A stretch of DNA of 59,121 bases, the filler included, from Squatina squatina (taxonomy: Eukaryota), in the NCBI GenBank assembly GCA_031763465.1. It is 4 parts of 4 records of this genome, joined end to end, with 100 filler letters (N's around TTAATTAATTAA, not from the genome) between each part and the next. Parts side by side here need not be neighbours in the genome. Positions count along the whole stretch, not along the records: positions 46,563 to 59,121 come from JARFOE010000013.1; 3 more parts are not named here. One strand, written 5' to 3'. The notes under the pieces are model-generated. The model was given only the letters and a program-made list of their open reading frames with translations, was not told the DNA's origin and made no database searches. Positions 1-59,121 of this stretch are shown piece after piece. Made by a program: the position numbers and the translations under genes. Within the stretch, counting starts at the first letter, position 1. Each line of letters opens with the position of its first letter.

Positions 1-2206
1 TGATTATAATGATGACTGAAAATCTTTAAATTTAATTTTTTTTCGGTGTCTTGAAACCCATTCTGCTAAGTTTTTCTCTTCCTCGTATTGGCAGTAATCT
101 GGTGGAGTGAATTACCCAGCCATTATACAACCTGTCTGATTTTCATGCCTAATTTTCATTCCATTAGACAGATAATTTATTCCGCCAGATTACCAGCTAT
201 AAGGTGAAGACGAACATTTAGCTCATTGTGGGATGTGGTTAACAAACATGATTATACATTCATGTGATATTTTTTCCCTGCTGACAGCATTAACGCAGTT
301 ATTTTGACAAATGCTTTGATCTTAGTTTGTTTTTATCATTTACTTATATATCCGCATTTGCAATAATTCATTATACCAGAGATGATACTTTTAGCACAAT
401 TCAAGTTTAACTGTCCCATTCAACATGAATAACCTGTTCAGCAAGCATTCCACTACGTCAGAGACATTTTAACTGATTATGGGGTCTCTGAACCAAGCCA
501 CGTTAAAACTAAATCATTCATTCGCTACTATGCATTTTACAAAAACCTATTCTGGATTTGTAGCATTTTTTTTCTTTTGGGAAGATGTTTAGTTTATTTC
601 CTTTAGGTATTATCTCAATTACTTCTTACTGAGACAGGAGCCTACTCATATTTGTTCTGATGAAAGCAGCCAGTGTGCTAATTGTTGAACGGCAAAAGAG
701 AAGATTACTGGAAGGCCTTCAAATGCCACAGCGAAAGAACAAACATTTGTCAGCTCACACTCTCTGTAACAGTAACAAATAGAGCAGTACGCTTCATAAA
801 TAAGTTTGTGTTTATTACATGAATTAAGAATGAGGATGCTAAAAGCAGCTGTCATATTTGATGTTTTAAATTTTTCCTCCCTCTGTCTTGCCAAAAGCCC
901 TGCCGAATAGAGATTGTAACTGAAGCAGCTGAAACACTTTGAGCTTTACAACCACACAATTATCAGGAGGAACTGAAGACACTTTAATGGGCACAGGGAA
1001 TAATAACATCTCATTTCTTCGCAGAAGGATCATATGGCCTGCTATTATTATTGCATCATGGCTACATTATTAGTCTCTTGGCAGGCTCCTGTGAGACTCT
1101 TGTGGCCATCTCAATAGGCCTTGAAAGGATGTGTAAAGCTACGGCATTTGGACCAGAGTAACACAGATATTAATTGCTTTTAAGCTGCTTTTGCCCTTTA
1201 TTGAAAGACAAAGGCATTATAGAATAGGAAGAAAACACGAAGTATTTGGGCATGCGGACACTCGAACAGAACAAATGGAGCAGATGAAAAGAGATTGTGA
1301 AGACTTGCTAAATGCATACATCCATTTTATATTCTAGTTCATAGTATAACCCAGTTTTCTCACTGTCAAATTGCCTTATTTACAGTGCAGGGCAGCTCCT
1401 GCAACAATAGAATAACTGCATGGCTAATTAGTACAAAGTATTTGCATTTGTGACTTTATCAATCTGGCTGGGACTGTACAGGTCATCATCGGCAAAAGCG
1501 CATTACCATAGCCTGTACCAGCTGGTTGATAGATCACTCTACCCACAATGGCAGATCTATTGCAAGCGCACACAGTGCGAGTGAATCATCCAGCAGTGGC
1601 GACGCCAGTGGGGGAATCAGGTTCATGACGCTCCCAATCATTTTGATATTGGCCAAGTTGCTTTGGAGGGCTGCCTCCATTTCACCTTTGGCTTCCAGGT
1701 TCGGCCTGCATGTCTCTGGGGTTCCTGGCTTGGCCTTCAGAATAGGTAAGTTAGCATTCCCTANNNNNNNNNNNNNNNNNNNNNNNNNNNNNNNNNNNNN
1801 NNNNNNNNNNNNNNNNNNNNNNNNNNNNNNNNNNNNNNNNNNNNNNNNNNNNNNNNNNNNNNNGACCCTTGATTCTGAAACTGTGACCCTGGGTTCTAGA
1901 TTCCCCAGCCTGGGGAAACATTTTCTCAGCATTAACCCTTTCAAGCAGCTTCAATATTCATTCGGATACTTACTTTACTCTGTTTTGGGAGTCTCCAAAG
2001 GTTTCCCTCAGATTTGAGAGGTCAGGATAAAAATTAGCAGAAGGGGAGATGATCTCAAGAAGTCCTGATTGGATTTCATTGGAGTACCTGTGGGTAGCAT
2101 AACAATTATCAATTATCAATTTTCAGAACAAACTTACAGAAGAAATTACTGATTTTCTTCTCCTGCACAAGCAACTTATAAAACCAATTTATTTTCAGAC
2201 TCTTAG

Positions 2207-2374
2207 GGGTTGAAATTGCACTGTGTGATATTCGTGAGCAATGCATTAACGTACAGCTAATTTAATACAAGAATAAACCAGTTTATTTAAATAGGTTAAC
2301 ATCATCACAAAGGAATTTCTCACAAAACATATTAATAGGTTTATTACTAGTATCACACAGTGCAATTTCAACCC
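2207..2374. mobile_element. MITE-like element with perfect 24-bp terminal inverted repeats
   Basis: GGGTTGAAATTGCACTGTGTGATA at 2207-2230 and its exact reverse complement at 2351-2374; AT-rich interior with no ORF. Confidence 0.75.
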
Positions 2375-2517
2375 ATTTAAGTCACACAAAATATAGTGTA
2401 CTTTACAATATTCTTACNNNNNNNNNNNNNNNNNNNNNNNNNNNNNNNNNNNNNNNNNNNNNNNNNNNNNNNNNNNNNNNNNNNNNNNNNNNNNNNNNNN
2501 NNNNNNNNNNNNNNNNN

Positions 2518-4976
2518 CCTCCAGTTCGGGCAGTCTTGGGCCAGAGATTCCTATGAGTCGGTGGGGATGTTACATTTTTTCCGGGAGGCTTTGAGGACAT
2601 CCTTGAAGCGCTTCCTCTGCCCTTCCGGGAGCCTTGAGTCAGACATGCGGACGATGTGGCCTGCCCAACGCAACTGGTTGAGCATGACCAATGCCTCGAT
2701 GCTGTGGATGTTGGCCTGAGAGAGGACGCTGATATTGGTATGCCTATCCTACCAGTGGATTTGCAGGATTTTGCGGAGGTATTTCTCCAGTGCTTTGAGG
2801 TGCCTACTGTACATTGACCATGTCTCCGATGCATACAGGAGGGCAGGTATCACTGCTGCCCTATAGACCATGAGCTTGGTGCCAGGTTTGATGTCTTTAT
2901 CTTCAAACACTCTCTTCCTCAAGCGGCCGAAAACTGTGCTGGCACACTGGAGTCGGTGTTGTATTTCGTCATCTATATCTTCCCTCGCTGAGAGGAGGCT
3001 CCCAAGGTATGGAAAGTGATTCACATTGTCCAGGGGCTCACTGTGGATCTTGATAGTCTGGGGGCACTGTTGTGCAGCTGGGGCAGGCTGGTGTAGGACC
3101 TTTTTCTTGCGGGTGTTTAGTGTGAGGCCCATTCTCTCGTATGCCTCAGTGAATAAATCGAAGATGGATTGGAGCTCAGCCTCCGAGTGTGCACATACTC
3201 AAGTGTCGTTTGCGTGCTGCAGTTCGATGATAGAGATTGGGGTGGTCTTGGTTCTGGACTAGAGGCAGCGGAGTTTGAACAGTTTCNNNNNNNNNNNNNN
3301 NNNNNNNNNNNNNNNNNNNNNNNNNNNNNNNNNNNNNNNNNNNNNNNNNNNNNNNNNNNNNNNNNNNNNNNNNNNNNNNNNNNNNNGTGCCTGCTATACA
3401 TTGACCATGTCTCCGATGCATACAGGAGGGCAGGTATCACTGCTGCCCTGTCGACCATAAGCTTGTTGCTGGGTTTGAGGTCTTTATCTTCAAACACTCT
3501 TTTCCTCAGGCGGTTGAAGGCTGTGCTGGCACACTGGAGGTGGTGTTGAATTTCATTGTCTATGTCTGCCCTCATTGAGAGGAGGCTCCCAAGTGATGGG
3601 TATGAAAAGTGATCCACGTTGCCCAGGGGCTCGCTGTGGATCTTGATAGTTGAGGGACAGTGGTGTGTGGCTGGGGCAGGCTGGTGCAGGACCTATATCT
3701 TGTGGATGTTTAGTGTTCTGCCCATTCTCTCACACGCCTTAGTGAATAAATCGACGATGGATTGGAGCTCAGCCTCCGAATGTGCACACACACAAGTGTC
3801 GTCTGTGTACTGCAGTTCGATGATTAATAGAGGTCGGCATGGTCTTGGTTCTGGACTGGAGGCGGCGGAGGTCCATTTTCCACTCGTCCTGTAGATTAGC
3901 TCCACTCCAGCAGGGAGCTTCATGGAGATGGGATGGAGTGTCACGGAGAGGAAGATGGAGAAGAGCGTCGGTGCGATGACACAGCCTTGCTTGCCCTTAG
4001 TTTGTACTTGTATTGGCGNNNNNNNNNNNNNNNNNNNNNNNNNNNNNNNNNNNNNNNNNNNNNNNNNNNNNNNNNNNNNNNNNNNNNNNNNNNNNNNNNN
4101 NNNNNNNNNNNNNNNNNNACGATGCGGCCCACCCATCACATCTGGTTGAGCATGACCAGTGCCTCGATGCTGGGAATGTTGGCCTGAGAGGACGCTGACA
4201 TTTGTATGCCAATCCTGCCAGTGCAATTGCAGGATTTTGCGGAGGCAGCATTGGTGGTACTTCTCTAGTGCTTTGAGGTGTCTACTGTATATTGTCCATG
4301 TCTCCGACGCATACAGTATCATTGCTACCCTGTAAACCATGAGCTTGGCACCGGGTTTGAAGTCCTTATCTTCATCCACTCTTTTCCTCAAGCGCCCGAA
4401 GGCTGTGCTGGCACACTGGAGGCGGTGTTGGATTTAGTTGTCTATGTCTGCCCTCACTGAGGGAAGAGTCCCAAGGTATGGAAAGTGATCCACGATTTCC
4501 AGGGGCTCGCCGTGGATCTTGATATTCGGGGGGGCAGTGTTGTGTGGCTGGGGCAGGCCCTTTGTCTCGCGGGTGTGAGGCCCATTCTCTTGTAACCCTC
4601 GGTGAATAAATTGACGATGAATTGGAGCTCAGCCTCCGAGTGCACGCACGGCCTCCGAGTGCACGCACGCACGCACACACACAGTCTGCAGACTGCAGTT
4701 CGATGATAGAGGTTGGAGTGGTCTTGGTTCTGGATTGGAGGTGGCGGAGGTTGAACAATTTCCCACTCATCCTGTAGATTAACTCCACTCCAGTGGGGAG
4801 CTTCCTGGAGATGGAATGAAGTGTTGCGGCACAGAAGATGAAGAAGAGCGTCGGTGTGATGGCACAGCCTTGCTTGACCCCAGTTTGCACTTGTATTGGG
4901 TCCGTGGTTAAACCGTTAGTGAGGATCACAGCTTGTATGTCATCGTGGAGCAGGCGGAGGATGCCGATGAATTTTT
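2518..4976 (-). mobile_element. RTE-clade non-LTR retrotransposon, three degenerate RT/C-terminal fragments (2518-3286, 3387-4018, 4119-4976)
   Basis: Translations contain GVKQGC..PTLF, LQYxDD-like, FPYLGSLLS, DIDDEIQHRLQCAS..FGRLRKRVF, YRAAVIPALLYASETW and LRKILQIHW; frameshifts and stops; fragments separated by N gaps. Confidence 0.9.
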
Positions 4977-5146
4977 NNNNNNNNNNNNNNNNNNNNNNNN
5001 NNNNNNNNNNNNNNNNNNNNNNNNNNNNNNNNNNNNNNNNNNNNNNNNNNNNNNNNNNNNNNNNNNNNNNNNNNNNNNNNNNNNNNNNNNNNNNNNNNNN
5101 NNNNNNNNNNNNNNNNNNNNNNNNNNNNNNNNNNNNNNNNNNNNNN

Positions 5147-5994
5147 CTGTCCCACGTCCAAAAGAGAGACAAACTGATCCTCCTTAGTGATTTCAGTGCC
5201 AGAGTTGGAAAGGATGCAAGCCTCTGGAAGAGTGCAATTGGCAGAGAGGGAGTACAAACTCCAACGGTGTCCTTCTCCTGACAAAGTGCCTGGAACATGG
5301 CCTTGTCATAACCAACACCTTATTCCGACAAAGACAAGCACAAGGCCTCATGGCAACACGCTCACACCAACTAGATTACGTCATCGTTCGAGCGAGGGAC
5401 CGCAAGGATATCCGTATCACCCGTGCCATGACAGGGGCCAACGACTGCTGGACTGACCGCCTAATCCACTCCATCATCTCCATCAAACTGGCCCATAAGC
5501 AGCAGCGGCAGAAGAAAAAATGCCACAGAAAGTTCAACATCCAAGGGTTCAAAAGATCCTGCGAAGAAAGCCCTACTCAGCCAACGCCTCACAACTAATC
5601 TGGTTTCGCTCAATGATTTAGAGCCACAGCGTGTGGTCCGCCCTCANNNNNNNNNNGCACCCGTAAGGAGAACCTCGGTCTCTTTCAGGAAACATCAAGA
5701 CTGGTTTGATGAGAACAACCAGGAGATCCAGGAACTGCTTAACCACAAGCGCAAGGCTTTCCTGAACTGGAAGCACCACCAAAACTCACAGGATTGTAAA
5801 CAGGTCTGCAGGCAAATGAAGGCTGAGGTCCAACTTAAAACCCAGGACCTAAAGAATAGATGGTGGGTCGAAAGAGTGCAGGAGATCCAACTTGCCGACA
5901 GCAACAACATGCAGGGTTTTCTTCAGGGCAGTCAAGACCATCTACAGCCCAAGCACCCAAGGACCCACCCAACTGAAAGCGAAGAATGGTGTTG
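5147..5994 (+). mobile_element. RTE-clade LINE fragment (APE endonuclease end and linker region)
   Basis: DKLILLSDFSARVG, HQLDYVIVRARDRKDIRITRAMTGANDCWTD and RKHQDWFDENNQEI motifs typical of the RTE ORF; frameshifted. Confidence 0.88.
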
Positions 5995-6799
5995 NNNNNN
6001 NNNNNNNNNNNNNNNNNNNNNNNNNNNNNNNNNNNNNNNNNNNNNNNNNNNNNNNNNNNNNNNNNNNNNNNNNNNNNNNNNNNNNNNNNNNNNNTGGTTG
6101 TAAAGTGCTTTGCGACATCCTGAGGTTATAAAAGGAGCTATATAAATGCAAGTCTTTCTTTTGCATTTGAATTGTGCTGCCAGTAATACAACAATCCAAG
6201 GCTTTGACTATCCTGACCTAGGTGGAAGCAGCAGTATTTGAACTGCAATTTTCTGGGAGAAGAAAACAAGTTTTGTTTTTAAAAAAAACTTAAGAGAAAA
6301 GGAGACAACTTTTAAATGCTGAACAGTTTCAAGTACCACAGGAAAATGTGAGAAATATAAATCTAAAATTTTTAAATGCAGCTATTGAAGGTAACCTTTC
6401 AGGCTGACAAATTAGAGGGAGTATTTTACAATATGTTTAAAATCTGGTAATCTTAGGCAGCAGTTTTAAATGTTCCTGGGGTTTCTTACCTCCCGTCCTC
6501 CCCTGTCCTATCAGTACTTTTGGTTGAAGGCTGTCCTCATTAGACATCAGATGAGGAAGGTAATAGAAGATATTTGGTGGCTGAACATTATGCTTTCTGT
6601 TAAGGTTCAATACTTTCATCTTCATTGCATCTGAAATCAAGGAAACCAATGTTAAGGTAATGTGTTGCATGCAGCCATGCTTATTTTCTAGATTGACATC
6701 TCTAACAGTTTGCATTAACTGTGTCAGCTTGCCATCATTAGGAGCAGGGTGTGGGCTCAAGCACTGCTTCAGGACTTCAGCACAGGATCTAGGCTGAGG

Positions 6800-7140
6800 C
6801 TTCAGTGCAGTACTGAAGGAGTGCTTAATTGGTGGAGGTGCTGTATTTTGGATGAAGTGTTATACTGAGGCCTTGTTTGCCTGTTTAGTTGGATGTAAAA
6901 AAAATCCCATACCGCTACTTGATGAAGCGCAAGGAGCTCTCTTGGTGTCTTGGCCAACATTCCTTCTTCAACCAACATGAATTGGCCATTCATCTCACTT
7001 CCCCTGTATATGCAACCTTGCTGTGTAAAATGAGCTGCCATGTTTAGCCACATTACAGCAGTGATTACAATTCAAAAACTCTTCATCGGCTGTGGAGTGC
7101 TTTAGGATATCCTGAGGATGTGAAAGGTGCTATATAAAGT
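6800..7140 (+). mobile_element. Deu-domain SINE (SacSINE1-like), 5'-truncated and diverged
   Basis: Aligns by eye with the reverse complement of the full copy at 25644-26095 (GTACTGAAGGAGTGCT...TGGCCAACATT...GTGAAAGGTGCTATATAAA). Confidence 0.7.
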
Positions 7141-7739
7141 TAAATTATTTTATTAGCAGTTTGTTGCTGCTGCAATTTTGCATTGAGCGCCACACAAAGC
7201 ATAAACATTTCTATAGTCCTCTGCTTGGAGCTGCAGGTTACCTCTTTCATCTCTCCTCTCTTGGACACTCTGCCCTCCCAAATCGCTACCCCAACCTTTC
7301 ATTACTCTTCTACAATCCTACTCTCCTGCCGCCATCCCAGGCTCGTCTCCCTCTTAGACAAGCCTACAGATTCCCTCTGTTCCTCTCTTGTCATCCTCTG
7401 AAGGGCCCATGTGGCACTCGTTGCTGTCTCCTCACANNNNNNNNNNNNNNNNNNNNNNNNNNNNNNNNNNNNNNNNNNNNNNNNNNNNNNNNNNNNNNNN
7501 NNNNNNNNNNNNNNNNNNNNNNNNNNNNNNNNNNNNATCCAAACTCAAGAAACAAAACTGATTGCATACATAAAGTCAAATAGAAGAGTCTATCCAGTCC
7601 ATTAGGGTAACAGACCACCCTATTGGTTACAAGGCAAATAGATTTCCTGAACACTCAGCCAATTGACTGCCAAGAAAAGTGGAAAGGTAGAACATAGAAA
7701 AGACAAAAAATTAAAGCCAAAATTAAGAGACAAAAGCAG

Positions 7740-7922
7740 CCTTGGCTAAAGTGGTGCCACATTTGCCTGTTCAGTCAGAAAGTTGTGCATTCAAATTCCA
7801 CTCCATGGATTTGAGCACATAATCCAGGCTGACAATTCAGTGAAGTACTGAGGGAGTGCTGCATTGTCAGAGGTGCCCTCATCAGATAAAATGTTCAACT
7901 GCTCTCAGGTGGACATAAAAGA
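7740..7922 (+). mobile_element. Deu-domain SINE, 5' half with tRNA-like head
   Basis: TGGCTAAAGTGG A-box-like and TTCAAATTCC B-box-like motifs, followed by GTACTGAGGGAGTGCTGCATTGTCAGAGGTGCC. Confidence 0.7.
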
Positions 7923-9261
7923 GCACAGAGATTAAATACAACTTTATTAGCATTATAAACAGAACTATCATTAATGAATGGCAGCTAAACAATTACACGG
8001 AGGAAAGGAAACAATAGAGGCTGGAATGGGAACCTGGTGGAACCAATCTGATTGAGTGGAGGGTGGCACTGACTGCTGTACGAACTAATCAATCAGATTT
8101 TTAGTACCCTTGATCCCTTAAGGTCTGGTACACATTTTGAACACCCTTTCGCCCCACCCTGGCCAGAGTACATATTTTATGCGTGGCTCCGGACTCCCTG
8201 AGCCACACAGACGAGGATCACCTGATCTCAGCTCAGAGAGAGGTAGGGGTGTTACAACTGGCCTCAACGCTCCTCAACTAGGGAAGGGTAAAAACAATAA
8301 TCAGATGGGATCCTGCTCCTGCTTGCCATCCAATGAACAAAGTTAGAAAATGTATGTGTGCATGCGTGTTAGGTGGCGCTCAGCTCTGATAGCCCACCAC
8401 CCATGATTGAATAGTCTGTCTAGGGTATCAAATGACGAATGGCCATATGGGTGCACTACGGAAAGGTTGCAGTTACCTGTGAAACAGCATCCCAGCATGA
8501 GTTAGCATCCTAAACAGGAGGAGGTAGGTAAGTGGGAAAGAAAACCCCATTAGAACCCAGGTCATTGTCCCATCTCGGGGCTCCCCTCTGTCTTACTGCT
8601 TTTGGTTGTGGACTTGCCAAAAGATGCCAACTTGCACAAATTTGAAAACTCCAGACTACTTGTCTTATTTCTCTCATGAAGAAACCAGTCACTCCGGTTA
8701 TCAGATCTTCTTCACTTGTGACAACAACTTGGCATTCTATTATTCTAACCGCATGGTGGCAAATGCCAGTTGCCCAACATTGTTTTGTGTAGCACTACAC
8801 AGTTGATCTAGAATTTTAGTGCGAGTATGCAAAATTCAGTCATACTTACAATCAATTGACTCCTGTTGCCAATTCATTGTACAGGGAAGTCTTTAGGAAG
8901 TAATAGAAAGCAGGAAACCAGTATTGTCCAAATCACCTTTGACTTCTGCTGAAAATATGCATTGAGATATTCAATGAACTGACTCAGTGTTATTCCAGTA
9001 CCAGCAAAAGATTCTATTCAAAATGATTGAATAAAAACATAGGACTTGAAAATGCCCTGTCCGGCAATCCTGACAGCTATGCCCACTGAGACCCTCTGCT
9101 GCTAACTCCTGAGGACTTTCTGGGATCAGCGTGAGGGTTCCACATTTAGATATGTGACAGGTACCTGTGCCTCTATGAGCACACCTTGGGCTCCCGCCTA
9201 CTCTGGAGGCTGCAATTTACAGCACCCTGTTCCCGGTTAGCAGCCCCATTTGTAAAGGGCA

Positions 9262-9520
9262 ATCACTTCTGTAATATCACCTGCCTCTACCTCAATCTCA
9301 GCCCATCTGATGCTGAAACCTTCATCCATGCTTTTTTCACCTCCAGCCCCAACTGCTCTCCTGGACGGCCTCCAATCCAACATTTAGCTACAGTTTATCC
9401 AAATCTCTGCTGCTTGTATGGTTTCCCACACCAGGCCCTGCTCACCTATCACCCCTGTCCTCAATGACTTATGTTGGTTCTTGCTACCTCCCCTCCCCAG
9501 CCAGTGCGTCCAATTTAAAA
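9262..9520 (+). mobile_element. L2-clade LINE RT C-terminal remnant
   Basis: HFCNITCLYLNLSPSDAETFIHAFFTS resembles the L2 motif HLRNIARLR..LS...AETLIHAFVTSRLDY. Confidence 0.65.
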
Positions 9521-12500
9521 TAAGAACATAAGAAATAGGAGCAGGAGTAGGNNNNNNNNNNNNNNNNNNNNNNNNNNNNNNNNNNNNNNNNNNNNNNNNN
9601 NNNNNNNNNNNNNNNNNNNNNNNNNNNNNNNNNNNNNNNNNNNNNNNNNNNAAGCCAGCAAGATGTCGGGTGAGGACGACAACAGCAACTCGCATATAAA
9701 TAAGCGCCTTTAATGTAGTAAACGTCCCAAGGTGCTTTGCAGGACTATAACCAGACAAATGGACACCAAGCCAAAGAAGGAGTTATTCGGACTTGTGACT
9801 GAATTCTTGGGGGCCCCAATTTGTTTACCTTCGCGCCCAGGTAGCGCCAATCAACGTCGCTACCCGGGCATGAAAGCAGCGTGGGAAAAAGAAATTACTC
9901 ATTTGGCCTATTGAACCTGGCGTCCTGGCAACACTCAGGCTTTGGCGCCGGGGTAGGACGCGTGATGTCATTAGATCGTGCGCCATCCCTTTACACCCAG
10001 CCACAAGCCCCCCACTGTGCGCAGTAGGTGAGCCGCCTCTGGAATTGGAGCCCAGCTCACCTGCGTGCCACTGGCATTGGCAACGTTTACCTTTCGTTGC
10101 CAAGGCTCGTTAAAGGCGTGGGTCTTGCGCGGCGGCCGCCATCTTTAAACATAGGCCTACTTTATTGTCAGCTGATGTGTGGCCGTGAATACGAGGGTGA
10201 GAATTTTTAAATCGAGGCGTTGGTGAACTGGGAGCCAATGTAGGTCAGCGAGCACAGGGATGCTGGGTGAACGGGACGTGGAGTTCGCGGAGAGTTGTAG
10301 GGCAGCATAAGCAATTATTGTTTAGACGCATACATAAAGAATGGGGACTGCACAAGACACAAGACTGCTGGCTCCATGCGACCGTCATGGGGAGAAAAAA
10401 ATATTTAGCAATCAGACTGCACACTGATAACTGAGAGTAGTGCCTTGCATTAAGGATACCTCTGTTAAAAGCTGTTTTCGTTCTTGGAAGCAACTAAAAT
10501 TCCACCACACAGGAAATGTGCAAAAACAATGACAGCATATGTGGTCTCTGCAAGTACAAAGTCTGCTTTGACATTATAGACACCAATCTGTAAATACCCA
10601 AAACCTTTGATAATAGCAAAAATAATAAAGTACAGTAGCTCTATTTAATGTGGGTCCCTGAATCAAGGATCTAGTTCTAATGTTTATAGCTGCAGAACAA
10701 GTGAAAGCCAGAATGTTCCGAATGATGCAACTATCTGTTGAAACTGTGAAGGAAGTGGGTTAGAAGAATATAAATGGTAAGATGGATTTTAAANNNNNNN
10801 NNNNNNNNNNNNNNNNNNNNNNNNNNNNNNNNNNNNNNNNNNNNNNNNNNNNNNNNNNNNNNNNNNNNNNNNNNNNNNNNNNNNNNNNNNNNNATTTTAT
10901 TTGCGGATCAGAGGCATTTCCCCGCGAAAAGCCTCTGACCGCAAATTCAAGGCCAGTGACTTAAGTTTGTCCATGATACTTAACTTTATTTCAAATATGG
11001 CTTACAGCACAAGTTGTATAAAGGGTCGGTAATATTGAAATATGCAGGTTTCTAGAGTTTGTTACATGCACCCTTTAAAAGCTAGCCAGCTGAAACTGCT
11101 GGGGAGGTTTTGCTCTGTCCGACACCTGGGGAATCACCGGTTCCCAGGTGCAGGGCAGAGGATAAAGGAGCGAAGATTCATTATGCCAAGTCTCAGTCCC
11201 CATTGTATCCCGGGGTTTCCTCGGGAAACACAACTGGGATTGCACCAGTAATACATTAATAATTGAGATCAAATTTAACTGATAAGGCTGTATTATCGAG
11301 GGACTCATGAACAAGTGTTCATAAAGTAATAGAGGGTTAAATTATCAAGCCATCCATGTCTGGAAGCAACTTCTTTCAGCACAATATTTTATATGACAAA
11401 AATACTGCAAGACCAGCCAGACCACTGCCTGTAGAGTATTGAAACTTTAGCCAAGTGTAGGAAACCTCCAAAAATGCAGATAATTGCACCAGCAGCCAGA
11501 AGAAATAATCCAGCAACTAACCTGCAAGTACTTCATGATCNNNNNNNNNNNNNNNNNNNNNNNNNNNNNNNNNNNNNNNNNNNNNNNNNNNNNNNNNNNN
11601 NNNNNNNNNNNNNNNNNNNNNNNNNNNNNNNNNNNNNNNNCCAGACCAATTGGGGCCCCCAGATACATTGATTGTCTTTGATACACCTGGGAAAGCAAGA
11701 TTTCATGTTATGTTCTGGTGTCAAAAATGAGTTACAGTTTATTTTCCCTGTGCTAACTCTGGTGTTGTACAGAGTACTTTGCTTCATAGAAGGAAAGCTA
11801 AATTGTGTCAGATTTTGACAGTGAATGGCATGTGTGATTATTAACTTGCTATGCTTAACACTCTTTTTAGGTTCTTTGGGGAACACTACATAGAAACAGC
11901 TCGCCAGACTCTTTCACGTTCAAATCACCCCAAGATAGGGTAAGTGAAAGCATGTTATGTTATTTTTACTCCATCTCATTCATTTTACAAGGAAACGGTT
12001 CGCAAAAATATTTGGGAACTTGGGCATGGTGGCTCCTTTTGAGACCTATTTAAAATCTCGCTTTCAAAATAGTGAGGAAATTCAATCTAAATATAATCTA
12101 AAAAGGCAACTAGTAGCACTGATTTCTTACAATAGCCTTAACTGAGCTGTTAGCAGAGTTTGTGATTTTTGTACCATCAATATATCTCACTGTTATATGA
12201 CAATGAAATCCTTCTTTTAAATGAAAGCCAGGTTAGGTGCTAGCTTATTTTTTTTTAAAAGGAAAAGAATAAAATCTCTCAATTACAACTTCCAAACAAT
12301 CATTTAATGGCCATCAAATTTTGGGTGGGGATTCTTGCTATGAAACTAGCACTGAATTTGTAAACTGGATATGAAAAGTCAAATTCAAGGTGTCTGGCAA
12401 TGGCACTTCTATTTATTGTTATTATTTGTTTAATTACATAGACCAAAAAAACCCCAGAATAATTTGACTTTTTACTGCACCTTGGAAAAATGGATCTTAA

Positions 12501-14033
12501 ATTACTTTATCATCCAATGTATATAACCAAAGCCACTCAGGATGAGAGTGGAGACCTGAATAAGTTGCCAATGTATAGGAAATATGCTAATAAAACTAAG
12601 ATTAAAAATCTCTTAATAGGTAGAAGATGGCTGTACTCAATTTTTTTCTTTGTACAGAAACTAATTTGTATTGTTGCATATGGCATCTGCAATAAACTAA
12701 GGTTGTTTCATAGATTATAAATATTTTCCTTTTGTGAGCTTCAGAATATAGCCATGATATTTAAATCAGTTTGACAGCTAAAGCTATTTTATGGTGTGTT
12801 CCCGATTCCAGATATTCCTATGCGATAGTTGGAATAAATCTCACTGAAATGGCTTACAGTATGCTGAAGAGTGGCTTACTAAAGCCTTATTTCTACAACC
12901 TGGTTTCTGGAGTTCCTCAGTTACATCATTTCCATCAGTTTTATTGTAAGTGCTTTAAAATGTTTCCTTCCACAACTTCACTGGTGCAGAATATATTTTG
13001 TTTGCTGCAATGTTATTTTCACAGATTCTGTAGAATTTGGGCTAGAATTCTCATTTTGCCCACAGAAAGAGTGGACACCAAAATGGTGGTTTAGTTTTCT
13101 CAAGGANNNNNNNNNNNNNNNNNNNNNNNNNNNNNNNNNNNNNNNNNNNNNNNNNNNNNNNNNNNNNNNNNNNNNNNNNNNNNNNNNNNNNNNNNNNNNN
13201 NNNNNNTCTGTCCCGTTCCCCCGTCTCTCTCCCTCTGTCCCTCGCTCACGCTCTCTGTCCCAGTGGATATCTACTAATTCCCCGTCTCTCTCTGAACAGG
13301 AAATAACAAATGTTTCCCTCTTTGTCCCTGGTTCAGGATATACCTGTTGTTTCCTCTCTTCATCTACAATTCTTCGTCTAAAATTTGTTTCCTGGCTAAT
13401 TCTTACACTCAAATGTTTGCTATGATTAAACAAAAAATGGTTTTCACCAGATGCCTAAAATCAATGCATTAACAAATTAACCAGCCTGACAGAGTACTTT
13501 TACCTGGGGTTTTAATTTTATTCTATACATTGCTCCTTTCATTTTGAAGGTCAAGCCAACATCCCTAAGAATCCTTTAAAAAAAGGAAAGAATCAATTTA
13601 AAACAGCAACTTCAGTTCGGAAACAAAAAGATAGAAGTTGTATTAGTACTGTACCTAGTATAAAAAAAATGAAATTTCCAGGAATGGCTTCAGTAACAAA
13701 GACACTGGTCAACATATAAAGTTACAAATGATTAATAAACAAACATAATTGAACTGGTTTACAAAGCAGCGTGGAATCAAAGTGCAGGTGCTCCAGTTTT
13801 CTACAGGGTATGTTTAAAATTAAAGTGTAATGCTCAATAATATGCAATGAAACATGGGGTTAGAAGGGAGATAATTCACCTAAATACTACTTATAATTTA
13901 CAATACAAGGAGATACAGTACATAGGACAATCCTTCTGAAACTACTGTACAGTCAGTTTACTAAACATCTATATGGATCAGGTTTATAAGACGTTACTTC
14001 ACATAATCTGTTGACTAAACAGTAGCAACCACC

Positions 14034-14872
14034 TCATCCTGAGATTGTAGAGATCTCATAGTCACTTGCTGAGGTGATTGGTTTTCCCATCATTCTGACA
14101 TTCTTAGCATTTGTAATCCTGGCCATCACTACCCCAGCTTTCTCAAAGTACCTCACCAAAGCGGTCTCGGTTAGAAGGGAGGCCAAAAACTGCTCAAAGG
14201 TGATAGCCCAGTCTTTATCTATGCTACTACTTCTGGGAAGAGGGGTCTCATCGTTATTACGCACAAGCACAGTGTCCTCTGTGATGTCCTCACACTGCAA
14301 CTTATCATCGTCATTAGAGCCAGCACTCAGCACAGAGTATGAGGACATGGAGGTATCATCTTTAGTTTCATCATCTGAAATCAACATGGCTGAAGACACC
14401 CCATTGTCTTTAGGTGAGCTATCATCCAATTTAATATCCTGCAGCTCAGTGGAAGCCACCTTTTCATTATCCATCCCATCGAANNNNNNNNNNNNNNNNN
14501 NNNNNNNNNNNNNNNNNNNNNNNNNNNNNNNNNNNNNNNNNNNNNNNNNNNNNNNNNNNNNNNNNNNNNNNNNNNNNNNNNNNCTGGGACAGCCGAACAG
14601 GAGATGGGCAGTTTAATCGAATGCTTGGGAAGTGATAGAGGGACGAATGGAGAGTCAGCAAAATGGCTCCTAAGGATTTTCGGATGCACTCTGCTTTTAC
14701 TGTCATGACTGCTGCCTGGTTCCTGGAGTGTCTGACTGATGAACTGTTTTCCTACTTCACCAATCTCCAGAAGTAAACTGGTTACAGCTGCAGTAGAGTG
14801 GTACAATTCTTGCTCATTTGCATCTTCACTGAACATGTTGTACAGAGTTCGACATAGCTCAATGAATTGCTC
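14034..14872 (-). CDS. TBC1D9: TBC1 domain family member 9, terminal coding exon (interrupted by N gap 14484-14583)
   Basis: Acceptor CTTTACAG|GAG; EQFIELCRTLYNMFSED..ELYHSTAAVTSLLLEIGEVGK...DWAITFEQFLASLLTE...MMGKPITSASDYEISTISG* matches the recalled TBC1D9 C-terminus. Confidence 0.93.
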
Positions 14873-14970
14873 CTGTAAAGGATTAAGAATAAACATACAT
14901 TTACTATCAGTGATTTGGAAAATACTGACGTGTCAGTTACTGGTTTTGGCATAAAAGGACGGATACTTAC

Positions 14971-15077
14971 TTGATTGAGTTTAGGCAGGTCTTTGATAGT
15001 TTCCAATTTAGCCTCCCTTTCTTGGGCCCACATCCTGATGTAATGTCGATAATCACGTGGGTTTGGTCGCTTCTCAA
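14971..15077 (-). CDS. TBC1D9: TBC1D9 penultimate coding exon (107 nt)
   Basis: TTTTTGCTCTGTTACAG acceptor, GTAAGT donor; encodes EKRPNPRDYRHYIRMWAQEREAKLETIKDLPKLNQ; splices in frame over a 98-nt intron to the last exon. Confidence 0.92.
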
Positions 15078-15143
15078 CTGTAACAGAGCAAAAACCAAGT
15101 TAACAGAATGTATCGCTATAAAAATAATTTAAGAATTAGTTTT

Positions 15144-15243
15144 NNNNNNNNNNNNNNNNNNNNNNNNNNNNNNNNNNNNNNNNNNNNTTAATTAATTAAN
15201 NNNNNNNNNNNNNNNNNNNNNNNNNNNNNNNNNNNNNNNNNNN
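15144..15243. other. Artificial scaffold-joining linker (44N-TTAATTAATTAA-44N)
   Basis: Palindromic six-frame-stop 12-mer at 15188-15199 centred in exactly 100 bp; identical at three places in the window. Confidence 0.95.
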
Positions 15244-15455
15244 CATCTGACTTGGAACTATATCGCTGTTCCTTCATCGTCGTTGGGTCAAATTCCTGGA
15301 ACTCCCTCCCTAACAGCACTGTGGGAGTCCTTTCACTACGCGGACTGCAGGGGTTCAAGAAGGTGGTTCACCACCACCATCTCAAGGGCAATTAGGGATG
15401 GGTGATTAACACTGACCTTGCCAGTGATGCTCACATCCCAGGAATGAATAAAGAA
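15244..15455 (+). mobile_element. 3' end of CR1-group LINE (same family as 48180-48918)
   Basis: TCCTGGAACTCCCTCCCTAACAGCACTGTGGG...GGACTGCAG..GTTCAAGAAGG..CACCACCA..CTCAAGGGCAATTAGGGATGGG..CACATCCCA tail. Confidence 0.75.
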
Positions 15456-15709
15456 AGATTAAAATTGCTTTGCCTTTGATTATGCAAGTGATAACAGGCC
15501 TGAATATTTTCAGTGCAGGATCACTGTCGACACCTGGAAAGATGTGAAATTTCTCTGGAATTAGACAAAGAACTATGTCCACCTGTGTTCACGAAAGACC
15601 ATAGTTGAGCCCTGATTAGGAGTCTTAAATTCCTAAAAGATGGGTATCACTGAGCTGCTACCACTTGGGAACTTACTCCTATTATGTTTTATCCATTAAA
15701 AAAAAATTC

Positions 15710-16015
15710 ATTCTTAGAATAATGGCATTGTTGGCATTGATTGCACATCTCTGGTTGCCCTGAGAAGGTGGTGGTGGGTCCTCTTCTTGAACTGCTGCAT
15801 TCTTTGTACCAGTTTGATACAACTGAGTGGCTTGCTCAGCTACTTCAGAGGCTGGTTAAGAGTCAATCACATGGGTGTGGGACTGGAGTCACATGTAGGC
15901 CCGACCAGATAAGGACAACAGGTTTCCTTCCCTAAAGGACTTTAGTGAACCAGTTGTTTTTCTTTCGACAACCCAACAGCTTCATGGCCACTTTTACTGA
16001 TACTAGCTTTTGATT
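15710..16015 (-). mobile_element. SINE fragment, same family as 19125-19571
   Basis: Shared blocks AGAGTCAA..CTGGAGTCACATGTAGGCC..GACCAG..TAAAGGAC..GTGAACCAG..TTACTGATACTAG. Confidence 0.65.
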
Positions 16016-17744
16016 AAAGGCAGCCTTGTGCACATGGGAGTGAATTTGACTCAAATTCAAGATTGGGATCCAAGACCGTGTCTGGATATCCAGGTGTGAT
16101 GTTCAGATCCAGGATCTTTCACCAGTACTTTTGTTTTCCTTCAGGTTTCAGGTGCGATTGAAAATGAGCTGAAGCTGTACTTAAACTCAGCTGGCTGTAC
16201 CTTACAAATCTAAACACATCTATACAGGTTGACTTAAACAAAAATCTGAATAAGTATGCTTTGATTCAAGTTGAAGTTGGAACTTATTTTAGCTTTAATC
16301 CCTAGTGAAAGATCTTGGTTCTTTTTAATACGGGTGAGCACCTTCATTTCTGTTTATACAATAATGTACGCTTCAGAATTAACCTATTGTCATCAATGAA
16401 CTATGTTTTCTACCAAACTACTGCATAACAAGTAGACTTGAGGCCAATGGGTTAATGACACTTAGTTTAGAGAAAGTATTTTGGGAGGCCAGTGTTCTCT
16501 GAAGCCAAAATGCACCATACGGCTTACATATGAATGTGAAGTTGTAATTATATCACAGTCAGACAAACATTAGGCAAAGCTTAATTTTAAACAGTTTACA
16601 CAGAAAGTGAAAAGTATTTGTATTATATATTTTATTCTTTAAATGTTTCTGTCTGTTGCTATGTAACATTCCACAATAATACGATTGTAATGGAATAAAT
16701 CCTATTTATGGCTGTGAAAGATATGAAACAATTAAGGGGCTCACTTCAGCACAGGGGCAGTGAACTATAGTCTTTTAAAACTCCTCATATGATGACAATA
16801 AAATCCCAAATATAGCAAAGAGGTGGTTTACCATTGCCCGCTACTTGGTTAGTGGAATGTGTTCTACACTTCTGTGTATGCGCTAAAATAACNNNNNNNN
16901 NNNNNNNNNNNNNNNNNNNNNNNNNNNNNNNNNNNNNNNNNNNNNNNNNNNNNNNNNNNNNNNNNNNNNNNNNNNNNNNNNNNNNNNNNNNNAAATAACA
17001 GAGGCATACAGCACTTTGAACAGGTTTCTTAGAAACAGCTGTGATTTATTGAGGCCTCGAAATCTCATTTGCTCATTGCTAAAGCAATCCAGACCATGGT
17101 GTTCCTGCTGCCACTCTTCAAAGCTAGAAAGATGCTGAAGAATGCCCTTTATTATCTGTGGCCAAGTTTAGCAAAGTCTGTTTGAAATTACACACAGTTA
17201 GGGACTATAATATTAATTAGACTGTCAAGCAGTTCTAAATAATTCATAGATCCTTCACTGCAAACTGTATCTGTCACGATGCTGTCTGTTGTTGCCTGTT
17301 TGACCAGAACGCCTTTTAGAACAGAAATGACAAAATTCGGCATACTTTACTGTTTTTTTTCTCATTGATTTTCCTCTTTTATATAAAAAAGTGCATTGCC
17401 TTTGTGATTCAGGGCTGACTCGATTTAATTTTCTTCTGAGATGAAACCTCAGACAGGGAATGCTTCCAAATATACTTTTGAAGAAGCATGGCTATCGGAC
17501 AAATTTCAATACAAAGATGTTATGAAAATGTTGGTCACCTTAATTTTCCCTGTGTGTCAATAAAGTTTGACAGATAATTAGCGAATTGTGCTTGAAAAGA
17601 GGAAAGGCTTTTCACACAGTCTTTCCTGGGCACATAAGGGCCACNNNNNNNNNNNNNNNNNNNNNNNNNNNNNNNNNNNNNNNNNNNNNNNNNNNNNNNN
17701 NNNNNNNNNNNNNNNNNNNNNNNNNNNNNNNNNNNNNNNNNNNN

Positions 17745-18322
17745 GGCCCAGTTTACCTGTGCAAGTGGGCGTAAAAGATCCCGTGGCAGGTATTTCTCCT
17801 GGTATCCTGGCCAACATTTATTCCTCAACCAATAATTAAGTGAGGAAAGAAAGAAAGAAAAGACTTGTATCTCTATAGCGCCTTTCATGACCACTGGATG
17901 TCTCAAAGCTCTTTACAGCCAATTAAGTGCTTTAGGAGTGTAGTCACTGTTGTAGCCAATTTACACACAGCAAGCTACCACAAACAGCAATGTGCTAATG
18001 ACCAGATAATCTGTTTTTTGTCATATTGATTGAGGGTAAAATATTGGCTAGGACACCGGGGATAACTCCAGTGCTCTTCTTCAAAATAATGCCATGGGAT
18101 CTACTGCATCCACCTCAGTTTAACATCCCATCCAAAATACCATCACACCAGACATTTATCTCCGTGTTGTTTGTGGGGCCTTGCTGTGAGCAGATTGGCA
18201 GGCGTGTTTGCCGACAAAACAATACTGTCTACACGTCAAAAGTAATTCATTGGCTGAGAAGTGCTCTGCGACATCCTGAAGACGTGAACATTGCTGTGAA
18301 AATACAAGTGTGCTCTTCCTTT
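17745..18322. mobile_element. Cluster of Deu-domain SINE fragments in both orientations
   Basis: 17850-18135 closely matches 25644-25960 (minus-strand SINE); flanking pieces match the plus-strand body and tail. Confidence 0.75.
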
Positions 18323-18687
18323 TAATCGTAACAAATTTCTGAGGTTTTCTTTCAATACAGTGTGGGGCGGGGGGGTAATTGTCAATTTCACCGCCTGGCT
18401 GTTAATGTGGTGGAGTGGATCGCTCGCCTTTTGTTGAACTTGTCTGTCATCCCACTGATTTCAATAGGATGAAAATCGGACAGTTGAAAATTTCCCCCAG
18501 TGATGTGTCTTCTATTGTCTATCAGCTTATTATTGGGCTGATTTTGACTGACAATACAATCATTTACTGTCCAACACTGCCAATGATAAGCGAGGTATTC
18601 AAGAGAGTTTAAAATAGTAAGTGGTTTGGGGATGGGCTACGGGCATAATGCATTCCTTCTCCAATATGATTCATGCAGTGGTGAATC

Positions 18688-18830
18688 ATCATAGAATCAT
18701 AGAATAGTACAGCATAAAAGGAGGCCATTCAGTCCATCGAGTCTGCACTGGCTCTTTCGAAGTGCAATCCAGTTAGTCCCACTTCCCTGCTCTTTCCCCA
18801 CATTCCTGCAATTTTTTTTTTTCTCCAGTT
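18688..18830 (-). mobile_element. CR1 LINE 3' tail
   Basis: CATAGAATCATAGAA terminal microsatellite followed by GGAGGCCATTCAGTCCATCGAG, typical of a CR1 3' end on the minus strand. Confidence 0.7.
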
Positions 18831-19124
18831 GCTCTAAAGTTCATTGAAGTAGAAGTGCTTGTGTCACTATTTAAACTGGGGTGTGTGTGCACGCATAATA
18901 TACTGAGATAGCATGTGTGTGAGACTATTGAAAGTATAGCAGCACATTCCATGTGACTAGCAGAACTCTGAAACCCACAGGGATCCAAGCTGTGTTGAGT
19001 CATACTGAGAGTGCATCAGAAGTACTTGCATTTCGACATTATCCATCATAAAACTAATAAGCTGAAGGGTAGTTCTTGATTGGGGTCCTTTTTAAGTAGT
19101 AAAGGATTGAATATTGCTGTTTTT

Positions 19125-19571
19125 TTATTCGTTTGAGATGTGGGTGTCACTGACATGGCCAGCATTTATTGCCCGTCCCTTATTGCCCCGTGGAGGTGGT
19201 GGTGAGTCGCCTTCTTGAACCGCTGCAGTCTGTATTCTTAGTGTACTTCTTTGTAGCGGACCTGCTGGACCTTTTCTGAGGGCTGTTGAGAGTCACCCAT
19301 ATTACTATGGGTCTGGAGTCATATATAGGCCAGACCAGGAAAGGGCGGCAGATTTATTTCCGAAGGACTTTGGCGAACCAGATGGGTTTTTACAACAATC
19401 TGTTAGTTTCATGATCACCATTACTGATACTGTCTTTTTATTCCAGACTTATTTAATTAACTGAATTTAACTTCCCCAGCTGCCATGGTGAGATTTGACC
19501 TCGTGTCTCTGGATCATTAGTTCAGGCCTCTAGATTACCAGTCCAGTAGCATTAACATTAACCACTTTGCT
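19125..19571 (-). mobile_element. tRNA-headed SINE with LINE-derived 3' tail, near full length
   Basis: Minus-strand head AGCAAAGTGGTTAATG...GAGGTCAAATCTCACC (A/B-box-like); 3' tail homologous to the LINE end at 48180-48290. Confidence 0.7.
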
Positions 19572-19914
19572 TCTGGTGGGAAAGAAGTGTTCCAATTGGA
19601 CGCATAAAGCATTTTGGTCAAGCGTTGCGATGAGGTACAGTTGCGTGGACTCTGTGATATTAGTTTGATCAATCCAACATGGTGCAAGTTTTAAATTTTC
19701 CAAACCCAGTTATTCACTTGCATCATTTCCACGCAAATTCCTCTAGCACTGTGCTAGGTAGCACGAAAAATAGAATAACCTTTGAGAGTGGTATTCTTGT
19801 TTAGCATATTTTTCTTTAAGGAATTTGCACAGCTCTAACTTGGAAGGTAGCTGTCAGGAGGTGGGTGAGAGCAGTGAATTCATTGTGCTCCTTTCTAAAA
19901 TGTTCTTGTTTTTT

Positions 19915-20335
19915 TTAAAAATACTTCTGTGACGAGGTAGCTATCCTCAGCTGGATGTTTCTACCGTTGATGCAATCAGGAAGTACAAGTGACAATCTGG
20001 GTTCCAACAGTCCACAATACAGCAAGTTGATGCATCTCAGTAGTGTGCCACTATCTCTCAGTATTAATATCTTGAACGCACATGACGCTGTTGCAGGGCA
20101 CACACTTAGAGATAAAGGTGTTAAATATTGAATCGTCAATGAAAATTAATAAAATAATCAGGACATGTTGAACAAACAATTTCTGATTTAAAACATTGCA
20201 ATCATTACTGGATTTTCTGCCAACAACATAATCAAAAAAAGGCCACCATTTCAAAGCTTTAATCCCAAAGTTTTTTTTAATCTCATGTAAAATATTTTCT
20301 GGTTTGACATCCTTACTGTCCATTTTGTGTTTCAA
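19915..20335 (-). mobile_element. Possible highly decayed hAT transposase C-terminal (dimerisation) remnant
   Basis: Two overlapping frames give ALKWWPFFDYVV..QKLFVQH and IQYL..LSLSVCPATASCAF...LLYCGLLEPRLSLVLPDCIN, reminiscent of hATC (P.TTASCERGFS...GP.L..F.P); weak, judged by eye. Confidence 0.3.
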
Positions 20336-23300
20336 TTCAATTTACTGGGATGGACGGACTGCAGATCTGAAAATAACTCACACGTTTAGAAGTCTGAATT
20401 TAAGCTGATGGGCCAGTGATGCTGAATCAGGCAAAGCCCTCTATATCTGGAAGCTATTGAAATGAGACGCTGTCTGCTGACTTCTTTTGAAGGGGTTGGA
20501 ATTGAGTGATGGGACTTATTTGTTCCATTGATTACTGGCATACTGTCCACTCTTTGTGCCTGCCAAATGTGGTGTGTGATTTCCTTACAGCTCACCTGTT
20601 GGGTTATATAGCAAAACAATCTGCAGCAACACTGCTGTCAGAAGACCTTTGACCCTGTTGCTCCTTGATGAATTAGATTCCAACAGCTCTTGAAGTTTTC
20701 TTTTTATGGGATTCGTGAAACTTTTAAATCTTTTTAGTCTGAAGGAGGATTCCCCCCACCTCCACCCCCACCCCCCTCTCTTTACCACCCCCACCCCTCC
20801 AGTCCATTGAAATAGTTCACAGGCGGACATTTAAAAACGCTGCGTCAGTAAATTCCAGAANNNNNNNNNNNNNNNNNNNNNNNNNNNNNNNNNNNNNNNN
20901 NNNNNNNNNNNNNNNNNNNNNNNNNNNNNNNNNNNNNNNNNNNNNNNNNNNNNNNNNNNNAATTAGCGCTGAAGTTACCACGTTTTTTTAGACACTTTAA
21001 TAAATGTTTTCAAAGTGTTGAAAAGGCTGACTTTAGCCTAAAGTTCTAAGGCCAAAAGTTAACGCCCAACTATTCATCCGTTAGCACCCGAAACTTAGGG
21101 TAATCGAATTGGGCGCCTTATGGGTTTTAGGTCTGCCAGAGATCAATGCTGCACTTGGTCAGGATTATGCATACAAGCGGGCTCTACTTAGCCATTTCTC
21201 TGTGGCTGGTGAGTCAGAAGCCAATATAAATTAAAGATTCAGCGTTGAAGAATCCCTTTAGCAAGCAATTGCTGCCAGCACAGGTTCTCAATGCTGGTAT
21301 CGCCAATAGAGTTCCTTGTATTTCGAAGCAGCTTCAGTTTTACATTTCTAAGCATCTGAGAGCTCCTGGCCTCACAGTTTACTCTGAGTCAATCTGCCAT
21401 CAGTCTGCTTTGATGCCGTGAACACTTGGGCTTAAAACTTGGTCTCCTGAAGTGGATTCTCATTCAGTGAACAGTTACCGATACTAATCAAACTGACATC
21501 ATTTAGTGTCAGGAGAGCACTGGGAGCACACTTCACACTTAATACATTTTGATGGGATGTTTTCACAAATGAATTTTCTCCACAATAATATTTATAAAGT
21601 GACAGGTCCCTCTCTGCAAATATGGCAAGATTAGAAATGAATTGTGTTGTACTGGGCACTATTACTATCCTATTCTATTAAAATAACTTGGGGGAATTTT
21701 TCGCAGTCGATAGTGGTGGGAGCAAATTCCGTTCCTCATATGGTGACTTGGGATAGAAATATAAAATGTATACTTCACCATATAGATTTTATTGTAGTTA
21801 CATAATGTGATTATTTTAATAACTATGTTAGCTTTGTCTGAAATAGTAAAATTAACAGCATTACCAACATACAAATACAAAAAATAACAATGGATGCTTG
21901 TCTGTGTGAATGCTTCATTTTAACTTAACAAACATATTTACATTTATAGGGGAGTATATTATTTTAGGAAAAAATAGTCAAGGTTGTTTTACAGCTATCA
22001 GATGTAAAAGAAAATCAGACAGCAAAAAAACAGGGAGTTGATATGATAAAATAGGGTGGGTGCCCAATTGGCATTTTTATAGCTGGTGACTATATGGGGC
22101 CAATCTGTGTAATTTTAGCGCCCTAATAGAGCTGCCCCTTTAAGTCATGGAAATGGCATCTTAGAAAATTACTTGGCATCACAAAACAAAACCTATGTTC
22201 AAAACCGGTGCGAATGGAACTATTGACTCTTAGGTTTTTTCAGCTGTCCAATTGTTGGTCCGATGTAAGGAGCTGCTATCAGGTCTCAGCCCACCTCAGC
22301 CCTTAAAGGGGATCGTTCTGCTGANNNNNNNNNNNNNNNNNNNNNNNNNNNNNNNNNNNNNNNNNNNNNNNNNNNNNNNNNNNNNNNNNNNNNNNNNNNN
22401 NNNNNNNNNNNNNNNNNNNNNNNNCAGGCAAGGAGCAGGCAGAGTGTGCGACCTACAGGTGTAAGTGGCTAATCAGCTGGTAGAAGAAGAAAACTGCAGC
22501 TAAATGGAGCATTGGCACTGCAGATGAATCTATTGTCACTTGAAATCTTGTGTAGCAGAGAAAATAGCATAAATGAGCATCTGAAGTTGGAAATGACTTT
22601 GACAGCTCCAGCAACTGATTGCGTTAATTTGATACTATAGTACAGTTTCTTGTGTTACATTAATAAATAAGGTTTCTCTTTCTTCAATTACGCAGAACAG
22701 GACAGGTCAGAGTGTGATGACTGCACAGATTTCCTTGCAGATAAACCTTTATTTTTTCCTCCTGGACTAAACAGGATGATAGAAGATTTGTTTTCAATTA
22801 TTCATTTGCTTTCAGTTCCTGAAGGTCAGGAGCCAAGTGGTAGTGCCAGTTGACGAAGGGAACGATATCACTCCGATAAAATATTCATTTTCTTCGTGTA
22901 ATAAAATTAGTTTCTGAATTGTGGTAGATAAACAAATTCGAACCTGGTTTCTCTGGGAAAAATTGAACACATTTACTTTGGTTCCATGCATGCGCTTTTG
23001 TATTTTAACTACTAAAATTAAAAGAACATTAATTTAAATTATTTTAATGCAAATGGAGNNNNNNNNNNNNNNNNNNNNNNNNNNNNNNNNNNNNNNNNNN
23101 NNNNGCCATCATTACAATTGAACTCTTGCTTACTTAATCAACGATTGCTTTAGTGTGGAAAATGAGTTTGTTCAAACATTTCATCTCCAATTAAAATCAA
23201 GGGATTATTCCAAAGAAATGCATATGTAAAGTATAAATTAAATAAAAATGCTTGAGCAAAGTCTTTAGTTCCGTGTGTTATTTATTGCATGACCATGTAG

Positions 23301-25643
23301 TATTTGATACTTCCTGTCCCCTATGTTAAACAAAACCTGATCCCAGGTCCTTTTTTTAGTTTGTCCTGTTTCCCTCCCTGCCTGCCCGCCTGCTGATTGA
23401 TGCCTTTCTAAACATGCTGGTGTAAATGAGCAGTCCTGGCTGAGTCAGGTGCTGTAAACAACGTTTGGGAATTTTGTCTCACAAAAGAAACCAAGGGTAT
23501 TTTCTTTTACAGTGCTTGGCGATGGAATGTGTCTGCCATCTGACCAAGAAACAATGTTCATTTGCTTCCCATCAAGGAATGTAGTTAACTGATCTTAAAT
23601 AAATGGCTTCTTTCATTTTAAGGAAACCATTATATTTTATTTGTACATTTCTTTTCGGTATGTCATGTTAAATGTGCCCACACTCCCCTAATTTATGATT
23701 GTTTATTGATATACATGTCTTCCTTTTTATGTGGGTGACATTCTCTGTGTCCCCACTTAGCAATAGTTTATAATTTGTAGACACAAAGTGAAACCATTTT
23801 CCCACACTGTCTGGCTCATACTCTCTATTTGATGAGGGTATAGTTTCCCGTTTTTGTATCATTTGACAAGTAAATTGAATGAAAAGTTGAGCATGAATCC
23901 AACTATGTTTGTTTATTATGTAATGTTTTTTGCATTCAGTCCACACTTTGTGCTTAACATTTCACCATATGTCCTTTCCACTTTCTTATTACTTTCTCCT
24001 CTCCATCCCACAGCACAGTTCTGGCTCCTACCTGAAGCTGCAGCTGCTGCTCTGGGGTGGGCTCGGGAATGGAATTCTTCCGTGGGTGGGAATTCTTGTA
24101 TTAGTTTTGTGAGATCAAGAATTCCCACCCTGAGCAGCAGAAGCATCAGGCAAGTGCTGGGCCTGGCAGTGATTTCAGAGAAGATGAGTTCGCGGTTGCA
24201 ACTTGCAGGAATCACTAAGCATGCACAAGAAAATTGCTCCGAGAAATCGGACTATGGATGGGGGAAGGCAAAATCATCAAGTTAGCCTATTATCATTCTT
24301 ATCCATCTAATAATTGTGAAGGAGGAGGGGAAAAAGGTGTAAGAGTGACATGGAGGGAAAGCGAGTGGAAGCATGAATTGAGGTAGGAGTGGATACTGGT
24401 GTGAATGGAGGGATGCAGGAGGATACTGCCATCAGGAATTGGGAGGAGAGGGTAAGGTTTCCAACATGAACTGAGGGGGGCAGCAGGAGAAGAGTGCTAG
24501 TGTGATCTGGGAGGAGGAGGAGAGTGTTGATGTGAACTGAAGAGAGGGAAGAATAGTGCCTTCATGTAACTGTGACAACTGTCCAAATAACTAACCACTC
24601 AGATTTCGCAACGAAGGTCTGAAATACCTATGGACATTTCTCTACCAGAAGTGAGGGAAAACCCCCCACAATTTACAACAATTGTTTGCTATTCAAGTGA
24701 TGGAATGTTGTGCCTACTCACAGCTTAGTTGTGAAAAGCCTGTTCTCCACTTTGAGTTTTCAGTTTAACTACGTCAACTGTTTTCAAATTGTCACATTTT
24801 TGAAGCTGTGCGAAAGTCTTTGGAATCTGTTGGTCAGCTTTTGCTCGTTTCTAGATTGGCATGTACCTCATTCTTTGTTTCTTTCTTTGTTTTGGCACAC
24901 ACTCTGGAAATAAAAAGAATTGTGTTTCATTTTTAAAGTACAATTTAAAAGGTTTAAATTTGTAGAGCTCCACGAGTAATTATGGAGGTGACTTTAACCC
25001 CCGTTGGAATCCTGGTGGGNNNNNNNNNNNNNNNNNNNNNNNNNNNNNNNNNNNNNNNNNNNNNNNNNNNNNNNNNNNNNNNNNNNNNNNNNNNNNNNNN
25101 NNNNNNNNNNNNNNNNNNNTCTGTGGCCCATGTGGATGGGATTCAATGGCTATGGCAGTAACTTTCAGCTGAGGAACAAGTTAAACACTGATTTGAATAA
25201 TCTTATGCAATGTTTTTCAGCTGTGCTTTTTGGAATGCTGCATTTATGTGGCAATTTCAATAATAGCAGCTTTTTCCAAATGTTCGTAGTTATTTTAACG
25301 TCAAAGTATGTGTTGGGAAATGTAGCCTTTACACATGAAATTCAATTAGTTAATGACCTTATTATGTAATGGCTATTTTCACAGGACCTTATGAATGCTA
25401 TCTGATTAAAAATATAATCTCATGAGGGCTTCTCCCAGGTGGCTATGTGTGGTTTCCATTACATTCTCTCATGGGGATCATTGCCTTACTTCATATGAGT
25501 TTTCCATTCTACCTCCTGGAATTTTCCACTCTGCCCCTGCAACTTCTCACAGCTTATGATGTTTTATGAATGTTGGAGATGTGACTTATCCAGTTGTGTG
25601 AATAATGTTTTGCCTCTTGGCTCTCGGGCAAACCTTTACACAT

Positions 25644-26095
25644 AGAAAGAAAGACTTGTATTTATATGGCACCTTTCACGACCACCGGACCTCTCAAAGC
25701 TCTTTACAGTCAATGAAGTACTTTTGGAGTGTAGTCACTGTTATAATGTGGGAAGCGCGGCAGCCAATTTGTACACAGCAAGCTCCAACAAACAGCAATG
25801 CGATAATCACCAGATAATCTGTTTCGTTAAGTTGATTGAGGCATAAATATTGGCCAGGACACTGGGGATAACTCCCCTGCTCTTCTTCGAAAATAGTGCC
25901 ATGGAATCTTTTGCGTCCATCTGAGAGGGCAGACAGGATCTCGGTTTAACATCTTATCCGAAAGATGGCACCTCCGACAGTGCAGCACTCCCTCAGTACC
26001 GCACTGGGAGCGTCAGCTTGGGTTATAAGTGCCTGGAGTGGGGCTTGAACCCACAACCTTCTAATGTGGAGGTGAGAGTGCTACCCACTGAGTCA
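25644..26095 (-). mobile_element. Near full-length Deu-domain SINE (SacSINE1-like; related to AmnSINE1)
   Basis: Minus strand: A box TGACTCAGTGG, B box GGTTCAAGCC, central GTACTGAGGGAGTGCTGCACTGTCGGAGGTGCC...GTCCTGGCCAATATTTAT, tail ending in (TCTT)n. Confidence 0.82.
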
Positions 26096-27767
26096 TAATA
26101 TAGTCAGTACTTATAACTCCACAAGAAAAAAAATAACAAGCTGCTTTTCCTTCAGCTTTTCAACGCACTTCCTCCACAGCTGTAACATTTATGTTGAGCA
26201 CAATTTCCCTTCGCACCGATACTATAAGCAGTTATAAGGGGGCCAGCTCGAGTGGTCCCGAAATGGGCTGCAGCATTCGGGGCCCCAAAGCTGGGGGTGC
26301 TCCGCGCTGGCAGCAAGGCACTTGGTAACTTAGTCATCGCTCTGGGTCAGCGTAACTTGGCGACGTTGAACCAGCATTGCCACAGCGCTGACCCGGTGGT
26401 GACCCGGCCAATGGCGCATCACTTCCTGGTTACGCCAGCAGCCTGTCGTGAGTGACGCTGCTAGTGCAAGCGCGCATGCACGAGCTGCTGCCCCGCCCCA
26501 CCCCCCTCCCTTAAGGGCAAGGGCCCTGGGCTTTCTCCGAAGAGGTGGATTGACGGCCCACTCAGCCATCAGGTAAGTTAAAAAAAATGTCAAGGGTTCC
26601 GGCACGCCAGAGAGCGTGCTGGCAAGGGGCGGGGCGGGGGATGGTTCCGTGGGTTAGATCGAACGCCACACATCAACCGACAGGGACTTCAGCCCAAGGT
26701 AAATGATGTTGGCCGACAGTGCCGGCCCACATCTTTAAGGCGCCCAGGCTACGACAGGGGTTTGAGGGGAGGGAGGTCACCTCCACTTNNNNNNNNNNNN
26801 NNNNNNNNNNNNNNNNNNNNNNNNNNNNNNNNNNNNNNNNNNNNNNNNNNNNNNNNNNNNNNNNNNNNNNNNNNNNNNNNNNNNNNNNGGTCAAATTTGT
26901 ATTCTAAATGATCTTTGATCCATTAATCTGAAAAAGTGGTATCAAGCAAGTAAGGAGCAAATTCAGCAGCCTCCAAATGGCTCCACAGAATGTGATTGAT
27001 GATGTCGAGGTCACCTAGGTGTTGGTGGCAGCACAGTGCTACCAGTATTTCTCACCCTTTAGCACTGATCTTATCTCCAGTTGAAATTTATGACTGAATT
27101 AACATGCACTCAGCTGAAAGGCAGTGGAAGAGCACCTCCCTCCAAGGTTTCAAACACTTGAGAGTTTCACTTGTAGAGCTCTAAATTCCAGCCTTCTGCC
27201 CACAGAAGTGCTTATTTTCCCATTAAACTAATGCTGACATGAGCTACTTGGGGTCTTGAGGGAGCACTTTGCTGCTTTATAGAGACAAATTGCTACTCAG
27301 TGATGAGAATAATGGGCTTAGTAATAAGTATGTCGGTTGCACAAGATACTGTTTATGTATCACGAATTACATGCCTTGTAGGGGGAAAAAAGTTATGTTT
27401 GCTTAACCAGCTATATTTTGTACTTTGACAAAAATAAATTCTGTGTAGGTGCAAAATGATTTGAATCTGAGCCTCAATTGTTTATTCAACTTCTCTGTCC
27501 TCCTTCGAGGGGGGAGGGAGGCTCCAGTTTTAGTCAGCCTTTCTATATGGAGCACAGCACAATCTCAAGGGTGATTAAAGAAACTGTTGGGACCAGCCCT
27601 TCCCGCTTACCTCTTCTTTGATTCTCATGAAGCAACATTAATGAGTGTTGTGATTTATTATTCTACCTTCCAGGAAAAGGAAGCATGGCAGTAGGAAGCA
27701 GGAAATAATTACATGTAAAGTAGAAAAGAACAAACTCTTTGCCGAGTTCCTTCACCTTCCACTCCCG

Positions 27768-27830
27768 CTGCCCCGCCCCTCCACTGCCCCGCCCCTCCAC
27801 CTCCGCTGCCCCGCCCCTCCGCCCGCTGCC
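27768..27830. repeat. Short GC-rich tandem repeat, 3 x CTGCCCCGCCCCTCC (GC-box-like, G4-capable on - strand)
   Basis: Copies start at 27768, 27784 and 27806. Confidence 0.7.
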
Positions 27831-30800
27831 AACGCATCATTGATCTTTCCCACTTTTTTGTTTCTTCTTTGCTGTTCGCACATGAGATTCAGTTGGAGGG
27901 GTGTTAGCCAGACATCTGAACTGGTTGAACTCCCTTGACATTAGTTGCTTATGAATAAGCTACAAGGGGCATTGATATTTCTAACATTGTGCAGAAAATG
28001 TGTAACATGTAATTTTTGAATATAACTGAAGTTTAAAGTTTCTTTTCCCTCTGGGTAGATGCAGCTGGGTGATGTGATATGATTTGTCATGGAAACCAAG
28101 TCTAAATTTTTTTTAATTGTTAAGTAACATTTGATGCTGGTTTAATTACTAATTTTCTTCCAAGTAATTTTTGTATTTTTTTTCCCCCCTTTCCACTCTT
28201 TAGGTCTCCCCGTGATAGTACATTTCCTGTTCTCTCTACCAGCACTGCTGCAATGGTTAACTTCAGCCTCCCTGATCTAGAGAGGGGAAAATAAGCCAGG
28301 GTTGCCACTTCTGACAATGACCCAGTGACCCCTGTTACAAATATGCACTTGTTGATGCCAGATGAGGACATAGCTGGTGTGGTCTGCATCGTCAAACAGC
28401 CCTCTGGCACTCATAGTTCAGGCTGATGCATGAAGAAAGACCATCAGAGCACGTTATCAGGGAGCAACCAGTACGGATGGAACCGTAGCCCAAAGCTGCT
28501 GCCTTCAGAAGAGGGAAAAGAACACATATTAAAGTAATTGAGACACTAGCTATTAGGACCTTCTGAAATGACAGACAGTTTTTATAGAGAGGCTTTTTTT
28601 CAGATAAAACCGAAGTATCTTATCAGGGGCTGAATGTATTTAGTGAAAAGATTTGAACAGATGCTATCCCCATCTTCATGCTTTTTAAAATAACATACAT
28701 GATCTTTGAACTCCCCACGTCCTAATTTCCCTCCGATCAATCCATCTGGAAAGCTTTGTTAAGCCATTTTCACTCTTTACCAATGACCCTTTTTAAGCTG
28801 TCCCAGGCCAGTACTATTGCTGTTTTCTTAACAGCAACCAAACAAAAGCTGTTTAAATAACGTGGAGAAAATAAATGATTTAATAGCGCAAAAGCAGCCA
28901 AACCAATAGGACAGATTTTCATGCAAGNNNNNNNNNNNNNNNNNNNNNNNNNNNNNNNNNNNNNNNNNNNNNNNNNNNNNNNNNNNNNNNNNNNNNNNNN
29001 NNNNNNNNNNNNNNNNNNNNNNNNNNNNNNNNNNNNNNNNNNNNNNNNNNNNNNNNNNNNNNNNNNNNNNNNNNNNNNNNNNNNNNNNNNNNNNNNNNNN
29101 NNNNNNNNNNNNNNNNNNNNNNNNNNNNNNNNNNNNNNNNNNNNNNNNNNNNNNNNNNNNNNNNNNNNNNNNNNNNNNNNNNNNNNNNNNNNNNNNNNNN
29201 NNNNNNNNNNNNNNNNNNNNNNNNNNNNNNNNNNNNNCTTATATCCACACACAGCCGTTGTATCCTGTGTGGACCAGATGGCAATGAAGCTTCTAATTTT
29301 AACTGGACTGTAACCTCGTGTAAATGCCTTACAAAAAGAGCATCTTACAAGGTCCAGAGATTCCTTAGCTTCCAAAATCAGTACAAAATGTTGCTATTGT
29401 TGTTCTAAAAAATCTGCTCAAGTTCTTATCTTAGTAATTTCTTTGGTCAATTAGCATTAGTGCTAAAATTCTGATTTGAAATTTCTTCAATGTATATAAT
29501 TTGAGAGTATAAATCAATTTAATAGTCTGAAGTGTAAACAAAGTTGATAGTTCCTGAACGTGAAATTATATTAGGCTTTTTGAGTTAAATGTTAAAATGC
29601 AGTGAAAGCTACATATCTGGTTAGGATCGTAAATGTTTTGTTAGACTTGCAGTTTCCAGTGATGTCTGAGATAAACTTTAAACCAGATCTCTGTAAATAA
29701 TATTAGTCTGACAAGTTGGACAGCTTGACAGTATAGATGAGAATTTTTGTTGTATTCTTGACATGAACTGTACAAAACATCTCGAGATGTTTTATAACCC
29801 ACAGTACTCTCCTGTAGAAGGGATATTTGGCTGATGTGTTGCATATGTGTTCCAGACATCAAATGCTGGTTGGCGCAAAGAATAAAGGCTTGTCATATTG
29901 AGGAAAGTGAGTGGGAACAGGGCACATGTGCATTTATCCTTCTGCTAGGAGATAGGTGGGGAGGATAAGAGTATTTCCTGTTAAACATTTCAGACAGTTG
30001 AATGGTCAAGNNNNNNNNNNTAATTTGTAAGGAAACACTACTAATTCACAAATGACAAAGTCTCATGCACAAAACATTTAATTGATCCCTAAACATTATA
30101 AATGGAGATATTTGTACATTCTCCTCTACACATCCTTACTCCTGATGCCCTATTTTATGCTTTATTTAGGATCGCTGATTACAGGCAGACAGTTTTTGAA
30201 GCACTCCCTAATGCTATGACATCATGAAGTTCTGAAAGAAGTTGATTATTTGCTGGGTAGTTCCTATATTCAGCTCTCGTACTGTATGCGCGAGTTGCCT
30301 GCTCGAATCCCAGAAGCAAATGTAGCTGGTTACATTCTCCAAATTCAAGTTGATTGCCTTATTAAATTTTTCCTTCCAGGTTTCATGTCTCCAAGCTGTG
30401 CAGCGGGCGTGATGCACACCCGCATGATGCAATCTCAAGTCGACTATTTAACGGGCCGTGAGAGGTATTTAATATGGATTCCTAACAAACAAGACCAGCA
30501 CCCACATTTAATGCTGCTTCCATTGAATTACTGTTGGATGCTGTCAGGAGCGGGAGGGAAATCAATTTCCACAGCACTGGGAGGAAGAAACCTGCTCCTG
30601 GTACCAAGAAGGCGNNNNNNNNNNNNNNNNNNNNNNNNNNNNNNNNNNNNNNNNNNNNNNNNNNNNNNNNNNNNNNNNNNNNNNNNNNNNNNNNNNNNNN
30701 NNNNNNNNNNNNNNAGGCTATGTTTTAAATGTTGTTATATGATGTAATGAGAGCAATGAACAATAGTGTTTTTTTTACATTTTGTTTGAAGTGCTACTGG

Positions 30801-32318
30801 ATGTATTAATCATTTCATAGTAACAGAAAACTGCCTTTATTGTATCTGGTCAGTTTTATTGCAGTTAGTCAGTAAAATTATTGTTTGGAATTAGCATGTT
30901 TCTGTAGGTTGTATGATTGCCATAGTAACCAGCAGATCTTTATTGTCCTTTGATACTGTGGGCCTCACAGCTGTTCAGTTACCCTTCAAAGGACATTTGT
31001 GTTGGTCAAACAAAGATGCTTAGAAGCAAATTCCACCACTCTTGTATTTTAAGACCGTATTTTCTTCATGTTGTGTCTGACTGAAAAAATTTGTCTATTA
31101 TTAAACTGAGTGAAACATTTTGCACTCAAATTTTCACACGCTTGTCACCTGTCTATTTTAGATTCTCTACTATTGCTTAAAAAGAGGAGTATTATATAAA
31201 TGTAAGGAAAGCTACTAGCTAACAACGACTCAATCTCCTTTCATGAGCCAAACTTCAAACCAACAAACAAGTTTGACTCTGGGAACTTCTTCAAAGGAAG
31301 TGCAAACATTTCTAATTAGTTTGACTTTTTGTGAAATTTTGTTACCATAAGGAGAATTTGGCAAGATGGATTAAAATGAATTGTCTTTTTTATGCTTGTT
31401 GTGAAGCCTTTGAACTTCGCCTTGTTTTATCTACATGGCAGTTATAAACCAGTTCAGCTGTGGTGTGCATAGTAACTTGCTGAGATACTGAGAGTGAAAA
31501 GGGGAGGTAAAGAAAAACAGGGTTGGATTGACATAACGAGGGGGGAAAAAAAGGCCAGTTCTACATTCATTAAAAGAAACCAAAACAGTTACGTCTGAAA
31601 GAGATCAATGTAAAATAATCATTAAGCAAAAGTGTTACAAGAANNNNNNNNNNNNNNNNNNNNNNNNNNNNNNNNNNNNNNNNNNNNNNNNNNNNNNNNN
31701 NNNNNNNNNNNNNNNNNNNNNNNNNNNNNNNNNNNNNNNNNNNTAAAATGTAAATAAGGAATTTCCCAAACGTTCCCCTGGTATTGCAGAGGCTACAGTT
31801 AGCAACGTGTATTAATTTGGGGAAATACTAAGGGGAAGGGAAAACACACTTCTTGCCACGGAATGGCAAAATACCCAGCCACTCACTCTGACTTTAGACA
31901 ACATTTTAATTGTAACACATCTGTCGAAATATTTAGCAACAATTCTGGCAGCTCTTGGGCAAAATAAATACCGAAGTGAAAGTTAAACTGGTTCCCCCCC
32001 ACAGGCGGAGTTAAGGAGAATAAACAGATAGATCTGCACAACATTGCAAAATGAAATTTGAAAAAAAAAATCTTTGTATAATACAGAATACATAAGTAGT
32101 TTCATTGGGCTGATAAATAAGGTGCTGATAGACATGCTGAGCCTTTGAATCTTAAAACTCCAGTCCCATGTGCATTGCCTCATCTTCTCCATGTTCAGCT
32201 AATCCGCAAAACTGGATTTAAGTTCTCTAGGTGGGCCAGATTATTGCTGCTATCTGAAAGCTGGTGACTGAATGCTTTGTCTTTGTTATTCCATCCTCTG
32301 GTTTGTGTTTAATCTGAT

Positions 32319-32418
32319 NNNNNNNNNNNNNNNNNNNNNNNNNNNNNNNNNNNNNNNNNNNNTTAATTAATTAANNNNNNNNNNNNNNNNNNNNNNNNNN
32401 NNNNNNNNNNNNNNNNNN
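32319..32418. other. Artificial scaffold-joining linker (44N-TTAATTAATTAA-44N)
   Basis: 12-mer at 32363-32374. Confidence 0.95.
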
Positions 32419-32755
32419 CTGGACTCAATATCTACCCATCCATCACTGTGGCTGCAATGTGTACAATTTACACAATGTGCTGCAGCAACTCACTGCAGTT
32501 ACTTCGACAGCACCTCCCTTCCTTCTGTCACCCAGGAACACAAAAAGCAATGCCATGGGAACGCCATCACCTCCAGGTTCCTCTCCAAGCCCTCTATTGT
32601 TCCTTTATTGTTGATAGGTTAATATCCTGGAATTCCCTCCCTAATACCATTATGGGAGCACTATCACCACAAGGACTGCAGCAGCTCCAGAAGGCCCACC
32701 AACACCAACCATTTCAGAACAACTATGCATGGGCAATAAGCAAGGATAATTTTTA
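32419..32755 (+). mobile_element. Diverged 3' end of CR1-group LINE
   Basis: Homologous to 15244-15455 and to the reverse complement of 48180-48540. Confidence 0.7.
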
Positions 32756-32807
32756 AAAATGAACTAAATTGTTATCAAATTCAACAGCCTTTTTTGTTAG
32801 GCCCTAC

Positions 32808-33056
32808 CTGACAGGGATGGAGGTGAAAGGTTTTTTGTAGATGTCTGTCAGTTTCTCCAGGACCACCAGTGCAGTAGTGAATATGCGGTAGGTGTGGAGG
32901 AAGGTATTGAGGAAATCAATGCTGAGAAAGCGCAGATCAGTCAGTCTCTCCAGCAGCCGTTCCACACTAGCGTAGCGAATCTGTGGCACTTTACAGGAGT
33001 TCAGTGTCTTACTGAAGCAGATATCAATATCATCGCTGTGAAGTCGGATATCAGAT
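32808..33056 (-). CDS. RASGRF2: RASGRF2 internal exon (REM/RasGEF-N domain start; human exon 14 equivalent), 249 nt
   Basis: TTTCCTCAG acceptor, GTAGGG donor; [61 protein letters not shown]...[10 protein letters not shown]. Confidence 0.93.
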
Positions 33057-34416
33057 CTGAGGAAAGTAATGATTTTTTAAAATTCATTTCACAAATCCTT
33101 TTTAATATGTGAATGATACTTCATTGAGTGTAATAATATAAGAAAGCTATTGATTGCAGGCTTGATTGATAGATGCTTAAATACACCAGCAAACAAATCC
33201 ATGTGCTTTCTTTATTTATGACTTCACCGCTGCCAGTAAATCTGATTAACTGACTGCCATGATGTCAGCACTGTGTGGCTTTAATTTCATGGTTATCAAG
33301 TCTTCTTTAGATTGATTTGTTTTATTAGCTATCATCATCTTTCTAACAGTGTCCTGCAATGAATATACCCAGACAGGATTGTATGGTTGCCTGGATTTTG
33401 TGGTTTTTATTTTCAGATAGGTCTGATATTGAAACCCCAGTACATGCTGCTGGGACCATAATGTGTGGGCTGCTCTGTGTGCTAGCAGGGTAGAGAGCTG
33501 GGGTTAGAAATTCAGTAAGGCCCGAAAATGGACGGTAGTACTGCGGAGTGAGATTTGCTCATGCCTTTTTACAAAACGCAGGCAGCACATTATTTTGGTG
33601 TTGCCTGCTGATTTGAATGATTTTAGTGCACAGCCCAGTGAAGAGCGCGTTGCTTCAGGCTGTGCGCTCAGTAGGAGGCCCAATGTCGCATTGCAGCAGC
33701 NNNNNNNNNNTCTTTCCAAACTAGGCAGTCTTCAGCTCTTAAAGCTGAACTGCGTTCTGCATGTAAAAAAGATTAAAAGTGCTTCAGCACTAACACAAAT
33801 GGCTCACCACGTCGGGGAAAGGGCATCCAAGGTCTCGTACACAGCACTCCAGCTTTGTGCAGGGGATCAACACTGGAAGAGAGGTCCTCTACATACAGGG
33901 GGCCAGGAGGCCCTTCCAGAAAGAAGGATGTGGAACCAGATTGCCGCTCAGTCACTGCCAATAGTGTCACCCCCAGGACCTGGCTCCAGTGCCCAAAANN
34001 NNNNNNNNNNNNNNNNNNNNNNNNNNNNNNNNNNNNNNNNNNNNNNNNNNNNNNNNNNNNNNNNNNNNNNNNNNNNNNNNNNNNNNNNNNNNNNNNNNGC
34101 CTTAGCAACACTAAGGTTAAAAACAAAGTTAGGTGTGAGTGAGCATCTCTGCCAAACTTCTCCGACCAAGATATTTTGCCCCCATGGGTTCTAAAACATT
34201 GCTGCCAGCGTGGGTGTCAAGTGCACAATGGCCAAGTAACGTCGCAGAAAAAAAAACAGAACAGTAATGTAACCACACACTGCAGAATCCAGGCCACTGT
34301 GTGAGTAATATTCACTGAATTGTATAGCAGTCAAACGTTCAAAAAATAAGTGAATAAGTGCATCGGAAACCCTGGTTATAATTCCTTGTGAAAGATTTTG
34401 GTCATGAAATTACTGG

Positions 34417-34588
34417 GGGCAATTTTCACCTTCACCACCTCATTGGTAATCTAGTAGAGTGGATCGCCCATCCTTTGTAGAACCCGCTCGATTTTGGAAT
34501 TAATGGGATGAAATTTGGACGTATTCTAGAACAGACAGGAGATCTAAATGTCATTGATTGCCATCCAGTGTGAAGGTGAAAATTACCC
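34417..34588. mobile_element. MITE-like foldback element with 19-bp TIR
   Basis: GGGCAATTTTCACCTTCAC (34417-34435) versus GTGAAGGTGAAAATTACCC (34570-34588), one mismatch; related copies near 92-193 and 18371-18498. Confidence 0.72.
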
Positions 34589-35119
34589 TTGCTGTGTGCA
34601 AAGATTTGCATACAAATGCTTGATATTTTCATATCAGATTTCTTTCTATTATTTTAACAGACACATCAATCTGTAAATGGGTTATGCCTCTGCAAAAATA
34701 GTGAGGAAAGGAATTTGATAGCTATGTGTTAAGTGCTCAAACACTAATCTTTGTTCAGAGTATTTTCAGGCCAATGTCAGAACATTGGGAAGTTGGGTTT
34801 CTAGAGTAATAATAATAAAATTAAGAAAAATATACCCAATAGAAACAAAAACAACATTTCTTCAGCCTTTACTTACTGAATCAGAATAGGCAATATTCTA
34901 ATGAGGCATCATCATCATCAACATAGGAAACCTGTCAGTCAAAAGACTTACATGACGTTAAGTCAGCCAAATTTTGGTTACACAGCAATGATGTGAGAGT
35001 CTGGTACTGAACCCTGTGAAGCCTCTAAAATCCAGAGGTCTATACCTGACATTCTACATGGCTATGCCTGTGTAACTGATAGGTTACACTGAATGTTTAT
35101 CTGCGGAGTTGAATTTTAC

Positions 35120-35313
35120 CTGAAACATGGGATATGTAAGAAAGGTCTCCAGCATCCGCCCCTCACATGCTGGGTTTGATTCATACTGTTTCAGCAGCTT
35201 GTCGAAATCCCTGTTTTGCTTACAGTTTGCTAATACCTGCAGACTGTACTGGTGGTTCCTGACAAACTCTTGGTAAATATTCAGCATAGGCAACAAAATG
35301 TCAAATAAGTCAG
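35120..35313 (-). CDS. RASGRF2: RASGRF2 internal exon (DH domain; human exon 7 equivalent), 194 nt
   Basis: TTTCCAG acceptor, GTAAAA donor; [64 protein letters not shown]. Confidence 0.95.
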
Positions 35314-36004
35314 CTGGAAAAGGAAACAAAGTCATTAAATTTAATCAGAGCAGCTGTTTCACATACTTTTAATGGCGACTGCAGGAACAAGATTATTTAG
35401 TATCCATGGAAACAGTACAATCTGCACAATCTTAATATCTCCTATCTCTGTAACAACTAGAGAATACTTACTTACATCTTGAAGATTCATAGTCTATCTG
35501 AAATGCCTCATTGAGATGTGATTTCCTAAGCTATTCTGTTTTCAGTTAAACTACAGCCTGCTGTCATTTTGTTCTTTCGAAGAACCTCACAGGTTTTTTG
35601 TTAGAAAGGAAATGGATTGGCAGTGCCTGATTAACACCACCGCTTCTAATCAGCAACCAGGATGTCATAAATACTGCCTAAAAGAATGTTGTGACTTTGT
35701 GTAAAGCTACAAATATGTAATATTAACTCTTCACAAACTCGGAAAGCTTCTCCTTCACATCACTGTGAGCGGAACAGCCAAATCTTCCATGGGGGAGGGT
35801 GTCCACACACATGGTCATAACACAGGGCAAAACAGTGTACTCACCAAGAGCAATGCCACGGGAGGTCGAAGTGAAGGGACTGAGGCATCCAAGCCTAGGT
35901 CCTCAGTTTAAGGACAGTAATTTAGGAAGTAGAATACATAAAGAGGAAAGCAAAATCAAAGCAAAGGAAAGAATAAAATGCTTATGGAGGCATCAAAGTA
36001 ACAG

Positions 36005-36130
36005 TAAAGGGATCGTCGCTGAGCTGTGGGGAAAGAGCAGAGGATTGGGTCTGATTGGACAGCTCTTTCAAAGAGCTGACACGGGCACAATGGGCCGAAT
36101 GGCTTCTTTTGTGCTGTACAATTGTATGAA
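36005..36130 (+). mobile_element. CR1 LINE 3' tail
   Basis: TGGGGAAAGAGCAG..GATTGGACAGCTCTTTCAAAGAGCTG..ATGGGCCGAATGGC..TGTGCTGTA; reverse-complement homologue of 18688-18830. Confidence 0.7.
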
Positions 36131-38155
36131 AAACTGGAGAAAAACAGGCCTTGACGGAAAACAGATCCATGAACAAACTCCAGGGTCAGCGAGTGAGATC
36201 AGCTTTGTACCAGAAAGAGCTCAAAGAATTCATAAAATTTAATAAACAGAGTTGACTGAAGAAAAAGGTGTGTTGGAGCCTATATTTATGAAGCGTTAGG
36301 AGCATTGCCTTGAATTGCCTCCCCTAATTCTGCTCCCAGCTGTTCTCTCCTCTCCTCACACCTGTGAATCTTCTTGGGACACTTTGCTGAAGGCTCTATG
36401 TATTTGTGAGTTGTAATGTAGATGTGTATGGAGACATTCCGTTCCACACCAAACACTGACCAGACCTTGGCAACCCAACCTCAAAAAAGAAACAAAACAA
36501 AAAATCAGTTTAAGGAGTTTTGCCTGAAGCCTCCCGACAAGTTGGAAGGTTTAACGAAAAAATATCAACCGTAGAATCTTTTTCAGAACTGTACCAGTGG
36601 TGTTGCCCGTGGAGATTTGGGAGGAAGCGAACTTGCATTCGCATTCGCGATGCTGCAGGTGTGGGGACCTGGGGCTTATGAAATTAGATACTTGCAGAAG
36701 TGTATAGCTGCAGGTGTGCATGTGCATCAGGCAGCCTTATAATCGGAACATCCCATCTAGATACATGACAGAATGGTGATGTCCAAATAGGGAGTGTGGC
36801 CGTCCATGGCAAATTTAATATATTTGATTAGTCGCGATTGCTAGCTTATATTACACAAACAAGCAATGATCTGTGTTGGTAATTGCTGCAAAGGCATGTA
36901 GTACTGGAGTTTTGTCAGCAATTGTCTTCAAAGAGGTTTGATTTGTCTTTGAACATCCTGCAAGACTTGGAATAGTGTCCTTATTTCTCCAACAGAGATC
37001 TGATTTCAAGTTCAGTCAGTATACCTTGGTATGGTTTAAAATAAATGGAGTGCAAAATCTTTGTGTATTGCCCCAATATTGATGTAGAAATATGAAAGTT
37101 AGTCTCCGCAGGTATTAATGTCATCTACTGAGAGCAGAACTAACATCATTTTTCACTCTATGCACTGAGACCTTGGCTCCCTGCTCCAACTNNNNNNNNN
37201 NNNNNNNNNNNNNNNNNNNNNNNNNNNNNNNNNNNNNNNNNNNNNNNNNNNNNNNNNNNNNNNNNNNNNNNNNNNNNNNNNNNNNNNNNNNCTGTCACCG
37301 CTGAACTTACCAGCTGGAAACGCGGCCAAATTGTTGGGCGGGCGGCCATCTTGGGCACTGCGCCCAATGATGACGTCACGCCCACTGTCTTCTGCCAAGC
37401 GCCGCGTTTCCAGCGATCCCGGGCCTACGCTCTTTTAGCACCCGGGATCGGAGTCCACGAAATGGTGAGCGAACGACTTAACGCAGAAAATTGGCGTTAA
37501 GTCGCGAACGCCCATTTCGCGCTACTTTAGCGCGGGCATTAGCGGACTAATTGGCTGCCCTTAGAGTGTAATCCTTTGTAGAATATCATTTGTAGTTTTT
37601 TTCTCTTTATCTCTCTTTTGGATGCTGACTGATACTGTGCACGTCCATTATTGTGTTTTTTTAATTTTTCATTATTATTTTGGTTTTTGGATGGATTCTC
37701 CCTTAAAAATGTCAGAGCATTTGTGTAAAGCCATGAGACATCCCTCTGTGTATGGTTACCTTCTCACTCTTACATCTTCTGATATATCTTCATTATCAAA
37801 ACATAAGACATGTGATTGTTGTCTGTGCTCCCTGGCAGTCTTGATTGACTTCCATGGTAGCAAAACTGGGATTGAACCTTCAGACTGAGCTTTACAAATG
37901 TCTGAACTTTGGTTCTCCAAATCAAATGGAAAACCAAGTGTATCAAGCTCTTAGTATAGACGTTAGCAGAGTATTTAGTTTAACACAACTCACCCTCGTC
38001 ACCGTTCAGATTGCTGTAAATACTGCAGATCTACGAGTACTGCATGCAGTAAAGCCACTGGGTGCGGCGTGCAATAGATCTGAGCAAAGCACGATGCAGA
38101 AAAAAACACCAGTACATGAAAAAAAAAGTATTTTCTGCTTATTAGGATGACACAC

Positions 38156-38303
38156 CTCAGCTTTCAATCTCTCGATTTCAGTGTCTTGATCCTCAAGTTG
38201 TTGTCGGAGCTGATGAGCTGCAATTTTCTCCGTTTCCACTATCTGAACCAGATGAATATACTTCTGCATCAATACTTCTCGCTCAATTACAATATCACAG
38301 TAA
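38156..38303 (-). CDS. RASGRF2: RASGRF2 internal exon (coiled coil after PH1; human exon 3 equivalent), 148 nt
   Basis: TTTTCTCCTAG acceptor, GTGTGT donor; [49 protein letters not shown]. Confidence 0.95.
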
Positions 38304-40836
38304 CTAGGAGAAAATAACATCAATTAATGCAGAGCACTGTCACGAAAATGAATGCAATGTCGCTTGCAATTTAAAAAAATAAACACCAGTCTCACAAACC
38401 AGTCTGTGGTACAAAGTAATGAACTGTGATTTTGAAACAATGAATCTCAAATACCCAGAAGTCTAGAAACTCCTCAGGTGTAATATATCTAGTATATACT
38501 GTATGCTTAGATTTATTGTATGTTTCCCATGTATACATACACCTAAGAATTGGCACTTATGAAATCTGGATATTGAAATAAAAGCAAAAATGCTGGCAAT
38601 ATACAACAGATGAGCCACATGCTTAAAGATAGGTTGTATATTGCGGATATAACTTCAGTTCTAAAGAGGTGTTGCACCAAAAACATTAACCTTTCATTCT
38701 TTGAGGCATTGAGTGATCTTCTATCTATTTCTGGTATCAAGGTAAGAATTTTAAGTTTAGGCTCCAGATCTGGTAGGTGATGTGGTATCATGTAGGATAG
38801 CAGACATTCACAGTTGTTTTTATTTATTTATCACATCCTGATACGGTAATCTGAAATAACCCTGGTTCATCCCAGATTACACAAGTCAACATTTACTCTG
38901 AAACTGATGATAAATCATCGGAACAATGTAGCACGCACAATCCATAAATCTCATTTCAGTTAGCGTTTGCACACTGCACAGTTAATTTTGTATGGCATTT
39001 TAGAAAATACTGCAAATCTTCCCTTCGTCCCTGTGTTGATGTTGGAAGCATACTGGAAAGCTTGTGTAGATAGTGATTTGATAGTTGTGACAGTTACTTA
39101 ATTTATTTAAATGTCATTTCACAGAACAACCTGCATATGGAACACGGTTTTTGAGAAAACCTTACTGCTTAACTTTCTTCTAACAGTACCTGTTGCTGGT
39201 TACAGATCTGAGCTCCAGGTTTTTTGTAACAAAACAGAGGCAATCCTAAAATCCATTCTATTTTTTTTAAACAGAAATTGAATTAAGCTATCAACCCCTC
39301 CCCTCCCCTGCACAGACACACACACAGACGCCGCTCTGTAAATACAAGTATTCACTGTTCTTCTNNNNNNNNNNNNNNNNNNNNNNNNNNNNNNNNNNNN
39401 NNNNNNNNNNNNNNNNNNNNNNNNNNNNNNNNNNNNNNNNNNNNNNNNNNNNNNNNNNNNNNNNAGGTGGTGTAAACACATTTCTATTTATACAGGGTGT
39501 TCAATGACCATGGGGGCAAATGACAGAACTCCACAACATTTTGTTGTTTGTTTGTGAGTGTTTAGTACAATGACAAGCGCAGAACCAATCGTATCTGTTC
39601 TGAGAAACTGTAACTGAGCGTCGTCTTCAGGCCGCAAAACTTAAGGTTACAATCTGGTGATAGTTCTCAGTGCCTCGAGTGTACGCGTTCATAGAAGGAG
39701 AAACCTCGAACTTGATTCTTGAATTGTTTCCAAAAAGTCATTAAATATTTTGTAAAGATCCCTGTTTTCCAAATTTCATTGGATGCTTATCATTGTATTT
39801 TTGTAATGAGCATTGTAAAGTGGCACTTTCCAACGCTGAAATAAATTATCATATTAAATGTTTCACCAGAGAATTGGACTTGATACTGAATTAACATGTT
39901 ATATCAGTTGTTTTAATAAGAAGAAACAGTGAGGACATCTGATTTCAAATCTGTTTTGGGAATAAGTTTCACCGCAAGTGGCAAAATGGGAATGAAATAA
40001 ATTAAAAAGAGCAGCAATTCTTCCACGGAATATTAAAAACTCAGGGCAAGCTCGATCCCAGACAACATCGAGCGACGCTCCCACGTGGATGCGTTTACTA
40101 CTTGTGGACCTTGCTGATGGATATTGCTTGAAACCGAACAATGCCAGCTTAGTTTTAGTATTGATCAGTACTAATACAGCAAAGAGGAATATTAGTATTT
40201 CACCATCCCGTTGATATTTAAAGAGGAAATATTCAGATTGTTGACTACACTGAATAGAGATATAACCTTCTACCACGTGCTGTTTATTAAATTCTGGCGT
40301 TTTAGTCCGAGTGTTTTTTTAAATCCCCAAATGATGCCAGTGTTTATCATGGGGTGGGGGAAGGCGCTTTTTCTTGATCATTAATAATAACTTAACGTTG
40401 TTTTAAATCACAACCTTTCAGAAACGGTCCTTCAAATGAAGTGTAATTGGGCGCAGCGGCTCTATACAGGTAGCTCGCCGACTTCTACTGAGAAAGCAAC
40501 AGGAAGGCAGCACAGTTACAGCAAGATCTCCACGGGCTACTCACGGGAGTCTGACTGCTTATTCTAAACTACAACAGGGAGTGTGTGGATTGCATTAATA
40601 GTCATATGAGCTTTAGTTCGAGAAGGCACCTTTATTGGCACTTCCAAACATAGTAAATGACAAGCATTTCCTCTTCAGACGGGACAACTGCAAAAACTAG
40701 TCAGCCGACTGCTGGACAGGCAGGCTGTTAGCTAGACAGCGTGACAGACACAGACACAGGCAGGGAGATTCGAAAGACAGACAGGTAAGGTAGATTGACA
40801 GATAGGTAGGAGGGATTGCACCGCACCGTCTCATAC

Positions 40837-41112
40837 CTGTTTCTCCAGGGTCTCCCTGCCCATGGCCGGGGGCTTGGGGGACGGGACCCTCTCACAAGTG
40901 CAGCCTTCGATCAGATAAATCCCCGAGGGTCTGCTACTCTGCTCGTTCTCAAAGTAGAAGAGCACATTCTGGTAAAGGGCGAACCACTTGTCGTGCCACT
41001 TGCTGTTCTCCGCCGTCTTCTTGCTCAGGTAGCCGCGTGTCGAGCCGTCTTTCCGCGCGATCAGAGCTAGATACACAGCGTGCCCCTCATTGTACCTGAC
41101 GCTTTTCTGCAT
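40837..41112 (-). CDS. RASGRF2: RASGRF2 first coding exon (PH1 domain), 276 nt
   Basis: ATG at 41112 in AAAATGC context; [55 protein letters not shown]...EKQ ([11 protein letters not shown] is RASGRF2-type, not RASGRF1-type); GTATGA donor. Confidence 0.96.
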
Positions 41113-41830
41113 TTTCCGTCTGCCGGATCACTAAAGAATTTGTTTTTTGTTTTCTCTTGGGGGAGGGGGGAAGTTTAGGGAGATTTCTGTTTGAAAAAAA
41201 CTATTTATGTTCCAGCATTGTTTCATAGAGCCGCGGAGACCGGTGTTAAAAACCCACTAGCCCAAGTCAGCAAGACAAAAACTTCAGGTGCGAGCGAGCT
41301 GGAAGCTCAGGCATCTCCAGAAAGTGGTCTGTCCAAAAGCAGGGAGCCTGAGCCCAATCCCCGGATTAAGAGCAAAGGGTGAGACATTGCGATCCAGCAC
41401 CGAGCCCCAGGCTGACTGCAGAAACCTGCCATCCACACACACACACACACACAGAGCCGAGCTGAGGCAGGCGGAAAACCATGGGCTTGGCAACAGGAGG
41501 GAGGAGAGGATCACGTGGTAGATCAGCGATAATCGGCTTGGACACCGCTTTGGAGACAGCACCCGGCGTGGCTCAGCCCCCAGCCGAGCCCGGGATCCTG
41601 CTGCCTGTGTCACCGAGGCTGGTGACAGGGACACATGGGGATGGGATCTTGCTGGCGCTCTCGCTGCTGCCGCCTCGCAGGAGGAGATCCTGTGCGATCT
41701 GCACGGTGGAGGGAGGCTCGAGTGTTGTGGCTGGATTTTCAATTGACCCTTTAACTACTTGTTTTGTCGTTGTTCGCTATGCCTCATTCGGGAGTTTGAG
41801 CCGGCACCTCTTCCACTTATATTGTGTGTA
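41113..41830 (-). promoter_or_regulatory. CpG-rich 5'UTR/promoter region of RASGRF2, with a (CA)n tract near 41434-41453
   Basis: Visibly elevated GC and CpG density immediately upstream of the start codon relative to the flanks; TSS not determinable. Confidence 0.6.
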
Positions 41831-44800
41831 TAGATGCATCAAATTATGACAGCCTCTGATCGATATATTATAAGAATAAACGACTGTTTTTGAAACGTAT
41901 TTTACACTTTTGAAGACAGACAGTAAGGGCGTCATCATCGTACTAGTTATCCCGGCCTCACTGATAGATCGCTCTTTTTTACTTTTTAAGTAGTTCGTTT
42001 TTTTCCTGAGAAACTCAAATGAATCAACTAATTTCGAATCAGGCAACTGGTTTAAAGTGGGGTAAAATAGCTTCTTTATTGCCCTTTCGTTTCCCCATTT
42101 TATTTTTTGGTTAAAATCTGTAAAATTCCAAACTCCATTTTTGAGAGAGGGAGCAGTGGATAATCACTCAGCGGAACATACTGTGATAAAAATTCCACAT
42201 CAGTAATGTATTTAACTACCTAACATTGAATATATGCACACGGCTTGTTGTATTCGACGGTGTCGCGGTTATTGCAGCAAACTTCCACTTACTCTATTGG
42301 GCTGACGAACAGGACTGGAAACAGTCGGGACATTAAGCCATCAGGAGGCGCACTTATTCTCACTGTTCCTGGTGAGGGACACTCCCTCCAGCCTGCTTGT
42401 TGACAGCCACAGACTGGAATGGTATGGGTTCTAACTGCCCGGCTATAATCGTGCCACTGGGCTCCTGAAATCCTACAGCATTTAAGTAATAATCTTATAA
42501 TCACATGCTGACAATTCAAAGATGGCGTTACACACCCAAGAGCACACACACCAGAGATTAGATAGCGTAGCCTCTTTCGCCGAGTTCCCTCTTTCTCATC
42601 CACACCGGAGGGTGGCAAAGCGCACAGATAGGGATTAAGTCTTCAGCTGCTGGGCTGGATGGCTGACTTTACTAACTAAGGCACAAGCCTCATCAATGTG
42701 TTTTAAGGTGGCAGGAAGAGACGTCTAGACGGTGATGCAGATTGGGCAGACGGATTCACAGCTCTCATTCCCAGATGGTGCAAAATAAATGAGCCACAGT
42801 TGAGCAGGGGTATGAATCCGTTCAATCTCGTAAAACCAAGTGTCAGACGGAGGAAGCAGAAAGACGATTTCTGCACGGTTAAGAATTAATCAAAAAAGGG
42901 TCCAGCTTTCAACCTGCTGATATTAAATTCTACACAAAAGTCTTAAATCCTGGAACTTGCAAACAGCATTACAAAGGGAAGGTCGGCTGAGGCTGGATAA
43001 GACAGGGAGAAGACATTTTTTATTTAAATAAATTTTTTAAAAAGTTTTCCAACATAAAATCGACCCACTGACTTACACCTCAAGAAGATTGGGCTCCCTG
43101 AGAATATAAACTTCAGTTCCTGCCATGCAGATAAATCTACACCACTGCCAAAATATAGCCNNNNNNNNNNNNNNNNNNNNNNNNNNNNNNNNNNNNNNNN
43201 NNNNNNNNNNNNNNNNNNNNNNNNNNNNNNNNNNNNNNNNNNNNNNNNNNNNNNNNNNNNCCACAGATGCTGCCTGACCTGCTGAGTGTTACCAGCATTT
43301 TGTGTTTTTATTATAGCTGATCTCAGTTGGGGCAGCAGTGTGAATGTTGCAATTCCCTTCAGTGTCCCCATCTAAGGAGGGAATAAACCTGGTCAGGATT
43401 CATATTCCTGCCTGTTACTGAACAAACCGCTGGAATTTGGCGTTTGTGAATATCAGGCAATACCAGGTTTGAGCTTGGCTGCAGTGGCACTCACAGTCAA
43501 ACTCCCCACTGAAGCCTATCATCAGGTGAAGAATGGGCTCCTGAGTGAAACACTAGAGAGCTTCCACTACCAATGTAACCAGGACAAACCTACCCTCGGC
43601 ATCAGTTTATTACTTCAGGAAGTATGGAAAAACAAATAGATACACCATACATGACTATTGTAGAAATAACAGCACAAAGAAAAAAAAATTATAATTTATT
43701 TGGCTTGGTTTACAAAACATTACACTGGTTATGAACAGTTCTTAGCATAATTTTTCAATTTCACACTGAATTACAAATTTTTTTTTTTTGGTGAACACGA
43801 TTTTTTTCCCTGCAATAGTATTTCTCACTGATGGTGAGTTCCATTCCTGACAAAGTACAGAACGAGTTAAACATATGCTTCCCATTAAAAAGCAGCAGGT
43901 TTTCACGTGCCGTCCTTTGCTGGTTCGGCACACTGTATGAACAGCAATAGAGGAAGCAAGATGCTGTAACTTTATTTCAACTAATCATTCTTTTTGAAGA
44001 TTTGCTTAATTCAACTTCACAGCATTCAGAAAAAGGGGTCTACAGTTTCATTTTTTAAAAAAAAGATACAAAATGCAATTACATGGCTCATTGAATCAGC
44101 ATTCAGCACTGAACAGTGTTCTTTATATTGAAGTTCAGGGACTCTTTCCAACATACCATTTATGACAATACCTTTATCCAATATGCTCAATGTTATACAA
44201 AAATGTCAAGATTGCATAATTTAGGACAAGAGACATACATTCAAAGTGTTGAAATTTATGAGTGACATCAGAAAGTTCTTCAGGCACAGACTGAAATGGA
44301 ATGGACTGCCAGGTGAGTAAGTAAAGGCAAAAACCTTGGGAGTCATTTAAGAGGTGATTTGATGCTGTGATGGGGAGCCGGGACTGTTGGTTTTTCCAGA
44401 TGAGCCAAGATGGGCTGAAAGTACTTCCCTATCTATATTTATCTTGCGTTCTAGGATTTACATGTGGAATTTAAACAAGGTGAGTAAGGACTAAGCAGGG
44501 ACAAAGCATCTGAAACATGACAGCCACCTTTACAGACAGTGCAAAACATCCCATCGGCTATGATGCAGGACATCTAGGTTCCTTTACAACCAAACACAAA
44601 AAAGAGTGAGGGATCAGCACCTCATGTAGTTGTATTTATTCAAAGGAAAAAAGGAAAAATTATTCTCTACTTATTCATCATCACCCAGTCCATTAGTTCT
44701 TTCCCTTCATCTATTTTCCAGACTTCAAAGAAAGATTTCATTTTCTTCCTACAAGAAATAATAAAAGGGTGACAGATTGTACATGTGGCATTAAGATTTG

Positions 44801-46310
44801 GCTGTAATTTGTATGACAAACAAAACGGTGTAAAGAAGATTTTCATGTCTAATTATACGTCTTTTTTTGAAGCCATAGTTCAAACCCCAGAACGATGTGG
44901 GAACAAAGTCCTGATTGTCTTAGTAATTACAACTGATAAAANNNNNNNNNNNNNNNNNNNNNNNNNNNNNNNNNNNNNNNNNNNNNNNNNNNNNNNNNNN
45001 NNNNNNNNNNNNNNNNNNNNNNNNNNNNNNNNNNNNNNNNNTTTTATATTAGTTGAATGCATTTTCCACGTGAACATCTAAGAAATTCCGAGAGGCACCA
45101 TGAAAATGGCCATACTACCTGGATAGTTACAGACAATGCGTTTCACACTGAACACTTGCTTCTTGTGGAGTTCAAATTTGAGGTTTAGGAACATGATGGA
45201 CCTTCCTCTCTATTTGGGAAGTGCAAAGTAGTAGAAATAAAACCTGCTACTTCCCTGATTTTTTGTTAACAATAGTGTGGGATAGAAACCAATTTTTAAG
45301 TCACACATCACCATTAGCAGATTCTGTAGCATACCTTGGTAACATGGGAAAGGCTCTTAGAAGTGTACAGCATGCAAAGTGTCTCTCTCACTGAGGGTTT
45401 GATGGTGATTGCTTCTCACTGACTGGTGAAGCAAATCCAACTGGTTCAGCAGACCAATGTCCTTATATAGACATGTGGTGTTGGAGGATGCGGCTGATCC
45501 CTTCTTTCAAGATTAAGAAAACTGGGGCCAGAATGTGACTGCATAAACCAACTGAGAATAAGCTTCTGTTCTTGCTTAGACTGAAAACCTCACAAATATT
45601 GAATACAGAATTTGACCCATGAGTGAAGGGTGTTGAATAATTCATGAGCACCAAAATGAGCATGGTGTGTATGTCCCTTTCATGGAGCAGAATAATTTCT
45701 GTCTTTAAGACTTGTTATTGAGCATTCGGCTTACACAAGTTTTGTTTTTATTGTGAACCTGCATTATTAGCTTTTTGATTTACTGTAGTGTGTGTTTCAT
45801 GGACTGTTGTCTGTGTAGCTGATAATCAGGTAGAAGTTGTTCAACGATCCCAGTGTGCAGGGACCACAGTGAGAGTGTATTCAATTTCTAAAGCGACTGC
45901 TTATTATGATGTGTAACAGTTGTTCATTAGTGAGAGCTGGTAGTGTGCTAGAGTGTCTGCAATAATGATTGATGTAATGTAAAGGTAATGTTTTTTTAGT
46001 AACAGTTAAGTTTGAGGAGCTTTAGTGGTGGAGACCCTTTAGCCTCATTTGGATGGTACAGTTGTACCATTTCATACAAATGGGAGACCCTTGAACAACA
46101 AAAAAGTGCTTTATGATGATCTATATTCCCATACTGGAAATAGAAGTGTATTAAAAAATTTTGTGGATGTAATCTTTAATGCCTTTATTCAAACAGAATA
46201 AAATAACTGAATGAGCCCAATTGCTACATATATCTGAAATACCCTTAAATGTACTGGACACTGGACAATATCAACTAATAGCAGGGTATTCTTTCAAGCT
46301 GTTTGTGTGT

Positions 46311-46462
46311 GTGAACTACAGCGTGTCAGTGTGTGTGTGACCTAAAGCCTGTCAGAGCGAGTGTGACCTACAGCGTGTCAGAGAGAGCGTGACTTACAGC
46401 GTGTCAGTGCGAGTGTGACCTACACCCTGGCAGTGTGAGAATGACCGACAGCTTCTCGGTCT
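46311..46462. repeat. 26-bp minisatellite, about 6 units (GTGACCTACAGCGTGTCAGAGCGAGT-like)
   Basis: Unit starts at 46311, 46337, 46363, 46389, 46415 and 46441; truncated by the linker. Confidence 0.85.
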
Positions 46463-46562
46463 NNNNNNNNNNNNNNNNNNNNNNNNNNNNNNNNNNNNNN
46501 NNNNNNTTAATTAATTAANNNNNNNNNNNNNNNNNNNNNNNNNNNNNNNNNNNNNNNNNNNN
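46463..46562. other. Artificial scaffold-joining linker (44N-TTAATTAATTAA-44N)
   Basis: 12-mer at 46507-46518. Confidence 0.95.
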
Positions 46563-47278
46563 GACCTGCTGAGTTTTTCCAGCAATTTTTGTTTGTATTC
46601 TAGATTCCAGCATCCGCAGTATTTCGCTTTTGTATCACAGTAATCTTTTTGAATTAAGCTTTTTTAACATTTCTTATGATAGTAAAACCAAGCAGATACG
46701 CTTGGTTTTAACAAGCATAAGAAATTTCAAGAGATCCCCAGCAGAAAGCTTTGCAAAAATATGAAAGATCTGTGATGGGGATGGGCTTCGCAGCTTCAGC
46801 GTTGGATCGCAAATGCCGGTTATGCAGGGTTACGATGTACAGCCCCATAACCGGCTTTTGCGATTGTCCCCGGGTGCGTGGGAACATCGCTCCCACCCGG
46901 GGACATCGCAATTTCATGGCCGTTGTCTTTAATAGTTCCCGTCTAGGACATGCAAGGATTTTGGCAGGCTGTGACAAGTGGCTTCATGCCACGTGGCTAG
47001 GAAGTGTGCAGGTGTGGACCACAGATGAGCACAGGATAGGGCTTGGCTCTGATGCCCCCACAATTAAACAACTTGCTGATACGCGCTGTCCAAGTTCAAA
47101 CATGAAAACTGGCCATCTGTGGAAGGTCATTTGTATCCTTAAGGCCCACAGTGAGGAGTCGACACCTTCAGGAGAGGAGATGGGGAAAGAAGGAAAATCA
47201 GCTAAGAAAGGGGGAGGAGGGGAACACACACACACCACACACAGTTTCACTACCATAAAAGTATTTCCTTAATGTTAC

Positions 47279-47471
47279 CATCTTCAAAGGTGTTCTCCAG
47301 GTAGTCAATGATCTGAGTGGATTCGCAGATAATGTTGTCTCCATGAATTAATACAGGCACCTCTCCTGCTGGGTTCAAACGCATAAACCAAGGTTCATTG
47401 TGCTCACTTAATGGTAGGTTAACGTCATACTCCTCACATTTTAGACCTTTTTCTGCAATAACCAAACGAAC
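47279..47471 (-). CDS. GDAP1: Ganglioside-induced differentiation-associated protein 1, exon 2 (GST N-terminal domain), 193 nt
   Basis: TTTCAG acceptor, GTAACA donor; VRLVIAEKGLKCEEYDVNLPLSEHNEPWFMRLNPAGEVPVLIHGDNIICESTQIIDYLENTFED; adjacency to JPH1 favours GDAP1 over GDAP1L1. Confidence 0.93.
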
Positions 47472-47899
47472 CTGAAATGCAGCAAAGAGATATCAATACC
47501 ACCTCACATTTTTAATCCTTTCACATTACGGTATTCATCAAAAGCACTTCCACTGTTTGCTACTGTATCGAGGTGCTTGATTTCTACTTTTATCAATTAA
47601 CTAACTAGCATTCATACCAAGATAAATACAATGTACACTAAGTTACATCTAAAAACACACACGCAAGCAACAAAGTATTCAAAAACAAGCAAGGTAACCA
47701 TTTAAGAATGGTATTGGTAAAACCAAAGGCATCCTATTCCTGCAGCCACTTACATCTTCCAGTCCTGGAGACCATCAAGCTCCCCATCTGCCACCTCAGG
47801 CTAAGTCCAGAGATACAGAACCATAATTGATTTTGAGCAGTGATTCTATCCTCAAAAGGAATTCTTTCCTCATTCTATCCCACTCCCAAGACCCCCATA

Positions 47900-48170
47900 A
47901 ATAGCCCATCTACCCACTGCTGCCCAAACCTTAATCCATGTCTTTTATCAGCTATAGCCTTGCCTCCTCTAATGCTCTTCTGGTCAGCATCGTCATCTCT
48001 ACTCACCAAGTTACAATTTATTCAGAACTCCATGGCTTGTGTCTTCACCCACACATTGCAAGTATCGCATCCTAGCCAAGTTCCACAGGCTCCCAGTGCC
48101 CAAACGAATTGATCTAAAAGGTTCTCAATCTCATTTCAAATCCCTCCTTGACATGGCCCCACCCCATATC
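47900..48170 (+). mobile_element. Decayed L2 LINE fragment
   Basis: Homologous to 9262-9520 (CTGCTGCCCAAACCTTAATCCATG...CTAATGCTCTTCTGG...TTCAGAACTC). Confidence 0.55.
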
Positions 48171-48179
48171 TTTTCTTAT

Positions 48180-48918
48180 TTATTTAATCACGGGATGTGG
48201 GCGGTACTAGCAAGGCCAGCATTTATTACCTGTCCTTAGTTACCCTTCAGAAGGTGATGATGATCCACCTTCTTTAACCGCTGCAGTCCATGTGGTGAAG
48301 ATACTCCTAACAGCGCTATTAGCCAGGATTTTGACCCAGCGTCAATGAAGGAATGGCAATATGTCAAAGTCAGGATGGTGCATGGTATATAGGGGAGCTT
48401 GGGAGGTAGTGGGGTTCCCATGTGCCTGTTGTCCTTCTTCGAGGTGGTAGAGGTCACAGATTTAGGAGGTGCTGCCAAAGAAGCCATGGCGAGTTGCTGC
48501 ATTGCATCTTGTACATGGTACACACTGCAGCCACAGTGCGAAAGAGATGGAGGTAGTGAATATTTAAGGTGGTGGATGGGGTACGATCAAGAAGACAGCT
48601 TTGTCCTGGATAGTGTCGAGTTTCTTGCTTGTTGTTGGGGCATCCAGGCAAGTGGAGAGTACGTGAGTGGTCCAGTTAGTTTCTGGTCAATGGCGACCCC
48701 CAGGATATTGATGGCAGGAGACTTAGTGAAGGTAATGCCATTGAATATCAAGAGAAAGTGGTTAAACTCTCTTGTTGGAGATAGACATTGCCTGGCATGA
48801 TTGTTAATTGCCACTTATACGCCCAAGCCTGAATGTTGCCCAAGTCTTGGTGCATGCAATCACGGACTGCTTCATTATCTGAGGAATTGTGAATGAAACT
48901 GAACACTGTGCAATCATC
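48180..48918 (-). mobile_element. CR1-group LINE, RT C-terminus plus 3' end (degenerate)
   Basis: FNGITFTKSPAINILGVAIDQKL and YSPLAWM motifs; 3' tail shared with copies at 15244 and 32419. Confidence 0.8.
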
Positions 48919-50347
48919 NNNNNNNNNNNNNNNNNNNNNNNNNNNNNNNNNNNNNNNNNNNNNNNNNNNNNNNNNNNNNNNNNNNNNNNNNNNNNNNNNN
49001 NNNNNNNNNNNNNNNNNNTATATTGTTATGGAGCAGGGAGTATCTGGAGTTCAGTTGTGGTTACTCTCTATAAGTGTGTTCCTGTAGTTTGTGACGTTAT
49101 CCAAACGCCTTTTTTACTTTTGGCTTGCCATATCCGTTGTTATATATGTAATTACAGTAAAAATACGATAAAATCATACCAACGCAGGTTAAATTATCAG
49201 CTAAAGTGATGTGTGACAAGCTTCCATTTGTCTCTCCATTTAACCACACGCCTGATTGATATAATCAGATTATACAGTATATCAGTTTCTTTGCAGTTAT
49301 ATTTCGTCCACAATTACTTTTGCTTGGAAAATATCTTCTAAATGCAGGTGAACGAATCTATGTGGGGTCACCTCATCTCCCTGGGCCCCTCCCTGACCAC
49401 GCTTGCCAGTTCCCTGGACAACTGTGTAGGTGTGTGTGTGTGTGTGTGTGAATGCCAGGCTAGTCTCGTTTCCAACCATCCCTACGTGAATCTCTGCACT
49501 CTCACGAACATGGCCCTTCCAATCTTCACCACTGCACAGCCATGACCATATTTATTCTTCCTTCTATTCTGGGAACCTCGTGACGCACTGTTTCTCCAAT
49601 TACGTATTCCCGTTACAGTATTTAACAGCCTTTGAAAAACATCTGGTGTCAGACTCAACCACGATCAAAATCGCAGCAGAGCTTGTGTTTCTAAAAAAAA
49701 TCATACTCGGTGTTTCTTCCTGCCAGTTGCATTCGTTCCTTTGAACCTTGGATCGGGAATATAACATTTTCTATTCAAATTATCAGTAGCAGGGAACCAA
49801 CTTTTAACAAAAGTTCCTAAATTTGTAAAGTTCCGATTGCAAATACGATCAATGGTTAATGAGTATACCTGAGTGTAAATGTTTTCAATATGCTTATCTG
49901 GTACCCTAAACAGGAAATGGGAAATTGTTTCACTGATACAGGAGGAGTTTGAGGCTGACGCACATTGTTGGTGCAGTATGGAGGAAGCTTTATTTTGATT
50001 GCAGTCGTAAGTGACCAGGGAGTGCTTGATGTTGACGCTTGGTATCCACAATGGGAAAGGGTTCCATTCTCTGGCAGTAATATCCTTGACGAGCATTCTT
50101 GCTTAATCTTAACTCTTAAACCACAGTAGTGTTTCAAAGAAGGAGCTTGAATTTAAATAGCGTCTTTCACAGTCTCAGAACATCCCGAAGTAGTTCACAG
50201 CCAATGAAATTTTGCTGAAGTTCCTTTTGTAATTAAGGAAACGTAGCNNNNNNNNNNNNNNNNNNNNNNNNNNNNNNNNNNNNNNNNNNNNNNNNNNNNN
50301 NNNNNNNNNNNNNNNNNNNNNNNNNNNNNNNNNNNNNNNNNNNNNNN

Positions 50348-51020
50348 CTACCTCCCAGCCAGCCTCTCCAGTGCGGTGTCTACCTCCCAGCCAGCCTCTC
50401 CAGTGCGGTGTCTACCTCTCAGCCAGCCTCTCCAGTGTGGTGTCTACCTCCCAGCCAGCCTATCCAGTGCGGTGTCTACCTCCCAGCCAGCCTCTCCAGT
50501 GCAGTGTCTACCTCCCAGTCAGTCTCTCCAGTGTGGTGTCTACCTCCCAGTCAGTCTCTCCAGTGTGGTGTCTAACTCCCAGTCAGTCTCTCCAGTGAGT
50601 TGTCTACTTCCCAGTCAGTCTCTGCAGTGCAGTGTCTACCTCCCAGTCAGGGTCTCCAGCGCGATGTGTACCTCCCAGCCAAACTTTGAAGTGTGGTGTC
50701 TACCTCCCAGCCACTGTCTAAAGTGTGGTGTCTACTTTCCAGTCAGCCTCTCCTGTGCGGTGTCTACCTCCCAGTCAGTCTCTGCAGTGAGTTGTCTACG
50801 TCCCAGTCAGTCCCTGCAGTGCAGTGTCTACCTCCCAGTCAGTGTCTCCAGCGCGATGTGTACCTCCCAGCCAAACTCTGAAGTGTGGTGTCTACCTCCC
50901 AGCCAGCCTCTCCAGTGCTGTGTCTACCTCCCAGCCAGTGCGTCCAGTGCGGTGTCTACTTCCCAGTCAGCCTCTCCAGTGTGGTGTCTACCTCCGAGCC
51001 AGCCTATCTACCTCCCAGAT
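50348..51020. repeat. 32-bp minisatellite, about 21 units (CTACCTCCCAGCCAGCCTCTCCAGTGCGGTGT)
   Basis: Exact 32-bp period (50348, 50380, ...); the left end runs into a gap. Confidence 0.93.
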
Positions 51021-51270
51021 AGTCTCTCTATTACTGTGGCTTTGTCCCAGCCAGTCTGTCTAGTCTGGTCCCCATTACCCAGCTGTAACTACTTGCTTGC
51101 CAACCTCTCTCGCACTGTGGCCTCCTCCAAGCCAATTTCTCACTCTGCCTAATTGTCTGCCAATCTCTCTAATCACAATCTATTGCCTCTGCCATTCTCT
51201 GCAGTCAGTGCCCATCTTATTTGCTAGCTTCTTCTATCAGTATGCCTGCCTCATCTGAAAGTTATTTTAG

Positions 51271-52308
<1,038 letters not shown>

Positions 52309-53559
52309 TAGCTTAAAAGCATAACATTTATGAATATTCTAGCCCCCTAAAACAGGAATGAGCAAGTTCTCCCTCGCACTCTGGCTCCAGCTCTGGCCAC
52401 ACCGAGTGTGAAGCCACAACCCGAGAAACTTTCACTAAAGAGCAAACTTCCACACCAGTGTCTTCTCGGCAACCAATACACACACAAGTCAAGTCTGTCA
52501 GATTCATAGAGCTGGACTGAAGTGGAGAAAATTCAAGCCAAATAGTCCTCAGCTTGGTGGGAGATTTCAGAGTTGTTGTAACTGGTGCAATGAAGTGGCC
52601 AGGCGCTGTTTTATTGGCGAGCTGTGGTGAAATGGTTNNNNNNNNNNNNNNNNNNNNNNNNNNNNNNNNNNNNNNNNNNNNNNNNNNNNNNNNNNNNNNN
52701 NNNNNNNNNNNNNNNNNNNNNNNNNNNNNNNNNNNNNCTCAAGTAGACTTTTACAATGATTCCCAAATCTTCAAAATGCCACAAACCTTTGCATAGTATC
52801 TGTGAAAGCCAAAGGCACAGTTTCAACCATTTTAGTTTTGAACTTTCACCTTTGTTTTACAAAATTTTAATACCAAAGATCCGCCTGAGCCACCGGGACA
52901 GCTTATTATGCAGATGATGCTAAAATGATAGCTTAGCTGCACAAGGTCTGCACAGTTGAGGTTGCCTGGATTACACAACTCCAATAGAACATTACTACTG
53001 GCTCTTCAGTTTCTCACACCACTCGACAATTGCATTATATCTTGTTGCATCGTTTGTCCAGTCATAGCAACAGTCTGATTTCTGCCGATGAGGCAGATAC
53101 CTCTTTGTGGCACACTGCTAAGAATATGATCAAGAAATCAATTTCAAGGTGGCAGTGATTGATAACATAGGTTGTTATATACTTGGCAGATAATGGCAAG
53201 TAATCTTATAAGTGCTGAGCTGGAACATCACCCAGAAAACACCAGCCCATATTACAATGTTCCGCACTTTTTTAACCATTCCTTATTTATGAACTTGTGT
53301 AGCACTTACTTCATCCCCCTACTTTGAATTGTAATGCAGTATCTGTATTCAGTAAGCATTCTTGGCTGTGCAGTGCAATTACAACAAAAACAAGATTGGG
53401 CCATCTATTTAACATCTTTTGAGACACAGCTTTTAACTCTGAGAACCATGGTAACATAAAACAGGACCTAAATGTCAGTTACATTTGTGTGTTGGGTGTT
53501 TAAAGCTTGAGTTTAAGTTAAGTACACATTGTAATTCATTTTTAATCCATGTTCTGAAG

Positions 53560-54319
53560 GAACGTACCAGGGACAGTGGGCCGGAGGAATGCGTCATGGA
53601 TATGGTGTACGCCAGAGTGTACCATTTGGTATGGCCACAGTCATCCGCTCACCACTCCGAACTTCCCTAGCATCGCTTCGAAGTGAACAGAGCAATGGCA
53701 CAATTCTACATGATATATCTGCAGATAGTCCAGCTGGTACAAGAGGTGGGTTTGTCCTCACATTTCACAGTGATACAGAATTAATGACTGGCAAGAAAAA
53801 GGGCTTTTTCAGAAGAGGATCACTCCTGGGAAATCTAAAGCTCAAAAGGTCCGAGTCCAAGTCATCCTTGGCTAGCAAACGTAGCTCTGCTCGGAGTGAA
53901 GCATCAATGAGTAGAATAAGTTCAGCAAATAGTGACGCCAATTCAACAATCAGTTTTGGAGAAGGTGATTCTGAATATTTACCAGTGGAAGACCATGTCG
54001 ATGCTACCACAACTGAATCATATACAGGGGAATGGAAAAATGATAAACGCAGTGGGTTTGGTATNNNNNNNNNNNNNNNNNNNNNNNNNNNNNNNNNNNN
54101 NNNNNNNNNNNNNNNNNNNNNNNNNNNNNNNNNNNNNNNNNNNNNNNNNNNNNNNNNNNNNNNNNNNNNNNNNNNNNNNNNNNNNNNNNNNNNNNNNNNN
54201 AAAAAACACCTTATACCCATCAGAACCAGCAAAATTAAAGAAAAAGTGGGGAGAGCGACAGAAGGAGCACATCGAGCAGCAGCAATTGCCAGAACAAAAG
54301 TGGATATAGCAGCTTCGAG
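53560..54319 (+). CDS. JPH1: Junctophilin-1 exon 2 (MORN repeats, joining region, helix start), with frame-preserving 136-N gap at 54065-54200
   Basis: GAAG|GA acceptor in phase with exon 1; [46 protein letters not shown]...[12 protein letters not shown]...[11 protein letters not shown] (JPH1-type); AG|GTGAGT donor. Confidence 0.95.
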
Positions 54320-55361
54320 GTGAGTAATCATATTGTTTAGGTTAGCTTTGCTTTGACTGACTTCTAAAGTTACTTTAAACATGATTAATTTGAACACCAT
54401 ATGAAATAACTTTTAATGTTTGCAAGTTTTTAAGATAAATGTGGTAAGTGGTCTTGTTCAAACCTACAATTGCTCTGACCGTCTCATAATATAACAACTT
54501 AATGAAGAAGCAAACTAGACTTAGAAAATATGCTGCATTTCTTTTTTTTGCATTTTCTCCTGTCTCCTAAAAGCGATGACTCAATAATTATATCCCCTCC
54601 CCAGCCGAGGTCAAAAATGATGCATTTCTGAGATTCTATTGTACCAGTTTCTAAACCTGTATTATGCTTTTTTTACTGAAATTAATCCATCAAGAACTGA
54701 CCTTCCTTTGCACCACTCGAAATATGCACTGCTTTCAGTGATTGCTGTAAACTTTTATACGTATTTTGTATGTTCTATGTATGTATGTATGTATTGGCTG
54801 TTCAAGTTATTTTGTTCTGTAGACCTATGAGAGCAGTGATGGATGCCTTCACTTCCTGTCCATAGAACAATGCCTCTCTTGTTGAACAATGTTTTGTTGT
54901 CGAACAATGTTTTGTTGTCAGTCACTTGTGGTGATGAAAGTACTTGTGAAACTGAAATTCCCAATTTATGTACCTGGAAAATGACAAACTTATTATGAAG
55001 TAAAATTGGAGAATTGTGTAGAGTATTGATCATAATATTTATTTGTACGGGTTGAGAATAGCAAAAATTGTACCATATCAGTTGAGGAGTTCAGCTATAG
55101 TTTTGAAGCGTTGATATTGAACAATTTTCAAGAGCAATTGTGCCTGACTACTTTCAAATTGCGACAAGTAATGACTCCCCTGAAATGTGTTGTCAAATTT
55201 ATGTTTCTTCCTTGTTCTCACTGAAATGATCACAGATGTAATAGCTCTGCTTCTTGCATTGCCTGTTGAACCCATGATATTACTCATTGTAACAGCCAAT
55301 ATGAAAAATGGGGAAATGCATTATTTTGGCAAGATATAAATTCAATATTTCGATGTGAGTA

Positions 55362-55708
55362 TTGAAGATTGAGAGATGATCTAATTGAGTGTGTTTAAGA
55401 TGATTAAAGGTTTTGATAGGGTGAATAGAGCAAAAGTATATCCTATGGTGGGGGAGTTAAAATTAGAGCTAAACCATCAGGGGTGACGTCAGAAAGCACT
55501 TCTTCAACAAAGGGTAGTGAAAATCTGGAACTCTCTCCCCAGAAAAGCTGTTGAGGCTCAGTCAATTGAAAATTTCAAAACTAAGATTAATAGATTTTTG
55601 ATTGGTAAGGGTATTAAGGGTTATGAAACCAAGGTGGGAGTAGATGGAGTTAAGATGCAGAACAGGCTCGAGGGGCTGAATGGCCTCGTCCTATTCCTAT
55701 GTTCCTAA
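55362..55708 (+). mobile_element. CR1 LINE 3' end (ORF2 C-terminus plus tail)
   Basis: KIWNSLPRKAVEAQSIENFKTKINRFL motif; tail GGGCTGAATGGCCT..TTCCTATGTTCCT. Confidence 0.85.
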
Positions 55709-57756
55709 TATTTTGACTTTTGAGTTTTAATAGAAAGATTAAAAGGTATGCTGTGCACCTCTCCCCAGCCAATTATTACTTTACTGTACAGGCTGATATA
55801 TGAACTATACTCTTATTAAGTCTGTGACACTGATGAACTTAAATTATTGACTTGCCTTTCACCATGACAGCATTAAAAAATGCCAGTGTAAGTTAAAGAT
55901 GATCTAATCAAACCTGGGCTATTCAGCAATAGTGAAGTTAATGTCTGTTTCTCCCAGTGCCACATTTACTCCAACCATTGCCACTGTGCGCACCAGTCAA
56001 ACTGTCTTTTTTAGAACATTAAAGGGCCTGCACTATGTGCTGCTGAGGGTTTGGGACTTGAGCCATTTTCAAGCTCCATAAATTAAATAATGACAAAAGA
56101 AATGCTGTTTGGCGGTGAAGCTTGTAAGCATTTAATCCAATGGTAAAATATATAATGGTCTTTGATGTGTCTGTGACATTTGGCCAAAAATATAATATAA
56201 TTGTGATTATAAGATCATCAGTTTGGGAACACTCAGACATCTGAAATTTGGCCCTAGACCTACTCCATTGAGCTTCATTCCTCATGGATATTATCCGTTG
56301 TTATTTGTGAANNNNNNNNNNNNNNNNNNNNNNNNNNNNNNNNNNNNNNNNNNNNNNNNNNNNNNNNNNNNNNNNNNNNNNNNNNNNNNNNNNNNNNNNN
56401 NNNNNNNNNNNATTTCTACATTAGTCCCTTTGTGGATGCAATCTCATCTGTTTGAAACCTAATGCTAGATGTCTAAGCTGTCCAGGTGCTTTTCACTAGA
56501 AGGTGTCAATTGAGTTGGGACCAAAGGAATTGGCAAGGCAGTCCCAGAATATACATGATACCAGTAACTTCAGTTATTTCTAGTAGAGATGCAATGTTTA
56601 CAACAATTATACCATCATCAATGGCTCAAAAATGTTAAATGTTTGCTGTGAACTGTTGAATGTGAACTTTATTTCTGCAGTGCAATTATCAAATGTTTAA
56701 TATTTACAATGTTGGTAATGTTCTACCAGAGAGTATTGATGCTTCTCAGTGCCCTGCATTTTAAAAGTATCCAGTTGGTTTTAAGAAACAATTATTATAG
56801 TGTGTCCATGTTTTAATCTGTCGAAACCCTTTAAGTGTGTTCGCTTGAAGACTATGACTGCATATTTTTTTAAAAACTGGAGAGAGCTTGATTGTTTTGT
56901 TCAAAGTTCAATTGGAAGGATATGCGATATAAAGAAGAAAATTAATCCATTCTCTACCAATTGTAATCTCTTGTCTTGGTGAGCAAATGACATCCAAAAT
57001 ATGTAATGTTAAAAAGAGAGATCGCAGAAAGTGACACTGCCGGATGCTGCACACATGCTTTCAAAGTGGCAAATGGCATTCAGTACTAGAGGATTAATAT
57101 TCAGTGTATGAATCAACCAGACGAAGGGGATTCTGCTTTCTTCAGACTGGTTTCTTTAGACGATCCAACTTCTATCCAGTTTATAAAAACATTATTGTCG
57201 CAGCTCTCTTATGCAAAGCATTACATGAAGTCTATGGATTCCTTTCAGTTGTCTGTTTAAGTTTCACTGAGAGGATTTATCTTTCAATTTTTTTTATGTC
57301 ACCCGTAGCCCAGTCTTCACTGGCATAAAATCTAGATTATTTGTAGCATTTTATAAAAATAGTTGGGTTAGCAAGAATGAAAACCTCTTCAGATGAGAAT
57401 ACACATGTTGTTCTGGTGTGTCAGCAGAGAACTCTTACTAAATAAGGCAATGCACGAGTTGGCTTATCAGCAGTTGACAGGAATATAGTCTACTAACAGC
57501 TGATATAGAAGCCTATCACTACTGCGCTGTCATCTGCTCAGAGTTTTATACAGATTATGTTCATCACCAGCTAGACTGCTGATTCAATGAAAATTCAACT
57601 GCTACAGTGCATTTTACATTTGACTCTTCAAGCCAAATCAGTCTGTAGTACTCGAGCCCCCGAACATTACTCTACAAGGTCTTAACTTTTCACGTGTACT
57701 GTCCAAAACGATGAAGATTTGTAGTCCCTGTTACTCTTAAAAGACACTGTTTTCTT

Positions 57757-57960
57757 TTATACAAACAGAAAATGCTGGAAAATCTCAGCAGGTCAGGCAG
57801 TATCTGTGAAGAGAGAAACAGAGTTAACGTTTCGGGTTGATGACCCTTCGTCAGAACTGAAAAAAGTTAGAAATATAGCAGGTTTTTAAGCAAGTGCAGG
57901 GCAGGGAAAGGGGGGAGGGGGAAGGAAAGAACAAAAGAGAAGGTCTGTGATCGGGTGGAC
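57757..57960 (-). mobile_element. Penelope-like element terminal repeat fragment (related pieces at 43261-43312, 46563-46635 and 38570-38740)
   Basis: AAATGCTGGAAAATCTCAGCAGGTCAGGCAG..TCTGTG..GAGAGAAACAGAGTTAACGTTTCGGG; its reverse complement recurs elsewhere in the window; contains a hammerhead core. Family assignment is inferred. Confidence 0.65.
57822..57858 (-). ncRNA. Minimal type I hammerhead ribozyme motif
   Basis: Minus strand AGUU-CUGACGA-A-GGGU(CAUCA)ACCC-GAAA-CG-UU-AACU: helix I AGUU/AACU, conserved core, 4-bp helix II, palindromic ACGU helix III, GUU cleavage triplet. Confidence 0.72.
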
Positions 57961-58439
57961 TTTAGGAATTAATTTGTATGGATTTGATTAATTTATAATG
58001 AAAACCNNNNNNNNNNNNNNNNNNNNNNNNNNNNNNNNNNNNNNNNNNNNNNNNNNNNNNNNNNNNNNNNNNNNNNNNNNNNNNNNNNNNNNNNNNNNNN
58101 NNNNNNTTGGGATAAAGTTGCAGGTGGGTCCTAATGGCGTCATCGTAGCTTGAAAAGAAGAAGCCGACCCTTGGGCTGAGGTTTTCTTTCCTTCCATCCC
58201 CCGTCAACCCCACCCCACTAGTCTTTCAGCAGATTTGTCATCAAAAGCTGCTTGGAATGCATTGACATCAATGGAAAAGAAAATTGGATGTGGTGTAAAA
58301 CGGGCTGAAGATTTGCTATATTTTGCGCTATTGGTATTGAACTATTTCACCCCACCGAATTCAAATTCCTTTACAAGTACCTCAACAGCCCGGCCCACCC
58401 TATCTCTGGAACCTCCGCCAGACTTCCGTCCCTGTCCTT

Positions 58440-58682
58440 CTGACCTTTGACTCTGGCCTCCTGTGCAATGCTGCAATCCCCACTCCAGCATCAGGTGGTA
58501 GAGCTGTTTCAGCTCCACACTCTGGAGCTTGCTCCCTGTGCCCTTCCAGCTTGCTGCTTATTTCCCCCTTAAAGGCCTCCTAAAAACTATGCTTTTGTTT
58601 ATCTCTCCTAAATCTTCTATTACTGCTCTGGGTTCACTTCTCTGTGAAGCACCTTGGAACATTTAACTATGTTTAGGATGTT
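58440..58682 (+). mobile_element. Decayed L2 3' end
   Basis: CTCTGGCCTC..GGTGG..CTCTGGA..CTCCCT..CTCCTAAAAAC..CTGTGAAGCACCTTGGAACATTT..CTATGTT; tail matches the reverse complement of the repeat at about 9690-9740. Confidence 0.55.
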
Positions 58683-59121
58683 GGGATAGAACTTATCTAC
58701 TTGTTCCGCTGCAGGCGGTAGTCAATAATAGTTTCAGTGATTAATTTATCACCCGTACTGAGGAAGACCCTCCTTATTTTAGAAGGACGGACTTACTAAA
58801 ATTTACCTGATCACCCTGTGAGAAAGCTTGATACTCCCCGAAGAATAGCTGAGATACAGAAGCAGCAAGTTATCAAGAGTTCAATCCATGTCATACCATT
58901 CTCCATTATTGTGTGTTATCTTACTTGAAATGTATACTTTACAGATCTTGGTGTGTGAATGAGAGGCTAGTCTCTTTGTGTACAAAGTGAGCATTCCAGT
59001 GACAAAAAAAAGCTTCCAATGTGTCTGTTTCAAACTCTCTTTCACAACTCAGTTTGGAAAGCAATACTAAACTGTTGATAGTTGTGTTTTATCTGAAACA
59101 CATTACTCAAGTAACTTTTCG

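What the first reader, a model, noticed from the sequence alone, without database searches (positions are those of the whole stretch)
57822..57858. Intact minimal hammerhead ribozyme in a Penelope-like repeat, antisense within JPH1 intron 2
Seen: the minus strand reads 5'-AGUU CUGACGA A GGGU CAUCA ACCC GAAA CG UU AACU-3'. It has both core boxes (CUGANGA, GAAA), a 4-bp helix I, a 4-bp helix II with one extra A, and helix III reduced to the palindrome ACGU. Predicted cleavage is after GUU, between 57826 and 57825. Established: Penelope-like elements carry minimal type I hammerheads whose palindromic helix III is proposed to form through dimerisation. Inference: this abundant repeat family spreads self-cleaving RNA motifs through the genome and could generate processed or circular RNAs.
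Basis: partly seen in the sequence, partly recalled or inferred. Interest (0 to 1): 0.72.

Follow-up and report, generated by a model that had tools for sequence, protein, structure and literature searches.

The report
Penelope transposon hammerhead in JPH1 intron
This is a real tiny hammerhead-ribozyme motif of an already known kind, carried by a 200-base leftover end of a Penelope-type jumping gene that lies backwards inside a junctophilin-1 intron, where it is likely inert; it is one of thousands of copies, many of which start at the motif's first bases and so were likely copied from uncut RNA.

Summary
The motif is as described at 57822-57858 (minus strand), predicted cut 57826/57825; a strict descriptor finds it once in the window and never in 300 shuffles. 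It lies in a 200-bp repeat with thousands of genomic copies. Overlapping copies show this repeat on both sides of an ORF with RT motifs, a CX4CxxC linker and GIY-YIG: the pseudo-LTR of a Neptune-type Penelope-like element, a published setting for minimal hammerheads (PMC4209133). This copy is solo, 5'-truncated and antisense to JPH1, so JPH1 pre-mRNA carries the non-catalytic strand; intron 2 is unproven because exon 3 is missing from the assembly. It lost the family's fifth helix II pair at a CpG. Its predicted fold pairs the catalytic box with the ACGU end (-8.5 versus -5.3 kcal/mol). Of 50 readable family copies, 23 start within -7..+2 of the core and 2 at the cut site, which argues for uncut templates rather than processed or circular RNAs. 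No activity or expression was shown. The scan noted this kind, including the fixed start, on other genomes. Verdict: real, new member of a known kind, low interest.

The parts
57822..57858 (-). Minimal type I hammerhead motif: 4-bp helix I, CUGACGA, extra A, 4-bp helix II with G10.1-C11.1, GAAA, palindromic ACGU, GUU site; predicted cut between 57826 and 57825
57759..57959 (-). 5'-truncated pseudo-LTR fragment of a Neptune-type Penelope-like element; ends at the first of the family's two 3' ends, without the further 35-40 nt tail; no target-site duplication found
57852..57861 (-). Position at which many family copies begin (-7..+2 of C3); reads as an initiator-like YCAGT and also as a 3' splice acceptor (CTAAC, pyrimidine tract, CAG). 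Candidate 5' end of the element RNA (inferred). This copy runs on 105 nt upstream of C3
   Evidence: the motif names are recalled
57838..57838 (-). G-to-A change at a CpG that removes the family's fifth helix II pair (C-G in 50 of 62 copies, C-A in 7 of 62)
51727..52105 (+). JPH1 coding exon 1 (MORN repeats); the end coordinate is estimated from the reading frame
53560..54319 (+). JPH1 exon 2, interrupted by an N gap, followed by a GTGAGT donor; the repeat lies 3.4 kb downstream on the opposite strand

Best explanation
The motif is the minimal hammerhead of a Penelope-like (Neptune-type) element's pseudo-LTR, left as a solo, truncated, slightly decayed copy antisense in a JPH1 intron, where it likely does nothing. 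Shown: motif, copy numbers, the repeat's place on both sides of an RT/GIY-YIG ORF (chained over several copies), orientation, decay. Inferred mechanism for the family: the element RNA begins at the hammerhead's first bases; as a monomer the core box UGACG pairs with CGUUA, extending helix II into an inactive rod; reverse transcription starts 70-110 nt further 3' at one of two tail ends and copies the uncut RNA, giving many 100-140 bp stubs that start at the motif and longer stubs, like this one, from the 3' pseudo-LTR. Cleavage would need a partner copy (ACGU:ACGU helix III) and probably the element's protein, and would happen only in tandem master transcripts. JPH1 pre-mRNA carries the reverse complement, which has no CUGANGA box.
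For: Family size: 1,076 exact 29-mer cores, 2,649 copies with core, helix II and inner helix I, 12,927 exact tail 21-mers, reversed controls 0 each. GIY-YIG upstream on the same strand (L021, PF01541 at 22.7 bits against cutoff 22.6); RT motifs, DKG and CX4CxxC linker; the same repeat runs into the ORF start in L151, L128, L142, L139. Neptune/Nematis linker, tail and inverted copies are as described in PMC8557442. Pair-preserving variation: position 10.1/11.1 is G-U 33, A-U 13, G-C 9, unpaired or gapped 7 of 62; innermost helix I pair U-A 34, U-G 16, C-G 2 of 61. Decay: G8 G>A 6 of 62, loop CpG C>T 10 of 62; 28 of 62 keep core plus ACGU, 11 of 62 fully intact. Folding: rod -8.5, open hammerhead -5.3 kcal/mol, open fraction 0.002 or less. 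5' ends: 23 of 50 readable copies at -7..+2, 2 of 50 at the cut site. Sense strand lacks the first box. In the anole Poseidon element the hammerhead needed protein, cleavage was dispensable for insertion, and no reads ended at the cut site (PMC11167929).
Against: No single locus holds the whole element; RVT_1 scored only E 0.21, below cutoff, so RT rests on motifs read by eye. Non-CpG core positions vary less than downstream ones (23/620 against 244/2406), which could mean selection, though subfamily differences and poly-T indels inflate the second figure. This copy belongs to the intact minority and keeps the canonical G10.1-C11.1 pair and the putative start site, so antisense transcription from it is not excluded. 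ViennaRNA ignores the core's non-canonical pairs and Mg2+. 40 of 90 sampled copies were cut off by N gaps, and about 40% of the next 60 kb is N, so a nearby partner could be hidden.
Confidence: 0.8

Rival explanations
1. One reading: dispersed copies are working self-cleaving RNAs that process host or repeat transcripts or yield circular RNAs (retrozyme-like).
For: Thousands of intact-looking cores; tandem type I hammerhead repeats related to pseudo-LTRs are reported in vertebrates, one chondrichthyan included (bioRxiv 10.64898/2026.07.22.740005); dimers of a Schistosoma minimal hammerhead cleave weakly (PMC4209133).
Against: Solo and antisense here, no head-to-tail array over it; single motifs showed no cleavage in PMC4209133; only 2 of 50 copies start at the cut site; computed double-hammerhead dimer -8.7 against -17.0 kcal/mol for two rods.
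Confidence: 0.1
2. This copy was co-opted as an antisense promoter or regulatory element of JPH1.
For: It keeps the family's putative start site and an intact core; the Drosophila Penelope pseudo-LTR holds an internal promoter able to drive neighbouring sequence (PMC2377424).
Against: It is 88-92% identical to ordinary copies and carries private and CpG changes; about one copy in six sampled is equally intact (11 of 62); with over 12,000 copies an intronic position is unremarkable.
Confidence: 0.05
3. The pile-up of 5' ends marks a splice acceptor (CAG|TT at -2) or a reverse-transcription stop rather than a transcription start; the short copies may also come from a separate non-autonomous master.
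For: CTAAC, pyrimidine tract and CAG precede helix I; in Drosophila virilis Penelope an intron ends at the 5' end of helix I (PMC4209133); the peak is at -3/-2.
Against: In copies with clear target-site duplications (L045, L046, L052, L065; L187, L226) the duplicated target abuts the motif or nearly so, and no shared upstream exon is seen; such duplications are a minority, so the test is thin.
Confidence: 0.3

Closest known systems
Minimal type I hammerheads (min-HHR) of metazoan Penelope-like element pseudo-LTRs (Cervera and De la Pena 2014, PMC4209133)
   Same: Both core boxes, short helix I, extra nucleotide between 9 and 10.1, G10.1-C11.1, palindromic 15.2-16.2, place in pseudo-LTRs, mostly solo dispersed copies; reported for Xena, Poseidon and Neptune elements of fishes.
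   Different: Helix II is 5 bp in this family (4 here) against 7-8 bp in the Schistosoma families; the site is GUU. No shark term was found in the two searchable supplements (one file was not searchable).
Neptune-clade EN+ Penelope-like elements (PMC8557442)
   Same: RT followed by CX2-5CxxC linker and C-terminal GIY-YIG with two cysteines between the motifs; DKG motif; pseudo-LTRs, optional tail, inverted copies.
   Different: No tree was built, so Neptune against Nematis rests on motifs and vertebrate distribution; no (TA)n target bias was evident in the copies viewed (not counted).
Poseidon element of Anolis (PAc; PMC11167929)
   Same: Hammerhead in the pseudo-LTR, two 3' ends a few tens of bases apart, genomic copies spanning the cut site.
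   Different: In PAc the ORF starts at stem II; here the likely start codon lies 134-146 nt past GAAA. Different clade.
Non-LTR retrozymes (bioRxiv 10.64898/2026.07.22.740005)
   Same: Type I hammerhead, non-coding, related to pseudo-LTRs.
   Different: Defined as tandem repeats with at least two complete hammerheads; this copy is a single truncated pseudo-LTR.

Membership tests
PLE minimal hammerhead (min-HHR) | CUGANGA and GAAA boxes plus NUH site | tested here: met
   GUU is listed as an active NUH site in PMC3138052
PLE minimal hammerhead (min-HHR) | Type I topology, helices I and II, extra nucleotide before 10.1, G10.1-C11.1 | tested here: met
PLE minimal hammerhead (min-HHR) | Helix III reduced to a palindrome | tested here: met
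   ACGU at 57830-57827; C in 53 and G in 49 of 62 copies
PLE minimal hammerhead (min-HHR) | Covariation in helices across the family | tested here: inconclusive
   Pair-preserving changes at one pair in each helix, but few subfamilies, so not independent events; other pairs vary only by decay
PLE minimal hammerhead (min-HHR) | Located in a pseudo-LTR flanking the ORF | tested here: met
   3' of GIY-YIG in L021 and others; 5' of the ORF in L151, L128, L142, L139
PLE minimal hammerhead (min-HHR) | Self-cleavage as dimer or with protein | not testable with these tools
   needs an assay
EN+ Penelope-like element, Neptune clade | C-terminal GIY-YIG with two cysteines between GIY and YIG | tested here: met
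EN+ Penelope-like element, Neptune clade | Penelope-type RT with DKG motif | tested here: inconclusive
   motifs seen by eye; Pfam RVT_1 only E 0.21 on a fragment
EN+ Penelope-like element, Neptune clade | CX2-5CxxC linker between RT and EN | tested here: met
   CX4CxxC in L072, L068, L085; feature from PMC8557442; shared with Nematis
EN+ Penelope-like element, Neptune clade | RT phylogeny groups with Neptune | not tested
   no named reference set was fetched
Non-LTR retrozyme | Tandem units with two or more complete hammerheads | tested here: not met
   one hammerhead in the window, none in the readable part of the next 60 kb, no array over it
Rfam hammerhead families | Gathering score | tested here: not met
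   expected for a motif without helix III

The most novel reading that the evidence does not exclude
In this Penelope family the RNA starts at the hammerhead's first bases and carries a built-in off switch: the catalytic box pairs with the palindromic cut-site strand, so the ribozyme stays locked until a partner copy or the element's protein opens it, and thousands of genomic stubs record reverse transcription of uncut RNA from start site to tail.
Probability: 0.35. Interest if true: 0.5.

Novelty: new member of a known kind. Interest (0 to 1): 0.2.

Why it matters
The copy itself matters little. The family offers a cheap handle on an open question, what the hammerhead does for Penelope-like elements (PMC8557442 calls its function unclear): sharp copy ends locate the likely RNA start and the two reverse-transcription starts, and the predicted core-sequestering fold gives a testable reason why such motifs are silent alone and need a partner or protein.

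Tried and rejected
Rfam: no hammerhead family. Folding stability is no support: z -1.11, 27 of 200 shuffles fold as well. Expression: no RNA holder listed; three runs laid were contigs of guessed type, none spanning the locus; in X3 loose ends at 57857 (7 contigs) and 57859 (9 contigs) match the copy-start hotspot, but contigs cannot show a start, so this is not counted. Exon 3 of JPH1 was sought by short recalled motifs, frame listing and tblastn and not found; the only exon-3-like hit is on another scaffold (C162) and resembles JPH2. Target-site duplications: 9 of 39 copies had a shared word of 7 or more, but only L187 and L226 look real; none for this copy. The 30 exact-core loci and the 30 loci most like this copy were left out of intactness and end counts because they were selected on the motif. 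The Fisher test on G8 assumed a denominator that was not checked; only raw counts are used. Lunse et al. (RNA Biol 14:1499) is not held; I saw only its citation in PMC6765202. Searches for a prior shark report and for copy starts at the hammerhead found none, but subscription papers, Repbase and bioRxiv supplements were not visible. No look-alike by sequence among earlier scan notes.

Full report
Observation. Six loose two-box matches exist in the window; only this one satisfies a descriptor with 4-bp helices I and II and an NUH site, and 300 shuffled windows gave none. Rfam has no match to a hammerhead family.

The repeat. Window 57759-57959 is a repeat: 40 of 6,094 candidates were scored, the 39 other than itself 88-92% identical. 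Exact counts in the 1.5-Gb assembly: 1,076 for a 29-letter core, 2,649 for a degenerate core with helices, 7,166 for the two boxes with a variable gap against 269 for the reversed control, 12,927 for a 21-letter word 3' of the motif. The host is probably a cartilaginous fish; this is a recalled resemblance, echoed by earlier scan notes, and was not tested.

What the repeat belongs to. Longer copies run upstream, on the hammerhead's strand, into a GIY-YIG domain (L021), a CX4CxxC linker and RT motifs (L072, L085), and a DKG motif (L107 and others). Walking on, four copies (L151, L128, L142, L139) show the repeat or its tail running into the ORF's 5' part. So the repeat flanks the ORF on both sides: a pseudo-LTR. 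The chain is pieced from overlapping copies, all broken; Pfam RVT_1 was weak. The linker points to Neptune or Nematis (PMC8557442, passages). Two 3' ends 35-40 nt apart and inverted pieces match the published tail and inverted arrangements. This copy stops at the first end.

Host gene. A junctophilin lies on the plus strand; the best solved structure is JPH1, and the top and fifth representatives are named JPH1 or junctophilin-1-like. Exon 2 ends at 54319, exon 4 starts about 7 kb past the motif, and the last exon follows. Exon 3 is not in the assembled sequence, so the intron is 2 or 3; four of five gaps lie downstream, which favours 2. The piece holding the motif is bounded by gaps, so its place depends on scaffolding. 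JPH1 RNA would carry the reverse complement, which lacks CUGANGA. No second hammerhead was found in the window or in L031-L036, of which 24,225 of 60,000 bases are N.

State of the motif across copies. Of 179 loci chosen by ORF sequence or by the downstream 21-mer, 109 aligned (106 distinct) and 62 span the core. 28 of 62 keep core and ACGU; 11 of 62 also keep four pairs in both helices (49 retain the 5' strand of helix I). Common variants fall at N7, loop II and pair-preserving positions (10.1/11.1: G-U 33, A-U 13, G-C 9; innermost helix I pair: U-A 34, U-G 16). Non-CpG core letters differ in 23 of 620 cells against 244 of 2,406 downstream, consistent with constraint on master elements. CpG decay hits catalytic G8 (6 of 62) on the same scale as the loop (10 of 62), consistent with neutral decay after insertion. 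This copy has lost the fifth helix II pair by such a change, as 7 of 62 have.

Folding. The predicted best fold pairs UGACG of the core with CGUUA at the cut site (-8.5 kcal/mol) instead of leaving the core open (-5.3); the open form has 0.002 or less of the ensemble in three contexts. A double-hammerhead dimer scores -8.7 against -17.0 for two rods. Among 43 family copies the median probability of the C7-G rod pair is 0.67. These models omit tertiary contacts and ions.

Copy ends. I took 90 of the first 100 listed places of the 21-mer (5 skipped because already held as exact-core loci, 5 not fetched; 89 of 90 on one scaffold). 40 were cut by N. Of 50 readable, 11 ran 104 nt or more upstream, 23 began at -7..+2 of C3, 2 at the cut site, 14 elsewhere; p about 1e-17 against uniform ends, and 20 of 29 against 1 of 29 without inverted copies. 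Templates therefore spanned the cut site and often began at the motif. A transcription start is my preferred reading (the Drosophila pseudo-LTR holds the start and an internal promoter; PMC2377424, abstract and passages); a splice acceptor is the rival. This fits the anole Poseidon result that cleavage needs protein and is dispensable (PMC11167929, passages and part of the main text).

Comparison with print. Minimal hammerheads in fish Xena, Poseidon and Neptune elements, mostly solo, silent as monomers and weak as dimers, are described in PMC4209133 (parts 1-2 of 4 and two supplements seen). A 2026 preprint reports tandem retrozymes in one chondrichthyan (part 1 and passages; supplements closed). 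PMC6765202, PMC6155905 and PMC3138052 were seen as passages. Searches found no paper on this family or on copy starts at the hammerhead. Earlier scan notes, read after my end count, report the same kind and the same fixed start in other genomes (157 findings, at least 24 genomes); they are unchecked and not independent support.

Verdict. Real motif, known kind, likely inert at this place; interest 0.2. The family-level end pattern and the predicted lock are the testable extras.

Noticed in passing
window 50348-51005: 32-bp minisatellite, 20.6 copies, about 700 bp upstream of the JPH1 start codon, followed by a 33-bp array at 51357-51493.
   Followed up: no
window 46563-46639 and 43261-43312: Two further fragments of the same family, tail part only, each beside an N run or joint, without the hammerhead.
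   Followed up: partly
L067:780-1359: Internally deleted element: tail joined almost directly to GIY-YIG and then a shortened pseudo-LTR; L080, L081, L085, L090 and L092 share the shortened 3' region.
   Followed up: no
L151, L142 and window 57759-57880: Several pyrimidine-tract-AG sites in a row on the element strand: before helix I, 25 nt past the cut site (whose GUURAC also reads as a branch-point-like word), in the tail, and just before the likely start codon. A 5' UTR intron is known in other Penelope-like elements.
   Followed up: no
G000:C5:3563259-3563320: Two hammerhead cores back to back on opposite strands, 7 bases apart; inverted junctions are common in the family (10 of 39).
   Followed up: no
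L068 upstream of its GIY-YIG match: Open frame with an RRM and zinc-knuckle-like stretch resembling RBM4 (name recalled).
   Followed up: no
G000:C16:16679351-16680130 and C162:5832267-5832431: Other junctophilin paralogue exons.
   Followed up: partly
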